64,000 bases of DNA from an uncultured cyanobacterium. GTDB taxonomy: Bacteria; Cyanobacteriota; Cyanobacteriia; Cyanobacteriales; CAWCAG01. Below are positions 1-64,000 of the stretch, in pieces. The stretch's first letter is position 1, and each line of letters opens with the position of its first letter. The notes under the pieces were generated by a model, which did not search any database, had not been told where the DNA came from, and saw nothing but the letters and a program-made list of their open reading frames with translations. Made by a program: the position numbers and the translations under genes. The stretch covers positions 896,001 to 960,000 of the forward strand of contig CAWCAG010000007.1 of NCBI GenBank assembly GCA_963793425.1, read 5' to 3'.

Positions 1-267
1 TTAGGAGAAAAAATTAAAACTGCTATTCAAACAAGCCTAGGAGCAATTGTTATTTCTTCAATTGCTGCTTGTTTAGGTCATGCTCAAAGCGGCAATGTTT
101 TGTGGTTAGAAGGTTTAGTTTTGGGTACAGGGGGATTAATTGGCGCTCAATTTAGTACTCGCTTTTTACCAAAGTTACCAGACACAATAGTTAGTTTAAT
201 GTTTCGTAGTTTGTTGGCAATTTTGGCTCTGTATTTCTTCTGGAGAGCAAGTATTAGTTATCAATAA
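1..267 (+). CDS. Sulfite exporter TauE/SafE family membrane protein, 3' part (truncated by window edge)
   Basis: Frame 1 open from base 1 to TAA at 265-267: LGEKIKTAIQTSLGAIVISSIAACLGHAQSGNVLWLEGLVLGTGGLIGAQFSTRFLPKLPD..., a typical TauE C-terminal repeat. Confidence 0.75.
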   Translation, partial: LGEKIKTAIQTSLGAIVISSIAACLGHAQSGNVLWLEGLVLGTGGLIGAQFSTRFLPKLPDTIVSLMFRSLLAILALYFFWRASISYQ

Positions 268-389
268 GCTGTCAGGCTTTTAGGTTACTCAACTTACCTT
301 AGTAATTTTTTTGTCAAGGTTATAAGTACTTGGACAGAATTAATTTAATTGATTAGACAATCATGTTATTGTTATAAATAGTATTGAGA

Positions 390-462
390 GGGCGCGTAGC
401 TCAGTGGATAGAGCACCAGGTTCCGGTCCTGGGTGTCGGGGGTTCAAATCCCTCCGCGCTCG
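390..462 (+). tRNA. trnR-CCG: tRNA-Arg (anticodon CCG); CCA end not encoded
   Basis: GGGCGCG acceptor stem pairing with CGCGCTC, D arm TAGCTCAGTGGATAGAGC, anticodon arm CCAGG-TTCCGGT-CCTGG, T arm GGTTCAAATC. Confidence 0.97.
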
Positions 463-466
463 TTTA

Positions 467-1591
467 TTAATCAGGGCTGTCCTTAATTTGCCAGTCTGGA
501 CGTTCTGGGAAAGATTGCTCAGTATGAAAAATTGTTGAACCTGGTTTTCCCGGTCGATTGAGACGTATAGCTAAACCAAAACCAAGCCCGATAAAAGCTG
601 CTACAATACTAGTCATCATTAAGGCTTTGAAGGGGTAGGGCTGGTGAGATTTTTTTGAGTGCTTAACTTTGGCTTTTTTAGACTTATTGAGTTGAGGACT
701 TTTGGTAAACGTCGTAGACTTCTGGTCAGACTTAAAAGAAGAGGTTATTTGTGCTTTTTCCTTTGGTAAAAGTTCTAGCCAGTTTTGTATAGTTTGGGGA
801 CGTTCTTTGGCTTCAATTGCTAAACCTTGAACAATGGCTTTTTTAAGGTTCGGATTGAGCTTTTGAGATAAAGTTCCTGAGCCAAAAGGCTGGCGAAGTT
901 CTTCAGGAACAGCTTGATTAGCCCTTAAAGGGGCTGCTGTAGGTTCTTTTGCTGTAATTAGATAGAAAAGAGTGGCAGCTAAGGAATAAATGTCTGTGGC
1001 AGCATTAGGGCTAATTTCTGGAAGATAATGCTCAATGGGAGCATAACCAGGTGATACTAAGTTACCGTGAGTTTGTCTAATCTCTGGAGTTAACTGACAG
1101 GTCAAACCGTAGTCTACGAGAATTGCTTTACCGGTTTTGTTTTGGACAATTATATTTTGTGGTTTAATATCTAAGTGTTGGAGATTAGCATGATGAAGAA
1201 TCGCTACAGCCGAACTAATTTGTCTGATATACTGAACTGCTTTTGTGGGGTTTAAGTTACCTGTTTGTTCAATAAAAGCAGCTAGGTTTGGTCCAATAAT
1301 ACGTTCATAAACAAGATAAGGTTTGCCCTTTTCTTCAAATATATCTAGCACTGAAACTAAATTTTCGTGGCGACAAGTGCTAAACTTTTGGGCAAGTTGC
1401 AGAAATTTGCTTTTAAACTGTTCAAAGTCAGGATGAGTAACCAAGTTTTTCGCTAAAGTTTTAACTATTACTGGTTGCTTAGACTTTTGTTCAATCCCTT
1501 GGTAAGTATTGCTAAAGATACCTTGACCGATAGAATCAGTCAGGCAATATTTACCATCTTTAAGGGTAGAAGCTGAGGAAGCGCATATCAT
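467..1591 (-). CDS. Hanks-type Ser/Thr protein kinase with C-terminal TM helix
   Basis: GQGIFS Gly-loop, VIVKT, HLDIKPQN catalytic loop, DYG, GYAPIE, DIYSLA; hydrophobic segment near C-terminus. Confidence 0.9.
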   Translation of the reverse strand: MICASSASTLKDGKYCLTDSIGQGIFSNTYQGIEQKSKQPVIVKTLAKNLVTHPDFEQFKSKFLQLAQKFSTCRHENLVSVLDIFEEKGKPYLVYERIIGPNLAAFIEQTGNLNPTKAVQYIRQISSAVAILHHANLQHLDIKPQNIIVQNKTGKAILVDYGLTCQLTPEIRQTHGNLVSPGYAPIEHYLPEISPNAATDIYSLAATLFYLITAKEPTAAPLRANQAVPEELRQPFGSGTLSQKLNPNLKKAIVQGLAIEAKERPQTIQNWLELLPKEKAQITSSFKSDQKSTTFTKSPQLNKSKKAKVKHSKKSHQPYPFKALMMTSIVAAFIGLGFGLAIRLNRPGKPGSTIFHTEQSFPERPDWQIKDSPD

Positions 1592-1645
1592 AAGGTACTT
1601 TTGGTTGGTCTAACCTATTATGTTACTTTCGGTAATAAATGCACC

Positions 1646-4366
1646 CTATGAGTAATTACTTCGCAAGTAATCTTCTGCTTCAGCGCGATCGCTGATTTTG
1701 CCATCTAACTTAGCTGTTAGTAAAGTGTCGAGTATTTGGCTATATTGAGGCCCTGGTTGATAACCAAGGGCTTTGAGATCATTACCATTTAAAAGAGATT
1801 CAACATTTCTCCATTGAGTAAGATACTGCCAAATTTGTTTACGTATCTGACGAGGAGTTTTTACAGCTAATAACGCCAGGGTTGGTAATTTGTACTGTCG
1901 TAATAGTTTGACCACTTGACTAGGGAGTAGAGAATTTCTGCTCAATTCCTCAACAATTGTCCTTTCTACTGAAGTAAGATTTTGTAACCTTTGAACAGTA
2001 GTAAGGGGTAATTGTAAATTAGTTGCTACTTTACTACTAGTTTCCCCAGGAAGTCTAGCTAAAATTAGTTCCAGTCTCATTAGCCAATGGTTAAGACTAT
2101 CATCCGGATCAAATTTTCTTAAGCAACGGTCGATTAAGCGTATTTGCCACCACAATTCGGGATCTAGTTTAAGGTTCGGATGGAGACAGCGCAGAGCTTC
2201 TAACGATTGCAAGACTTGTAAGGACCGTTTCCAATAAGGGGCTTGGAGAATATATTTTAATTCTGCCTTTAAGCGCGTAGTTAAAGCTGGGGTTGTGTCA
2301 TTTTCAGCTTGGGAACGTTCGTAAACCCCACTGTCAATAGCATAACGGATATAAGATTCTGTTTGGGTTTCAATGCTAAATCCTAAGCGGACAGCAAATC
2401 TAACGGCGCGATAAATGCGGGTAGGATCTTCAATAAAACTATTGGGATGTAAAACCTTAATTTGACGGGATTCTATATCCAAAAGTCCCCCAAAAAAATC
2501 TAGTAATTCTCCTGTTTTGGAGTTAGTAAGTTTGAGGGCTAAGGCATTGATGGTGAAGTCGCGACGATATAAATCCTGGCGAATGGAACTTGCTTCTACT
2601 ACAGGGTTAGCGGCAGGATAAGGGTAAAACTCTGTCCTCGCCGTGGCAATATCAACCCAGAGATTACCTAAATGTGAGTCATGATGCCAAAGTAAAGCTG
2701 CTGTTTGGAAAGCCCCATGAATTTCTAAGCGGCAGTTAGGAAACTCTGTTTGTAAGGCTTTGGCTAATTCTACTCCGGCATTGGCATTAGCTGCTTCATG
2801 AAAGCCATCTACTACCAAGTCAATATCTTGTAGGGGGGAGATGTTTTGGGGATCTTCCTCATTTTGCTGTCGTAGCAATAAATCCCTAACAGCACCCCCA
2901 ACTAAATAAAGGTTCCAACCCCTTTTCTGGGCTTCAGAAGAGGCTAAATCAAGAAATTCAAGGATTGGTTGAGAAATTAAAGATTGGGCGTTAGAGGGCA
3001 GGAGAAAGGCTATGGGAGAAGAGTTACTAGTTTCCTCTTGGTCTTTTTCTAACTGTCCTCCTTGATGTTGGCGTAAGATATCAGTGCGAGTGACGATACC
3101 CATAAGCTGTTCATCTTTTAGCACTGGCAATCTACCCACATCGTAAGTTACCATCAATAATTCAATTTCTCCGCTGGTGGTTTCTGGGGTAACAGTTTTG
3201 AGGTTGCTAGACATATAACCTTTAACCGGGGCGTGGGCAAAGCCGTGGTGTAGGGACAAATCTATGTCCCGACGGGAAATAATCCCCACTAGTTTGTCGC
3301 TGACATCAACTACACATAGCCCCGAATGCCCATAACGAAGGAGAATACTCTGGGCTTGTTCAATGGTGGTTTCTGGGCGAATAGTCCTTACCGGAGACGA
3401 CATTAAATCCTTAGCGGTGAGGGGGAAAGGGATTTGTTGCTTTAACTTTTCGACAAGTTCTGCTAATTTAAAATCTTGATTATCTTGGTAACGTAGGGTA
3501 ACAGAGGCAGCTTGCCCATGTCCCCCTCCCCCTAAAGGTTGGAATAACTGATTAAAATCCGTTTCTTTAAGTCGCGATCGCCCGATGATCGTTATCTTCT
3601 TGTCTTGAGGTTTTTTCCCTGAATACTCGTGGGCTAACAACAAAACATCTACTTCCGTTAGCTTTAATAGTTCTGAGGCTAAACTAGCTAATCCTGGTAT
3701 AAAAGTATCAGTTTTTAGTAAAACCCAACTGAGAGTACAACCCCGAATCGTTACTTTATGTAAATTACCCAAAGATTCTGTTAACAATTGTTGCAATTGT
3801 GGTGACAGACTAGGATGACTATATTCAGCAATTAAGGATAAATTAGCCCCTTGTGCCATCAACCAAGCCAAAGCCAAGGCATCACGGGGAGTAGTTTGTT
3901 CAAAAGTTAATGAACCCGTATCAACATGAATACCTAAAGCCATCACTGTCGCTTCTGCTGAAGTTAACTCAATTTGATATTCTTGGAGTTGTTCCACAAC
4001 TAAAGTTGTAGCTGCCCCCACAGGTTCAATAACACTGTAGGTAGCAGGAATATCCATCTGCGCCCCTAAATGATGATCATAGACTTCAATGGCTTTGAGG
4101 TGAGGCAAATCAAACCACTCTGCCGCCTTGCCTAAGCGACTCCGTTTTTGGGTATCAGGAACAATTAAAGAGCGAATTTTTTCTGGAGCAACGCTACGCC
4201 GCTCTACAATAGCTAAGGCATTGCGATGTAAAGCTAAAAAGTCTTTCACAGTGGGATGCGCCCCTCCTGTTAAGACAATTTTTCCTCCAGCTTTCAAGCG
4301 AGTTAAGCCAACTGCTGCCCCGACTGCATCAAAGTCAGCAGTTTGATGGCATAAAATTAAGTCCAT
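1646..4366 (-). CDS. DHH-CBS-tRNA nucleotidyltransferase (cyanobacterial A-adding type CCA enzyme / poly(A) polymerase family)
   Basis: N-terminal DHH (HQTADFD, DHH, DTG, GGGH), two CBS domains, then VGGAVRD, DIDLVV, RRDFTINA, EDPTRIYRA motifs. Confidence 0.88.
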   Translation of the reverse strand: MDLILCHQTADFDAVGAAVGLTRLKAGGKIVLTGGAHPTVKDFLALHRNALAIVERRSVAPEKIRSLIVPDTQKRSRLGKAAEWFDLPHLKAIEVYDHHLGAQMDIPATYSVIEPVGAATTLVVEQLQEYQIELTSAEATVMALGIHVDTGSLTFEQTTPRDALALAWLMAQGANLSLIAEYSHPSLSPQLQQLLTESLGNLHKVTIRGCTLSWVLLKTDTFIPGLASLASELLKLTEVDVLLLAHEYSGKKPQDKKITIIGRSRLKETDFNQLFQPLGGGGHGQAASVTLRYQDNQDFKLAELVEKLKQQIPFPLTAKDLMSSPVRTIRPETTIEQAQSILLRYGHSGLCVVDVSDKLVGIISRRDIDLSLHHGFAHAPVKGYMSSNLKTVTPETTSGEIELLMVTYDVGRLPVLKDEQLMGIVTRTDILRQHQGGQLEKDQEETSNSSPIAFLLPSNAQSLISQPILEFLDLASSEAQKRGWNLYLVGGAVRDLLLRQQNEEDPQNISPLQDIDLVVDGFHEAANANAGVELAKALQTEFPNCRLEIHGAFQTAALLWHHDSHLGNLWVDIATARTEFYPYPAANPVVEASSIRQDLYRRDFTINALALKLTNSKTGELLDFFGGLLDIESRQIKVLHPNSFIEDPTRIYRAVRFAVRLGFSIETQTESYIRYAIDSGVYERSQAENDTTPALTTRLKAELKYILQAPYWKRSLQVLQSLEALRCLHPNLKLDPELWWQIRLIDRCLRKFDPDDSLNHWLMRLELILARLPGETSSKVATNLQLPLTTVQRLQNLTSVERTIVEELSRNSLLPSQVVKLLRQYKLPTLALLAVKTPRQIRKQIWQYLTQWRNVESLLNGNDLKALGYQPGPQYSQILDTLLTAKLDGKISDRAEAEDYLRSNYS

Positions 4367-4425
4367 TGTATGGTAAAAAAAGTTTTAAGATAGTCAAATT
4401 AAGACTAATTTAGGAGATTAATAAA

Positions 4426-4614
4426 ATGACCATTATTTTTCAATTAGCACTTACTGCTTTAGTTTTGTTTTCTTTTGTGATGGTAGTGGGTGTACCGGTT
4501 GCCTATGCTACTCCTCAATATTGGGACCAATCTAAGAAACTACTTTATCTTGGTTCTGGTGTTTGGACTATTTTAGTTGTAGTAGTGGGAGTCTTGAATT
4601 TTTTCGTAGTTTAA
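4426..4614 (+). CDS. psbZ: Photosystem II protein PsbZ
   Basis: 62 aa, two TM helices, FQLAL...VVGVPVAYA...W..SK motif; usual psbZ-ribH synteny. Confidence 0.96.
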
Positions 4615-4689
4615 AATTTTGTTGGTTGTTGGTTGCGAGTTTTTGGTAATCTACAACCTACAACCTTTTAACCTTACTTAGTCTAAATT

Positions 4690-5268
4690 ATGGCAGTTTT
4701 TGAGGGGACTTTTGCACCAACGACCTCTTCCCCCGCCCGTTTTGCAATTGTTATTGCTCGTTTTAATGACCTTGTTACCAACAAACTTTTATCTGGCTGT
4801 CAAGATTGTTTAAAACGCCACGGCATCGATATTAATCCTCATGGTAGTCAAGTTGATTATGTTTGGGTTCCAGGTAGTTTTGAAGTGGCTTTAGTCGCCC
4901 GTAAATTAGCTTTATCCGGCGGCTACGATGCCATAATTTGCTTAGGGGCAATTATCCGAGGACAAACCCCTCACTTCGATTATGTAGCAGCAGAAGCAGC
5001 AAAAGGAATTGCGGCGGTGGGTTTTCAAACCGGAGTACCAGTTATTTTTGGTATTTTAACCACAGATACTATGCAGCAAGCTTTAGAAAGGGCTGGCATT
5101 AAAAGCAACCTAGGCTGGAGTTATGCTATGGATGCTTTAGAAATGTCTAGTTTAATGCGACAAATTAATGACAAGATGCCAACACCAGTTTATGAAGGGG
5201 CAAGAGTTTTAACTGATTCTTCCCAAGGAAGTTTGATGCCCTCAGAAGCAAAAGTTGAAGAAAAATAA
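4690..5268 (+). CDS. ribH: 6,7-dimethyl-8-ribityllumazine synthase
   Basis: [39 protein letters not shown] motifs. Confidence 0.97.
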
Positions 5269-5279
5269 CCAGGTAATAA

Positions 5280-5356
5280 TTGTAGGTTGGGTTACGGTAA
5301 CAAAGGTAATTGCCGGATTTCTCCCTAGGTTTATTTACGCCTAACCCAACCTACAA
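5280..5356. repeat. GTAG-type REP-like palindromic element
   Basis: 15-bp inverted repeat TTGTAGGTTGGGTTA (5280-5294) / TAACCCAACCTACAA (5342-5356). Confidence 0.75.
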
Positions 5357-5662
5357 CTACTTATTAATATGCTTTTAAATTATTTATTTTGTTTCTAATA
5401 TTAAGAAATGAAATTCAATTTTTGTTGAGTGGCGATCGCCAAGCATATTCTTAAAAAAAATCGTCTTAAGCAGCGAATCAAGAATAGAAAGTTTCAGTCT
5501 AAAGTTTCTCAAATTAAATTAACTAATACCTAAAGTTTGTCTGTATAATTCTTATCATCATCTTCGTCTTACCAATGCAACTCAATATTCCAGAAGTTAC
5601 TTAAAGGCTAATCAGATGAAGGGAATAACAACATACAGCGTCAAGCAGTTAGTCAGCCAGAA

Positions 5663-7231
5663 TTGCAACTCAAAGGAGAAGGGCAAGGGGGAGCAGCTTC
5701 ATCAGAAATAGAAAGCAAGATTAATTCTGCTAAAGGTGGTGGACAGCCCTTAGCCCCAGACTTACAAGGGAAGATGGGTGAAGCGATGGGGGCAGATTTT
5801 AGTGGGGTGAAAGTACATACTAATCCTGAAGCCGACCAGTTAAATCATTCCCTACAAGCAAAAGCTTTCGCCACAGGGCAAGATGTCTTTTTCCGTCAAG
5901 GGGCTTATGCACCTCAGAGTAGGAGTGGGCAGGAGTTGATTGCCCATGAGTTAACCCATGTGGTGCAGCAAGGAGGTGCTGGGGTACAAAAGAAGAGTCA
6001 ACAGAATAAGGTTAGTAGGAAGGAAGTTTCTACGCCTAAGAGTGAGGTGTTGACTCATCTACAATCTTTGAAAGGTAATGGCAATCATGATCCTGCTATT
6101 TATCGTCAGGAAATTGAGAAGTTTAAGAAGGGAAATTCGATAAATAAAGCTGCTGAGAAGTCGCAATCAACTTTAGAGTCAGGAAATGGTGAAGAACAGC
6201 AAAATCCTCAACTACAAGCCAAAACAGATAGCAATCATAACAGTGAAAAAACACCAACTCTCATTAGGCATTCTTCCATAGGCTCAGAGCCAATTCAGCG
6301 TTACTTTTTAGCTGAAAATCCTAACGACCCTTCAGACTTAGCTCGTATATCTGACGATAGCTCTGCCGCTGTTAAACAACGAGGCTCTGGTAGTCATATG
6401 CTCTGGGCTGCACCAGGAAAGGCTCAACACTCGTCAAATCAACTTAAAGCAGTCAAGTCGGCAATCCGATTATTTGAAGACAAGACTGACCTTTTAACAG
6501 TCTTCGGTCTAGATGGCAGAGAAAAACGCTTAGTCAGAGTCATACCTCGAAATCTAAGGAACAATACCCAAGGAAATAACATGGTGACTTGGGCTGATTG
6601 CGGTAAAGCAGCATGGGATGTCATAGGAGCAAGAAATAGTACTAGAGGAGTCTACAAAGATCCAGCTGGTCAAACCAGACAACGGAAAAGAACCGTTGAG
6701 GTTGGAAATGTAGATGCAATTAAGTGGAAAGTATTGGAAGATATGCTTCGAGTTCACGAGCGACAATTAGGAAGGAAGATTCTTGATGAAAGGAAAATCA
6801 GTTTTATGAAAAATATAGGAAATGTAGATGGACTTGCTTATTATTTCTTGAAAGTTTATAACTCCTTACCACCTCAGACTAGAGAAAATCTAGACAGGCG
6901 TACAGGAATTAATCGCTGGGCAAATCCTTCAGTGGGGCAAGCGTATACTACCTCTACCGGCGGTAGCCTGGTGACAGATAGAAATGGCAATGAAATAGAA
7001 GCTTGGAATTTCCATTGGGCGGGTGTTGTCATGAAAAGTGACAATGGACGAGACAACATAACTCTTGAAAACTATGGTACAGCCAATCCTAGGGCGGTAA
7101 ATACTAACTGGGAATTCCAAATGTACGGTTCAGCTTACCAGAGAGGACAAACATTCCATGAAGAACATAAAGCAACTGGGACTCACGGAACAGCTCCCAC
7201 AACTTTCGTAGCAGAGTCTAGTGGAAGATGA
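5663..7231 (+). CDS. DUF4157 (eCIS core domain) protein with variable C-terminal putative toxin domain; probably 5'-truncated
   Basis: GGGQPL..., GADFSGVKVH, LQAKAFATGQDVFF, ELIAHELTHVVQQ are DUF4157 signatures; frame is open upstream of the TTG only to a TAA at 5609. Confidence 0.8.
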   Translation: MQLKGEGQGGAASSEIESKINSAKGGGQPLAPDLQGKMGEAMGADFSGVKVHTNPEADQLNHSLQAKAFATGQDVFFRQGAYAPQSRSGQELIAHELTHVVQQGGAGVQKKSQQNKVSRKEVSTPKSEVLTHLQSLKGNGNHDPAIYRQEIEKFKKGNSINKAAEKSQSTLESGNGEEQQNPQLQAKTDSNHNSEKTPTLIRHSSIGSEPIQRYFLAENPNDPSDLARISDDSSAAVKQRGSGSHMLWAAPGKAQHSSNQLKAVKSAIRLFEDKTDLLTVFGLDGREKRLVRVIPRNLRNNTQGNNMVTWADCGKAAWDVIGARNSTRGVYKDPAGQTRQRKRTVEVGNVDAIKWKVLEDMLRVHERQLGRKILDERKISFMKNIGNVDGLAYYFLKVYNSLPPQTRENLDRRTGINRWANPSVGQAYTTSTGGSLVTDRNGNEIEAWNFHWAGVVMKSDNGRDNITLENYGTANPRAVNTNWEFQMYGSAYQRGQTFHEEHKATGTHGTAPTTFVAESSGR

Positions 7232-7809
7232 GGGTGGTGAAAATTAAAATGCAATTGAGAACTTGCATTGTACTAGCAGAGACTATCAGCTTGTTGCTCT
7301 TTACTCTAGCATTATCAGGTTGCCAGATGAGTCAAACAAGTACCTCAACTTCAACCACACCAGTAAGCAATATGACTGAATTACCAACTATTTTGAATGG
7401 CACTGACATTGATAACAATTTTCTTACAATCTCTGAGGCAATAGACAGAGGAATATATGAAGAGGATGAATTAAAGAAAATCCTACAGGCAAGAACCGAA
7501 GGTAAACAAGTGCGTATAATTGGGCAATATACTCAGGTAGATGTGAGAAAACGACCCAAGCCACCACCTCAATATCGTGGTAATGTAGCTGTGGTGTTAG
7601 AAGATAGACGCAAAGTCTATCTTTATCCTATGTGGCATCCTGAAGCGAAAAGACCATCTGAGGAAATTGCCCGATATGAAAATCAGCAAGTTATTATAGT
7701 CGGTAAAATAGTTCCGCGAGCGCCTGAATCTCCTGAGGCTACTGCAATGATAATCTCACCCTGTTTGCTAACCATTGATTCGATTGAGTTAGCAGACGAT
7801 GAAAATTAA
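7228..7809 (+). CDS. Hypothetical lipoprotein, candidate immunity protein (start may be 7249)
   Basis: Lipobox LALSG-C; ATGA overlap with the stop of the DUF4157 gene. Confidence 0.6.
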   Translation: MRVVKIKMQLRTCIVLAETISLLLFTLALSGCQMSQTSTSTSTTPVSNMTELPTILNGTDIDNNFLTISEAIDRGIYEEDELKKILQARTEGKQVRIIGQYTQVDVRKRPKPPPQYRGNVAVVLEDRRKVYLYPMWHPEAKRPSEEIARYENQQVIIVGKIVPRAPESPEATAMIISPCLLTIDSIELADDEN

Positions 7810-8218
7810 CCAACAACTAATTGCGTTTGCTTTCTTGGGCATCTTGCTAATTATTCCTACATCTGGATGTTGGGCATTGGGAAACAGATTTAAGTTTCAT
7901 GATGATCCAGATTTAATGGAAGAAGAGATTTCACAGTTTATACCAGTGGGTAGCTCTATCGACCAAGCTAAGAGAATCATGGAGAGTAATGGTTTCAAAT
8001 GTGAGTATAAGGAGAATCGTACTTTTTCTAAGGCAAGAGATGATCCTGATTTTCCTGGCGGTAAGTATACTACTTATAGAGGAGTAGATTATTTATCTTG
8101 TGATCGCAGCAAAATGGTAGCAGTTTTAAGAGAAAGAAGATGGAAAGTTGCAATAGTGCATGACGAGAATAGAGAGGTAACATTTATTTCTGTCAACATA
8201 GGCTTGACTGGACTCTAA
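7799..8218 (+). CDS. Hypothetical lipoprotein, second candidate immunity protein
   Basis: Signal peptide with PTSG-C lipobox; overlaps the previous gene. Confidence 0.6.
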   Translation: MKINQQLIAFAFLGILLIIPTSGCWALGNRFKFHDDPDLMEEEISQFIPVGSSIDQAKRIMESNGFKCEYKENRTFSKARDDPDFPGGKYTTYRGVDYLSCDRSKMVAVLRERRWKVAIVHDENREVTFISVNIGLTGL

Positions 8219-8242
8219 AAGACAATCTGTGATCATTGTGTA

Positions 8243-9349
8243 ATGGACTCCTTCCAATCTTTATCTCCCCGAATTAAAGAAGTTATACAAAATTCAGTTC
8301 CCAATTACTGGCCGGAATTAAAATACATCCTAGAAGGATTTTGTCCAGAATCAATATCTCCTGAAGCCGTATTACCCTTAGCTTCTTGCCAAGCTGTTAA
8401 AGGCAACCCCCAAGAGGCCGTGGCTGTTTCTGCTGCCCTAATAACAGCTACAGCTTATGTCGATATTTTGGATAATTTAGAAGAGCAGGAGCAAGTCGAT
8501 ACAGCTAAGGCGAGAAATTATGCTGATGCTTTACACACCGTTTCTTTAGACATACTTACTGGAGAATCTTTCCAGACACCAGTATTCCAAAAAATAAGTC
8601 AATACTTTATCGATACTTTTTTAAAATTTACCGCAGGGAGAGATCGGGAATTAGTTGGGGATACGAATACAATAGAAGACTATTGGTTCACTATGGAATT
8701 GAAGTTTGCTTCTAGATATTCTACAGCTTGTGCTACTGGAGCAATGGTAGGAACAGAAAATCCTAAGTTGATTCAGGCTTGTAGTGCCTTTGGTTATCAT
8801 TTGGGACTTGCCCTACAAATCCTGAGAGAAACGAAATCTATTTGGCATCCTAACGGCATAACTGATTTGCAACGGGGAAAAATAACTCTTCCTTTGCTCT
8901 ACGGTTTGCAATCAGATCATTCCCAACGTGAACAACTTTTATCTCTAGTAACAACTAAGGAAATTGCTACCCATGCAGAGGAAATCAAAGCAATTCTAGA
9001 CAAAATAGATACCAAAGGTTTCTTAGTTTGGGCAGCTTTAAAAGAAAGGGAACAAGCCTTAGAAGCTATTAAGATTTGCCCTAACTCTGAAGGGAGAGAA
9101 ATCCTGGAATCTTACTTAAATGGAATGTTTGGGAATATTGATGAATTGCTAGAACATCAGCAACAAGAAACAGCAAAAGAAGAATCAAAACTGTTGTTAG
9201 TTGAACCAAGTCCCGAAGCTATCATTATGTACTATGAACAAACTAATACAGAAATCCGACCAGAAAGAGGTAACTGGATGGTGATAAATAAAGGTAATCA
9301 AGAAGAAATATTTGCACAACCATTAGGTTATGTACTTCTAGATAATTAA
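8243..9349 (+). CDS. Polyprenyl synthetase / class 1 isoprenoid (ComQ-like) family protein with degenerate Asp-rich motifs
   Basis: FGYHLGLALQI, DLQRGKITLPLLYGL, GRDREL; the two DDxxD motifs read DNLEE and RETKS. Confidence 0.7.
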   Translation: MDSFQSLSPRIKEVIQNSVPNYWPELKYILEGFCPESISPEAVLPLASCQAVKGNPQEAVAVSAALITATAYVDILDNLEEQEQVDTAKARNYADALHTVSLDILTGESFQTPVFQKISQYFIDTFLKFTAGRDRELVGDTNTIEDYWFTMELKFASRYSTACATGAMVGTENPKLIQACSAFGYHLGLALQILRETKSIWHPNGITDLQRGKITLPLLYGLQSDHSQREQLLSLVTTKEIATHAEEIKAILDKIDTKGFLVWAALKEREQALEAIKICPNSEGREILESYLNGMFGNIDELLEHQQQETAKEESKLLLVEPSPEAIIMYYEQTNTEIRPERGNWMVINKGNQEEIFAQPLGYVLLDN

Positions 9350-10233
9350 TTCACGAAAGATTTATCATTCATGGTTGAACCAGAAAAGCTGCTTTCCTTG
9401 GTAGAAAAAAACGCTCAAGACAATCTGCAAGATAGCCGAGACTTGATTCAAATATGCCTCTAAGTTAGCAGGGACAGGACGTGCTTTAGTTTTAAGTAGC
9501 CATAGCTGTGAAGAAGTTCCTTTGGATATTTTAGGGAGGAGATTTATCCAAGTTGACTTAGTAGAAAAGGATGCGGCTACTATAGAAACAATTTCTCTAA
9601 AGCGTTCCTTGGGCAACCATACTTACACTTTCTACCAAGAAGATTTAACTGACATCATCACTAAGATTGCACCACAAGCAGAAAAAATAGCGGCAGCAGC
9701 ACCAGAATCCTTCATCCTGTTTACAAGAGTTGGCACAATTACTAATCTCCACACCACTTCATTTTTGGAAACCAAAACCGGAGCCAAAATACAACCTTAT
9801 TGTTTGCTCCGGAATACTTACCAAAATGCCAGCTTTGATACGACAGGAAATAGAATCTATTTTCCTACGTTACTTCCCTCAATACTTGTCTAACCTTACC
9901 TCTGATTCAAAGTGGCGGGAAGGAGTTTGGCAATTTGCGAGGAAACTCGAAGAAGCATTCCTCAATCACCTTGAATCCTTATTAGCCCATAATGGTAAGC
10001 TTTATTTATCAGATCAAGTCAAGGTTTGTTGGTTGCGTGTAGATGAATCAAACCAACTGCTAACTCAAGGAGCATGGCAAACTCTTGGTAAATTGAGTTT
10101 AGCTGACTATCTGCATCCAGAAGCGAAAGTTATTGAACAGGAGCAGAGGAAATGCTTTGTTAACAAACCCCAAGGAGATTACTGGGGGCGGTTGTCTTTG
10201 GTAGAGTCATTAATTTATTATTTTCCTAATTAA
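9350..10233 (+). pseudogene. Disrupted continuation of the 8243 gene: SAM-methyltransferase-like Rossmann domain broken by a stop and frameshifts
   Basis: Frame continues past TAA 9347 (FTKDLSFMVEPEKLL...), shifts near 9450 into GRALVLSSHSCEEVPLDILGRRFIQVDLVEKD, shifts again near 9730-9790. Confidence 0.55.
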
Positions 10234-10351
10234 GATTACCTCACTCTCAAAGCATTTTTGAAGAGTATAGTTGATTTGATCAAGGTGGAAAAATCGCTTC
10301 AGCAGTTTTGTCACCTCAACCAGGCAAAAGCCTTGCTGCAACGATAAATGT

Positions 10352-11611
10352 TCAATGTTCAAAGTCTTTAGCGCAACGAAAACCAGCTAAAATTTGCCTC
10401 ACATTTGGATGATACCAGTTGCGGAAACTATTACGTAAAGCCCAAGGGCGAGTTGCCCAACTTCCCCCTTTTAAAACGCGATGTTGCCCATCAAAATAGG
10501 TTTGAGAATAACCTGGGTAAGGATAGCCAGTAAAACCTTCATAACCATCAAACCAGGTATTTGTCCACTCCCAAACATTACCCAACAAATCATAACAACC
10601 AAACTTACTTTTACCTTGGGGATAAGCATTAACGGGAGTAGTTTCTCCTCTTAAGTTATTGTGATTGCATCTTTGAGGTTGAGGGAAATCTTCACCCCAA
10701 GGATAAACAGGCTTTTCTTTTGTATTGGAAGTTCCCATTGCAGCTTTTTCCCACTCTGCTTCTGTAGGTAATCTTTTCCCCAAAAAACGGGCATAGGCAT
10801 CAGCTTCATACCAACTGATACCACAAACCGTACGAATACTATTTTTTAGCTCATCTGACCAGTATAAAGGTTGCTTAACGGGATTGGTTTGTAACCATTG
10901 CCAACCAAGTTTAGACCACCATCGGCAATTTTGATAACCACCTGCGTTGATAAATTCCTGGTATTGACTACAAGTAACCGGGTAAGTATCCATCCAGTAA
11001 CTATCTAAACAAATTTCCTGGGCAGGGCGTTCGTTATCTTGGGCTTCAATGCAGTTACTTCCCATCATAAACTTCCCTTCAGGAATTTTCACCATTGTAG
11101 AAGAAAGATTTTCTCTTTCGGTATCTAAGTTAAGAGAATAATAATTATTACCTCGCAACATTTTCAAAATGAAGATAATAGTTTCATTGTGTTGACATTC
11201 ATGTTGAATTAACCAATACCAAAGACGTTCCTCTTCTTCTAAAGGAGCTGTGGTTAAGTAAGTTAAAACCTTTTCCCTAACAATATCTAAATAATCCTTA
11301 ATAACAGCATAACTAGGTAAGTTTTGCCGTTCTACTTTTGGCAAACCATCAGCAGCAAATAATCGTTGATATTGAGGATATAAAGTAGGAAATTTAGCAC
11401 AACCTGCCAAAATCCAATAAGCTTCAGTATAAGCAATATGTCCTAAATGCCAACCTACTGGACTAAAATCGCCATGTGCCTGTTGACAGAAAGTTTTAGC
11501 ATCAAGATCAGCAAACAAATCTATGGTTTGCTCACGACATTGTTGTAAAGCTTCGGCGATCGCTTCTCGTTTAGAGTTGATGGATAGTAACTTCAAGATT
11601 TTCCTCGACAA
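10352..11611 (-). CDS. egtB: Ergothioneine biosynthesis sulfoxide synthase EgtB (DinB + FGE-sulfatase domains)
   Basis: SPVGWHLGH, IQHECQHNE iron ligands, RLPTEAEWEKA, GNVWEW, LKGGSW; adjacent to egtC. Confidence 0.88.
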   Translation of the reverse strand: MSRKILKLLSINSKREAIAEALQQCREQTIDLFADLDAKTFCQQAHGDFSPVGWHLGHIAYTEAYWILAGCAKFPTLYPQYQRLFAADGLPKVERQNLPSYAVIKDYLDIVREKVLTYLTTAPLEEEERLWYWLIQHECQHNETIIFILKMLRGNNYYSLNLDTERENLSSTMVKIPEGKFMMGSNCIEAQDNERPAQEICLDSYWMDTYPVTCSQYQEFINAGGYQNCRWWSKLGWQWLQTNPVKQPLYWSDELKNSIRTVCGISWYEADAYARFLGKRLPTEAEWEKAAMGTSNTKEKPVYPWGEDFPQPQRCNHNNLRGETTPVNAYPQGKSKFGCYDLLGNVWEWTNTWFDGYEGFTGYPYPGYSQTYFDGQHRVLKGGSWATRPWALRNSFRNWYHPNVRQILAGFRCAKDFEH

Positions 11612-12359
11612 TAATCAGGCTTTGTTCAGGGCAACTTTTCCAGTTTCCTGCAAATAGGGGTTCAGAAGCAATAATTACCGCATCAGGATAATGAGGATCG
11701 TCTTTTAGCCAGTATAAAGAAGGGGCAGGGGAACGGTTTGCGTAGCGAGAAGCAACCAACTTTTTCCCTGTAGAGATAAGCGTATTAGCAGAAAAAAGCA
11801 CTTTAGGATTACTTGCTAATTGCTTGATTTGATGAAGAGTTTTGTCTAAAGCTGTTTCTAAGCTCATTTCTGGGTTGAGTTGCAAATGATTAATAATTAA
11901 AGCGAAAATATGTTCGGAATCAGTATTACCGTCAATCAATTCATAACTATAATCATCTAAACTATTGCGAATATCGCGATACAAACTGTGGCGAAAGTTA
12001 TGAATAAAACCATTGTGAAGAAAGAGAAGTTTTTCTTGTTCAAAAGGTTGACAATTACTTAAATCTACCGCTAAACCAGCAGTGGCGCTGCGTACATAAC
12101 CTAAGATACATCCTGACTCCACATAGCGACTAAGCTGGGGTAAGTTAATATCACTCCAAATAGGCAAAATGTTTTTATAGGTAAAAGGGGTAGTATCTTC
12201 ATCTTTGTGATACCAACCTAAGCCAAAACCATCAGCATTAACTGTTGCTGAGATCATTTCCTGGGGTTTGTAGCTTTGTACAATTAAGGAATGTTCTGGT
12301 TTAGAAAGAATTTTTTCTAACTTTAAAGGTGAACCAAGATAGCCTAATATTCGGCACAT
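11571..12359 (-). CDS. egtC: Ergothioneine biosynthesis amidohydrolase EgtC (Ntn fold)
   Basis: N-terminal MCR nucleophile, NADGFGLGWY, VRSAT, HNG, TDSEH. Confidence 0.9.
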   Translation of the reverse strand: MCRILGYLGSPLKLEKILSKPEHSLIVQSYKPQEMISATVNADGFGLGWYHKDEDTTPFTYKNILPIWSDINLPQLSRYVESGCILGYVRSATAGLAVDLSNCQPFEQEKLLFLHNGFIHNFRHSLYRDIRNSLDDYSYELIDGNTDSEHIFALIINHLQLNPEMSLETALDKTLHQIKQLASNPKVLFSANTLISTGKKLVASRYANRSPAPSLYWLKDDPHYPDAVIIASEPLFAGNWKSCPEQSLIIVEENLEVTIHQL

Positions 12360-12428
12360 AGTTTGGGTGATAAGTAATAAGTAAAAGGGTTTTGCTAAAG
12401 TATTTACAAGTAAATTGTGCCTGTGATT

Positions 12429-12767
12429 TTAATTGTCAGGAGGAACTCTAGATTTTAGTTCTTCAATTAAAGTTGGTATTTAATCTTGAACCACATTCCA
12501 AACAATATTGAGATTAACATCATCATATTCATGTACTAACCTATTTCGCATTCCATTAATTTCCTGCCAAGCAATAGTTGGTATGCCTTGACGTGTTGTC
12601 TCCGAAATACGCCTTGCAGCTTCAGCAATTATTAATAACCGTCGAATTACTGCATCTTGAAGTTGCACATTTTCCATAAATTCTTGTTTGGAGCATTAAG
12701 CAGTATACTGAATGATTAGTTCTGCTGATTGCAGCATATCAAGCAGAAACTGAATTTGTCGTTGCAT
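12429..12767 (-). pseudogene. HepT-like (DUF86/HEPN) RNase toxin with two in-frame TAA stops
   Basis: 113-codon frame MQRQIQFLLDMLQSAELIIQYTA*CSKQEFMEN...MRNRLVHEYD...VVQD*IPTLIEELK; stops at 12696-12698 and 12480-12482; RX4H motif intact. Confidence 0.85.
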
Positions 12768-13071
12768 AAATAACCTTAGCAGAAGATAAAATTTCGCGAC
12801 GACGCAAATAATTACGACTGGCTTCAATTCCCTGTCGGGTGATTAAATCTACTTCTCGCTCAAACAACGTCTTTAATTCAGCTTCCATTTGTTCTAAACC
12901 AGAAAAACTAATGTGGGCGTAGGGATGAAATTTGACCATAATATCAATGTCACTATCAGAACGAAAATCCTCTCGTAAGATAGAACCAAATAAAGCAAAT
13001 TCAGTCACTTGCCAACGCTCACAAAAATCTTTTATTTTCTCCATCGGTAGTTGAATATTATTGAGATTCAT
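12739..13071 (-). CDS. MntA-type minimal nucleotidyltransferase antitoxin
   Basis: LFGSILREDFRSDSDIDIMV (GS-x10-DxD), REVDLIT; overlaps the HEPN gene start. Confidence 0.9.
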   Translation of the reverse strand: MNLNNIQLPMEKIKDFCERWQVTEFALFGSILREDFRSDSDIDIMVKFHPYAHISFSGLEQMEAELKTLFEREVDLITRQGIEASRNYLRRREILSSAKVIYATTNSVSA

Positions 13072-14625
13072 CTAATTTTTATACCCAGTATTACAGTATG
13101 GATGGGTGATTTGTCCGTTATCTACGATAGCTAATCCCCCGTCTTGCTTACGTTGTTTGTGATCTATAGAAATCGAGTTTCTATGGATAAATCCGTTACA
13201 AATTCTACACCGAGGTGCTTTAGATAATGCATCTTTAATGTAAATCTCGCTCTTTTTATTTGTATCAAAATCCTGTTTGTATGAATTATTTTGTTTGATT
13301 AATTTAGGCATAGTCAGGTAATTTAAATCTTTTTCTGACAAAATATTATCTATAATATTTTTTATGGTTGTTCCACAGTCTAGACCGATAATCACCTTCC
13401 AGAATAAATTAGATATAGGTTTATAACTCTTCTGAACACTTCTTTTTTTTGCCAGTATTTGCTGAACTAGATAATCGTAATTGAGAAGGAAATTTTCAAA
13501 GTTATCCCTGACATTAATAAACATATTAAGCTTTTTCTTTTGATCTAACTCTATTATGAGATCCACCATAGATAGAAAAAGCACTGTTCTGTATCTTCCT
13601 TCTTTTGAATAGAAATATACAATTGGATGCAAACCTAAAGATGAGGGATGATTGCTACTCAGTTTGTAAGCAACTTTTTTAGTCTTTTCCAACAACTCTA
13701 TAGTTTTTTCTCCTGTTGTATCATCATTAAGTCCTTTATTCTTGAAGTCTATCTTATTAACTATATTAATAAAATCTAAAATTAGGCATAAAGTTTGGTT
13801 AGAATAGGACTTTCCAGCTAGTGGGACATCTAATGTTTTAATTGGAGTTTGTAGCTTAGGTTCAAAAAGTATTCGATTTATTTCTTCTGCTATTTTTTGT
13901 ATTTGACTCTGGTTTTCTTTGGAAAAAGATGACCAATACTTATGACCTTTACCACCTCTAATTATGGCTCGTGCAGCTATACTATTAGGCTTTCTTCTAG
14001 ATTCAAGAAGTTTTAGCTCTGTTTTATCAATTGGTGCGTGTTGTTGATTGATTTTGAAATATGAGTTTTCAGCTTTGCTAGAATCTCCCTCTACCCATTG
14101 AAGCTGAATTGCTAATGCAGCTAGGTTCTTAGCATATTTAATAACTTCTGGTTTGACTTTGTCAGGGTGTCTGTGAGCAAGCCTAAAATCACTATATGAG
14201 CCAACTATTTTATTGACCATATTTCTTGTTTTATTAGCGATGTCTTTTTGTTCATCAGGAATTATCCCATCATAAAAATCTTTTGAGGTGTCGCCATCTC
14301 CATAATCATCATTTACCCAAGCAGATAGGGAACTTAATCTATGGCTACCATCTATTACAAATAAATAACCGCTTGTACTTCGCCATAAAATAATAGCTGG
14401 TATTAAATCACCTTCAATGAAACTTTTTATAAGTTCAGATATTCTTTTTTCATCCCATTCGTTTGTTTCTCTCTGAAAATCTGGCTTCCTAATATTTAAA
14501 AAGAAAAATGAATCTGCTTTAATATCTTCAATAGAAATTGTTTCTTTTTTCTTGCCTGGATTGGTATTTTCTTCTACCTCAAAGTCTTCTCTGGGAATTA
14601 AAGCATCTAAATTTACTTTGGCCAT
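13072..14625 (-). CDS. DUF262 (ParB-like) + C-terminal HNH endonuclease; GmrSD-like putative restriction/defence protein
   Basis: KPDFQRETNEW, VIDGSHRLS (DGxxR); C-terminal CRIC...IDHKQRKQDGG...NGQITHPYCN; visibly AT-rich. Confidence 0.8.
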   Translation of the reverse strand: MAKVNLDALIPREDFEVEENTNPGKKKETISIEDIKADSFFFLNIRKPDFQRETNEWDEKRISELIKSFIEGDLIPAIILWRSTSGYLFVIDGSHRLSSLSAWVNDDYGDGDTSKDFYDGIIPDEQKDIANKTRNMVNKIVGSYSDFRLAHRHPDKVKPEVIKYAKNLAALAIQLQWVEGDSSKAENSYFKINQQHAPIDKTELKLLESRRKPNSIAARAIIRGGKGHKYWSSFSKENQSQIQKIAEEINRILFEPKLQTPIKTLDVPLAGKSYSNQTLCLILDFINIVNKIDFKNKGLNDDTTGEKTIELLEKTKKVAYKLSSNHPSSLGLHPIVYFYSKEGRYRTVLFLSMVDLIIELDQKKKLNMFINVRDNFENFLLNYDYLVQQILAKKRSVQKSYKPISNLFWKVIIGLDCGTTIKNIIDNILSEKDLNYLTMPKLIKQNNSYKQDFDTNKKSEIYIKDALSKAPRCRICNGFIHRNSISIDHKQRKQDGGLAIVDNGQITHPYCNTGYKN

Positions 14626-14682
14626 GATTGTTTTATAAAATATTTAAACTTTAGATAGTCTGTAAGTAACAGCGAATTTGAT

Positions 14683-14941
14683 GGGAGCATCTCAGTCTTA
14701 CAAAAATACCGAGATTAGGAAAAATAAAAGAGAAAATATTATCGCGTAGAGGCAACCCATCTTCGTTGTTTTAGCCACTGACAAACCCAACTAATTGGGT
14801 TGCCCTTAACGGGAATTAAGTACAGGGTAGGCGACCCAAGATAGTCAAACATTAGGTGGAATTTGAGGGTGTAAGCGGGTCGCCTCTAAAAATAATCTTG
14901 TTTTTTAAATAAGCGCGTTTTTACAAATATGAGATGCGCCC
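14683..14941. mobile_element. Non-autonomous MITE (~259 bp) with imperfect 24-bp TIRs and an 8-bp target-site duplication
   Basis: TIRs GGGAGCATCTCAGTCTTACAAAAA (14683-14706) / TTTTTACAAATATGAGATGCGCCC (14918-14941); flanks AATTTGAT / AATTTAAT. Confidence 0.7.
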
Positions 14942-15005
14942 AATTTAATGTACTTTGATACTCAGCAAATGAATCCAATTAACATCATAGACAATCTAGA
15001 CAATT

Positions 15006-15953
15006 TTAATCTGCACTCATTTTTTGGGAAATAACTTCACTTACTAATTGATTCCCCGCAACACTAAGATGAATATGATCACGATAAAGGGATTTTGGAG
15101 AATCTGCTTGATTAAATGGGGTCAAAAAATTAATGTATTCAATATTTTGGGACTTAGTAAATTCTAACAACCTTTCTCTGGCTTTAACTTCGTAATCCCT
15201 CGGCCCCGACTCTCCTAACTCTCGTAGCAAAGGAGTCATGGCTAAAACAAACCTTGCCCCCTTTTCATTACTAAAACTTTTAATCTTGGCGATCGCCTCT
15301 AAATTAAATCCCACGCGATCGCCTCCTTCTTTTTGAATTTCTTTCATGCCAGGAATAGGTTGGGGAGAGATGAAGTAGCGGTTGTAAACTTCAACTAAAG
15401 CTAAGGGTGGCTTTTGGTTGGGGTAATTGCGATCGCGCCCTACAGGTAGAGAGGTGGGGGCTGTGGCAAAGAGATCGTCGGTATTAATTAAGAGGATTAA
15501 AACTTGGGATTCATAAGTACCCAATTTCTGCACATAAGCTAACTGATTACGTGGCCCCCAAGAATTAGCTGAAGCGTTAAGGACTTCAATTTCTTGGTTT
15601 GTAGCAACAGAAGCTAGTTGCTCTCTAATTAAAGCAGAAATAGTCTTCTTTTGGTCAGTCCACCAGCCTCCATTAGCCACAGAATCTCCCAACAGAAGTA
15701 ATCTTCGAGTATTTTGAGAGGGTTTTGCTGTCACCTCACCACTCCGCATAGAATAATCATTAATCTCAATATAATTGCCCATGCGTCGTAGTTTTTGTTT
15801 CGGGGCAAGTAAATAGCCAATTTCTTCATCGGCGATATAAAGAGGAGGATTACCAAAGCCAAACAGTAACCGCAATCCAACTTCAGCGATCGCAACCAAG
15901 CAGACACTAATAGCGACAATAATCAGCAAAATTTGCACTTTAACATTTATCAT
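15006..15953 (-). CDS. SGNH/GDSL hydrolase family protein with N-terminal TM anchor
   Basis: LLLGDSVANG block I, NASANSWG, INTDD, DHIHLSVAGN block V. Confidence 0.85.
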   Translation of the reverse strand: MINVKVQILLIIVAISVCLVAIAEVGLRLLFGFGNPPLYIADEEIGYLLAPKQKLRRMGNYIEINDYSMRSGEVTAKPSQNTRRLLLLGDSVANGGWWTDQKKTISALIREQLASVATNQEIEVLNASANSWGPRNQLAYVQKLGTYESQVLILLINTDDLFATAPTSLPVGRDRNYPNQKPPLALVEVYNRYFISPQPIPGMKEIQKEGGDRVGFNLEAIAKIKSFSNEKGARFVLAMTPLLRELGESGPRDYEVKARERLLEFTKSQNIEYINFLTPFNQADSPKSLYRDHIHLSVAGNQLVSEVISQKMSAD

Positions 15954-16096
15954 TTATCAAGAAGGTTGTTTGTAAGGCTAATTTTTATAGTTGACAATAA
16001 TTATAAAAATTAGCTCGGTATAACTCAGCTTGCCCACTGACGTGAGTAAGGATTAAGCATCTCAAAAACAGTTGAGTTAATCAACATTAATGAGTG

Positions 16097-16174
16097 ACTT
16101 TAGACTTTGTACGGGCGAGGGGGCATTCGCCCCTAACTTTAAACTTTGTACGGGCGAAGGGCCCTTCGCCCCTT
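16097..16174. repeat. Two tandem 39-bp REP-like palindromic units
   Basis: ACTTTAGACTTTGTACGGGCGAGGGGGCATTCGCCCCTA then ACTTTAAACTTTGTACGGGCGAAGGGCCCTTCGCCCCTT, each with a GGGCGA/TCGCCC hairpin. Confidence 0.8.
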
Positions 16175-16180
16175 TTAATT

Positions 16181-16543
16181 ATGGCTTCAGCAACAAACGT
16201 TTTAGGTAGCGATCTACAGATGTGTTGTACCTCTCCCATGACAGGATTTTATCGGGATGGTACGTGTAACACCGGATCAGGAGATATGGGCGCACATATC
16301 GTTTGCGCCCAAGTTACAGAAGAGTTTTTGAAATTTTCCAAAGCCAGGGGCAATGATCTTAGCACTCCTCATCCTGCCTACCAATTTCCTGGGCTTAAAC
16401 CAGGGGATTGCTGGTGTTTATGTGCTTCCCGTTGGCAAGAAGCCCTTGAAGCTGGTGTTGCCCCGCTAGTAAAATTAGAATCAACCCATGCTTTAGCTTT
16501 GGAATATGTGAGTTTAGCAGATTTAAAAGCCCATGCTTTATGA
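16181..16543 (+). CDS. DUF2237 family protein
   Basis: NVLG..L..CC.SPMTGFYRDG.C, FPGLKPGD.WCLCASRW; ATG at 16181 preferred over the ORF-track start inside the repeats. Confidence 0.9.
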   Translation: MASATNVLGSDLQMCCTSPMTGFYRDGTCNTGSGDMGAHIVCAQVTEEFLKFSKARGNDLSTPHPAYQFPGLKPGDCWCLCASRWQEALEAGVAPLVKLESTHALALEYVSLADLKAHAL

Positions 16544-16591
16544 GTAATATTCTGATCAAACAGATTGGAAAATTGAATACCCAAAATAGTT

Positions 16592-18280
16592 ATGCCACAA
16601 ACGCCTATCAATGCTGAAGAGAAGGTTTTAGCTGATATCTTTTGCAATAAATATGAGTTTCATATTCCAAGCTATCAGCGTCCCTATTCTTGGACAGAGG
16701 AACAAGCTGGATATTTATTTAATGATTTACATGACGCTTTTATTTCTCAAAATGAGCAAGAGGAGTATTTCCTAGGAAGTATTGTTCTAATTAAAGAAAC
16801 TAACTGTCCCAAAGCAGATGTAATTGATGGGCAACAGCGTTTAACCACTTTAACTATTCTATTATCTTGTCTTAGGTCAAAGCTAACAGCAGAAAAACAA
16901 GAAAGCATAAGTATTTACTTAATAGAAAAAGGTAACGAATTTACTGGTATAAGACCACAAGCAAGATTAAATTTGAGAAAGAAAGATCAAGAATTTTTTC
17001 TTAAATATATTCAAAAAACGAATCTTGAAAATTTCCTTGGACTTGATGTTGCAAACGATAACATCTTCAAAAACGAAGCGCAAACAAATATCCACAAAAA
17101 CTGTGGGCTTTTTATTCGAGAAATTAATCAACATTTTTCGGCTATAGATGATGTTACGGAGTTCATTAAATTCATCCTGACAAAATGCTATCTTGTGGTC
17201 GTATCTTCAGCAAATGAAGCATCAGCATTTCGTATCTTTTCAGTTATGAACAGCCGTGGATTAGACCTGCAAGTATCTGATATTTTGAAAGCTGAAATCA
17301 CAGGTAAAATTCCTGAGAATGAACAAGATCAGTATACTGAAAAATGGGAAGAAAGCGAAGAGTTATTAGGGAGAGAAAAGTTTAATGAGCTTTTTTCTCA
17401 CATTCGTATGATTTACACTAAGTCGAAATTAAGCGAATCGATTATTAGTAAATATAGGAAGAAAATCTTGCCTCGTATAGAGTCTAAAGATTTTATGGAT
17501 AATTATTTTAATAAATATGTAAGTACATTTGATATTGTCAAAAATGTTCAATTTAGTGCTACAGAAAATGCGGAAGAAATAAATGATTATCTTTACTGGT
17601 TGAATAAAATAAACTTTTCGGAATGGATTCCGCCAGCAATTCTATTTATAACGAACCAAAATGATTCCCAAAAGGTGTTAGATTTCCTGAAAAAATTAGA
17701 ACGCCTTACAACATATTTATTTTTAGAAGGCTTTTATAATACAAAAAGAATTCGGCGCTACACTAAAATCATAGAGCAAATCGAAAAAGGGCAATCTTTG
17801 GAAGCTTTGCAACTCTCCCAAGAAGAAGAGGAGCAATTTTTTAACCGTCTTAATGGAGATATTTATTTAATGTCTTCAAATAAGAAGAAATATGTCATAT
17901 TAAGGCTCGATAGAATTAAGGCAGATGGGGCTGCCAATTACCAGCATAAATTACTAACTATTGAGCATATTATGCCTCAAACTGTTAGAGAAGGTAGTGC
18001 GTGGGCAGAAATACCAGATGAAGAACATCAAAAATGGGTGCATAAAATTGCTAACCTTGTGCCTTTAAATCGTAGTCGAAATTCTCAAGCAAGTAATTGG
18101 GACTTTCACCGAAAGAGAGAAGCTTATTTCAAAGGTGGAAAAAATAAAACGACATACGTTTTAACACAAGAACTCGAAAGTAAAACTGAATGGACGATCA
18201 AAACTCTTCATAAACGGCAAAATGAATTGCTAGAAATAATGTGTGAAGAATGGAAGTTACCTTATTGTGAACAATACTAA
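16592..18280 (+). CDS. DUF262-DUF1524 (GmrSD-like type IV restriction) protein
   Basis: IPSYQRPYSW, YFLGSIV, IDGQQRLTT, FSVMNSRGLDL; C-terminal TIEHIMPQ...IANLVPL...N. Confidence 0.9.
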   Translation: MPQTPINAEEKVLADIFCNKYEFHIPSYQRPYSWTEEQAGYLFNDLHDAFISQNEQEEYFLGSIVLIKETNCPKADVIDGQQRLTTLTILLSCLRSKLTAEKQESISIYLIEKGNEFTGIRPQARLNLRKKDQEFFLKYIQKTNLENFLGLDVANDNIFKNEAQTNIHKNCGLFIREINQHFSAIDDVTEFIKFILTKCYLVVVSSANEASAFRIFSVMNSRGLDLQVSDILKAEITGKIPENEQDQYTEKWEESEELLGREKFNELFSHIRMIYTKSKLSESIISKYRKKILPRIESKDFMDNYFNKYVSTFDIVKNVQFSATENAEEINDYLYWLNKINFSEWIPPAILFITNQNDSQKVLDFLKKLERLTTYLFLEGFYNTKRIRRYTKIIEQIEKGQSLEALQLSQEEEEQFFNRLNGDIYLMSSNKKKYVILRLDRIKADGAANYQHKLLTIEHIMPQTVREGSAWAEIPDEEHQKWVHKIANLVPLNRSRNSQASNWDFHRKREAYFKGGKNKTTYVLTQELESKTEWTIKTLHKRQNELLEIMCEEWKLPYCEQY

Positions 18281-18421
18281 AAAGTTGGATATGTTTGGGT
18301 AGTTATACAAGCGCGGCTGGATTTATTGTGGGTTGTAAAACTGCCAATAATATTCTTGTTACAATTAATCTAAGCTTCAGTCAGGTTAAAATTAAATTGT
18401 GTTTAGTAAAGTGTAGAGGCA

Positions 18422-19027
18422 ATGTTAGTGAAAGACCGTGACTATACCCTAATTCTCGATAAAAGCGGGAGTATGTCTGTTAAAACTGAAAACGGCATGA
18501 CTCGTTGGCAATTGGCAGAAGAATCAACCCTTGCCCTGGCCCGTAAATGTGAAAGATTTGACCCTGATGGTATTAATGTTTATCTATTTTCTAGTCGTTT
18601 TAAATACTACGAAAACGTTACTGCTGAAAAGGTTGAAGAAATCTTTTTGGAAAATGATCCAATTGGCACAACCAATCTTGCTGGTGTCCTCAAAGATGCT
18701 TTTCAAAATTACTTTCAACGCAAAGCTAACGGGCAAACTAAGCCGAATGGTGAAACAATTTTAGTTGTTACTGATGGTAGCCCCGATAATCTTCGTGCTG
18801 TAATCAAAACGATTGTTGATGCTACTCGCAAAATGGAAAAAGATGAAGAGTTAGGGGTTTCTTTTATCCAAGTTGGTAATGATCCGAGTGCAACCAAGTT
18901 TCTCAAAGCCCTAGATGATGATCTAGAAGGAGTAGGGGCTAAGTTCGATATTTGCGATACTGTAACTATGGATGATATGGCAGATATGAGTCTAATAGAA
19001 GTATTGACTGCGGCAATTGATGACTAG
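18422..19027 (+). CDS. von Willebrand factor A domain protein
   Basis: MIDAS DKSGSM, GTTNL, VVTDGSPD. Confidence 0.88.
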   Translation: MLVKDRDYTLILDKSGSMSVKTENGMTRWQLAEESTLALARKCERFDPDGINVYLFSSRFKYYENVTAEKVEEIFLENDPIGTTNLAGVLKDAFQNYFQRKANGQTKPNGETILVVTDGSPDNLRAVIKTIVDATRKMEKDEELGVSFIQVGNDPSATKFLKALDDDLEGVGAKFDICDTVTMDDMADMSLIEVLTAAIDD

Positions 19028-19170
19028 CAGTTTATTAGGGGCGGTAAGGGTGTATGGGTATAGGTGTTGTATGGGGGGTATGTGCGAACCGTTTCCCAAA
19101 TACACTTAATAACCGGAAACTAAATTGGGTTGCCCATCAACTAGCAACTAGCAACTAGCCATTAGCCAAT

Positions 19171-19197
19171 AAAAAAACCAGCAGTCCCAACTACTGG
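19171..19197 (-). terminator. Intrinsic terminator
   Basis: Minus strand CCAGTAGT-TGGG-ACTGCTGG followed by T7. Confidence 0.8.
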
Positions 19198-19326
19198 CAA
19201 AAAAAATATTGTCGCTTAATTTTTGGAAATCCAAGCTTTTGCGTTCCCAGGCGCAGGCTAGTAAGATTTCTTAATATTTATTGTAACAGAAAGTACAGAT
19301 TTTCCTAATTAGCTTAAATCATCTTT

Positions 19327-21060
19327 CTAGCGATCCTCTTTTAGATAGCTAATCGCTGCTTGCGGATGACCCCAGATAATGCGTTCTTGTTTATAAATAG
19401 CCATTCCTGGTTTTGCACCTTTGGGCTTATAAACATTTTTCGGTTCAGTATAGACTACAGGGGCAGAATCACTATTCCGGGCGCGGCTATAATAAGTGGC
19501 TAAGTTGGCGGTGAATTGTAAATCAGCTTCTTCAGCAACAGCACCGGGTTCTAAGCGTAACAAAACATGACTGCCGGGTATTTCTTGAGTATGGAACCAC
19601 AAATCATAATCTCCAGCCGTACGGAAGGTTAAGATGTCATTTTGGCGGTTGTTGCGTCCGATTAAAATTTCATAACTACTAGGAGAAACATAGCGGTAGG
19701 GTTGAGAATCATCTTTACTGCTGCTGCTATATTGTTTAGAAGCAAGGTATTTTTGTTCAATGAGTTCTTCACGAATCTCCTCTAAAGTTTTCAAGTCTTG
19801 AGGATGAGTATATTTAGCTGATTGTTTGAGGGAATCTTCGATTTGTTCTAGGTAAGCAATTTCCCCTTTCACTTCCTTTAATAAAGGTTCAACTGCTTGG
19901 CGGGTACGTTTTAGTTTTTGGTGACGTTTATACAAAGCTTGGGCATTTTGTACAGCATTTTTTTCGGGATTAAACGCAATCTTCACAGGCTTTCCCGTCT
20001 CAAAGTCAGTCAATTCCATCATCTTCATTCCCGGTTGCCATTGCTGAAGATGTGCCATAACCAAATCAGCTTGGTAGCGATATCGATCTGCTTCGTCAGA
20101 TTGTCCTAATCGTTGTTGAAAAGTTTGGGCTTTTTGGCGTAACTTCTTTAAAAGATTAGTGATCTTTTGAGTTAGTTGGTGGTGCAACTGCCGGAAAACT
20201 TGTTGGTTAAGTGCGTCGGTATAATAGCGATTTAGTAAAGTTTGGACATCTTTGCTTAGTTTGATTATATTCCAACCTAAAACTGTATAACCATCTTCTG
20301 TCCAACCCGGTTCAAACTGTTCCTTTTCCAGAATAATTAACCATCGCTGCCAAAATTGAAACAGAGTTTGCCAATCTGAAACCTGTAAACTTTGATTAGA
20401 TTGTTGAGGATCTAAACCCGCAACTTGAATTATTGATTGGGCAATGCGGGGGCTTAAACCGCGATAACTCTTCATTAACTGGCTTTTAAGAGTTCCTGGC
20501 ACTAAGTTAACCCTTTCTTGCCAAGAAATTTGAGATTCTTCCAAGCTAGGAAAAGTACCTGTTAAAGCTGGGGGAAATTCGTAAGGCTGTCCCGTTTGGA
20601 TAGTACGAACACTAGATTGTTGTTGGCTAACTTGATGGGCGACAGTAACAATTGAATTTTTAGCATCGGTGAGGATAACATTACTATACTTACCAATAAT
20701 TTCTACATAAAGATGCCAAAGAGGTTCTTCCCCTGGGCGTTTCGCAAATTGCAAATCTAAAACTCTCTCCCAAGGGGCAATAACTTCGATTTTCGTTAAA
20801 GCAAATCCTCCTAATTGGTGACGTAGTTGATCACTAAAAGTAAAAGTATCAGGAGTTCGAGGGGGAGGATCACCAAGACAAACTCTCGCCCCTTGAGGAT
20901 GCCAACAAATAGTTAACCACCCCCTACCTTCTAAGGTACGCAAAGCCACAGCAATAGTATAGCGATCGCGCTGATAAACCTGTTCTAAACGGGCAGGAAG
21001 CCAATGGTGACGCAATTCCGCACAAGCAGCAATAAGAGTAGTAAAGTCAACAGGTTGCAT
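19327..21060 (-). CDS. rqcH: NFACT/RqcH (fibronectin-binding protein A-like) ribosome quality control factor
   Basis: MQPVDFTTL start, ERVLDL, EIIGKYSNVIL, IGRNNRQND, WFHTQEIPGSHV; ORF-track extension to 21165 runs through STRR repeats. Confidence 0.88.
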   Translation of the reverse strand: MQPVDFTTLIAACAELRHHWLPARLEQVYQRDRYTIAVALRTLEGRGWLTICWHPQGARVCLGDPPPRTPDTFTFSDQLRHQLGGFALTKIEVIAPWERVLDLQFAKRPGEEPLWHLYVEIIGKYSNVILTDAKNSIVTVAHQVSQQQSSVRTIQTGQPYEFPPALTGTFPSLEESQISWQERVNLVPGTLKSQLMKSYRGLSPRIAQSIIQVAGLDPQQSNQSLQVSDWQTLFQFWQRWLIILEKEQFEPGWTEDGYTVLGWNIIKLSKDVQTLLNRYYTDALNQQVFRQLHHQLTQKITNLLKKLRQKAQTFQQRLGQSDEADRYRYQADLVMAHLQQWQPGMKMMELTDFETGKPVKIAFNPEKNAVQNAQALYKRHQKLKRTRQAVEPLLKEVKGEIAYLEQIEDSLKQSAKYTHPQDLKTLEEIREELIEQKYLASKQYSSSSKDDSQPYRYVSPSSYEILIGRNNRQNDILTFRTAGDYDLWFHTQEIPGSHVLLRLEPGAVAEEADLQFTANLATYYSRARNSDSAPVVYTEPKNVYKPKGAKPGMAIYKQERIIWGHPQAAISYLKEDR

Positions 21061-21102
21061 TTTTAAACCAGATCCGGTTTGGTGGCACAGTTTATTTGTG
21101 AT

Positions 21103-21130
21103 GGCAGGGAGTAGGGAGTAGGGAGCAGGC
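21103..21130. repeat. Short tandemly repeated heptamers (STRR, AGGGAGT-type)
   Basis: GCAGGGAGTAGGGAGTAGGGAGCAGG; related heptamer runs near 19140, 22130, 25127 and 60943. Confidence 0.7.
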
Positions 21131-21287
21131 AACAGGGTTTGACAACTTTTTTTCAATTGCTTCAATGCCCAAAAACAGCAAAAAAAACTAGAATTAGTAG
21201 TTGTTTTGGCAGTAAAGGGGATTTATCTCCTTAGAATGGGAGATAGATCGATTTAATTCTCTCTAAACGGCTTAGTCCTTGTTCCCT

Positions 21288-21554
21288 ATGGATATTCAAC
21301 TAATCAACATCGGCTTTGGTAACATAGTCTCGGCTAATAGGGTGGTGGCCATAGTCAGCCCTGAATCTGCCCCAATTAAGCGTATCATTACAGATGCACG
21401 GGAGCGCGGACAACTGATTGATGCTACCTATGGTCGTCGTACTCGTGCTGTAATTATGACAGACTCTAGTCATGTTATCCTTTCGGCTATACAGCCGGAA
21501 ACAGTGGCTAACCGCTTTGTACATCACAAAGACTCAGACAATAGCAACAATTAA
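21288..21554 (+). CDS. remA: DUF370 / RemA family protein
   Basis: [42 protein letters not shown]; upstream of gmk. Confidence 0.93.
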
Positions 21555-21571
21555 TTCAAATAAAAAAGATC

Positions 21572-22129
21572 GTGGAACCAGGCAAATTAATACTGTTAAC
21601 AGGCCCTAGCGGTGTAGGAAAAGGAACTTTAGTGCGATCGCTGAGGTTAAGTTTCCCCGAACTTTATCTTTCTGTTTCTACTACTACTCGTTCTCCTCGT
21701 TCAGGGGAAGTTGAGGGACAGCACTATTATTTTGTCACTAAAGAGCAATTTCAGTCCATGATTAAGGGAGGGGAGCTATTAGAATGGGCAGAATATGCCG
21801 GAAATTTCTATGGAACCCCTCGTTCTTCAGTAGAGAAACAACTCAAGGTTGGGAATTCCGTAATTTTAGAAATTGAGTTAATCGGGGCCAGGAAAATTAA
21901 AGAAATTTTTCCTCAAGCTCTGCGTATTTTCATTTTACCCCCTTCGGTTGAAGAATTAGAGGCTCGTTTAAGAGGTCGAGGTAAAGATTCTGAAGAGGTA
22001 ATAAATAAGCGCTTGCAAAGGGCAGTTGAAGAAATTGCCGCCGCAGATGAGTTTGCTTATCAAGTTGTTAATGATGATTTTCAAGCAGCTTTAGCAGATA
22101 TCGAACAGATTGTTTTTGCTCATTTCTAA
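21572..22129 (+). CDS. gmk: Guanylate kinase
   Basis: GPSGVGKGT P-loop, SVSTTTRSPR.GEVEG..YYF, EWAEYAGNFYGT. Confidence 0.97.
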   Translation: MEPGKLILLTGPSGVGKGTLVRSLRLSFPELYLSVSTTTRSPRSGEVEGQHYYFVTKEQFQSMIKGGELLEWAEYAGNFYGTPRSSVEKQLKVGNSVILEIELIGARKIKEIFPQALRIFILPPSVEELEARLRGRGKDSEEVINKRLQRAVEEIAAADEFAYQVVNDDFQAALADIEQIVFAHF

Positions 22130-22215
22130 TTGCTAGTTGCTAGTTGCTAATAGCTAATTGCTAATAGTTTCCTCACGGGGGCAGCGAAGCGATCGCACAA
22201 GGAAAGTTATACGAC

Positions 22216-22803
22216 ATGACTGGCACTTACAAGGAGTATAGTTACCTCATAAATTTGCTAGCCGAAAGCAATATCGAGTTATTAGAAGAGGTAGAGAAAG
22301 TTATCGATAGCTTTCCAAAAGGTGTTGATGATTTTATTCATAGGCAGTGGATAACCAATGCTATAGATTGTGGATCTCTTGAATCGGTGAAATGGGTTCT
22401 TTCTAAGGATGTAGATTTGTCCTTCCGTGATGACGAGGGCTACACACCAATTTTAAGCGCCATAGAGCGTGAGCTGCCTGACAAATATGAAATCATACAG
22501 CTCCTAATTGACTGTGGCGCACCAATTAATAAGAAAGGAATAAATGATTGGACTCCCCTACATATGGCAGCAGCTAGAGAGGATATTGAGGCATTAAGAA
22601 TACTAGTTAAAAATGCGGCAGCTCTAACAATAAGGACTGAAATAGACGATTACGCAACGCCATTAGAGGAAGCAATAATTCTAAAAAAACAAAAATCCGC
22701 AGAGTACTTGCAAAGTATGGATACCATTCTGTTTCATGCTCGTTTAGTTGAGCATCAAATTATTATTGAGGAAGACAACTTTGAGGAAAGCGCAATTACC
22801 TAA
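22216..22803 (+). CDS. Ankyrin-repeat protein with an XisI-like C-terminal tail
   Basis: DDEGYTPILSA, NDWTPLHMAA ankyrin motifs; tail ILFHARLVEHQIIIEEDNFEE. Confidence 0.75.
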   Translation: MTGTYKEYSYLINLLAESNIELLEEVEKVIDSFPKGVDDFIHRQWITNAIDCGSLESVKWVLSKDVDLSFRDDEGYTPILSAIERELPDKYEIIQLLIDCGAPINKKGINDWTPLHMAAAREDIEALRILVKNAAALTIRTEIDDYATPLEEAIILKKQKSAEYLQSMDTILFHARLVEHQIIIEEDNFEESAIT

Positions 22804-22808
22804 GTTAC

Positions 22809-23423
22809 CTATTTTTTAGTTGCAACTCCTTTGTATGTATAACCAGCACATTCAGGAGAATTTTTTTCAAGAAATTCTTCTACTTGAACTTTATCAAAAT
22901 GCTTTTCTACTGATAGCTTGATATTGCGGTTGAGATTGCAGCCATCGGCAATGATTTTTTGCAAGGGATTGAGCCGATTTTGCCAGACTTGAACTTCTTC
23001 TTTATTGCTCAATCCGTGTTCAATAAAGAAGAAGTTTCCTCCTGGTTTCAGGACACGATAAATCTCTTTTAAAGCTTTGTCTATATTAACAATACTGCAT
23101 AACGTCCAAGTACTTACAACACTATCAAAACTATTGTTTTCCATCGGTAAAGATTCACCATTCAGGACACGATGTTCCACTTTTAAAGAAGAAGCTTGGA
23201 TACGTTTTTGGGCTAGCTTATTCATGCCGGAATTAGCATCAATAGTAGTAATCTTCTCTATGTTGTCGGGATAATAAGGAAGATTCAAACCAGTTCCAAA
23301 GCCAATTTCTAAAACTTTCCCTCGCACATCAGCTAAAAGTTCTTGGCGATATGTAGCTAATTCTTGGTCAGACATAACTACATCCAACAAACGAGGAAAA
23401 ACTACTTTTGAATAAAACCCCAT
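22809..23423 (-). CDS. Class I SAM-dependent methyltransferase
   Basis: VLEIGFGTGLN motif I, FDSVVSTWTLCS, LKPGG. Confidence 0.9.
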   Translation of the reverse strand: MGFYSKVVFPRLLDVVMSDQELATYRQELLADVRGKVLEIGFGTGLNLPYYPDNIEKITTIDANSGMNKLAQKRIQASSLKVEHRVLNGESLPMENNSFDSVVSTWTLCSIVNIDKALKEIYRVLKPGGNFFFIEHGLSNKEEVQVWQNRLNPLQKIIADGCNLNRNIKLSVEKHFDKVQVEEFLEKNSPECAGYTYKGVATKK

Positions 23424-23450
23424 AGTTAATTATCTATCACTTATTATTTA

Positions 23451-23909
23451 TTACTTACCCAACTTTCCCCTAACCAAATCCTGAACCTTCTTACCATCAG
23501 CTTTCCCTTTAACCTGGGGCATAATCTTACCCATCACTTTGCCCATATCTTTCATCGAAGTAGCTTTAATCTCAGCGATCGCACTATCAATAATCTCGCT
23601 TAATTCGCCCTCAGAAAGTTGCTGAGGTAAATAAGTTTCAATAATTGCCAATTCTTGTGCTTCCAAATCGGCAAGATCCTGTCTTCCTGCTTGAGTATAC
23701 TGTTCAATGGAATCCCGACGTTGTTTCGCTTGTTGGGCTAAAAGTTCTAATTCTTGGGTTTCGTTGAGGCTATCTTGCCCTTGGGGACGCAAGCTAACTT
23801 CTTTGTCTAACAAGGCTTTTTTAATGCTACGTACCGTTTGCAAGCGAATTTTATTCTTCGCCTTCATAGCCGTTTTAATATCTTCACCAATACGATCTTT
23901 CAAACTCAT
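23451..23909 (-). CDS. GatB/YqeY domain protein
   Basis: LKDRI.EDIKTAMKAK, KQRRDSIEQY, YLPQQL, DMGKVMG, GKADG. Confidence 0.93.
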   Translation of the reverse strand: MSLKDRIGEDIKTAMKAKNKIRLQTVRSIKKALLDKEVSLRPQGQDSLNETQELELLAQQAKQRRDSIEQYTQAGRQDLADLEAQELAIIETYLPQQLSEGELSEIIDSAIAEIKATSMKDMGKVMGKIMPQVKGKADGKKVQDLVRGKLGK

Positions 23910-24069
23910 AAATTTTCAAAAATCCCCATGATTCTTCACTCCTCTAAATCCTAGCTTATATCACCGGACTGTAACTCATTGAAAAACTTTCGGTAGAGCA
24001 AGGCAGTGGGCAACAGGAGTAATAACTAGTAACTGATATTATTGATAAATGTTCAATGATAAATGATAA

Positions 24070-25002
24070 ATGAAAATGCGTATTCTCATCATGGGTGGAA
24101 CCCGGTTTATCGGAGTCTACTTAACAAAAATTTTAGTAGAACAAGGTCACGAGGTGGTTTTATTTAACCGGGGGAATAAACTTGCACCCATTGAGGGAAT
24201 ACAACAAATCCATGGCGATCGCAAAGATCCTCAACAGTTAAAAGATAAGTTAGCTGGGGAAAATTTTGAGGCTATTTTTGATAATAATGGTCGTGAATTG
24301 AGTGATACCCAACCTTTAGTTGATTTATTCAAAGACAAAGTTGAACATTTTGTTTATGTAAGTTCAGCAGGCGTTTATCAAAAATCTGACCAAATGCCCC
24401 ATATAGAAGGGGATGCTGTTGATCCTAACAGTCGCCATAAAGGGAAACATCACACCGAAGCTTATTTAAAAGAAGCCGCCATACCTTGGACTTCTATTCG
24501 CCCAGTTTATATTTACGGACCACAAAATTATAATCCCGTAGAAAGTTGGTTTTTCCATCGTCTTGTCCGCGATCGCCCCATACCCATTCCCGGCAACGGT
24601 ATGCACATTACCCAATTAGGCCATGTTGCCGATTTAGCTAAAGCGATGGCTTCTGTGTTAGGAAATGAAAAAGGTATTGGGCAAATTTATAATATCTCCG
24701 GCGATCGCTATGTTACTTTTGATGGTTTAGCCAAAAGTTGTGCTGAAGCGGCAGGTAAATCCCCTCAAGATGTTAAATTAGTCCATTACAACCCCAAAGA
24801 CTTTGACTTTGGTAAGCGTAAAGCTTTCCCCCTGCGGTTGCAGCATTTTTTCGCTGCGATTGACAAAGGGAAAACGGAGTTAGCTTGGCAACCAGAATTT
24901 GATTTAGTTTCTGGGTTAAAAGATTCCTTCGTTAATGATTTTCAAGCAAATAATCAAGGCAAAGCAGAAGTGGATTTTTCCACTGATGATGAGATATTGT
25001 AA
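24070..25002 (+). CDS. NAD-dependent epimerase/dehydratase family, CSP41-like RNA-binding protein
   Basis: MGGTRFIG, FDNNGRE, SSAGVY, RPVYIYGP, KRKAFP.R.QHFFA. Confidence 0.85.
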   Translation: MKMRILIMGGTRFIGVYLTKILVEQGHEVVLFNRGNKLAPIEGIQQIHGDRKDPQQLKDKLAGENFEAIFDNNGRELSDTQPLVDLFKDKVEHFVYVSSAGVYQKSDQMPHIEGDAVDPNSRHKGKHHTEAYLKEAAIPWTSIRPVYIYGPQNYNPVESWFFHRLVRDRPIPIPGNGMHITQLGHVADLAKAMASVLGNEKGIGQIYNISGDRYVTFDGLAKSCAEAAGKSPQDVKLVHYNPKDFDFGKRKAFPLRLQHFFAAIDKGKTELAWQPEFDLVSGLKDSFVNDFQANNQGKAEVDFSTDDEIL

Positions 25003-25187
25003 CCAAAAATTCAGTGTATACAACTCAACACCGATTTGCTATGATGCTTCGCACCAGCAACTAAGCTAAGACGCATTTAAACTGGGATTTTTGGCTTTAA
25101 CTAAATTTCTTCCCAATGTCTTTACTGCTCCCTACTCTCTACTCCCTACTCCCCTACCCTAGCAAAACAATCTAAATACCTGACAGC

Positions 25188-26264
25188 TTAATAGAGATAA
25201 CCCTCAAGCAAAAAATCTGGCTCTATCTGAGTCAAACTGATTTTTTTGAGCAATAAAGCTTCTCCCATCTCCGTAAAACCAAGAGAAGCTACAGGAGAAG
25301 GTGCATCCTTACCACCAATAATTTTAGGAGCAATAAAAGCCATCACCTTTTGAACAGCGCCATCTGCGATCGCCTTTGCGGCCAAAACGCCACCACATTC
25401 CCAAATCACACTGCACATTCCTCGCCTATATAAGTTTTCCATAACTAGCCCCGGAGTTAAAGTAGCAAACTTAACTACTTCTACTCCTTGTGTTTCTAAT
25501 AATTCCTCCGTCTCCAAAACCGCCCCTTCTTCTGTAAATACCAAAGTTGCTGCCTCTGCTTGATTCCACAAATGAGCTGATTTTGGTAAATTTAAACGGC
25601 GACTCATCACCACTCGTACAGGGTTATGTTCACTAAGTCCATGGGTGGTTAAATGGGGATTATCGCGACGTACCGTATTCCCCCCAACAATAACCGCATC
25701 ACAAGCACCCCTTAATTGGTGTACTCGCTGGCGGGCAGCTTTGCTAGTTACCCAACTACTATGACCTGTATTGGTAGCAATTTTTCCATCTAAGGTCATA
25801 GCATATTTCAAAATCCCAAAGGGACGTTGGTGCAAAATACGATGAATAAAAGCTTCGTTAATCTGGCGACAAGCTTCCTCTTCCACCCCAATAATCACTT
25901 CGATACCAGCATTTCTTAGGGTTTTAATTCCTTCTCCAGAAACGCGGGGATCAGGGTCAATAATGCCTACTACTACCTTAGCTACTCCCGCTTTGATTAA
26001 TGCTTGAGAACAAGGAGGAGTACGACCATAATGATTGCAAGGTTCAAGGTTAACATACACTGTAGCTCCCTGTGTCTGTTCTCCTGCTTCTCCCAAAGCA
26101 AAAACCTCTGCATGGGGTTGACCAGCACCAGGATGAAAACCAGTTCCTACCACCTTACCATTCTTGACCACAACCGCACCAACTAAAGGATTAGGAGAGG
26201 TCTTTCCTGAAGCACACAGAGCAAGCTTAAGGCACTTGTGCATCATCACTTGGTCATCGGTCAT
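25188..26264 (-). CDS. ribD: Riboflavin biosynthesis deaminase/reductase RibD
   Basis: TSPNPLVGAV, HAEV, LEPCNHYGRTPPC, KYAMTLDGKIA, ECGG. Confidence 0.96.
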   Translation of the reverse strand: MTDDQVMMHKCLKLALCASGKTSPNPLVGAVVVKNGKVVGTGFHPGAGQPHAEVFALGEAGEQTQGATVYVNLEPCNHYGRTPPCSQALIKAGVAKVVVGIIDPDPRVSGEGIKTLRNAGIEVIIGVEEEACRQINEAFIHRILHQRPFGILKYAMTLDGKIATNTGHSSWVTSKAARQRVHQLRGACDAVIVGGNTVRRDNPHLTTHGLSEHNPVRVVMSRRLNLPKSAHLWNQAEAATLVFTEEGAVLETEELLETQGVEVVKFATLTPGLVMENLYRRGMCSVIWECGGVLAAKAIADGAVQKVMAFIAPKIIGGKDAPSPVASLGFTEMGEALLLKKISLTQIEPDFLLEGYLY

Positions 26265-26415
26265 TTATAGCAAATCCTGTTGAGTCGTATGACTTGTCTG
26301 TTAGGGTAGGGAGCAGGGTTTGAAAACTTTATTCGGTCGATTTTATAAAAGTACTTTATGAACCGGATTTGGTATGATACCTAACGGCAACGGCAAGCCG
26401 TACATTGATTATTGA

Positions 26416-26958
26416 TCATTGTTCAAACGCTTCTATTTGCTGCCACCAGCGATTAAGAGGCCAGTAAACAATTGGACCCCAAAGACTGCTGAGAGTTGCT
26501 GATAGTAGCACAAATCTTTGGTGGGTTACCCAGATTTTCTCTAGGCTGACAAAGCCATACAAACTATATTGAATAGCGGTTATGGTTTCTGCGATTCCAC
26601 CCATAGCAAAAACGATTAAAGCAATGGAAATAAAATCTTCTTGTATGTACCTTTGTTTTTGTAAGCGAGCAGTAAGGAAACCGACTAAAGTAAGAGAAAT
26701 AACATGGGAAGGATAGGAAGAAGTTAAACCGTCTTGAATTGCTCCTAAAGCAAGACCAGCGATGGCCCCTTGAAAAGGAGTACGTTTAACGCTCCAAGCT
26801 ACTACCCAAATTAGCAGCCATTGCGGACCAATGTTTTGTAGTTGCATCCCTGGTAAGCGAGTTAAGGAAAACATCGCACAGAGAAGCACTGAACCGACAA
26901 TTACTAACCAGTTAAGGGTAGAACGGAAACGGGGTGATAATTCAGAAACCTTAATCAC
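26416..26958 (-). CDS. mreD: Rod shape-determining protein MreD
   Basis: Hydrophobic 180 aa protein, third gene of mreBCD. Confidence 0.9.
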   Translation of the reverse strand: MIKVSELSPRFRSTLNWLVIVGSVLLCAMFSLTRLPGMQLQNIGPQWLLIWVVAWSVKRTPFQGAIAGLALGAIQDGLTSSYPSHVISLTLVGFLTARLQKQRYIQEDFISIALIVFAMGGIAETITAIQYSLYGFVSLEKIWVTHQRFVLLSATLSSLWGPIVYWPLNRWWQQIEAFEQ

Positions 26959-27009
26959 GACAGGAGGTTCTTTGGTGGAGTTTATTTTACTGTTATTGGC
27001 AACAAAAAC

Positions 27010-27756
27010 CTAAGATTTGGGTTGAAAAGGGTGAATGACCAACCACTCTAACTGACCCATCGGTGCTGATAGCTTGACTGTCGCTTGGGGAGCAGGACCA
27101 CTTTCTGTATCAATAGATTCTATAGTGCCAATGGGTATGCCTGCTGGCAAAACGCGGCTAACGGGAGAAGTGGTTACCACATCACCTTTACGAATGTCTG
27201 GTACTTTTTCAAAAAAGTGCATTAAAGCTCTATCTGTACCAGAGCCTTTCATTGCCCCCATGTCACGGGTACGGCTAACGGTTACACCAATTTTACTGGT
27301 AGGATCACTAATGAGTAATACTCTGCTGGTATGGGGAGTAACAGTGGTAACTCTACCGACAAGTCCACCAATACCAACCACTACATAGCCAACTTTTACG
27401 CCATCCTTACTGCCCCTAGCTAAGGTGACTTGATGCCACCAATGATCGGCACTACGCCCGACAACAGGAGCAACAATACTTTCTCCGTCTTGTTTTTCAA
27501 CGTAACCTAGTAGTTGTTTGAATTTTTCGTTTTGGACTTCTAACTCAGCTACTTCTTGATTGAGCTGCTGAATTTTAGCGCTAGTAAGTTGCTCTTCTTG
27601 AGTGGGGCCATTCCGAAAAGGTCGGACAGCAGAACTATAAAATTCTGTAATTAGCCCTCCTTGGGTTTGACGAATTACCCAAGCTGTGCTAATCACTAGC
27701 CCAGTTAAGAGAGTTCGAGTACCGTATTTGCGCCAGATACGACGCGAGGAAAACAT
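27010..27756 (-). CDS. mreC: Rod shape-determining protein MreC
   Basis: TM helix plus coiled coil, GLVGRV, SRVLLISD, GDVVTTS...PAGIPIG. Confidence 0.93.
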   Translation of the reverse strand: MFSSRRIWRKYGTRTLLTGLVISTAWVIRQTQGGLITEFYSSAVRPFRNGPTQEEQLTSAKIQQLNQEVAELEVQNEKFKQLLGYVEKQDGESIVAPVVGRSADHWWHQVTLARGSKDGVKVGYVVVGIGGLVGRVTTVTPHTSRVLLISDPTSKIGVTVSRTRDMGAMKGSGTDRALMHFFEKVPDIRKGDVVTTSPVSRVLPAGIPIGTIESIDTESGPAPQATVKLSAPMGQLEWLVIHPFQPKS

Positions 27757-27844
27757 AGGTTTATATTTTGGTTGATTATGGTTTGCTATTTATTACTAGT
27801 CAATAGTTAATCAGCTTAACCATTGACTAGTTCCCCATGCAGAG

Positions 27845-28885
27845 CTACATACCACGGGAACGCCCACTAAAGACTCGTTCTAGTTGCTTGAAGTTTTCCA
27901 GAACTCGACCTGTTCCTAAAACTACACAGCTAAGGGGATCTGCGGCTACGTGAGTGACAATGCCTGTTTCGTGGCTGATCAGGGTATCTAGCCCCCTTAA
28001 TAATGCCCCGCCTCCAGCTAACATGATGCCTCTGTCAATAATATCTGCTGCTAATTCCGGAGGTGTACGCTCTAGAGTACGCTTGACGGCATCAACAATT
28101 ACAGAAAGAGGTTCTGACATACTTTCACGAATTTCTGCCCCTTTGATGGTGACAGTACGAGGTAAGCCAGAAAGTAGATGTAGTCCTCTAACTTCCATGG
28201 TTGGTTCATCATCTGCGGTAGGATAAGCCGAACCTACCTTGATCTTGATTTCTTCTGAAGTGCGTTCTCCAATGACTAAGTTATGCACTTTTTTCATGTA
28301 TTGGGTAATGGAGTCACTTAACTCATCCCCGGCAACTCTTACTGATTCGCTTAATACTGTTCCTTGTAGACTTAATACAGCTACTTCAGTTGTACCACCA
28401 CCGATGTCAATAATCATGTTACCAGTTGGTTCAGCTACCGGAAGCCCAGCACCAATAGCTGCGGCTACAGGTTCGTCTATTAAATAAACTGTACTAGCTC
28501 CGGCTTGCTCTGCTGCGTCCATAACAGCTCGACGTTCCACTCCGGTTACGCCGCTGGGAATGCCAATAACGATACGGGGAGAAACTAAAGCTCTACCTCC
28601 GTGTACTTGACGAATAAAGTGCTTGAGCATTAGCTCAGCAGTATCAAAATCCGCAATAACACCATCTCGCAAAGGTCGAACCGCAATTACGTTTCCGGGA
28701 GTTCTACCCAGCATTTTCTTGGCATCTTCCCCTACAGCTAATGGTATTTTTTCGTCTTGGTCTATGGCCACAACAGAGGGTTCTTGGAGAACTATACCTT
28801 TGCCAGAAACATAAACTAACGTATTAGCTGTACCAAGGTCGATACCCATGTCCCTAGACAGGGAAAAGCGACTAAAAAAACCCAC
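27845..28885 (-). CDS. mreB: Actin-like protein MreB
   Basis: GIDLGTANT, EPSVVA, DIGGGTTEVA, LAGGGALLRGL. Confidence 0.98.
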   Translation of the reverse strand: MGFFSRFSLSRDMGIDLGTANTLVYVSGKGIVLQEPSVVAIDQDEKIPLAVGEDAKKMLGRTPGNVIAVRPLRDGVIADFDTAELMLKHFIRQVHGGRALVSPRIVIGIPSGVTGVERRAVMDAAEQAGASTVYLIDEPVAAAIGAGLPVAEPTGNMIIDIGGGTTEVAVLSLQGTVLSESVRVAGDELSDSITQYMKKVHNLVIGERTSEEIKIKVGSAYPTADDEPTMEVRGLHLLSGLPRTVTIKGAEIRESMSEPLSVIVDAVKRTLERTPPELAADIIDRGIMLAGGGALLRGLDTLISHETGIVTHVAADPLSCVVLGTGRVLENFKQLERVFSGRSRGM

Positions 28886-29161
28886 TAGCTTCTACGCCTC
28901 CAAAATCAAATCTGTTGTGTGTAACTGAAAATGTAACCAAACTGCAATCGAGGAGGATTCTATTATGTTTTCTTTCCTGCGTCTAGTGCAATATGACATT
29001 TTATGGTTAAAAATTTCTGATAACACGTTGTCTAAAGAACAGTTCAAGGCTTTGTAAGTAGCTTCCGGAGAAAGCTAGACTTGAAGTAAGAATTTCCTAA
29101 AATTGTTTTTTTAGGAGTTAATATATTAGAGTACTTGTGTACTATATTTTAAGGTAATCTC

Positions 29162-29530
29162 ATGAATATTAATGTTGTCAATTTAGTGGGACACGCTGGT
29201 ACAGATCCAGATGTCAAGTATTTTGAGTCTGGAAGTGTGGTTTGTAATTTAACTTTGGCTGTCCGACGCAGAAGCAAAAATGATGACAAACCAGATTGGT
29301 TTAATCTGGAAATTTGGGGACGAACCGCAGAAATAGCAGGTAATTACGTTCGCAAAGGCAGTTTAATTGGTATTCAAGGTAACTTGAAAATCGAAACCTG
29401 GAGCGATCGCAGTACCGGTGCTTCTCGTTCTAAACCTGTGATCAAGGTAGAACGCCTAGATTTGTTAGGATCTAAGCGGGATAATGACCCCGGTATGGTA
29501 GATAACTATGGGGGAAATTCCGAGTTTTAG
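29162..29530 (+). CDS. ssb: Single-stranded DNA-binding protein
   Basis: NVVNLVG..G.DP, PDWFNLEIWG, YVRKGSLI; acidic tail ending in F. Confidence 0.95.
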   Translation: MNINVVNLVGHAGTDPDVKYFESGSVVCNLTLAVRRRSKNDDKPDWFNLEIWGRTAEIAGNYVRKGSLIGIQGNLKIETWSDRSTGASRSKPVIKVERLDLLGSKRDNDPGMVDNYGGNSEF

Positions 29531-30246
29531 TAAGTTATTTGCAAAGTGACGTTGGCTTGTACTTTTTGTTCCCCGCCAATTATTGGGGAACTTGATCTCG
29601 TTTCAAATTGATTAGCATTCGTCAACTGAATAGGCTGCGGTGGAGAAATTACTGCTCCATCAAGGACAATATTAACAATGTCTTGGCGGGTCAAGTTTAA
29701 CACGGCTAGAACTGTATCTGCTTGTTTTTGTGCGTCCTCAGTTGCTTCTCTCAAAGCGTCTTGCTTAGCGGCGCTTATAGCACTGTCTGAGGCAATAAAG
29801 TTGATACCATCTATGCGAGTTGCTCCCACATTTACTGTAGCATCGATTAAATCTCCTGTTTGTTCTGTTGGTAAGCGGAAACTAACTATATTCGTGCCGA
29901 TGTAGCCAGTTAAATTTCTTTGTTCGTTGTTGTAGCTATATTCGGGGCGCAGGCTAACACCTGTAGTTTCTAGTTTTTCCACACCCCGCGATTCCAATAA
30001 ATTCACCACCGCAGTTGTTCTTTCAGCAACTTCTTTTTGTACTTGGGTAGCAGTTTTTCCTTTAACTTCCACTCCTAAACGTACTTGAGTTATGGTGGTG
30101 GGAATCTCAACTTCTCCTTGACCTGTTACGGTTAAAGTACGCATAATTTCTTGGGCCATAACTGGGTTGATACCTATTAAACTAAAGAAGCTTATAGCAA
30201 GGGCTAAAGTTTTTGATACTGTAGTTAAACAAATATTATTAATCAT
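29527..30246 (-). CDS. SIMPL (DUF541) periplasmic protein
   Basis: Signal peptide, TLTVTGQGEV, SLRPEY, GEQKVQANVTL. Confidence 0.88.
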   Translation of the reverse strand: MINNICLTTVSKTLALAISFFSLIGINPVMAQEIMRTLTVTGQGEVEIPTTITQVRLGVEVKGKTATQVQKEVAERTTAVVNLLESRGVEKLETTGVSLRPEYSYNNEQRNLTGYIGTNIVSFRLPTEQTGDLIDATVNVGATRIDGINFIASDSAISAAKQDALREATEDAQKQADTVLAVLNLTRQDIVNIVLDGAVISPPQPIQLTNANQFETRSSSPIIGGEQKVQANVTLQITY

Positions 30247-30356
30247 TTAGAAAGCTCCGAGAAAAAACTTATCTAATTGCTAGTTGCCTAAAACTCAGAC
30301 TTGGTGAGAATACTTCATTAATTAACTCTTAAGATAACTGAATCATTGATCATTGC

Positions 30357-30821
30357 TTATATGCAGCCTTGAACAGAAATAATACCTGTAGGCATAATCG
30401 CTCCACAAAGATTAGCGTTGAAAAGGTTAGCTGTTTTGATTTTTTTAGCTCCTTTCAATTTAGCATTCATCAAACTAGCATTAATTAATTTAGCATCGCT
30501 TAAATCGGCTTCTTCAAGATTAGCTTGGTTAAGATTTATGCTGTTTAAATTAGCTTCTGTTAAATCAGCACCTTTTAAGTTTGCACTGCTCAAGTTTGCA
30601 CCACTCAAATCCGCTTCTGTTAAGTCAGCACCTTTTAAGTTTGCTTTTCTGAGATTAGCCCCACTCAAGTCAATTTTTTTTAGTTTACAGTTAGGACAAT
30701 CCATCGCTTTGGCTATATTAGCGTCTTTTTGTGGATCATCAGTTTTGTTTCTTTCTTTAGGGTCGCTACAAGCTGTAATGCTAGTTAGCAAGAAGAGAAC
30801 GACAACAATTTTGAAATTCAT
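30357..30821 (-). CDS. Pentapeptide-repeat lipoprotein
   Basis: ITA-C lipobox; CPNC followed by many A(N/D)Lxx repeats. Confidence 0.9.
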   Translation of the reverse strand: MNFKIVVVLFLLTSITACSDPKERNKTDDPQKDANIAKAMDCPNCKLKKIDLSGANLRKANLKGADLTEADLSGANLSSANLKGADLTEANLNSINLNQANLEEADLSDAKLINASLMNAKLKGAKKIKTANLFNANLCGAIMPTGIISVQGCI

Positions 30822-30868
30822 TTTATTGTTTATTATAAGAATAATAGGAGCAAAATGAACTATCGGGT

Positions 30869-31399
30869 TTAAATGGCGATTTCAAAACTATCTCTATGAT
30901 GAAAATCAGCTTCTTTACTAAGATGCTTCAAAGCCCAGTAATTTATTTCACTATTTCGGGACTCGGTTACAGTGGCGATCGCAACTTCTATTTTTTGATT
31001 TTCACTAATAATTTCACTAAGAGCCAATTCTAAGTACAAGTTGAGAGATTCTGCATCTTGATTAATCCGAAAAGGTAAGGAAGTAAAAGCTGTTTCTTCT
31101 TTCATTCCTTGGCGATAACTAGCAAAGTGATAAATATTCCAATCACCATCGAGAGAAAGATTAAATTCCCAATATTGAGGAGAATCTGGCATCGCCAGAA
31201 AAAACTCAAAGCAAGTAGTTTGCCAAAGTTCATGTTGGCGAGTTGCTTGGCTTTTTGGTTCAGTAATTACTAGTTCTGTTAAATTACCAGTGAGGGTATA
31301 TTTAATGCTTAAATCGCCTTGGTTGCGGATAATTTCCCCTGAAATATTAATATTGAGTTCGGAGTTAAAAGGTTGTAGAGAAAAACTTTGTCTCCTCAT
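30869..31399 (-). CDS. DOMON-like domain protein
   Basis: ELWQTTCFEFF, YWEFNLS, YWALKH...ADFH. Confidence 0.8.
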   Translation of the reverse strand: MRRQSFSLQPFNSELNINISGEIIRNQGDLSIKYTLTGNLTELVITEPKSQATRQHELWQTTCFEFFLAMPDSPQYWEFNLSLDGDWNIYHFASYRQGMKEETAFTSLPFRINQDAESLNLYLELALSEIISENQKIEVAIATVTESRNSEINYWALKHLSKEADFHHRDSFEIAI

Positions 31400-32505
31400 T
31401 TCAAGTCCTTGATAATACTTTGAATAGCATCAGCTTGAGATTCTATACTTTCTGTCAGCTTAAATTGAACTAATGCCCTAGCAAGATTGTGTTCAGGATA
31501 TTTAGCTTTAAAGTAAATATCTCCAGCAAGATAATCACTAAAGAATCTTAACCCCAGCTCAAAAGTAATTAAACGAATAGCCTCATAAATATATTCATAG
31601 TCATTGTCATTAAGAAAACCTTTAGCTAAAGTAAAATAGCCTTGCAAAATAGCTTGACAAATATCTATTTCAAAACGAACTTCTTGCCAACTTTGGGTTT
31701 CTTCTCCAGAAGGATTACATCCTGAACGCAAACAGTCACCAATATCGTAATGAACTAAACCTGGTTTGACAGTATCAAGGTCAATAATAGAAATAGCTTG
31801 TTGTTTAGTTCTATCAAATATAACGTTGTTAACCTTCGGATCACCATGAATCGGACGTAAAGGTAATTTTCCCTGTTGCTTTGCTGTTTCTAAAACATTT
31901 ATTAATTCTTGGCGATCACTAATAAATCTTAAGCCATATTTCACCTCAGCAGAAGCAGGAATTTTTACCTTTTCTAATACCTGCTCGTATTGTTGAAGAT
32001 ACAAAGGAGTAATATGAAACCCTGGTAAAGTATCAGCTAAATTCTCTGTTGGTAAGTCGCTGAGAAAGTCATGAAACCTGCCCAAGGCGTAACCCACTTC
32101 CTGAGCTAAATTAGTATTTTTGATGGTATCAAAAGATTCACCCTGAATAAAACTAAGTCCTCGCCAGAAATTCCCCTCTGAGTCAACATAACTATCTTGA
32201 CTATTTTGAGTTAATTGTACTTTCGGTACTTCCCAACGTCTTTCCAACTTCAGATGGTTTGATTGAAGATGTTGACTAATATATTCTGTACAGATGCGGA
32301 GATTTTGCATCACTAATTTCGGTTGGCGAAACACCTTGATGTTAATACGTTGCAGAATAAAGTTTTCTTCTGGAATATCGAGAGTAACAAGAAAAGTATC
32401 ATTGACATTACCACTACCCCAAGCTTGAATACCTTTAACCTTTCCTTTTGTTGAAAATTGGTTAGCGATCTTGATAATATTGACTAAGTTTTTGCTCTTT
32501 TTCAC
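31396..32505 (-). CDS. Aminoglycoside phosphotransferase family kinase (N-acetylhexosamine-kinase-like)
   Basis: GSGNVNDTF, ILQRIN, IHGDPKVNN, IIDLDTV, RFFSDYL.GD.YF. Confidence 0.85.
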   Translation of the reverse strand: MKKSKNLVNIIKIANQFSTKGKVKGIQAWGSGNVNDTFLVTLDIPEENFILQRINIKVFRQPKLVMQNLRICTEYISQHLQSNHLKLERRWEVPKVQLTQNSQDSYVDSEGNFWRGLSFIQGESFDTIKNTNLAQEVGYALGRFHDFLSDLPTENLADTLPGFHITPLYLQQYEQVLEKVKIPASAEVKYGLRFISDRQELINVLETAKQQGKLPLRPIHGDPKVNNVIFDRTKQQAISIIDLDTVKPGLVHYDIGDCLRSGCNPSGEETQSWQEVRFEIDICQAILQGYFTLAKGFLNDNDYEYIYEAIRLITFELGLRFFSDYLAGDIYFKAKYPEHNLARALVQFKLTESIESQADAIQSIIKDLK

Positions 32506-32598
32506 TTTAAAGATTTGGCTAGGAAAGCACCGTTCAAATTATACCGGGGACTATTGCTCGTTTGTAGGAAGATATAGCCTCCTCGTAGCGTCCCCACT

Positions 32599-33774
32599 CT
32601 AACCCCGAATCTGAACAGGCATAACTAAATGAGTCATCTTTACCCCACCTAAAGGGGTTAAAATTACCGGACTATCTGATGTATTCATTTGCATAGTAAT
32701 TTCTGTGGCGTTGAGTACTTTCAAAGAATCCAAAACGTACTTAACATTAAAAGCAACCTCAATACTCTCCCCGGAAATTTGTGCTGGCATGGACTCTTTC
32801 GCACTCCCTACATCTTGGGCGTCCACAGAAAGGGAGAGTTGCTGTGCCTCGCTGTCTAAGGTGAATTTAACAATACTATTTTTTTGCTCTGCTAATACTG
32901 CCACTAATTCTAAACTGCTTAACAATCTTTTGCGTTCTACGGTTAAAGCGATCGCGAATTGTGATGGTAGTAATTGTTCATAAGCGGGGTATTGTCCATC
33001 TAATTTACGACTAGTTAAGCGTTGTTCCCCTAATTCAAAAATAACTTGTCCTTCATCATCATAGAGTGCTACCGGCTCTTTACTTTGGCGAGTTGCCAGA
33101 ATCCTTTCTAATTCTCTTAAAGCCCTGGCAGGAATAGTCACAGCGAATTCTTCAATATTATTTTTAATGGGAGTAGTTTCTTCACCTTCTCCCCCCACTT
33201 CCGTACTAGTTTCTACCACTGCCAAACGATGACCATCGGTAGCAGCAAATTCTAGGCTATCTTGTTGTAAACCTAAATGAATACCCGTTAATATCTGCTT
33301 GGTTTCATCGGTACTAGCGGCAAAAATACTACCCCGCAAACCTTCCACTAAAGCATTTCCTGGTAAATGCAGGGCTTGCCCTTCTTCAATAACCGGTAAA
33401 TCAGGAAACTCCTCTGCCCCCATACCCCTAACCTGATAACGCCCTGAAGCTGAAGTTAAGGTAACTAATGCTCCTTCGTTTTCTTCATCACCTTCTTCAT
33501 ATAACAAGGTGATTTCTCCTTCTGGAAGCCGAGAAATTATATCATTCAATAGCTTAGCGGGTAGAGTGATAGTACTACCTTCAATTACTTGGGCAGGAAA
33601 ACTGGTTTGAATGCCAAGACTCAAATCAAAAGCAGTAAGACTAACTCTCTGGCTTTTTTCATCGGCAACGAGTAAAACATTACCAAGGACAGGATGGGTA
33701 GGGCGAGAAGGCACAGCACGGCTGATTAAAGAAAGATTGGTGCTGAGATCGCTTTGAGAGCAAACAAGTTTCAT
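32599..33774 (-). CDS. dnaN: DNA polymerase III beta clamp
   Basis: SRAVPSRPTHPVL, AATDGHRLA, YPAYEQL, AFNVKY, LVMPVQ. Confidence 0.97.
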   Translation of the reverse strand: MKLVCSQSDLSTNLSLISRAVPSRPTHPVLGNVLLVADEKSQRVSLTAFDLSLGIQTSFPAQVIEGSTITLPAKLLNDIISRLPEGEITLLYEEGDEENEGALVTLTSASGRYQVRGMGAEEFPDLPVIEEGQALHLPGNALVEGLRGSIFAASTDETKQILTGIHLGLQQDSLEFAATDGHRLAVVETSTEVGGEGEETTPIKNNIEEFAVTIPARALRELERILATRQSKEPVALYDDEGQVIFELGEQRLTSRKLDGQYPAYEQLLPSQFAIALTVERKRLLSSLELVAVLAEQKNSIVKFTLDSEAQQLSLSVDAQDVGSAKESMPAQISGESIEVAFNVKYVLDSLKVLNATEITMQMNTSDSPVILTPLGGVKMTHLVMPVQIRG

Positions 33775-33921
33775 GGAGAGACAGGAGTTGGTTTAGGAAT
33801 GTTATTTTACTATCTTTCCTCGGACTTATTAATTTTGTCTTCAAAAATATGAACTAAGTCCGGGAGTTGATAATTGCTCAACACTACTATTCCGCATTTT
33901 CAGTTGGAACAATCAAAGCCA

Positions 33922-33997
33922 GGATGGTGCGTTAAGCGCTGAATCAGTAGTTTAGTGGGCTTACTATCATTTTTATGCAGCGCCAACACACCCTACA
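33922..33997. repeat. Degenerate GTAG-type REP-like palindrome
   Basis: GGATGGTGCGTTAAGCG ... CGCCAACACACCCTACA imperfect inverted repeat. Confidence 0.5.
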
Positions 33998-34088
33998 ATA
34001 TATGTGATCGCACGACACAAATACAGTTATACCAGAAGTAGGACAGGTTATTTGTGAGGTTAGAGGAACAAGAATTGATAGAAATGAC

Positions 34089-34117
34089 TTGACTCATAAC
34101 AAACCTTTTGTTAGTGT
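34089..34117 (+). promoter_or_regulatory. Sigma70-type promoter of the DAHP synthase leader
   Basis: -35 TTGACT (34089-34094), 17-bp spacer, extended -10 TG-T-TAGTGT (34109-34117). Confidence 0.65.
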
Positions 34118-34146
34118 AAGCAAAGTTATTAAAATATTGCCAAATA

Positions 34147-34203
34147 ATGTTTTCCAGCTACCAGCATTTTTACTTTTGGTTTAAATTGGTTCGCCGCGAG
34201 TGA
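34147..34203 (+). CDS. Aromatic-rich attenuator leader peptide 1 (MFSSYQHFYFWFKLVRRE)
   Basis: ATG 34147 to TGA 34203; 4 Phe, 2 Tyr, 1 Trp, 1 His in the first 12 codons; 3' end is complementary to the downstream terminator arm. Confidence 0.75.
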   Translation: MFSSYQHFYFWFKLVRRE

Positions 34204-34231
34204 ATCTAGCTTAGTCTGGAATCTCCCGGTG

Positions 34232-34261
34232 GACTGTAGAACTGAAACTACAGTCTTTTTT
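34232..34261 (+). terminator. Attenuator terminator 1
   Basis: GACTGTAG-AACTGAAA-CTACAGTC followed by T6; competing antiterminator 34187-34200 : 34223-34236. Confidence 0.8.
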
Positions 34262-34285
34262 ATTGCTCAACAATTGCTAAATCCC

Positions 34286-34342
34286 ATGAGTTTCTACTTT
34301 TATCACTTTCACTTTTTTTGGACTAGAGAAAGTTCCGGGTAG
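34286..34342 (+). CDS. Aromatic-rich attenuator leader peptide 2 (MSFYFYHFHFFWTRESSG)
   Basis: ATG 34286 to TAG 34342; codons 3-12 are 5 Phe, 2 Tyr, 2 His, 1 Trp without interruption. Confidence 0.82.
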   Translation: MSFYFYHFHFFWTRESSG

Positions 34343-34366
34343 ATAGCCTCATGCCATTATTTTATC

Positions 34367-34400
34367 AAGCCTGGAACTAAATCAAGTTCCGGGCTTTTTT
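34367..34400 (+). terminator. Attenuator terminator 2
   Basis: AAGCCTGGAACT-AAATCA-AGTTCCGGGCTT plus T-tract, 38 nt before the DAHP synthase ATG; antiterminator copy AGTTCCGGGT at 34331-34340. Confidence 0.85.
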
Positions 34401-34438
34401 CTGATCCTACCGCTATAAATTCAAGGAATAATTGCTTC

Positions 34439-35296
34439 ATGTTGAATGCCAAACTCGCTCTCAAATCACAATTCCAACCCACCAGTCTCATCAACATATC
34501 GGATCAAGTTACTATCGGTGGTTCGGAAATTGTCATTATTGGTGGCCCCTGTGCTGTAGAAAATTTAGAGCAAATGGAGACAGTTGCGGAAAAATTGATA
34601 CCAGATTCAGTACAAGCTTTACGGGGTGGAGTATATAAACCCCGTACTTCTCCCTACTCTTTCCAAGGATTAGGACAAGAAGGATTAGATATTTTCGCTG
34701 CTATTAAAAACCGCTGGAATATATCTATTGTTTCCGAAGTTATGGCTGTCAGTCAAATTGAAGAGATGAGCGCTTGTGTGGATATGTTTCAAGTTGGTAG
34801 CCGTAATATGCAAAACTTCGATTTGTTGAAAGCTTTAGGGCAAGCCGGGAAGCCAGTATTGCTGAAACGAGGTTTGGCTGCCACCCTCGAAGAATTTATT
34901 TTCGCAGCAGAATACATTCTAAGTCACGGTAACCCCCAAGTTGTTTTTTGCGAAAGAGGTATCCGCAGCTTTGATAATTACACTCGCAATGTTTTAGATT
35001 TAGGTACGGTAGCAGCTTTGAAACAGTTAACTCACTTACCTGTAATTGTTGATCCTTCCCATGCTGCTGGGAGAAGGGAATTAATTGCTCCTTTGGCTAA
35101 GGCTGCGATCGCCTGTGGTGCTGATGGTTTGATTGTTGAATGTCACCCCAACCCTACTGAGTCTGTTTCTGATGCTAGCCAAGCTCTTGCTTTAGAAGAG
35201 ATGGTGAGTCTGGTTGATGCTCTCAAACCTGTTGCCACAGCAGTAGGGCGTACCATAGCAACTTCACCACGTAGTCGTGAACTTTCTTTAGTTTAA
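34439..35296 (+). CDS. aroF: 3-deoxy-7-phosphoheptulonate (DAHP) synthase, type I-beta, without N-terminal regulatory domain
   Basis: GGPCAVE, RGGVYKPRTSPYSFQG, QVGSRNMQNF, CERGIR, VDPSH; only 285 aa. Confidence 0.93.
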   Translation: MLNAKLALKSQFQPTSLINISDQVTIGGSEIVIIGGPCAVENLEQMETVAEKLIPDSVQALRGGVYKPRTSPYSFQGLGQEGLDIFAAIKNRWNISIVSEVMAVSQIEEMSACVDMFQVGSRNMQNFDLLKALGQAGKPVLLKRGLAATLEEFIFAAEYILSHGNPQVVFCERGIRSFDNYTRNVLDLGTVAALKQLTHLPVIVDPSHAAGRRELIAPLAKAAIACGADGLIVECHPNPTESVSDASQALALEEMVSLVDALKPVATAVGRTIATSPRSRELSLV

Positions 35297-35348
35297 TTTT
35301 CGGGTTGGCAGCTTCCTCTATGCAACATTCAGCCTCTGCCAACCTTGA

Positions 35349-35678
35349 TTAAGTTTCTTCGTCTGTTTCGATTTTTTTCCCAGGAGAAGCATTATAGATA
35401 GCGTCTAACTGTTCTCTAGCATCATCAACATTGACAGAACGCATAACCAAAAGCGGCTCATTGATTGGCTGCCCTGTTTCATCCAACAATTCTGGATGAG
35501 GAACAGTTCTAGTAGTTCTGCTTCCAGAATTAGTAAAATTATTGTTAGTGCCGGAATTGGGCTTATAAGTATAGCGGCGGTTTGATTCAGCAGTTAAGTT
35601 AATCAAGTTGCTAATCAGGTTACTAATTGCAAAGAAGGCAATAACTGTAAAGGCAAGAATGTAAAGTATGTGTAACAT
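35349..35678 (-). CDS. DUF2973 family protein
   Basis: MLHILYILAFTVIAF N-terminal TM, PHPELLD, EPLLVMRS. Confidence 0.8.
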   Translation of the reverse strand: MLHILYILAFTVIAFFAISNLISNLINLTAESNRRYTYKPNSGTNNNFTNSGSRTTRTVPHPELLDETGQPINEPLLVMRSVNVDDAREQLDAIYNASPGKKIETDEET

Positions 35679-35777
35679 TATTGTTATCCTCTCAGTGGAA
35701 TAATTTTTTTTGACAAAAGTTTCTTAAATAAAGAACCAGCACAGAAGTTAGAAATCACTTCCGTATTGGTAAGTAGT

Positions 35778-36104
35778 TTAATCATAGGCTTGTTCTTGGT
35801 GGGATCGCCATTTTTGCGATAGTTGCCAGCATTCTGCTACTAACCGATGCCAAGGTACAAGGGTTGCTGTTTCAATGCCAGCTTGGCCATCAGTTGCTTG
35901 TAACAACATCTGAGCAACCTTAACTTCTTGTTGGGCGTGAGAAAGCCGTGCTAGTAAATCAGCTTGCTCTTCCCTAGTAAGCAAAGAAATTTCTTGTGCT
36001 TCTAATAAAGATTGTGAACGAGAAAACCAATACTGAAAATCTTCGAGCAGAGGCCCAAGGACTGTTTTGAGCAGTTCGTTTTCAGAAAAATGAGAAGGCG
36101 ACAT
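35778..36104 (-). CDS. DUF2605 family protein
   Basis: LLKTVL.PLLEDFQYWFSRS, PWHRLVAECW. Confidence 0.8.
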   Translation of the reverse strand: MSPSHFSENELLKTVLGPLLEDFQYWFSRSQSLLEAQEISLLTREEQADLLARLSHAQQEVKVAQMLLQATDGQAGIETATLVPWHRLVAECWQLSQKWRSHQEQAYD

Positions 36105-36202
36105 TTATATATAATTAGTTTACTATCTAAGTCTATATATTAGCGTTATTTACAATCTTTAATATTTATCTACTTGGATTTTTGGAGGTGATATGCTAAA
36201 AG

Positions 36203-36247
36203 CCTCTAAATGGAGGGCAAGTTTGAAGCTTGCCCTCCATTTAGAGG
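36203..36247 (-). terminator. 19-bp perfect hairpin downstream of the small basic protein gene
   Basis: CCTCTAAATGGAGGGCAAG / CTTGCCCTCCATTTAGAGG. Confidence 0.65.
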
Positions 36248-36262
36248 TCTTCTTGCAACAAT

Positions 36263-36460
36263 TTAGTTATTGTTGTCGTTGCCATTATTATCGTTGTTGT
36301 TCTCATCAGTGGCATTGCCTGTACCAGTTTTTCTGCCCCCACCATTACCGTAACGCTTACCTCCACGGGTAAAGCGCTTATTACGATTTTTTCTGAATTT
36401 GCGAGCATAGGCTTTATTGCGCTCAGCTTTTTCTTTTTTTAGATTTCTACGTTTTGACAT
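36263..36460 (-). CDS. Small basic hypothetical protein (Arg/Lys-rich N-terminus, Asn/Asp-rich tail)
   Basis: GAGG RBS before the ATG; MSKRRNLKKEKAERNKAYARKF; strong hairpin after the stop. Confidence 0.7.
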   Translation of the reverse strand: MSKRRNLKKEKAERNKAYARKFRKNRNKRFTRGGKRYGNGGGRKTGTGNATDENNNDNNGNDNNN

Positions 36461-36616
36461 TATGACCTCATTGACACGACAAAGCGCCTTCAGCTTTGGC
36501 TCGTTAGATTAACTCCCAAGCGTTTCTGAGGCGCTTATTGAATTTAGACTTGATTTACTACTAAATAACTATTGTGGTCTAAAACTCTGGGGGATTGCTA
36601 AATAAATCTTCAACTC

Positions 36617-36895
36617 CTAGAACCGATTATTTTTTCTGCGATCGCCTCGATCTTCCCTTGGTCTAGCTTTGTTGACTCGCAACTGTCTATTCATCCATTC
36701 TGCACCATCAAGTTCAGCTATGGCTTTGTCTTCCTGGCTTTCTTCTTCCATTTCTACAAAAGCAAAACCACGAACTCGGCCTGTTTCCCTATCTTTTGGT
36801 ATGACAACGCTTTTAACAGAACCGTATTCTGCAAACACTTCGGACAGGTCTTCTTCTTTAACCTGGTAAGATAGGTTGCCTATGTAAATTGTCAC
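36617..36895 (-). CDS. rbp: RRM RNA-binding protein (cyanobacterial Rbp family)
   Basis: IYIGNL (RNP2), RGFAFVEM (RNP1), LRVNKARPR. Confidence 0.95.
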   Translation of the reverse strand: MTIYIGNLSYQVKEEDLSEVFAEYGSVKSVVIPKDRETGRVRGFAFVEMEEESQEDKAIAELDGAEWMNRQLRVNKARPREDRGDRRKNNRF

Positions 36896-37130
36896 TAATG
36901 CTTCTCCGTCTGAAATACTTGCTCAGATCAAGCTCGGCTAGAGATTATTCAGAAATAATCATAGGCTAGCCTATGATTATAATTTCTGAAAACTTCTCTT
37001 GGCTATGAGGGTTTGTTAACCGCTAGCTAGTCCGATACTCAAATCTATTTTCGTACTAACTATAGCATATTTGGGCTAGGGTAAAACCGAGTTAAAAATT
37101 GGTTTGAGAATAAGCTTTCTAGATGAATTT

Positions 37131-37481
37131 TTAGCCACCGCTAATCTTCGCTTTATAGCCTAATTTTTGCAAAAATTGGCAAATTTTTTCTTTATGGTCA
37201 CCTTGAATTTCTAAAGTATTGTCTTTGAGGGTTCCACCGCTACCGCAATAGCTTTTTATTTGTTTGAGTAGAGGGCTTAAGGTTTCTAATTTACTTTGAA
37301 ATCCACTAATAACGGTGACGGTTTTACCTTTACGCCCTTTGCGAGTTGATTGTACTTGCAAGTTTTGTTGGTTAGGGTGTAAATCTGGTTGCCCCCGCTC
37401 TAACGCTTCTGGCTGGCTAGCTTCACCAAATTCTTGGTAAGCAATTCTTTGGTGAGAAGAAGATTTACGCTTTTTGCTCAT
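37131..37481 (-). CDS. Translation initiation factor SUI1/YciH
   Basis: RKGRKGKTVTVISG, CGSGGT, EIQGDH. Confidence 0.92.
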   Translation of the reverse strand: MSKKRKSSSHQRIAYQEFGEASQPEALERGQPDLHPNQQNLQVQSTRKGRKGKTVTVISGFQSKLETLSPLLKQIKSYCGSGGTLKDNTLEIQGDHKEKICQFLQKLGYKAKISGG

Positions 37482-37557
37482 AAAGGTTGTTTGATTATTC
37501 GGGCTTCGCTAATAGATTTATAATTAAACCTGTCGTAATAGTATTTTGCCTTAAATT

Positions 37558-38799
37558 GTGAGCGCCACTACCAACACTGCGGTTTATACCGACTCTCAAC
37601 AACCTGATGCTTTAGGAAGATTTGGACGTTTCGGGGGTAAGTATGTACCGGAAACTTTGATGCCGGCTTTAAGTGAGTTAGAAACTGCTTATAGTCAATA
37701 TCGTCAAGATCCTGACTTTGTTAAAGAGTTACAAGGACTACTGCGAGATTATGTCGGTAGACCTAGCCCTTTATATTTTGCCCAACGCCTTAGCGATCTC
37801 TACACCAAATCTGACGGTACAGGGCCGCAAATCTATCTTAAACGAGAAGATTTAAACCATACCGGGGCCCATAAAATCAATAATGCTTTGGCTCAAATTT
37901 TGTTGGCTAAGCGTATGGGAAAGCAACGTATTATTGCTGAAACCGGGGCAGGACAACATGGCGTAGCTACAGCAACAGTGTGCGCCCGCTTTGGTTTGTC
38001 ATGTGTAATTTACATGGGGGAACAGGATATGGAACGCCAAGCCCTCAATGTTTTTCGGATGCGCTTGTTAGATGCAAAAGTGCAACCGGTAACGGCCGGT
38101 ACTGGTACTTTAAAAGATGCTACTTCAGAAGCGATTCGAGATTGGGTTACTAATGTGGAGAATACTCATTATATTCTCGGTTCTGTAGCTGGGCCTCATC
38201 CTTATCCGAGAATTGTTAGAGATTTCCATGCCGTTATTGGTCAAGAGACTCGCCAGCAATGCCAGGAAAGATGGGGTGGATTACCTGATATTCTCATGGC
38301 TTGCGTAGGGGGTGGTTCCAATGCCATGGGTTTATTTGCTGAATTTGTTAAAGATGCTTCTGTAAGGATGATTGGTGTCGAAGCAGCAGGAGAAGGTACG
38401 GAAACCGAGAAACACGCTGCCACCCTGACTAAAGGCCGTCCAGGGGTGTTACATGGGGCAATGAGCTATTTATTACAGGATGGTGAAGGGCAAGTTGTTG
38501 AAGCTCATTCGATTAGTGCTGGGTTAGATTATCCTGGAGTTGGGCCAGAACATAGTTACCTCAAGGATACCCAACGGGCAGAATATTACAGCGTTACTGA
38601 TGCTGAAGCAGTGGAGGCTTTTGTGCGGGTATCGAAGCTAGAAGGAATTATCCCTGCTTTAGAAACTGCCCATGCTTTTGCTTATTTAGAAACTCTTTGT
38701 CTTCAGTTGACTGGCAGCCCTAAAATTGTAATTAACTGTTCGGGACGCGGGGATAAGGATGTGAGGACGGTGGCTAAGTATTTAGGGAAGGAATGGTAA
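37558..38799 (+). CDS. trpB: Tryptophan synthase beta chain
   Basis: [54 protein letters not shown]. Confidence 0.98.
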
Positions 38800-38854
38800 T
38801 TTATGGGGGAGGAAGGTTTGAGCATCTTTTTGTACAGTTACTCAGTTTTGGTGC

Positions 38855-39487
38855 ATGAAATTAGAAAATTTCCAGGTTTGTGAGCGCGATCTTGATGAGC
38901 TTACTTTAGAAAAGTATTTAGGGGCTGAAGTAATTGCTGTGGATACAGAGACGATGGGGTTAATTCCTCAGCGGGATCGCCTTTGTTTGGTGCAATTGTG
39001 TGACCCCCAAGGTTATGTAACTGCTATTCCTATTGAGCGGGGGCAGAAGGAAGCCCCGCATTTAAAAAGGTTAATGGAAGATAGGGGGGTAACTAAGGTG
39101 TTTCATTTTGCCCGTTTTGATATTGTTCAATTACAATCTAGCTTGGGCATTTTCACGAATCCTCTTTTTTGTACTAAAATAGCCAGCAAACTAGCTCGTA
39201 CCTACACTTCTAGCCACGGACTAAAGAGCTTAGTTCAAGATTTAGAGCAAGTTGAGTTGGATAAAAGCGCTCAAAGTTCTGATTGGGGAAATGCAGCTAA
39301 TCTTTCTGAAGAACAGCTCAATTATGCGGCCAATGATGTTCGCTATTTAATTAGCCTACAGAGAAAATTAACTAGTATGCTAAAAAGAGAAGAACGTTGG
39401 GAATTAGCTAAACAATGCTTTGCTTGCTTGCCAGTATTTGCTTCTTTAGATTTGCTTCATTATCAAGGGATTTTTGAGCATAAGTAA
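38855..39487 (+). CDS. Ribonuclease D-like 3'-5' exonuclease
   Basis: AVDTETMGL, FHFARFD, CTKIASKL, SSDWG, YAANDV. Confidence 0.88.
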   Translation: MKLENFQVCERDLDELTLEKYLGAEVIAVDTETMGLIPQRDRLCLVQLCDPQGYVTAIPIERGQKEAPHLKRLMEDRGVTKVFHFARFDIVQLQSSLGIFTNPLFCTKIASKLARTYTSSHGLKSLVQDLEQVELDKSAQSSDWGNAANLSEEQLNYAANDVRYLISLQRKLTSMLKREERWELAKQCFACLPVFASLDLLHYQGIFEHK

Positions 39488-39576
39488 GTAGCTGAAATGA
39501 TCAATAATAGGCAACCAAAAAAATTAGCTCACTAACTACCCTTGCAATGATCTGGCTTCACAGGAGAAATTAAAGG

Positions 39577-42500
39577 ATGAAGCTTGGCTTAAACTTGACC
39601 CGTACTTCTATTATTATCTGTATTGCTATTATTTTGGTTGCCTTTGGGAGCCTAATTTTATTTACTAGTTTTACCCAGGATGAGCAAGGAGATAAGTTAA
39701 ATCCTCCCCCAGTTGAACTTACTCAGGAATGGCAATACCGACTAGGAGATTCTCCTGTAAATGAGAATGGGATTCCTGTTTGGACTCTGGAAAAGGAATC
39801 TGCCCAACCTTGGCAAGCCTTGGAAGTTCCTGGTAAGTTAAAGATTAGTTCCGGGGAAAATTTTGTTTGGTTGCGAACGACATTACCAGAAAAAACTTGG
39901 CCTTATCCTGGTCTTTATATTCGAGGTATTCCTAACTTATTACAAACTTATATTGAAGATAGTTTAAGCTATGTTTACTATGAGTTGAATCAAGATGGAA
40001 GTTTGCAGCTTAAAGAGGAAAAATGGCCTGTTATTCCCCTAGGAGATGAGTTTCAAAATAAATCCCTGTTTTTTAGAGTTTATGTTGGTGATCGCCAAAC
40101 TCTCAAAGTAGGTTTTTTCGGTAGTACTCTGATTGGTTCTCAACCTGAACTAGTGAAGAAGTTTGTTAAACAGAGTATAGATAAGCTTATTCTTGGCTGC
40201 CTATTTGTTTTTTGTGGTTTTGTACCCTTGTTATTTGCGTTGGTTAAGGGTACAGAATCTCTCTATTTGTCCTTTGGTATTTTAACTCTTGTCATTGGCA
40301 TTTACACAATTTCCGGAGCGGAACTAGCCCGCTTTTTAATTTATAATCCTCAGCTATGGTCGTTCCTTCATTATACTAGTTTCCATCTGATACCCTGCAT
40401 CGTTATTATCTTTTTCGAGCAGGTTTTTGGGTCTGGTCATAGGAACATTATTCGCAAACTATGGCAGATTCAACTAGGTTACACAGCTTGTGTGTTGGTT
40501 TTAGCGAGTAGTGGTTTAGTCGCTTGGTATTATACTTTTTATCCCACCCAGCTTTCAGGCATTATTAGTGCTTTTATTTTAATTTTTACAGCCTTAAAGG
40601 TTAAAGATAGAGATAGTCTAGAAATCAAGTTATTCACCGCTGGTTTCACAGTTTTTCTGATTACGGTTATCCACGATATTTTAAGCTATGTCTTCTTATC
40701 ATTCCCTTGGTATTTAAGCATTTATCCTTGGGGAATGTTTGTTTTTATCATTTTCTTAGCCTTTATTTTAGAGAGACGTTTCACCGAAGCGAAAAAGCAA
40801 CTACAAAAGTATGCTGTGGAAATGGAAGTAAAAAACACAGCTTTGGAGCGTTTGGACAAGCTTAAAGATGATTTTCTCGCTAATACATCCCACGAACTAA
40901 GAACTCCCCTTAATGGCATTATCGGTTTAGCAGAATCCTTAGTAGATGGAGTGACAGGAAAACTTCCGAACCAAACTTTATTTAACCTCTCACTAATTAT
41001 TTCTAGCGGTAAGAGACTTACTCAATTAGTGAACGATCTATTAGATTTTTCCCGATTAAAACATCAAAATATTCAACTGCAACTTAAAAATATTGGTATG
41101 CGAGAAATTGCTGAGGTTGTTTTAACTATTTCTCGTAGTTTAGTTGGGGATCGAGATATCCAGTTAATTAATAAAATATCTCCCGATTTGCCTCTAGTTA
41201 TTGCTGATGAAAATCGAGTTCAACAAATTCTTTTTAACTTAGTTGGTAATGCTATTAAGTTTAGTGAATCCGGGACAGTAGAGGTTAAAGCTAAAGTAAC
41301 TGAGCAATATCTATCTATAGCTGTTACGGACAAAGGAATTGGCATACCGGCTAATAAATTAAACCGTATTTTTCAACCTTTTGAACAGGCTAATGGATCA
41401 ATTTCTCGGCAGTATGGTGGTACAGGTTTAGGTTTGGCGGTGACGAAACAATTAGTTGAACTTCATCAAGGAGAAATTGAAGTCAGGTCAGTTTTAGGGG
41501 AAGGTTCTCGCTTTGTTTTCACCCTCCCTCTCGCTACAGAATTAGAAGATAGAGAAGATAGACAAACTGAAGTTAGTATTCCCCAAGACTTATCTGAGAT
41601 TAGTGGGTTACTTATCAACAATGATCAAGAAGAAATTGCTGATTCGGAAATTATTGTTCAACCAAGTCCAGGAAAATTCAAAGTTTTAATCGTTGATGAT
41701 GAACAGGTGAACCGCCAGGTTTTAATCAACTATCTTTCGCTGCATAATTATGCAATTACCCAAGCTACCAACGGACCAGAAACTCTCGATTTAATTAACG
41801 AAGGCTTCAAACCAGATATTATTTTACTTGATGTCATGATGCCGAAAATTACCGGGTATGAAGTCTGCCAGCAAATTCGCCAAACTTATTCCCCAGCAGA
41901 GTTGCCAATTATTTTATTAACCGCCAAAAATCAAGTTTCTGATTTAGTAGAAGGTTTCTTATATGGTGCTAATGATTATATGGCTAAGCCAATTTCTAAA
42001 AATGAGTTACTAGCCAGAATGAAAACTCATATTCAGCTTGCCAAAATCAATCTGGCTACTAGTCGTTTCGTACCCTACGAATTTTTAGAATTTTTGGGTA
42101 AAGAGAGTATTTCTGATGTCAACTTAGGGGATCAAGTTCAACAAGAGATGACTATTCTTTTTTCTGATATTCGTTCTTTCACAACTATCTCAGAAAGAAT
42201 GTCTCCGAAGGAAAACTTTGATTTCCTTAATGCTTATTTAAGCAAGGTTGGGCCAGTTATTCGTAACCATCGCGGCTTTATTGATAAGTATATTGGCGAT
42301 GCTATTATGGCTTTATTTCCTGAAAGTAGTGACGATGCTTTACAAGCAGCAATGGCGATGCAAAGACAGGTAGAAATTTATAACGAAGAAAGTATTAGCA
42401 AAGGCTATCCTCGTATTAATATTGGCATTGGTTTACATACCGGAACTTTGATGTTAGGAACTATTGGCGAAGAAGAAAGAATGGAAAGTACAGTAATTTC

Positions 42501-42888
42501 TGATGCTGTTAACTTAGCTTCTCGTTTAGAAGGATTAACTAAAAGTTACGGTGCTAGTTTATTAGTTTCAGAATATACTATTTTCAATATTGAAGAACCT
42601 GAAAAATACGCCAGCAGATTTTTAGGAAGAGTAAGAGTAAAAGGAAAAAGAGAACCAGTAGGTGTGTTTGAAATTTATGAAGCAGATCCTGAACCTCTTA
42701 AGGAACTTAAAACTAAAACTCGTGCTAGTTTTGAGCAAGCAGTTATTTTTTATTACCAAGAACAATTTGCCCAAGCTTGGTATGCTTTTAAAGCTTTATT
42801 ACAACAAAATAGCCAAGATTTAGTTTTACAGTCATATGTTAAGCGTTGTGAGAGAATTTTGCGTCACAAAGGGGAAGAGACTTTTTAA
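39577..42888 (+). CDS. Membrane hybrid: extracellular domain + 7TM-DISM + His kinase + receiver + class III adenylate cyclase
   Basis: ANTSHELRTPL, NLVGNAIKF, GGTGLGL; VDDE...LLDVMMP...K receiver; FSDIRSFT, DKYIGDAIM, DAVNLASRLE cyclase. Confidence 0.88.
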   Translation: MKLGLNLTRTSIIICIAIILVAFGSLILFTSFTQDEQGDKLNPPPVELTQEWQYRLGDSPVNENGIPVWTLEKESAQPWQALEVPGKLKISSGENFVWLRTTLPEKTWPYPGLYIRGIPNLLQTYIEDSLSYVYYELNQDGSLQLKEEKWPVIPLGDEFQNKSLFFRVYVGDRQTLKVGFFGSTLIGSQPELVKKFVKQSIDKLILGCLFVFCGFVPLLFALVKGTESLYLSFGILTLVIGIYTISGAELARFLIYNPQLWSFLHYTSFHLIPCIVIIFFEQVFGSGHRNIIRKLWQIQLGYTACVLVLASSGLVAWYYTFYPTQLSGIISAFILIFTALKVKDRDSLEIKLFTAGFTVFLITVIHDILSYVFLSFPWYLSIYPWGMFVFIIFLAFILERRFTEAKKQLQKYAVEMEVKNTALERLDKLKDDFLANTSHELRTPLNGIIGLAESLVDGVTGKLPNQTLFNLSLIISSGKRLTQLVNDLLDFSRLKHQNIQLQLKNIGMREIAEVVLTISRSLVGDRDIQLINKISPDLPLVIADENRVQQILFNLVGNAIKFSESGTVEVKAKVTEQYLSIAVTDKGIGIPANKLNRIFQPFEQANGSISRQYGGTGLGLAVTKQLVELHQGEIEVRSVLGEGSRFVFTLPLATELEDREDRQTEVSIPQDLSEISGLLINNDQEEIADSEIIVQPSPGKFKVLIVDDEQVNRQVLINYLSLHNYAITQATNGPETLDLINEGFKPDIILLDVMMPKITGYEVCQQIRQTYSPAELPIILLTAKNQVSDLVEGFLYGANDYMAKPISKNELLARMKTHIQLAKINLATSRFVPYEFLEFLGKESISDVNLGDQVQQEMTILFSDIRSFTTISERMSPKENFDFLNAYLSKVGPVIRNHRGFIDKYIGDAIMALFPESSDDALQAAMAMQRQVEIYNEESISKGYPRINIGIGLHTGTLMLGTIGEEERMESTVISDAVNLASRLEGLTKSYGASLLVSEYTIFNIEEPEKYASRFLGRVRVKGKREPVGVFEIYEADPEPLKELKTKTRASFEQAVIFYYQEQFAQAWYAFKALLQQNSQDLVLQSYVKRCERILRHKGEETF

Positions 42889-42914
42889 ATAATTGCTCAA
42901 CTGCTATAAATTTT

Positions 42915-45005
42915 TCATTCAGATTGTTGATGATCAATTATTTGGCAGTGCATAGGAATTTCGATAAAAAACTTTGTTCCTTCTCCTAAAACAGAATGAT
43001 AATCTAACTTCCCTCCCAATTTTTCCATGATTTGAAAACTAATCGATAATCCTAACCCTGTCCCTTTGCCGACAGGTTTAGTAGTGAAGAAAGGTTCAAA
43101 TAAATGTTGCTTGATTTCTTCTGTTAATCCTGGTCCGTTATCAGCAATAATTACGGAAATATAACTATTTTCTTGATAGTTAGTTTGAATAGTTATTTCT
43201 AGGTAATCTTGTTTCGTTTCTTCTAAAGCATCAATGGCGTTACTAATTAGATTCATGAATACCTGGTTCAATTGCCCGGAAAAACATTCCGTTAAAGGCA
43301 GCTTGTTATATTCTTTAATGATTTTAATACCAGGAAAATTACCTTGGGGCTTCAAGCGAGTTTCTAAAATCATTAAGGTATTATCAATACCTTCATGGAT
43401 ATCAACTGCTTTTAATTTAACTTGGTCTTGGCGAGAAAAACTCTGCAAAGAAAGGACGATTTGGCGAATGCGTTTAGTCCCTACTTGCATAGATTCAAAA
43501 ATCTTAGGTAAATCTTCTAAAAGAAACTCTAAATCAATTTCTTCAATTTTACTCTTAACAGCAGGTTTGGGATGAGGATAATTAATTTGATAAAGTTTGG
43601 CTAATTCTATTAAATCATCTGTATATTCCTTAGCATGGCTTAAGTTACCATAAATAAAGCTAACTGGATTATTAATCTCGTGGGCAACTCCGGCCACAAG
43701 CTGACCTAAGCTAGACATTTTCTCTCTTTGAATTAGTTCAGCCGTAATTTTACGATTTTCTTCAAAGGTTTTGGTAATAGTTTGAAACCAAGGATTCCAG
43801 CAAGTAGGAATTTCAGGTACTTCTGGATAAAGATTTTTGCTTTCCGCCTCAATGTGATTAATTAGCTGGCGGGTAGGATTGATAAACTCCCTTTTAATCA
43901 GGTAATTGGCAATTAAAAGCATTAAAATTAAGCTTGAGTAAAGAATACCTAAAACCAGAATGCTCTTACTAATAATTGGCATCATAATTGCTGACTTTTT
44001 AGTCAAGAAAATTAATTGCCAAGGAGACTGTTCCAAGTTGCGATAGAAAAATAGATAAGAACCAATGTCTTGAACTTCTTTTTCTTGTTTTTGTAGCAGA
44101 GAAGGAATTTCTTCTCGAAGAGATTTAGGCAGAACATTTTGTAGAGATTGAACAACTGAATCTTCATTTTGAGGAGCAATTATTTGTTGATATTTATTAA
44201 CTAAAAAGCTATTACCTACTTTGTAATCAAACTCAGTTAGTATTTGATTAAAAATAGCTAAGTCTACATTAAGATCCACTGTGCCACGAAATTCATTTCC
44301 TTCATAAACAGGTGCGCCAGAGGTAACTAACAAGCGCTCACTTATAGGATCTTGATATATTTTTGTCCAAAATAGGTCACGTTGGGAATTGTTTTTTGGT
44401 AATCCTAAAGTATAAAATTCATAGTTATAAAAATCGCTATTTAAACGAGCTATTTGAGAATCTTTCCAAGGATAGGCGTTAATAAAGTTATTGCGAGAAA
44501 TATAAAAAGCCCAGACATCATTGGGGATAATATGTAAGGCAATATTTAAAAGAGGATTGAGTGCCAAAGCCATTTCAATCTCGCGATAAAATTCAGGAGA
44601 ATGACCTTGCAAAGAACCTTTGCCTGTTAAGTTACCCACCAAATTACTGTTGTAAGGAAAAGGGATATGATCTAAGCTATAAATATCCTCTTGTGGGTCA
44701 TATTGCAGACTGTCAAAAAGTCGGGAACGGTCAGTCTCTTCTTCATTCACTTCATAAAAAGAATTAGCTCTAAGTCGTAAGGCTTCTACATAATCTGTAT
44801 TGGTTTTTAAGATTTCATCTAAAGAAATAATCTCCTCTTCAAAATGGTCTTGAATCAAACTAATTTCGTATTTATATTGGGAGTTTACTTGCCAGAAAAA
44901 TACTCCTAGAGAAATAAGAATAACAACAATAAAAGTGAGACTAATAATGCGGTTGTATCTCGCAAAGAACATATCTGGATTATTACTCCTGGTTAAGTCA
45001 CTCAT
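42915..45005 (-). CDS. Cache-domain sensor histidine kinase
   Basis: Two TM helices around a Cache-like domain (FWTKIYQD); AGVAHEINNP, QVFMNLISNAIDA, PFFTTKPVGKGTGLGL. Confidence 0.88.
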   Translation of the reverse strand: MSDLTRSNNPDMFFARYNRIISLTFIVVILISLGVFFWQVNSQYKYEISLIQDHFEEEIISLDEILKTNTDYVEALRLRANSFYEVNEEETDRSRLFDSLQYDPQEDIYSLDHIPFPYNSNLVGNLTGKGSLQGHSPEFYREIEMALALNPLLNIALHIIPNDVWAFYISRNNFINAYPWKDSQIARLNSDFYNYEFYTLGLPKNNSQRDLFWTKIYQDPISERLLVTSGAPVYEGNEFRGTVDLNVDLAIFNQILTEFDYKVGNSFLVNKYQQIIAPQNEDSVVQSLQNVLPKSLREEIPSLLQKQEKEVQDIGSYLFFYRNLEQSPWQLIFLTKKSAIMMPIISKSILVLGILYSSLILMLLIANYLIKREFINPTRQLINHIEAESKNLYPEVPEIPTCWNPWFQTITKTFEENRKITAELIQREKMSSLGQLVAGVAHEINNPVSFIYGNLSHAKEYTDDLIELAKLYQINYPHPKPAVKSKIEEIDLEFLLEDLPKIFESMQVGTKRIRQIVLSLQSFSRQDQVKLKAVDIHEGIDNTLMILETRLKPQGNFPGIKIIKEYNKLPLTECFSGQLNQVFMNLISNAIDALEETKQDYLEITIQTNYQENSYISVIIADNGPGLTEEIKQHLFEPFFTTKPVGKGTGLGLSISFQIMEKLGGKLDYHSVLGEGTKFFIEIPMHCQIIDHQQSE

Positions 45006-45248
45006 CTCAAACTCATCTCAATTACTGCACCGATAGTTTTTGGCTTTCGGTATCGCGAAGTTTTCCCAGTTACATATAAGCTACTGGGGATCTATCTAGA
45101 TACACCTGATGCCACTTAACTCAATTTTCCGACAGCAGTTATAAATTTGTTCAGTGCTTAAGACTACAAATCAGTCAACAAAGATAATTTGCTGTAGCTT
45201 TCGTTACCAAGAGGTGGATATACTGCGGTAGAAATCTAAGGGTTTTGG

Positions 45249-47036
45249 CTATGATTTTGATTCGTGAGTGGAAGCTACGTATAACTCCTTAAGCTGCTTT
45301 TCATCTACTTTAGCAGGAGCATCTGTGAGTAAGGAACGCGCTTGTTGGGTTTTCGGGAAAGCAATTACTTCTCGAATGGAATCTTCTTGTGCTAATAACA
45401 TCACCAAACGATCTAAACCATAGGCAATGCCGCCGTGGGGTGGTGTTCCGTATTCAAAAGCTTCTAATAAGAAACCAAACTTATCATAGGCTTCTTCGGT
45501 AGATAAGCCAATAGCAGTAAACACCTGTTCTTGAACCTCTCGTTGGTAGATGCGTAGACTACCCCCTCCTAATTCTACGCCATTGTAAACCAGGTCGTAA
45601 GCAAGGGCGCGGGCTGTTGTTAAATCTTTAATATCTTCTGGGTTTGGGGCAGTGAAGGGGTGGTGTAAAGCTTCTAAACGTTTTTCGGGTTCGTTCCACT
45701 CAAACATCGGGAAGTCTGTTACCCACAATAAGTTATTTTGGTTGGCATCAATTAAGCCTAACTGTTCCCCAATTACCAAACGCAAACGATCTAAAGATTT
45801 ATTTACTGTAGCAGTATCCCCTGCCCCAAACAACAAGAGATGCCCTGGTTTAGCGTCGGTACGTTGTAAAAGTTCCTCTTTCTGTTCTGGGGAAAGATTA
45901 TCCTTAATCGCCCCAATTGTGTCAATTTCTCCTTCTTCCCGGACTCTAATATAAGCGATACCCTTCGCCCCCGCCGCACTAGCTTCTTTAAATAAGTCTC
46001 CTCCTGGTTTGATGCGAACATTAGAGATATTTTTACTACCTTCCGGGATCGGTAAAACTTTAACTGTTCCCCCTTTTTTCACTGCCCCAGAAAAGACTTT
46101 AAAACCAGAGTCTTGAACAATATCGGCTACATCTACCAACTCTAAACCAAAACGAGTATCTGGTTTATCTGTACCGTAGCGATTCATTGCTTCGGCGTAA
46201 GTAAGGCGAGGGAAAGGACGGGGGATTTCTATACCTTTAACACTTTGGAAAATTTGACAAACTAAAGCTTCATTTAATTCTAAAATTTCTTCTTGGGACA
46301 TGAAACTCATTTCCATATCCAATTGGGTAAATTCTGGTTGTCGATCTGCCCGCAAATCTTCATCTCGGAAGCAACGGGCAATTTGATAATATCTATCTAA
46401 GCCAGATACCATTAAAAGCTGTTTAAATAACTGAGGAGATTGGGGTAAAGCATACCATTCTCCTGGGTTGACCCTAGAAGGTACGAGATAGTCTCTAGCC
46501 CCTTCGGGGGTAGATTTGGTAAGAATGGGAGTTTCTACTTCCACAAAGTTATATTCATCTTCTAGGAAGCGACGAATAGTTTTGAGTACTTGATGGCGCA
46601 ACTGTAAGTTTTTGTTGAGGCGGGATCGCCTCATATCTAAATAGCGATACTTAAACCGCAATTCTTCTTTAACCGGTTCAGTATCCGCACTAGAAACTTG
46701 AAAAGGTAATTGCTTACTTACCCCATTAAGCAGCTTAATACTATCAGCATATATTTCCACCTCTCCGGTGGGTAGCTTGGGGTTCAGGGAGTCTTCGGGA
46801 CGTTTGCTAACCCTTCCCGACACTTGAACCACATACTCATTACGTAAAGACTCCGCTATAGTATAGGAATCTGGAGTTCTTTCGGGATCGCTAACAATTT
46901 GAATTATGCCTGTGCGATCGCGCAAATCCAGAAAGATAACCCCCCCATGATCGCGATATCGATCTACCCAGCCGCAAAGGGTAACGGTTTTATCAAGATA
47001 TTCTGTACGAAGTTCGCCGCAATAATGGGTTCGCAT
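45249..47036 (-). CDS. aspS: Aspartate--tRNA ligase
   Basis: [59 protein letters not shown]. Confidence 0.98.
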
Positions 47037-47260
47037 AGCCAGTGATTTGAAGATAGTTGCTGTGGAAGGGTCGGTTATTTAGAGTAGCAAAATATTGTTA
47101 CTTTGCACATCAATTATCACCTTATAGCAATTCTATGACGGCTGGGCTAGATTCTGGCTTTTTGCTAATAGAAGCGTGGCTAGTTGAAAATATGGAAATA
47201 GACCAAATGTACGCTACTGATTCTGAACTGCGATCGCCTATGAAGGAAACTTTAAGTAAT

Positions 47261-47320
47261 GGTGGGCAAATCTTGCCAACTTGTTTGATAACAAAGAAAT
47301 TCTCTTTTGCCCACCCTACA
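47261..47320. repeat. GTAG-type REP-like palindrome at the truncation point of a permease gene
   Basis: GGTGGGCAAA ... TTTGCCCACCCTACA; same family as 60738-60885. Confidence 0.75.
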
Positions 47321-47582
47321 TCTAGGGCTAAGCATAAAAGGGTTGAGGTGATGGAAACAAAAGCACTATTTAAGATGTAATAAATGAAAGGGCGACGGCT
47401 AAATAGTTCTTGGTAATGCCCTAAAGTGAAACGATTCGGCAAATAAACATTAGGCATAGCGGAAATATCTTCATTGACTTTAAAAGAAGTCAGCAATTGC
47501 CACAGAATTGGGGCAGGAAGAAGATGACGATTAAAGCGACGGAGATAATTAATAAAGCTTTTTTATTAATAGAGTTAGTCAT
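47321..47582 (-). pseudogene. N-terminal fragment of a carbohydrate ABC transporter permease (MalG-type)
   Basis: MTNSINKKLLLIISVALIVIFF / frameshift / APILWQLLTSFK...ILNSAFVSITSTLLCLAL, then runs into the REP element. Confidence 0.7.
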
Positions 47583-47722
47583 ATCGGACATTTCGCAGAT
47601 CAATAGCTCTAAATACCTGATAGCTTAGACTAATTTCAAGTACACAACATTGACACAAGACTAACACTTGTTTGTCACATCCTAGGAGTAACTTAGAAAG
47701 TATCCAAGTTGGAGAAAAGAAT

Positions 47723-47935
47723 ATGGAAACTACATTCAAATCTTTTAAAGGCATTGGTACATTTGCAATCGCTTGTTTTGCGTTCGCAGCTACTCCCTTT
47801 CCTGCTGCGGCTGCTCAAGAAACTGAGCATACCCAGCTTAACTCCATTCTCTCGGCTTTGCATAAAGAGCAAACTATTGAAATGACTGATGAACAGGCTG
47901 AATATATTCATGCGTTGCAGGAACATTATGAATAA
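47723..47935 (+). CDS. Small secreted hypothetical protein
   Basis: GGAGA RBS, signal peptide ending AAA-AQ, His/Glu-rich mature part. Confidence 0.55.
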   Translation: METTFKSFKGIGTFAIACFAFAATPFPAAAAQETEHTQLNSILSALHKEQTIEMTDEQAEYIHALQEHYE

Positions 47936-47970
47936 CTAATAACTATTTGGTAAATCGTCTCTAACCCTTG

Positions 47971-48180
47971 CTAGCTAGAATTTTGCAGTAATTGAGATAA
48001 CTTTGCTTCGATTCTAGCTAAGCTTTCCTTGAATTCATTTTGCTGGTCTTCAGTAAAAAGCTCTAGAGTTAGGCTACCATTAGTTTCAAGAATAGCTAAC
48101 TTAACCTGGGCAATATCTACAACTCCCTGTTGACGTAGCTTTGTATATAGCATAAGGAATATGTTACCCCTGCCATGCAA
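47971..48180 (-). pseudogene. C-terminal fragment of a DUF421/YetF protein
   Basis: LRQQGVVDIAQVKLAILETNGSLT motif; N-terminal TM part absent. Confidence 0.6.
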
Positions 48181-48984
48181 AAAGTGTTAGAAGACCAACT
48201 TGCTGGTGAAAAACTACATCTACGGCGAGGAGTCGATTTGCAGGTTTGCCATTTTCCAGGAGTGACCCCTGGAATCGTTTTTCTGCACGGTGGGTTAGGA
48301 AATAGATATAACTGGCGATCGCAGTACGAATTTTTTGCTCAGCAAGGTAGGGAGGTGTTGGCTTATGATTTAGCTGGACATGGACAGTCTACCCCTTATC
48401 AACGCTACTCTTTAGGCAGACATAGGCGAGACTTGAATCGGTTGTTGAAACGTTTACACATCCACTCTCCTATCCTTTGCTGTCATAGCTACGGTGTACC
48501 TATTGGTTTGGAGTGGGCGAGAAAGCATCCGGTGCGGGGTTTGGTGCTGATTGCTGGAGGAACCCACGATTTAGACCCTTGGTGGGAAATTCCTTTGATG
48601 AAGTTTCTTGCTTGGGGTGGGAGATATCTTTATCATTTACCAGGAGTTCAGTCTCTGACCAACCACCTATCAAGCGATCGCAACGGCAAGAAGATTGAGC
48701 GTTTTTTTGCTGAAAGCCCTGTCCCCACAGAACCTCATTCCTATGAAGCCTTGGAAATATTTTGGGGTTATAACTTTTTCGGTCGTGATCGCCCCTCCAT
48801 TAAGTTTCAATTCCCGGTTTTAGTCATTAGTGGTGGTAAAGACCCCATGTTTACTGAAACAATGGGAGAACAATTAGCTGCTATCTTTCCCTTGGGGCAA
48901 CATCTACACTTGCCTGAAGCGGGGCATTTACTAATCGGAGAATATCCCGATCAGGTTAATGATGCGATCGCCGATTTGTTATGA
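48175..48984 (+). CDS. Alpha/beta hydrolase
   Basis: FLHGGLG, YDLAGHGQS, CHSYG nucleophile elbow, GGKDP, AGH. Confidence 0.88.
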   Translation: MQKVLEDQLAGEKLHLRRGVDLQVCHFPGVTPGIVFLHGGLGNRYNWRSQYEFFAQQGREVLAYDLAGHGQSTPYQRYSLGRHRRDLNRLLKRLHIHSPILCCHSYGVPIGLEWARKHPVRGLVLIAGGTHDLDPWWEIPLMKFLAWGGRYLYHLPGVQSLTNHLSSDRNGKKIERFFAESPVPTEPHSYEALEIFWGYNFFGRDRPSIKFQFPVLVISGGKDPMFTETMGEQLAAIFPLGQHLHLPEAGHLLIGEYPDQVNDAIADLL

Positions 48985-49119
48985 AATCAAACAAATTAGT
49001 CATCCTCCGAAAGTTGACACAGAAACAACATTGATTCGACACAAGTTTGTCATGAGGAGTCGTTACACTTTAAGCAGATTCAAAAAAAACGAATCAAAAA
49101 TCATACAAAGGAGAATTGT

Positions 49120-49641
49120 ATGAATATTCTTCAAAAGGGTTTAATCGGTGTCAGCTTAGTTGCGTTACTAGCAAGCTGTAGCCCAGATGCTAATACAAAA
49201 TCACCCGCGACGGAAACTTCAAAAGCAACACCGGCTGAAGTGAGGCCAGTAAAGGACAAGACTACCTCAGCACAAAAAGATAGTGAACTACTCTCAACCA
49301 TTGATGTGAAGCTATCAGATGGCAAGGTTGAGCTTTCCGAATCCCAGGTTAAAGCGGGGCCTCTAGAATTTAAAGTTCACAATGATACCACTGAACCGTT
49401 AGAGCTGGCAGTGATTAAAACAGAGGTTGAGCCAACCAAAATCATGGTTAAAGAAGGGAAGATTGATAAAACGCAAAAAGGAGTTGAAGTAATTTCGCAA
49501 TTACGCGATCGCCCAATCAAGCCTGGACAAGAACAAACCATTGCAGAAACCTTTGAGCCAGGAGAATATACTGTAGTAGTGACTTCCCCTAACCAGGCTG
49601 AGCCAATTGCCTATTCTACTTTAACCCTGCAACCAAAGTAG
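49120..49641 (+). CDS. Lipoprotein with cupredoxin-like (EfeO N-terminal-like) fold lacking copper ligands
   Basis: LLAS-C lipobox; VKAGPLEFKVHN, PGQEQTI, FEPGEY; no Cys/His/Met ligand loop. Confidence 0.6.
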   Translation: MNILQKGLIGVSLVALLASCSPDANTKSPATETSKATPAEVRPVKDKTTSAQKDSELLSTIDVKLSDGKVELSESQVKAGPLEFKVHNDTTEPLELAVIKTEVEPTKIMVKEGKIDKTQKGVEVISQLRDRPIKPGQEQTIAETFEPGEYTVVVTSPNQAEPIAYSTLTLQPK

Positions 49642-49853
49642 TTTTGTAGAGTTCAAGGAGCAAGTTAGCATAATCAGCGCCTGAAGCATTTTGCCTTGGG
49701 CGCTTAATTTTTGTTAACTTTGATCTGAAATTTGGATAATTGACCTCAAAGAGATTCTATGACTGGGGATCAAAGCAGTTTAAGCAAGCTGGCTTATGAT
49801 AATTTTTAGATCTTCTTAATTCAATTCCCATGCCTTTATCTATATAATCTTCA

Positions 49854-50927
49854 ATGAAATCTCCTAGATCCTTACCTTTCTGGACGAAAGTAGGATTAGC
49901 CTTCCCGGTATTATTTCTCAACGGCTGGCTATTTGTGATTGTTGTGGAATATTTTCGGTCGCTGATTACCGTTGGCATAATCGCAACTTTACTAGCTTTT
50001 GTTTTAAGCTACTTTGTCGAATGGCTAACCAGATTGAGAATGAAGCGCGATCGCGCAGTTTGGGCTACCATTGCTTTAACCTTAATTTTACTAGGAATTG
50101 CTGCTGTTACCATTGTTCCTTTGATTATTGAGCAACTCAACCAGTTAGTAGAGAGATTGCCTAGTTGGATTGAATCAGGAACACAACAACTGCAAACCCT
50201 TAATCAGCAGGCAGCTAGCCGTAAGCTACCCATAGATTTTACCGGCATCTCTACCCATCTACGGGAAAAGCTGGCAGAACAATTACAGTCTTTAACCGGA
50301 GAGATTCTCAGTTTTGTTTTAGGGACTGTAGATAGCTTGGTTAACTTACTCCTCACTATGGTTTTAACCTTTTACCTCCTGTTGCATGGAGATGAACTTT
50401 GGGAAGGTATTTGGCAATGGCTACCTCAATCCTGGAATTTAGAAGTACGTCCTTTGCTACGGCAGAATTTTCGTAACTATTATCTGGGGCAAGCCTCTTT
50501 AGCCGGATTGATTGGCATTTCTATTTCTTTGGCTTTTTTAGTTCTAAAAGTTCCTTTTGGTGTATTATTCGGCTTAGGAGTTGGTATCCTCGCCTTGTTT
50601 CCCTTTGGGGCTTTTTTAGGAATTTGTTTAGTGAGTTTGTTGGTAGCCCTTACTAGCTTTTGGTTAGGGGTTAGAGTCTTAATCGTCGCCATAATTATTG
50701 AACAAATTATGGAAAATGTCATTGCCCCACGGTTGTTAGGGGGATTCACTGGGCTTAATCCTGTATGGATTTTAGTTGCTTTGTTGATTGGTGCAAAAAT
50801 TGGTGGTCTTGTGGGACTGTTAATTGCAGTACCAATGGCGGGTTTTATTAAAAGCACAGCAACTGTTTGGCAAAGAGAAAGAAGAACCCACTCCGTAGGA
50901 GAAAAAGTTGACCTTGAGCAAGCATAA
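49854..50927 (+). CDS. AI-2E family transporter
   Basis: Multi-TM; NYYLGQ, LFPFGA, ENVIAPRLLG...GLNP, GLLIAVP. Confidence 0.9.
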   Translation: MKSPRSLPFWTKVGLAFPVLFLNGWLFVIVVEYFRSLITVGIIATLLAFVLSYFVEWLTRLRMKRDRAVWATIALTLILLGIAAVTIVPLIIEQLNQLVERLPSWIESGTQQLQTLNQQAASRKLPIDFTGISTHLREKLAEQLQSLTGEILSFVLGTVDSLVNLLLTMVLTFYLLLHGDELWEGIWQWLPQSWNLEVRPLLRQNFRNYYLGQASLAGLIGISISLAFLVLKVPFGVLFGLGVGILALFPFGAFLGICLVSLLVALTSFWLGVRVLIVAIIIEQIMENVIAPRLLGGFTGLNPVWILVALLIGAKIGGLVGLLIAVPMAGFIKSTATVWQRERRTHSVGEKVDLEQA

Positions 50928-51093
50928 ATCAAAAGCAAGAAAATTTCTACTTTTAGCGATCGCAAGCTTAGTAGTTACCCTTCTTGTAGCAGGGGCAATT
51001 TACTGGTATATCTATATTGCAGGTGCGCCCCAGTTAGATCCTCCCCAAGAAACTACCAAAAACACTGGGATGCAATTTGAGGTAGAAACTTAA
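50908..51093 (+). pseudogene. N-terminal fragment of a membrane-anchored esterase-family protein
   Basis: TM helix then IAGAPQLDPP...FEVET, ending abruptly; recognised from recollection of cyanobacterial esterase N-termini. Confidence 0.45.
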
Positions 51094-51177
51094 CAGTCCT
51101 CAAGATTTTGTTTCCCAAATACCTGTTAAGAATTTACTTAGATGCAGGGGCCGATGATAAAAAATATAATGTTTATG

Positions 51178-51474
51178 CTAATCAAATAAACCTTCTACTT
51201 TTTGCTTAAACGCGATCAAAGCATGGTTCCTAGGAAAATGTTTTAAATCTGTCAGTAATTGCTCAGATGTCTCTTCTGAAACAATAGTTTTGACTTCAAT
51301 ATTGGTATTATAACCCGCCATATCTCCCATCCGCCTACCATGACCACCTGCACCTTGGGCTGGAATAATCGTGTATCCAGAGACGCTTAGTGTTTGTAGT
51401 AACTTAATCAGGCGATCTTGTAAAACTGCTTCACAGATGATGGTTATGAGAATTCCTTCGTTTAAAGAAGACAT
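51178..51474 (-). CDS. PII-like (SbtB-type) signalling protein
   Basis: LITIICEAVL, SGYTI..AQGAGGHG, NIEVKTIV. Confidence 0.75.
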   Translation of the reverse strand: MSSLNEGILITIICEAVLQDRLIKLLQTLSVSGYTIIPAQGAGGHGRRMGDMAGYNTNIEVKTIVSEETSEQLLTDLKHFPRNHALIAFKQKVEGLFD

Positions 51475-51810
51475 ATAAAACTCCGAAGATAGTTTTTAGA
51501 AATTAAACTTTATTTATAAAGCTCTTTGAGCATAGCTTGTTTTTGACTTGAGAAAAATTAAATTTACAAAAAAAAGGAATTGGTATTTTTGATGACTAGA
51601 AGAATTATTTAAAAATATAAATTTGGTAAGGGAGTGCAAAAGAATGTGCGAATACCAAAGTATATATAAGGTGATTCAACATTGATCAGTTACGATTAAT
51701 GACATAATAAAAGAAGAATTAGAGAAGAATTCACTCAAGTATTTTGACTAGAGAAATCAGCATTTTTCCATGGTGATAGCTAGTCTAGCAATTACCGTAC
51801 ATCAACGAAA

Positions 51811-52356
51811 ATGAACCCTATAGATCAACCAAAATATTTCTCTCAAGTAACTCCAGAAGAGTACCAACTGCTGCAACAACTGCGAGAACATAGCCCTGGT
51901 CAAAACCCTCCTAAACCTCGCTCAGGGAAAGGAGAGCGTCTAGCAGACAATTTTGCAGCTACTATGGGTTCTTGGCGCTTTATTATTATTCAAAGCGTGC
52001 TTTTATTCTTTTGGGTTGTTGCGAATATTGTTGCTTTTATTAAGCACTGGGACCCTTATCCTTTCATTCTCTTAAATTTGATGCTCTCTTTCCAAGCTGC
52101 CTATGCAGCCCCCATCATTATGATGAGTCAAAACCGCCAAGCAACTATTGACCGTCAGGAAGCTAAACACGATTACGAAGTTAACATGAAAGCTGAGCTA
52201 GAAATTGAGTTGTTGCACGATAAAATGAATGCTTTACGTTTAGAAGAAATAGTTGAATTGAAGAACTTGCTGTTGGCGCAAAAAGAGCAAATCAAAGGAC
52301 TTGAAGAGTTATTACAACAAAATTTATCGAGAAATAACTCTACCCTAGACTCCTAA
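51811..52356 (+). CDS. DUF1003 membrane protein
   Basis: GSWRFII, WDPYPFILLNL.LS.QAAYAAPIIMMSQNRQ, NMKAELEI. Confidence 0.92.
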   Translation: MNPIDQPKYFSQVTPEEYQLLQQLREHSPGQNPPKPRSGKGERLADNFAATMGSWRFIIIQSVLLFFWVVANIVAFIKHWDPYPFILLNLMLSFQAAYAAPIIMMSQNRQATIDRQEAKHDYEVNMKAELEIELLHDKMNALRLEEIVELKNLLLAQKEQIKGLEELLQQNLSRNNSTLDS

Positions 52357-52393
52357 AATAGAAATATCTATTAGCTGAGCATGATTAAATCCT

Positions 52394-54067
52394 ATGGGCG
52401 ATCGCAAAACTCAAAAAATAGGAGTTTATTTAGCTGCATTCCTAACCGCTTTAGTAGGAATTGTTAACCTGCTTTCTTCTGTCACTCCTAGCTTGCATGA
52501 TAGAGCAATGTGGCTTAGAGAGATTTTTCCTTTGGAAGTGCGGGCTAGCGGTCACATTTTTGCTGCCTTGAGTGGTTTTTTTCTCCTTGCCTTAGCCACT
52601 AATTTGCTACGACGCAAACGAGTAGCTTGGTTACTCACTGTTGTCCTTTTAGTTGTTTCCATTATCTCTCACTTACTCAAAGGCTTGGATTGGGAAGAAA
52701 GTCTACTTTCCGTTGTCTTACTGTTGCAACTGCTTGTCATGCGCCCTGTATTTACTGCCCGCTCCGATCCACCTTCAATTGCCCAAGGAGTCAGGCTTTT
52801 AATCGGTGCATTACTTTTCACTTTAGCTTACGGTACAGCAGGGTTCTTTCTGCTAGACCGCTACTACAACGTTAATTTTAATTTGCCTGGTGCAATTCTG
52901 CAAACCTTGGCAATGTTTTTCACCTTTGATAATGCTGGGCTACAAGCAACTACACGCTTCGGACGCTTCTTTGCTAATTCTGTTTATCTTGTGGGGGGGA
53001 TCTCTGGGTTAACGGCTTTATTCATGCTGCTGCGTCCAGTCTTATTAAGGGGTTCGGTGGCTTCAAGCCAAGAAAGAAAACGAGCAGAGGCGATTGTTGC
53101 AGACTACGGACACTCTTCTTTAGCTCGGTTTACTTTGTTTGCTGACAAAGCTTACTATTTCAGTCCTTCAGGACGGAGTTTTCTTGCTTATGTACCCAAG
53201 GGCAGAGGTGCAATTGCTTTAGGAGATGCAATTGGGCCAAAGGAAGATCGCCAAGAAATAATCATCAGCTTCCGGGAGTTTTGTCAGCGCAACGATTGGT
53301 ATCCGGCTTTTTACCAAACCTTACCAGAGGATCTAGAAATCTACCAATCTTTAGGCTTTAAAGTATTAACCATTGGTGAGGAAGCCATTGTTGATCTGAA
53401 AACTTTTACCTTGCAAGGTAAACCAGGCAAAAACCTCCGGACAATTATGAATCGTTTTGCGAAGTTGAAATATGAGGTCAATTTCTACCAACCTCCTATC
53501 TCTGACAAATTACTGCAAAAGCTGCGCGTTATTAGTGATGAGTGGTTGAAAGTGATGCAGGGAGCAGAAAAACAGTTTTCTCTTGGTTGGTTTGATGATG
53601 AATATTTAAGAGACTGTGAAATTGCTACTGTCCAGAAAGCAGAGGGAGAAATAACTGCTTTTGCTAATGTTGTGCCTGAGTATCAGTTAAATGAAATTAC
53701 CATCGACTTGATGCGTAAGCGGACAGAGGTGGAATCTGGCACTATGGATTTTCTCTTTATTTCCCTATTTCAGCATTTTAAAGAACAGGGCTACGATAGC
53801 TTTAATTTAGGTTTGTCAGCACTTTCTGGGGTTGGTGAACAGACAGAATCCCCACGCTTGGAAAAAGCCTTACATTATCTCTACGAACACTTAAACCAAT
53901 TTTATAACTTTCAGGGCTTGCATACATTTAAAGAGAAATTCCATCCCCGCTGGGAACCTCGCTATTTGGTTTATCCTAGTGCAGCAGCTTTGCCAGAAGT
54001 AGTTGTCGCTTTAATAAGAGCAGATTCAGGGGATCGCTTACTAGATTACTTTAAACCAGGTAATTAA
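52394..54067 (+). CDS. mprF: MprF-type phosphatidylglycerol lysyltransferase (synthase / DUF2156 part)
   Basis: TM region, DKAYYFS, IGEEAIVDL, EKQFSLG, IDLMR, FNLGLSAL, YNFQGL..FKEKF.P.WEPRYL. Confidence 0.85.
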   Translation: MGDRKTQKIGVYLAAFLTALVGIVNLLSSVTPSLHDRAMWLREIFPLEVRASGHIFAALSGFFLLALATNLLRRKRVAWLLTVVLLVVSIISHLLKGLDWEESLLSVVLLLQLLVMRPVFTARSDPPSIAQGVRLLIGALLFTLAYGTAGFFLLDRYYNVNFNLPGAILQTLAMFFTFDNAGLQATTRFGRFFANSVYLVGGISGLTALFMLLRPVLLRGSVASSQERKRAEAIVADYGHSSLARFTLFADKAYYFSPSGRSFLAYVPKGRGAIALGDAIGPKEDRQEIIISFREFCQRNDWYPAFYQTLPEDLEIYQSLGFKVLTIGEEAIVDLKTFTLQGKPGKNLRTIMNRFAKLKYEVNFYQPPISDKLLQKLRVISDEWLKVMQGAEKQFSLGWFDDEYLRDCEIATVQKAEGEITAFANVVPEYQLNEITIDLMRKRTEVESGTMDFLFISLFQHFKEQGYDSFNLGLSALSGVGEQTESPRLEKALHYLYEHLNQFYNFQGLHTFKEKFHPRWEPRYLVYPSAAALPEVVVALIRADSGDRLLDYFKPGN

Positions 54068-54302
54068 TCAGTCTATAAAAATGACTTAACCTATCCCTCT
54101 TCTGTCAATCTCCGGAAACAAAAGTCATTTCTAAATTCTGGAGCTTTTGTATAGTATGCGATCGCAATATTTTTTCTTCCTAAAAATTCTTGCAAGCAGC
54201 AAAATTGCCAAAATTCGATTATTGCACTCTGCATTCCCTAGTATATCATTTGTCCAGGAAGTTCAAATAATAGGAAAAATCGGAATCTGACAGAAGAGGG
54301 CT

Positions 54303-55046
54303 ATGCCCCCATCAGAAACCGCCAATCAACCGCAGCGCCCACCGCGAAATAGCCGCCCCCTGTCAGAAATCCTCTCAGTGCTGCTGGGATTTATTCTCTT
54401 TGGGCTTTCTATTTGGACAATCGCTCAAGAATTTCGCAAATATCATCCCCGCAAAGTGTGGCACAGTCTGGATGCCATCGCCCCTGAATATCTATTGTTG
54501 GCTGTAGGACGAACAGCACTCAACTATTTGATGCTAACTGGCTATGATAGCCTAGCGGTAAGGTATGTTCGTCGTCGACTTAACTATGGCAAAATTGCCC
54601 TAGTAAGTATTATTAGCTACGCCATCAGCAACAGCGTCGGTTTTGCCCTACTCAGTGGTAGCGCCATTCGCTATCGATTTTATACTCAGTGGGGGTTTTC
54701 TAAGATTGAGATTTCCCTGGCTCAAATTGCTGTCACCTCTTGCGACTGGACTCTAGCAGCAGGAGTTCTCTACCTCTTGTTGCCAACGCCCACACCGCTC
54801 TCCTTTCCAGGCTTTTTTGGTATTTACCTCCTGGCTCAGCTAGCTGGTATCATTAGCAATGTACCAGGTGGATTGGGAGTGTTTGAAACTGTATTGCTAT
54901 TCCTGCTATCACCCCCAGTAGATTCCGCCGCTCTTCTGGGGACTCTGCTAGCCTATCGTGGCATTTACTACTGTTTGCCGTTGCTTGTGAGTGTTCTATT
55001 GTGGGGTCTTTATGAAATGAGAGCTTATCTTTCCAAACGTGGCTAA
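54303..55046 (+). CDS. MprF flippase / lysylphosphatidylglycerol synthase TM-domain protein, apparently internally deleted
   Basis: LTGYD.LA, SNSVGFALLSGSAIRYRFY, SNVPGGLGVFE, LLAYRGIYY; GFSKIEI joins directly to SLAQI. Confidence 0.7.
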   Translation: MPPSETANQPQRPPRNSRPLSEILSVLLGFILFGLSIWTIAQEFRKYHPRKVWHSLDAIAPEYLLLAVGRTALNYLMLTGYDSLAVRYVRRRLNYGKIALVSIISYAISNSVGFALLSGSAIRYRFYTQWGFSKIEISLAQIAVTSCDWTLAAGVLYLLLPTPTPLSFPGFFGIYLLAQLAGIISNVPGGLGVFETVLLFLLSPPVDSAALLGTLLAYRGIYYCLPLLVSVLLWGLYEMRAYLSKRG

Positions 55047-55087
55047 AGTTTTTTTACCGTATCGTTCGACAATATTTACTTCGGCAA

Positions 55088-56935
55088 ATGACTTTTTATT
55101 CTCAACTAAAGCACTGGCTACTAGGTCAACCTTTACCCACTAGCGCTTATGAAGAAGAGCGTTTAAGCAATGCTGCCGCCTTGGCGGTGTTATCTTCTGA
55201 TGCTCTTTCTTCCGTTGCCTATGCTACTGAGGAAATTCTTCTGGTTTTAGTATTGGCAGGAAGTGCTGCTATAAGTTTAGCTTTACCTATTGCGATCGCA
55301 ATAGTACTTCTTTTAGGAATCATCGCCCTATCCTATCGCCAGACTATTCGGGCCTATCCTAAAGGGGGTGGTGCTTATATCGTGGCCCGGGAAAACCTGG
55401 GGATTTATCCAGGGTTAATAGCGGCAGCTTCTTTAATGATTGATTACATTCTCACCGTGACAGTAAGTGTTTCGGCGGGTATTGCTGCTCTAATCTCTGC
55501 TATACCAGCTTTGCAGCCCTTGGCTGTAGAATTATGTTTAGGGCTAATTTTCCTCTTAATGGTGGCTAATTTAAGGGGATTGAGGTCTTCGGGTCAAATT
55601 TTTACTCTACCTACCTATGCTTTTATTTTCAGTATTTTAGTTTTGATTGTTGTAGGGATTTTCCGGCAAGCAACGGGGCAAGTCGTCCCAGTAGCAACGC
55701 AAATCGAAGCTACTACATCCTTGAGTCTTTTTTTCATCTGTCGTGCCTTCGCTGCGGGTTGCACCGCCTTAACAGGAGTAGAGGCAATTTCTGATGGAGT
55801 ATTAGCTTTCAAAGCTCCAGAATGGCAAAATGCCCGTCGAACTTTGCTGTATATGGTGGTAATTTTAGGAACTATGTTTCTTGGCATTACCTACCTCACC
55901 CGCATTTATCAAATTGTGCCGCAAACAGAAGAAACAGTACTTTCGGTGTTAGGGCGAGAGATTTTGGGTACTGGTTGGTTATACTACGGCTTGCAGGGGG
56001 CAACCCTCTTAATTTTGCTGCTAGCAGCTAATACCAGTTTCTCTGACTTTCCCCGCCTTTGCTACTTTCTCTCCCGCGATCACTTTCTCCCCAGACAGTT
56101 ATTATTGCTGGGCGATCGCTTGGTTTATTCCAATGGGATTATTCTCCTTAGTATTTGTGCTGCCTTCCTCGTGGTTATTTTCCAGGCACAAGTTAATGCC
56201 ATTATTCCTCTCTATGCTGTAGGAGTTTTTACCTCTTTTACCCTCTCTCAAGGGGGAATGGTACGCCACTGGTTTGTCGAACGAGGTTCAAGATGGTTAA
56301 TAAGTGCTGGGGTTAATGGTTTTGGTGCAATGATTACAGCTATTGTTTTAGGGATTATTGTTACGACTAAATTCTCTCAAGGGGCTTGGTTAGTAATTAT
56401 TGCTATTCCTTGTGTTGTCAGTTTGTTTTTAGCCATAAACCGCTATTATCAAAAGATGGAGAAATGTCTCAGCATTGTCGGAGTTGAACCCCGAAACTAT
56501 TCTCAAAGACCTAAAATAGAGGAAGTTACCCATCCTGCCGTAGTTTTTGTAGGACAATTACACCAAGGCACTCTGCAAGCCCTCAATTATGCTCGTTCTA
56601 TTGCTGATGAAATTGTGGCTGTTCATGTGGATCTTGGCGAGGCTGATAGAGAAGCCTTAAAGCAACAATGGCAACAACTTGAGTCAGATATTCCCCTGGT
56701 GATTCTCGACTCTCCTTATCGTTCTGTGGTTGCCCCTTTAAGCGAATTTGTTGCTCAACATCTGGGGGGATTTTCTACCATAATCATTCCCGTATTTGTG
56801 ACTCGCCATTGGTGGGAAGATTTGTTACATAACCACACCGCTTTGTTTCTGCGTCAATCCCTTCGTACCAAACACTCGCCTCATCTGGGCTATTTTTCTC
56901 ACTATTTGTGGCTATACAGTCATGACAGAGTATGA
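55088..56935 (+). CDS. APC family permease (KimA/YdaO-like K+ transporter), C-terminus replaced by a fusion
   Basis: LSSDALSSVAYATEE, YPKGGGAY, DYILTV, GCTALTGVEAIS, IPLYAVGVF, SPYRS, WWEDLLHN. Confidence 0.85.
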   Translation: MTFYSQLKHWLLGQPLPTSAYEEERLSNAAALAVLSSDALSSVAYATEEILLVLVLAGSAAISLALPIAIAIVLLLGIIALSYRQTIRAYPKGGGAYIVARENLGIYPGLIAAASLMIDYILTVTVSVSAGIAALISAIPALQPLAVELCLGLIFLLMVANLRGLRSSGQIFTLPTYAFIFSILVLIVVGIFRQATGQVVPVATQIEATTSLSLFFICRAFAAGCTALTGVEAISDGVLAFKAPEWQNARRTLLYMVVILGTMFLGITYLTRIYQIVPQTEETVLSVLGREILGTGWLYYGLQGATLLILLLAANTSFSDFPRLCYFLSRDHFLPRQLLLLGDRLVYSNGIILLSICAAFLVVIFQAQVNAIIPLYAVGVFTSFTLSQGGMVRHWFVERGSRWLISAGVNGFGAMITAIVLGIIVTTKFSQGAWLVIIAIPCVVSLFLAINRYYQKMEKCLSIVGVEPRNYSQRPKIEEVTHPAVVFVGQLHQGTLQALNYARSIADEIVAVHVDLGEADREALKQQWQQLESDIPLVILDSPYRSVVAPLSEFVAQHLGGFSTIIIPVFVTRHWWEDLLHNHTALFLRQSLRTKHSPHLGYFSHYLWLYSHDRV

Positions 56936-57245
56936 CACTTTAGCAGCAACCTACATTCGCCATCGGCTTTCTTACCAGAAAACGGCCCTTGCAGCTTTTA
57001 TTACCATTGCCATTAGCAACACCGTAGGCTTAGCTTTGCTTAGTGGTAGTGCGATCCGCTATCGTCTCTACACAGCTTGGGGTTTATCAAAAGCCGTGGC
57101 AAGGCTTTGCAGTGGAAAAAATCAGTTTTTCTAGTTCCCTCTCCCAGACTTGCTGCTACTCAAATACTTATTTCTTCCCTAGATTGGGCTATGGCTGCGG
57201 GAGTTCTTTTTTTACTCTTAAATACTTATTCCCAATTATCATTAG
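56885..57245 (+). pseudogene. Second MprF flippase-domain gene, fragmented
   Basis: LAIFLTICGYTVMTEYDTLA...SNTVGLALLSGSAIRYRLY, frameshift, LVPSPRLAATQILISSLDWAMAAGVLF; no N- or C-terminus. Confidence 0.75.
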
Positions 57246-57351
57246 AAATATCATCACCTAGAGGCGGCCCGTCACCGATAAACAAAACTAATGGAGTCGC
57301 CTTATAAAGCCCACATAATCAACAAATTGGAGCTAAATTCCTCACCAAATA

Positions 57352-57365
57352 GTAACTTTAGTTAC
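57352..57365. promoter_or_regulatory. NtcA box upstream of the nirB-like gene
   Basis: GTA-ACTTTAGT-TAC (GTA-N8-TAC); no canonical -10 at 22 nt. Confidence 0.55.
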
Positions 57366-57612
57366 AGAATTCCCTACAGAATTATTTGTTGCATTACAAT
57401 TATGCAGGAAGGGCATTATAAAACTTGTTAAAAACAGCAAACTTTGCTCACACTAGAAGTTAAGTATTCAAAACCTCAAGCATCTTGACTAAATTTATTT
57501 GCAATTAGCCATTAACAAAAATCAAAGGGGTTGCTTATTCATTTTGGGCTAATTATATACAGAAGGGAATACATTACCAGCAAACTAACTATCAAAGTGC
57601 AGACATAAAATT

Positions 57613-58875
57613 ATGCCAACTATTTTAGAACAAGCTAGTTTAACTGTCGAAACTAAAAATTGGGCTTTGGTTAATCACTATTTGCAACAATTACCCCTGG
57701 AAAGAAAGAAACCTCAGTTAATTAAACTAAGTGAGCCTGAATTAAACGAAGCAATTAATATAGCGCTACGGGTTTTAAGAGAAAGTAACTTTCAACAACG
57801 TTGGGAAGTAGCTAAAACCTTTCCTAAACTAGGAACAAAAACGATTGAGCCTTTATTAGAAATACTACACAACGAGACAGAAAATTGGGAGACTCGTTGG
57901 TTCGCGATTAATATTTTAGGTAGGTATAGTGACCCTAAAGTTGTCATTGCCTTAATAGAATTACTTCACAACAGTGATGATGAGGAACTATTAGAACCAG
58001 TAACTGAAGCTTTAATTAATATTGGTAGCCCAGCCATAAAAGCTTTAAGTGAATTATTATTAGAAGAAGAGTTTCGCCTCTTAGCAGTGCGTTCCCTCGC
58101 TTATATTCGCCGCTCAGAAACTATTCAACCTTTGCTAACAGTAATAAACGACCCAAAGCCAGAAATAAGAGCGATTGCCATAGAAGCATTGGGTAGTTTT
58201 CATAACCCTCAAATACCACCAATTTTAATTCAAGCACTGCAAGATGAAACAGCACAAGTTAGGAAAGAAGCCGTTAAAGCTTTGGGAATTCGTGCTAAAC
58301 AACTCAGCCAATTTGATTTAGTTAAATATCTAAGTCCTTTACTTTATGATCTTTCTTGGGAAGTCTGTAAACAAACTGCGATCGCACTAGGAAGATTAGG
58401 CAACGAAGCAGCAGGGAAAGCTTTATTTGAGGTTTTTCAGTCTCCTACTACTCCAGACTTGCTGAAAATAGATATTGTTCGGGCTTTAGGTTGGATTGCC
58501 ACAGAAAAAGTATTAGCTTATTTTCAACAAGCATTAAATCAAAGTGGAGTGTCCGTTTGTCAGGAAATTATTGTCACTTTAGGGCGCATATCTAAACCAG
58601 AATTAAAACCTCAAGCTGCCAGAATACTTGTTCACTTCTTTTACTCTCAACAAAGTTATATTGAGCAACCCTTAATTAAGCAAACCTTAACAACATCTTT
58701 AGGATTTTTAGGAGAAAAAAGTGCAATCACACTATTAACTAAATTGTGCCAAGATCCAGAACAAGCCACACGGTTACACGCCATAGCTGCTCTGAAGAAA
58801 ATTCCTCAATCCTCCCAAGATTTACTTTCAGCAGAAAGCCTCCCGCCTCGAATTTCCAGTGCTTTCATCCCATAA
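57613..58875 (+). CDS. nirB: HEAT/PBS-lyase repeat protein, probable cyanobacterial NirB (nitrite reductase accessory)
   Basis: FQQRWEVAK, RWFAINILG, repeated R..A..ALG HEAT units; clustered with ntcB-cnaT. Confidence 0.6.
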   Translation: MPTILEQASLTVETKNWALVNHYLQQLPLERKKPQLIKLSEPELNEAINIALRVLRESNFQQRWEVAKTFPKLGTKTIEPLLEILHNETENWETRWFAINILGRYSDPKVVIALIELLHNSDDEELLEPVTEALINIGSPAIKALSELLLEEEFRLLAVRSLAYIRRSETIQPLLTVINDPKPEIRAIAIEALGSFHNPQIPPILIQALQDETAQVRKEAVKALGIRAKQLSQFDLVKYLSPLLYDLSWEVCKQTAIALGRLGNEAAGKALFEVFQSPTTPDLLKIDIVRALGWIATEKVLAYFQQALNQSGVSVCQEIIVTLGRISKPELKPQAARILVHFFYSQQSYIEQPLIKQTLTTSLGFLGEKSAITLLTKLCQDPEQATRLHAIAALKKIPQSSQDLLSAESLPPRISSAFIP

Positions 58876-58910
58876 TTTCCTAATTAAAATTGTTTATTTT
58901 GTATAATTGT

Positions 58911-58983
58911 ATGCACTAATCGCATCATACTCTAGGTTAATGTAGCCAAGAATACAAATTATTTTTGGGTATGTATTTAACTT
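58911..58983 (+). promoter_or_regulatory. nirA-type promoter: NtcB LysR box + NtcA box + -10
   Basis: ATGC-ACTAATC-GCAT (58911-58925); GTA-GCCAAGAA-TAC (58942-58955); 22 nt; TAACTT (58978-58983). Confidence 0.85.
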
Positions 58984-59071
58984 CTTTAAGTAACTAAGCA
59001 TAGTAGAATCCCTGAAGCTTCATCTATGCCTAAAAAATGAAGTGAAATTTTATGTAGGTGTGAGGAACAAA

Positions 59072-60721
59072 TTGAATACTTCTCAAAAAATTAACAGGAT
59101 TTCTTGGCTAAGTTACCCTGCCATGGTAGCTTTAGCTTTCTTGATTGCTCCGGTGGTGGGAGCGGAAGAATCGTTAGTTTCTGAGCAGGAATTAGCCAGC
59201 CAAACTGCCCCAGAAAGTTACCTGGCACAAACCCCAACTGAAGATAGCCAACTCCTCAACCAAATCAATGAATACAGCACTGAAGGGCAAGGAGATATTG
59301 ATCCCCTTGAACAAGTAACCAGTGTTACCCAGCTTTCTGACATCGATCCTTTTTGGTTCCAAGCTGTACAGAAAATGGTTGACAAATACGGCTGCATTGT
59401 TGGCTATCCTGACGGAACTTTCAAAGGCAATCGTAATATAACTCGCTATGAATTTGCAGCAGCTTTGAGCCGCTGTATGGAATGGGTTGAAGCGAATTAT
59501 GGTAGCGTAGAAGATGGAGACTTAGCGACTTTACGCCGCTTAGTTCAAGAGTTTGAAGCAGAATTGGCTGTATTAGGGGCAAGGGTAGATGATTTAGAAG
59601 GTCGAGTTGCTTTCGTTGAAGACCATCAATTTTCTACAACCACAAAGTTAAAGGGAGAAGTTATCTTCGGTGTTTCTGATGCTTTTGGTGGCATAGGGGA
59701 TAATACTAACACTGTTTTTCAAGACAGAGTTCGCCTCAACCTGATTACCAGTTTTACAGGTAAAGATACCTTACAAACTCGTCTCCAGGCTGGTAATGTA
59801 AATCGCCTCATTTCTACTAATGAAGGTCGCTTTACCTACTTCCCTGGCGGTGCTAACAACAATGTTGGTATTGACATCCTACGCTACATCACTCCTGTAG
59901 GAGACAAAGCAACTGTACAAATCATTGCCAACAATGGTTTGCATCACTATTACACTGACACTCTTAACCCCTACTTTGAAAGCGGTGCAGGGGGTACTGG
60001 CGCACTTTCTACCCATGCTGAACGTAATCCCATCTATCGTCTCGGTCCCCTTGGTGCAGGTGCAGCAGTTTCTCTAAGACCAGCTAAAGGAATTAGGTTT
60101 GATGTAGGCTACCTTAGTAATGAAGCTAGCAATCCTGCTGAAGGTGAAGGTTTGTTTGGTGGCAATTATTCCGGCATCGCGCAACTTACCTTTGGTGACC
60201 GCTACAAAGTGGCTTTCACCTATGTTAATTCTTATTCTGGTGCTGGAGATTTTCTCTTAGGTGGGGTTGGTACTAACTTAGCCAATACTCCTGAAGATGC
60301 TGCTGGTATTGGTGCAACCCCTATTTTTACCAATGCTTACGGTATTGAAACATCCTTAAGATTTAGCGAAAGCTTAATTCTTAACGGTTGGGTAGGTAAG
60401 ATGGATTCTCGCTTAATCGGCAGAGGGGATGCTGATATTTGGACATTTAATGCTAACCTGGGCTTCTTGGATCTGGGTGGAGAAGGCAATATGCTTGGTT
60501 TAGGCTTTGGCGCTGAACCAACCTTACGGGGCTTAGAAGTTGATGGAGCGACAATACCATTATCTCAGGATTGGGCTTATCATGCAGAAGCTTTCTACAA
60601 GTACAAGTTAAGCAACAATATCCTAATCACTCCTGGTATAATTTGGTTGCCCAGCGTTAACCAAGACTCCGATAGCGAAGATGTTTTCATCGGCACACTG
60701 AGAACAACCTTCACTTTCTAA
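59072..60721 (+). CDS. SLH-domain OprB-type outer-membrane porin (Som/iron-uptake porin family)
   Basis: QVTSVTQLSD, GYPDGTFKGNR.ITRYEFAA (SLH), FSTTTKL.GE, RVRLNLITSFTG.D.L, C-terminal GTLRTTFTF; TTG start after GAGGA. Confidence 0.93.
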   Translation: MNTSQKINRISWLSYPAMVALAFLIAPVVGAEESLVSEQELASQTAPESYLAQTPTEDSQLLNQINEYSTEGQGDIDPLEQVTSVTQLSDIDPFWFQAVQKMVDKYGCIVGYPDGTFKGNRNITRYEFAAALSRCMEWVEANYGSVEDGDLATLRRLVQEFEAELAVLGARVDDLEGRVAFVEDHQFSTTTKLKGEVIFGVSDAFGGIGDNTNTVFQDRVRLNLITSFTGKDTLQTRLQAGNVNRLISTNEGRFTYFPGGANNNVGIDILRYITPVGDKATVQIIANNGLHHYYTDTLNPYFESGAGGTGALSTHAERNPIYRLGPLGAGAAVSLRPAKGIRFDVGYLSNEASNPAEGEGLFGGNYSGIAQLTFGDRYKVAFTYVNSYSGAGDFLLGGVGTNLANTPEDAAGIGATPIFTNAYGIETSLRFSESLILNGWVGKMDSRLIGRGDADIWTFNANLGFLDLGGEGNMLGLGFGAEPTLRGLEVDGATIPLSQDWAYHAEAFYKYKLSNNILITPGIIWLPSVNQDSDSEDVFIGTLRTTFTF

Positions 60722-60737
60722 GTAGAAAGTAAATTCA

Positions 60738-60885
60738 TGTAGGGTGGGCAAGTTGAGTAACAAAATCAGCAAAGGAAATCCCTTTATTCTTGCCCACCAT
60801 AACTAATAGCTAATACCCTTGTCATGGTGGGCAAAAATAGTAGAGTTGGTAATTAAGCTTATCTGAGCAAATTTGCCCACCCTAC
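60738..60885. repeat. Pair of GTAG-type REP palindromes (BIME-like)
   Basis: TGTAGGGTGGGCAA...TTGCCCACC then GGTGGGCAAA...TTTGCCCACCCTAC. Confidence 0.8.
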
Positions 60886-61012
60886 TAAAACTATTTGTAG
60901 CTTTGATTTATCAAAAAGTTTACCGAAAACGGGTCGCCCCTACAACTAACAACTAATAACTGTACGGCGTAGCCGTTGCAGCATCTCTTACTAACAACTA
61001 ACAACTGATTTA

Positions 61013-61086
61013 GTATCAATACTTACGGAACAATCCAGCAGAGAACTCTAAGATTAGCTATTGGGTAACAATGTAATCTGGGTTAC
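61013..61086 (+). promoter_or_regulatory. NtcA-activated promoter of ntcB plus a second downstream NtcA box
   Basis: GTA-TCAATACT-TAC (61013-61026), 22 nt, TAAGAT (61049-61054); GTA-ATCTGGGT-TAC (61073-61086). Confidence 0.8.
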
Positions 61087-61098
61087 AGATAAATCATT

Positions 61099-62067
61099 AT
61101 GAGGATTGAGCAGTTACAGGCTTTTTTAGCTGTGTCCGAAACCGGAAGCTTCGGACAAGCTGCCCGGAAGTGTGGTGTCACTCAATCTACTATCAGTCGG
61201 CAAATCCAAGCTTTAGAAATGGAATTAGGTTTACCTTTATTCCACCGCTTGGCACAGGCAAAATTAACTTTAGCGGGGGAAAACTTATTACCTCGTGCCA
61301 CAAAAATTTGTAAAGAGTGGCAAACCGCAGCTCAAGAAATAGCCGATTTAATGGCCGGGAAACAACCAGAACTTTGCGTCGCAGCTATCCATTCTGTCTG
61401 TTCCCATTACTTGCCTCCAGTACTGCAACAATTTTGCACCCACTACCCAGAAGTGCAACTGCGAGTCACAGCCTTGGGTAGCGATCGCGCCCTTAAAGTA
61501 CTCCGGGATGGTTTAGTAGATGTGGCGGTGGTGATGAATAACCGCCTGTTAACTGCGAATCCCGAAATGGTAGTAGATACCCTTTACCATGAATCCATTG
61601 AAATACTCATGGGGGCGAATCATCCTTTAACCAAATATCAAAAAGTACCTTGGGCAGAATTAGCTAAATATCCCCAAGTTGTTTTCAAAGACGGTTATGG
61701 AATGCAGCGTTTAGTGCAACGATTATTTGCTGAAGAAGCAAACCTCAATGCTGTCGTGGAGTTGAATACCTTAGATGCTTTTCGCGGAGTAGTCCGACAA
61801 GGGGAAATGATTGCCTTGCTACCCAATGCGGCTTTATTAGATGCCACTAGTGATGTAACCTTAGCCATTCGCCCTATTGCTAATCATCCTTCCTCAAATA
61901 ATACCAAAGGAGAATATGATTTCACCAGAGAAGTTGTTCTTGTCACAACTCGCGATCGCTTACAAATTCCTCCTATTCAGAAGTTTTGTGAGTTAGTGAA
62001 AAAAGTTGCTCAACCTCCAGTACAAAAGCTTAACTCTCAAAAGTTAACAACCCCTCTTGTAGGGTAA
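61099..62067 (+). CDS. ntcB: LysR-type nitrate assimilation activator NtcB
   Basis: MRIEQLQAFLA..ETGSF.QAARKCGVTQSTISRQIQ, ELCVAAIHSVC, LGSDRALKVLRDG; NtcA promoter; followed by cnaT. Confidence 0.9.
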   Translation: MRIEQLQAFLAVSETGSFGQAARKCGVTQSTISRQIQALEMELGLPLFHRLAQAKLTLAGENLLPRATKICKEWQTAAQEIADLMAGKQPELCVAAIHSVCSHYLPPVLQQFCTHYPEVQLRVTALGSDRALKVLRDGLVDVAVVMNNRLLTANPEMVVDTLYHESIEILMGANHPLTKYQKVPWAELAKYPQVVFKDGYGMQRLVQRLFAEEANLNAVVELNTLDAFRGVVRQGEMIALLPNAALLDATSDVTLAIRPIANHPSSNNTKGEYDFTREVVLVTTRDRLQIPPIQKFCELVKKVAQPPVQKLNSQKLTTPLVG

Positions 62068-62099
62068 TAGTAATAGGTAACTTTTAAATTGCTGCAAAA

Positions 62100-63149
62100 A
62101 TGAGCGAAATATTTAGGGAATTACTTAAAAAAGTTGGTAGTGGCACTCACACTAGCAAAGACTTGACTCGTGCCGAGGCAGCAACCGCTACAAAAATGAT
62201 GTTGTTGCAAGAAGCTACTCCTGCCCAAATTGGCGCTTTCATGATTGCCCATCGCATTAAACGCCCGACTCCTGCGGAATTAGCGGGGATGTTAGATGCC
62301 TATGATTCCTTTGGACTAAAACTAGAGGCTTTAGATTCTTCTCCTTATCCAGTCACTGTTTTTAGTAATCCCTATGATGGGCGTTCCCGTACTGCCCCTG
62401 TCATGCCGATCACGGCTTTAATTCTTGCTACAGCAGGAGTTCCGGTGATTATGCACGGGGGAGATTGTATGCCTACCAAGTACGGAGTTCCCCTGGTTGA
62501 GATTTGGCAAGGATTAGGTGCAGACTTTTCTTCTCTGACTCTCTCCCAAAGCCAGCAGGTTTTCGCTAAGACAGGTATTGGTTTTGTCTATTTACCTCAA
62601 CATTTCCCCACAGCGTATAATTTAGTTCCTTACCGAGAACAAATTGGTAAACGTCCTACCCTCGCAACCTTAGAATTAGTTTGGTTTCCTTATTCAGGAG
62701 ATGGTGATTTGATTTCTGGCTTTGTCCATCCTCCTAGTGAAGAACGTTTCCAAAAAACTTTTGCTTTGAAAGGTGTTAATAATTTTACTACAGTTAAAGG
62801 ATTAGAAGGAAGTTGCGACCTTGCCCAAAGTCGCACTGCTATTATCGGCATCAACAAACCTGACACGAAACCTAACTTCCAACGTCTCCATCTCCACCCC
62901 CGCGACTACGATTTAGGGGGGCAAGATGTTCCTTTAGAATCAACTGAACTATTAATCAAACAACTCCAGGAAGTGTTGCAAGGCAAACCAGGAGAATTAA
63001 TGTCCGCAGCAATTTTAAACGGGGGCTTTTATTTGTGGCATAGTGGTGTTTGTCCCGATCTCAGTTCCGCTTTTGCCCAGGCAGAGGCAATTTTAACTAA
63101 GGGTAAAGCTGTCGCTAAATTACAAAGTATTATATCAACAATCAAATAG
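62100..63149 (+). CDS. cnaT: CnaT, anthranilate phosphoribosyltransferase-like protein of nitrate assimilation
   Basis: KVGSG.HTSKDLTR, QIGAFMIAHRIKRP, PYDGRSRT, MPTKYG, GFVHPP; ntcB-cnaT synteny. Confidence 0.82.
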   Translation: MSEIFRELLKKVGSGTHTSKDLTRAEAATATKMMLLQEATPAQIGAFMIAHRIKRPTPAELAGMLDAYDSFGLKLEALDSSPYPVTVFSNPYDGRSRTAPVMPITALILATAGVPVIMHGGDCMPTKYGVPLVEIWQGLGADFSSLTLSQSQQVFAKTGIGFVYLPQHFPTAYNLVPYREQIGKRPTLATLELVWFPYSGDGDLISGFVHPPSEERFQKTFALKGVNNFTTVKGLEGSCDLAQSRTAIIGINKPDTKPNFQRLHLHPRDYDLGGQDVPLESTELLIKQLQEVLQGKPGELMSAAILNGGFYLWHSGVCPDLSSAFAQAEAILTKGKAVAKLQSIISTIK

Positions 63150-63188
63150 CTTAAGTAAAACTTATAATTGAAAATTAGAATTTTAATC

Positions 63189-63235
63189 ATAGACAAAAGC
63201 AAATGTTTCTGTGATCATGATAGACTAATCTATAT
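63189..63235 (+). promoter_or_regulatory. Possible LysR (CmpR/NdhR-type) boxes upstream of cmpA
   Basis: ATAG-ACAAAAGC-AAAT and ATAG-ACTAATCT-ATAT, imperfect ATAG-N8-CTAT matches. Confidence 0.4.
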
Positions 63236-63397
63236 AAATTAAGAAATTGATTAAAACGCTTGGTCTAGGGTTTAGCAACTAGTTTGCAGCGCTGTATTCG
63301 GCTGCAAAGTTAGATATCAGAGAATTTTATTAATAGCTTTTTTGCAGTTCATTTCAATGTATCTGTCCAGTAAAAACAGGGACAGCTAGGAAGTCTT

Positions 63398-64000
63398 ATG
63401 TCTAATTCACCACAATTTTCTCGACGAAAATTTTTAGCGACCGCTGCTGCTTCTGGGGCTAGTGCTGTATTTCTCAAAGGGTGTTTTGGCAATGCCCTCG
63501 AACCAGGAGATAATACAGCTACAGAACAAGTAAAAGCAAGTGATATTAGTCCAGAGATGATGCCTGAAACAACAGAAGTTGTTTTAGGTTACATTCCCAT
63601 TGTTGAGGCTGCGGCTTTAATTATTGCCCAAGAGAAAGGCTTCTTTGCTAAATATGGCATGACTGATGTAGACATTTCTAAGCAAGCAAACTGGTTATCA
63701 GCCAGGGATAATGTCTCCATTGGGTCTGAAAATGGTGGTATTGATGGGGGACAGTGGCAAATGCCCATGCCCCATTTAATTAGCGAAGGAATTATCACTA
63801 ATGGTAAGAAAGTGCCGATGTATGTCTTGGCGCAACTAAATACTCAGGGTAATGGTATTGCGATCGCAGGTATCCATGAAGGCAAGGGACTTAATTTAGA
63901 TATTGCTGAGGCTGCTGAGTATATCAAAAGCTTTCCTGCTAATGAAGGAAGAAAGTTCAAAGCGGCACACACCTTCCCTCAAGTAAACCAAGATTTCTGG
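63398..64000 (+). CDS. cmpA: Bicarbonate ABC transporter substrate-binding lipoprotein CmpA, 5' part (runs off window)
   Basis: ATG 63398, FSRRKFL signal, LKG-C lipobox, [35 protein letters not shown] (CmpA-type rather than NrtA-type motifs). Confidence 0.85.

What the first reader, a model, noticed from the sequence alone, without database searches (positions are those of the whole stretch)
34089..35296. Tandem double aromatic-amino-acid attenuator controlling a cyanobacterial DAHP synthase
Seen in sequence: one sigma70 promoter (34089-34117) is followed by two consecutive modules, each an 18-codon ORF packed with Phe/Tyr/Trp/His codons (MFSSYQHFYFWFKLVRRE; MSFYFYHFHFFWTRESSG). In each module the ORF's 3' end can pair with the 5' arm of a downstream intrinsic terminator. 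The DAHP synthase ATG follows the second terminator. Established knowledge: this is the geometry of ribosome-stalling attenuators such as E. coli trpL, pheL and hisL. Inference: the entry step of the shikimate pathway is gated twice by charged tRNA levels for all three aromatic end products, which would give a steeper response and lower leak. I am not aware of leader-peptide attenuation, single or tandem, being described for this pathway in cyanobacteria. Both ORFs are below the ORF-track cut-off.
Basis: partly seen in the sequence, partly recalled or inferred. Interest (0 to 1): 0.93.

Follow-up and report, generated by a model that had tools for sequence, protein, structure and literature searches.

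The report
Double aromatic attenuator before DAHP synthase
Two tiny reading frames full of Phe, Tyr and Trp codons, each tied to a switchable transcription stop signal, stand in series before an extra, feedback-free copy of the first enzyme of aromatic amino-acid synthesis in many cyanobacteria; it is a textbook kind of switch in a group for which I found no report of one.

Summary
Both 18-codon uORFs, both terminators, the promoter and the 285-aa DAHP synthase are at the stated coordinates. The enzyme lacks the N-terminal regulatory domain that a second, 352-aa paralogue carries. A motif-free detector found at least one uORF+terminator module before 131 of 131 short-clade genes and two before 106. 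It found none before 31 long paralogues and two before only 1 of 3461 genes of this genome. Antiterminator and terminator stems covary. In a folding model the antiterminator survives with the ribosome on the aromatic codons and is lost a few codons later. His codons are not conserved, so His is not a sensed signal. Most likely these are two classical ribosome-mediated attenuators in series. Translation, termination and regulation are not shown, and most uORFs lack a Shine-Dalgarno. Precedents: C. glutamicum aroR-aroF, an Acholeplasma aroF uORF motif, Salmonella mgtCBR tandem attenuators. Ten literature searches gave no cyanobacterial case. The scan found this before on other DNA (8 notes, at least 6 genomes). 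New variant of a known kind.

The parts
34089..34117 (+). Predicted sigma-70-type promoter (-35 TTGACT, 17-nt spacer, extended -10 TG.TAGTGT)
   Evidence: Sequence; same pattern in 47 of 52 homologous leaders vs 3.6% in shuffles; not listed by the consensus scanner; start site not mapped
34147..34203 (+). uORF1, 18-codon leader peptide with an aromatic run ending at F12 (family motif YFYFW..VHRE)
   Evidence: start, aromatic run and stop in one frame in 115 of 118 RNA-anchored homologues vs 0 and 1 in the other frames
34152..34221 (+). Predicted 1:2 (protector) hairpin of module 1
   Evidence: -20.5 kcal/mol here; covariation of the core pairs not above shuffles, so inconclusive
34188..34235 (+). 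Antiterminator 1 (34188-34196 paired with 34227-34235); blocks the base of terminator 1
   Evidence: 94% of cells paired and 46 two-sided changes vs 12.8 in shuffles, 50 sequences
34231..34261 (+). Intrinsic terminator 1 (9-bp stem and U tract)
   Evidence: lower helix 99.7% paired, 15 two-sided changes vs 3.3
34286..34342 (+). uORF2, 18-codon leader peptide with an aromatic run ending at W12 (family motif WFYGFYFW..SSG)
   Evidence: 106 of 113 RNA-anchored homologues vs 0 and 3 in the other frames
34286..34352 (+). Predicted 1:2 (protector) hairpin of module 2
   Evidence: -14.3 kcal/mol, z -1.1 here; core pairs 89% paired, 17 two-sided changes vs 6.0
34331..34378 (+). Antiterminator 2 (34331-34340 paired with 34369-34378); sequesters almost the whole 5' arm of terminator 2
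   Evidence: 87% paired, 27 two-sided changes vs 10.3; three-way covariation with the terminator in 9 of 53 sequences at one position
34367..34400 (+). Intrinsic terminator 2 (12-bp stem and U tract)
   Evidence: 93.6% paired, 47 two-sided changes vs 12.6
34423..34427 (+). Shine-Dalgarno-like AAGGA of the DAHP synthase, outside terminator 2
   Evidence: SD-like motif before the main gene in 46 of 53 homologues
34439..35296 (+). Short type I-beta DAHP synthase (285 aa) without the N-terminal ferredoxin-like regulatory domain
   Evidence: TIGR01361 and PRK08673 pass; PF00793 only, whereas the 352-aa paralogue also has PF18152

Best explanation
Two classical ribosome-mediated transcription attenuators in series control an extra, feedback-free DAHP synthase. 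SHOWN from sequence: one conserved promoter, two conserved leader ORFs with a Phe/Tyr/Trp run about six codons before the stop, and in each module an antiterminator that overlaps the last codons and excludes an intrinsic terminator. INFERRED: when charged tRNA-Phe, -Tyr and -Trp are plentiful, the ribosome runs to the stop, covers the antiterminator's 5' arm, the terminator forms, and transcription ends near 34261 or, for RNA that escapes, near 34400. When any of the three is short, the ribosome waits on the aromatic run, the antiterminator forms, and RNA polymerase reads through. Both gates must be passed. The long paralogue with its regulatory domain would supply the everyday, feedback-inhibited flux, and this copy would be a reserve controlled at the level of transcription.
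For: At least one module in 131 of 131 short-clade leaders, two in 106, none in 31 long-paralogue leaders; background in this genome is 1 double and 9 single among 3461 genes. Reading frame is fixed relative to the RNA switch: 115 of 118 and 106 of 113. Non-consensus codons in the run stay aromatic in 80 of 89 and 105 of 130 cases vs 21 and 25.5 expected (partly circular). Mutually exclusive helices both covary. In the folding model the antiterminator probability is 1.00 with the A site up to F12 and 0.22 at K13 (module 1), and 1.00 up to T13, 0.67 at R14 and 0 from E15 (module 2). Each RNA model hits at most once per genome in 141 genomes. In distant relatives the gene is followed by dehydroquinase, chorismate mutase or anthranilate synthase. 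One leader with no DAHP synthase behind it has lost its uORF (G435; a single case).
Against: No expression evidence of any kind. An SD-like motif precedes only 2 of 52 uORF1 and 11 of 53 uORF2 starts, against 46 of 53 main genes, and neither uORF in the window has one. A weak hairpin (-3.9 kcal/mol) covers the AUG of uORF1 here. On the full-length leader the terminator wins at equilibrium in nearly every ribosome position, so the switch must be kinetic, which was not modelled. Across homologues the model is less sharp for module 2 (38 of 53 at the last aromatic codon, 19 of 53 still held at the stop) and leaves 20 of 50 held at the stop for module 1. The module-1 protector does not covary beyond shuffles. 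Module 2 has lost its stop, start or U tract in several loci, and 7 loci have a single module, so the second gate is dispensable in some lineages. Homologues are kin, so counts overstate independence.
Confidence: 0.82

Rival explanations
1. The switches respond to ribosome speed on U-starting codons in general (tRNA modification state, overall translation rate, light-dark or nitrogen status), and aromatic amino-acid supply is a minor input.
For: Phe, Tyr and Trp codons all start with U and, from my own knowledge, are read by tRNAs modified by MiaA. A paper linking MiaA to trp attenuation appeared (listing and start of abstract only). In this architecture any stall before the switch point opens it.
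Against: The run is held to F/Y/W and not to other U-starting codons such as Ser, Cys or Leu. The controlled gene makes exactly these three amino acids, and in distant relatives further aromatic-pathway genes follow.
Confidence: 0.09
2. The peptides themselves act, either as TnaC-like arrest peptides that bind a free amino acid in the ribosome tunnel or as small partners of the enzyme.
For: Length (17-21 codons) and the motifs YFYFW and FYFW are strongly conserved.
Against: F, Y and W replace each other freely within the run, the N-terminal residues vary widely, and the conserved C-terminal residues coincide with the antiterminator arm. Arrest by excess amino acid would switch on a biosynthetic gene, which is the wrong sign.
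Confidence: 0.05
3. The hairpins are constitutive terminators or small RNAs that only damp expression, and the aromatic ORFs are a by-product of U-rich sequence.
For: Terminators dominate the equilibrium folds; most uORFs lack an SD; Phe and Tyr codons are U-rich.
Against: Start, aromatic run and stop lie in one frame in 115 of 118 and 106 of 113 loci and almost never in the other two. The G-containing Trp codon is kept. Covarying antiterminators have no use in a constitutive terminator.
Confidence: 0.04

Closest known systems
Corynebacterium glutamicum aroR-aroF attenuator (Neshat et al. 2014, seen only as summarised in passages of PMC11802643; PMC4046766 passages)
   Same: Leader peptide with Phe-Tyr-Phe before a DAHP synthase gene; ribosome stalling raises transcription.
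   Different: Single module, no Trp mentioned, Tyr reported without effect, and its AroF is itself inhibited by Tyr and Phe. Here there are two modules with F, Y and W and an enzyme without its regulatory domain. Different phylum; sequence homology not tested.
uORFC-13-1 motif of Acholeplasma (Brewer et al. 2021, PMC8632094, passages)
   Same: Predicted uORF with a U run coding Phe, before an intrinsic terminator, found only upstream of aroF.
   Different: Single, 24 representatives from Acholeplasma and environmental DNA, prediction only; not compared by sequence here.
E. coli trpL, pheL, pheM attenuators (PMC11802643 passages; geometry recalled)
   Same: Leader peptide with cognate codons, protector, antiterminator and intrinsic terminator.
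   Different: One module and one amino acid each, controlling terminal branches. No Rfam leader family matched this stretch at E up to 5.
Salmonella mgtCBR tandem attenuators mgtM and mgtP (PMC3641672, abstract and passages)
   Same: Two uORF-dependent attenuators in one leader.
   Different: They sense different signals (ATP, proline), act additively and lack intrinsic terminators. Here both modules carry the same codon classes and each has its own intrinsic terminator.

Membership tests
Classical ribosome-mediated (leader-peptide) transcription attenuator | Short leader ORF enriched in codons for the pathway's end products | tested here: met
   F, Y and W all present in 51 of 52 uORF1 and 51 of 53 uORF2 non-redundant sequences
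Classical ribosome-mediated (leader-peptide) transcription attenuator | Intrinsic terminator between leader ORF and structural gene | tested here: met
Classical ribosome-mediated (leader-peptide) transcription attenuator | Antiterminator mutually exclusive with the terminator | tested here: met
Classical ribosome-mediated (leader-peptide) transcription attenuator | Ribosome on regulatory codons leaves the antiterminator free; ribosome at the stop blocks it | tested here: met
   Constraint folding: sharp in the window, weaker across homologues; equilibrium model only
Classical ribosome-mediated (leader-peptide) transcription attenuator | 1:2 protector or pause hairpin | tested here: inconclusive
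   Predicted in both modules; covariation not above shuffles in module 1, modest in module 2
Classical ribosome-mediated (leader-peptide) transcription attenuator | Leader ORF is translated | not testable with these tools
   Indirect only: frame conservation for, scarce SD motifs against
Classical ribosome-mediated (leader-peptide) transcription attenuator | Premature termination relieved by starvation for the cognate amino acids | not testable with these tools
   Needs Term-seq or reporter assays
His attenuator (hisL-like) component | Conserved His codons in the regulatory run | tested here: not met
   His in the run is sporadic; the same-genus genome keeps 1 of the 3
Rfam leader families (Trp, His, Leu, Thr leaders, T-box and others) | Match to the covariance model at gathering score | tested here: not met
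   5 matches up to E 5, all far below their gathering scores and none a leader family
Type I-beta DAHP synthase | Catalytic domain above curated cut-off | tested here: met
   TIGR01361 349 bits vs 267.75; PRK08673 383 vs 335; closest solved structures are DAHP synthases
Allosterically regulated type I-beta DAHP synthase | N-terminal ferredoxin-like (PF18152) or chorismate-mutase regulatory domain | tested here: not met
   absent in the 285-aa protein, PF18152 present in the 352-aa paralogue; feedback insensitivity itself not assayed

The most novel reading that the evidence does not exclude
This is a working leader-peptide attenuation system in the Cyanobacteriota, old enough to be shared with the non-photosynthetic Melainabacteria. 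Two modules in series multiply their read-through probabilities to give a tight, steep switch for all three aromatic amino acids, and this replaces allosteric feedback on a second DAHP synthase. It would be a native reporter showing that ribosome position can steer RNA polymerase in cyanobacteria.
Probability: 0.5. Interest if true: 0.75.

Novelty: new variant of a known kind. Interest (0 to 1): 0.62.

Why it matters
A 2016 survey of leader genes states that there is no reliable data on attenuation in cyanobacteria (PMC4833913, passage), and my searches found no later report. A conserved, covarying example makes it directly testable whether translation can steer transcription in this phylum, which lacks Rho (PMC13613805, passage). 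It also suggests why many large cyanobacteria keep a second DAHP synthase without a regulatory domain: control by enzyme amount instead of feedback. For strain engineering it offers a probably feedback-free native enzyme and a ready-made aromatic amino-acid sensor. The mechanism itself is textbook, and DAHP synthase attenuators and tandem attenuators each have precedents, which caps the surprise.

Tried and rejected
Expression: no RNA holder was listed for this stretch, so no reads were laid; this is no evidence either way. Rfam: no family near its gathering score. His sensing: rejected. Recent duplication of one module: rejected at the sequence level, since the longest repeat between the two modules is 12 nt with mismatches and the leader has no second copy in the genome. 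Ancient duplication: inconclusive. The module-1 model scores module 2 at 16-22 bits and the module-2 model scores module 1 at 13-20 bits, which shared composition could give, and the overlap of antiterminator and terminator differs between modules. A third ORF (34351-34380) in the antiterminator-2 loop is not conserved in frame or length. Operon with trpB (37558): rejected, because opposite-strand genes lie between. Other uses of these modules: none found in 141 genomes. One weak R2 hit (G442, E 9e-4) had no DAHP synthase nearby and looks false. Errors redone: module-1 antiterminator indices were wrong (redone); the module-2 anchor fell on the Trp codon (redone). The careful tree did not finish and the quick tree was used. 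A paper on transcription-translation coupling across phyla, asked for by a recalled id, was not held. The supplement of PMC11109978 was too large to read.

Full report
Observation. Each is followed by a hairpin and a U tract, at 34231-34261 and 34367-34400. The two modules fold at -32.6 and -33.6 kcal/mol (z -3.1 and -4.6), and each has a competing helix that pairs the last codons of the ORF with the 5' arm of the terminator. In this genome 43 of 46,059 short ATG ORFs are as rich in F/W/Y/H, and both uORFs are among them. No Rfam family comes near its cut-off.

The controlled gene. The 285-aa protein passes the curated DAHP synthase models TIGR01361 and PRK08673, and its closest solved relatives are DAHP synthases. 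It has only the catalytic Pfam domain, while a second, 352-aa paralogue elsewhere in the genome (48% identical) also has the ferredoxin-like domain PF18152, which I recall as the allosteric domain of this enzyme type. In 401 genomes of the phylum, 64 (this one included) had a match of 61% identity or more at E 5e-116 or better, with a gap to the next class at 1e-90. Of 37 of these genomes tested, 34 also hold the long form. So the short form is usually an extra copy. A quick tree of 89 rows (SH-aLRT only, midpoint root, careful search unfinished) groups the oxygenic short forms (93) with three Melainabacteria (98) and places two Acidobacteria next to them. This fits old inheritance, but no clade test was run.

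Conservation with controls. I gathered loci and scored 600 nt upstream with one rule that uses no family motif: an ORF of 10-35 codons with at least 4 F/Y/W in 7, followed 5-70 nt later by a terminator. Of 131 short-clade loci (127 distinct; the window included) 106 had two modules (one of them counted as three by a double call) and 25 had one. None of 31 long-paralogue leaders had any. Eighteen more distant loci under 60% identity were not scored. In this genome 1 of 3461 long ORFs has two modules, this one, and 9 have one. Of the 25 singles, 17 were given to covariance models built from each module: 7 have both, 4 have module 1 only, 4 have module 2 only, and the 2 Acidobacteria match neither. 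One of the module-2-only loci has module 1 further upstream, beyond a TnpB-like insertion in uORF2. By eye the other 8 are filter misses, contig ends or damaged modules. One Melainabacteria locus has two modules by the rule and another by the models. In 141 genomes of the order the models hit 44 and 49 genomes, 41 with both, never more than once each. I fetched 13 stretches around hits from 12 genomes: 10 held the DAHP synthase, one was module 1 at a contig end of a genome whose module 2 and gene lie on another contig, one was a decayed leader with no DAHP synthase behind it, and one weak hit looked false.

Selection on the reading frame. Anchoring on the RNA helices instead of the ORFs, a start codon, an aromatic run and a nearby stop fall in one frame in 115 of 118 module-1 loci (0 and 1 in the other frames; 9 of 127 not anchored) and in 106 of 113 module-2 loci (0 and 3; 14 not anchored). 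F, Y and W are all present in 51 of 52 and 51 of 53 non-redundant peptides. Codons that differ from the consensus stay aromatic in 80 of 89 and 105 of 130 cases, against 21 and 25.5 expected from random single changes. This last test is partly circular, because the set was chosen for aromatic content, and kin are not independent. The His codons of this genome are not conserved. Against translation, SD-like motifs precede only 2 of 52 and 11 of 53 uORFs, but 46 of 53 main genes.

Selection on the RNA switch. The alignments held 50 and 53 sequences under 90% identity; two module-1 rows were dropped because the rule had picked a shorter ORF. Two-sided compensatory changes, observed against shuffled: antiterminator 1, 46 vs 12.8; terminator 1, 15 vs 3.3; antiterminator 2, 27 vs 10.3; terminator 2, 47 vs 12.6. 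All four exceed their slid controls in cells paired and in two-sided changes. At one position of module 2 all three strands change together in 9 of 53 sequences. RNAalifold finds the upper antiterminator and the terminator of module 1 unaided, but only the terminator of module 2. The 1:2 hairpin is not above shuffles in module 1 and modestly so in module 2.

Mechanism. With a ribosome footprint forced unpaired on the nascent RNA, the antiterminator of module 1 forms with the A site anywhere up to F12 and falls to 0.22 at K13 and to 0 beyond. That of module 2 forms up to T13, is 0.67 at R14 and 0 from E15. The switch point thus lies just after the last aromatic codon, and the distance from that codon to the stop is 6 codons in 36 of 50 and 43 of 53 homologues. 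Across homologues the contrast is weaker: 50 of 50 falling to 7 of 50 four codons on, but 20 of 50 at the stop, for module 1; 38 of 53 falling to 16 and 19 for module 2. On the full leader the terminator is favoured in nearly every case, so the decision must be kinetic, as I recall it is for E. coli attenuators. With no ribosome the nascent RNA favours the antiterminator at equilibrium, so the result of an AUG-null mutant is not predicted with confidence. The inferred working is: plentiful charged tRNA gives termination at the first or second U tract, and shortage of Phe, Tyr or Trp stalls the ribosome on both runs and lets polymerase through. In two Melainabacteria and one Acidobacterium the next gene is dehydroquinase II, chorismate mutase or anthranilate synthase. 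In 101 of 131 loci no long same-strand ORF starts within 250 nt, some for lack of sequence.

Comparison with what is known. It works like trpL and pheL. A DAHP synthase attenuator with a Phe-Tyr-Phe leader is described in C. glutamicum (PMC11802643 and PMC4046766, passages; the primary paper was not seen) and predicted in Acholeplasma (PMC8632094, passages and one supplement file). Tandem uORF attenuators are known from Salmonella mgtCBR, with different signals and no intrinsic terminators (PMC3641672, abstract and passages). For cyanobacteria, PMC4833913 states that there is no reliable data on attenuation (passage). Ten searches and passages of PMC1173090, PMC7693272, PMC13613805, PMC3766115 and PMC11109978 gave no report of this element. 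The library lacks most subscription papers. The supplement of PMC11109978 could not be read, and supplements of cyanobacterial Ribo-seq or Term-seq studies were not examined; an entry there would lower the novelty. The scan has noted the same element before in at least 6 other genomes. Those notes gave me the C. glutamicum lead and are not counted as evidence.

Verdict. The element is real, conserved and very probably a pair of classical attenuators in series. It is a new variant of a known kind: the known mechanism in a phylum without a reported case, doubled, reading all three aromatic amino acids, and tied to a paralogue without its regulatory domain. Function is inferred, not shown. Interest 0.62.

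Noticed in passing
L191:4104-5360 (G164): A 419-aa ORF that looks like TnpB of an IS200/IS605-type element (judged by eye, no family scan) sits inside uORF2 and separates module 1 from the rest of module 2. A mobile-element-like end also lies between the modules in G453 (L192, L193) and upstream of uORF1 in G431 (L182).
   Followed up: partly
L183:380-560 (G435): Promoter, antiterminator and terminator of module 1 remain, but the leader ORF has decayed and no DAHP synthase follows; an unrelated ORF lies downstream.
   Followed up: partly
L018, L094, L120, L081, L082: uORF2 has lost or shifted its stop and reads on into or past terminator 2, which would change the logic of module 2.
   Followed up: no
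L095 and L096, about 200 nt upstream of the match: Two Acidobacteria (Chloracidobacterium, Blastocatellia) have a different single leader with a Trp/Tyr/Phe run and a strong terminator before a DAHP synthase; in L096 anthranilate synthase follows. Neither model matches it.
   Followed up: partly
G000:C9:1067264-1067506 (in L145): A separate 81-codon fragment resembling the C-terminus of DAHP synthase lies about 0.8 kb downstream of the long paralogue.
   Followed up: no
window 35300-35348: A hairpin of -17.1 kcal/mol without a U tract on the + strand lies between the DAHP synthase and the convergent DUF2973 gene.
   Followed up: no
window 37558-38799: Tryptophan synthase beta lies 2.3 kb downstream on the same strand, separated by opposite-strand genes; no leader module was detected before it.
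   Followed up: partly
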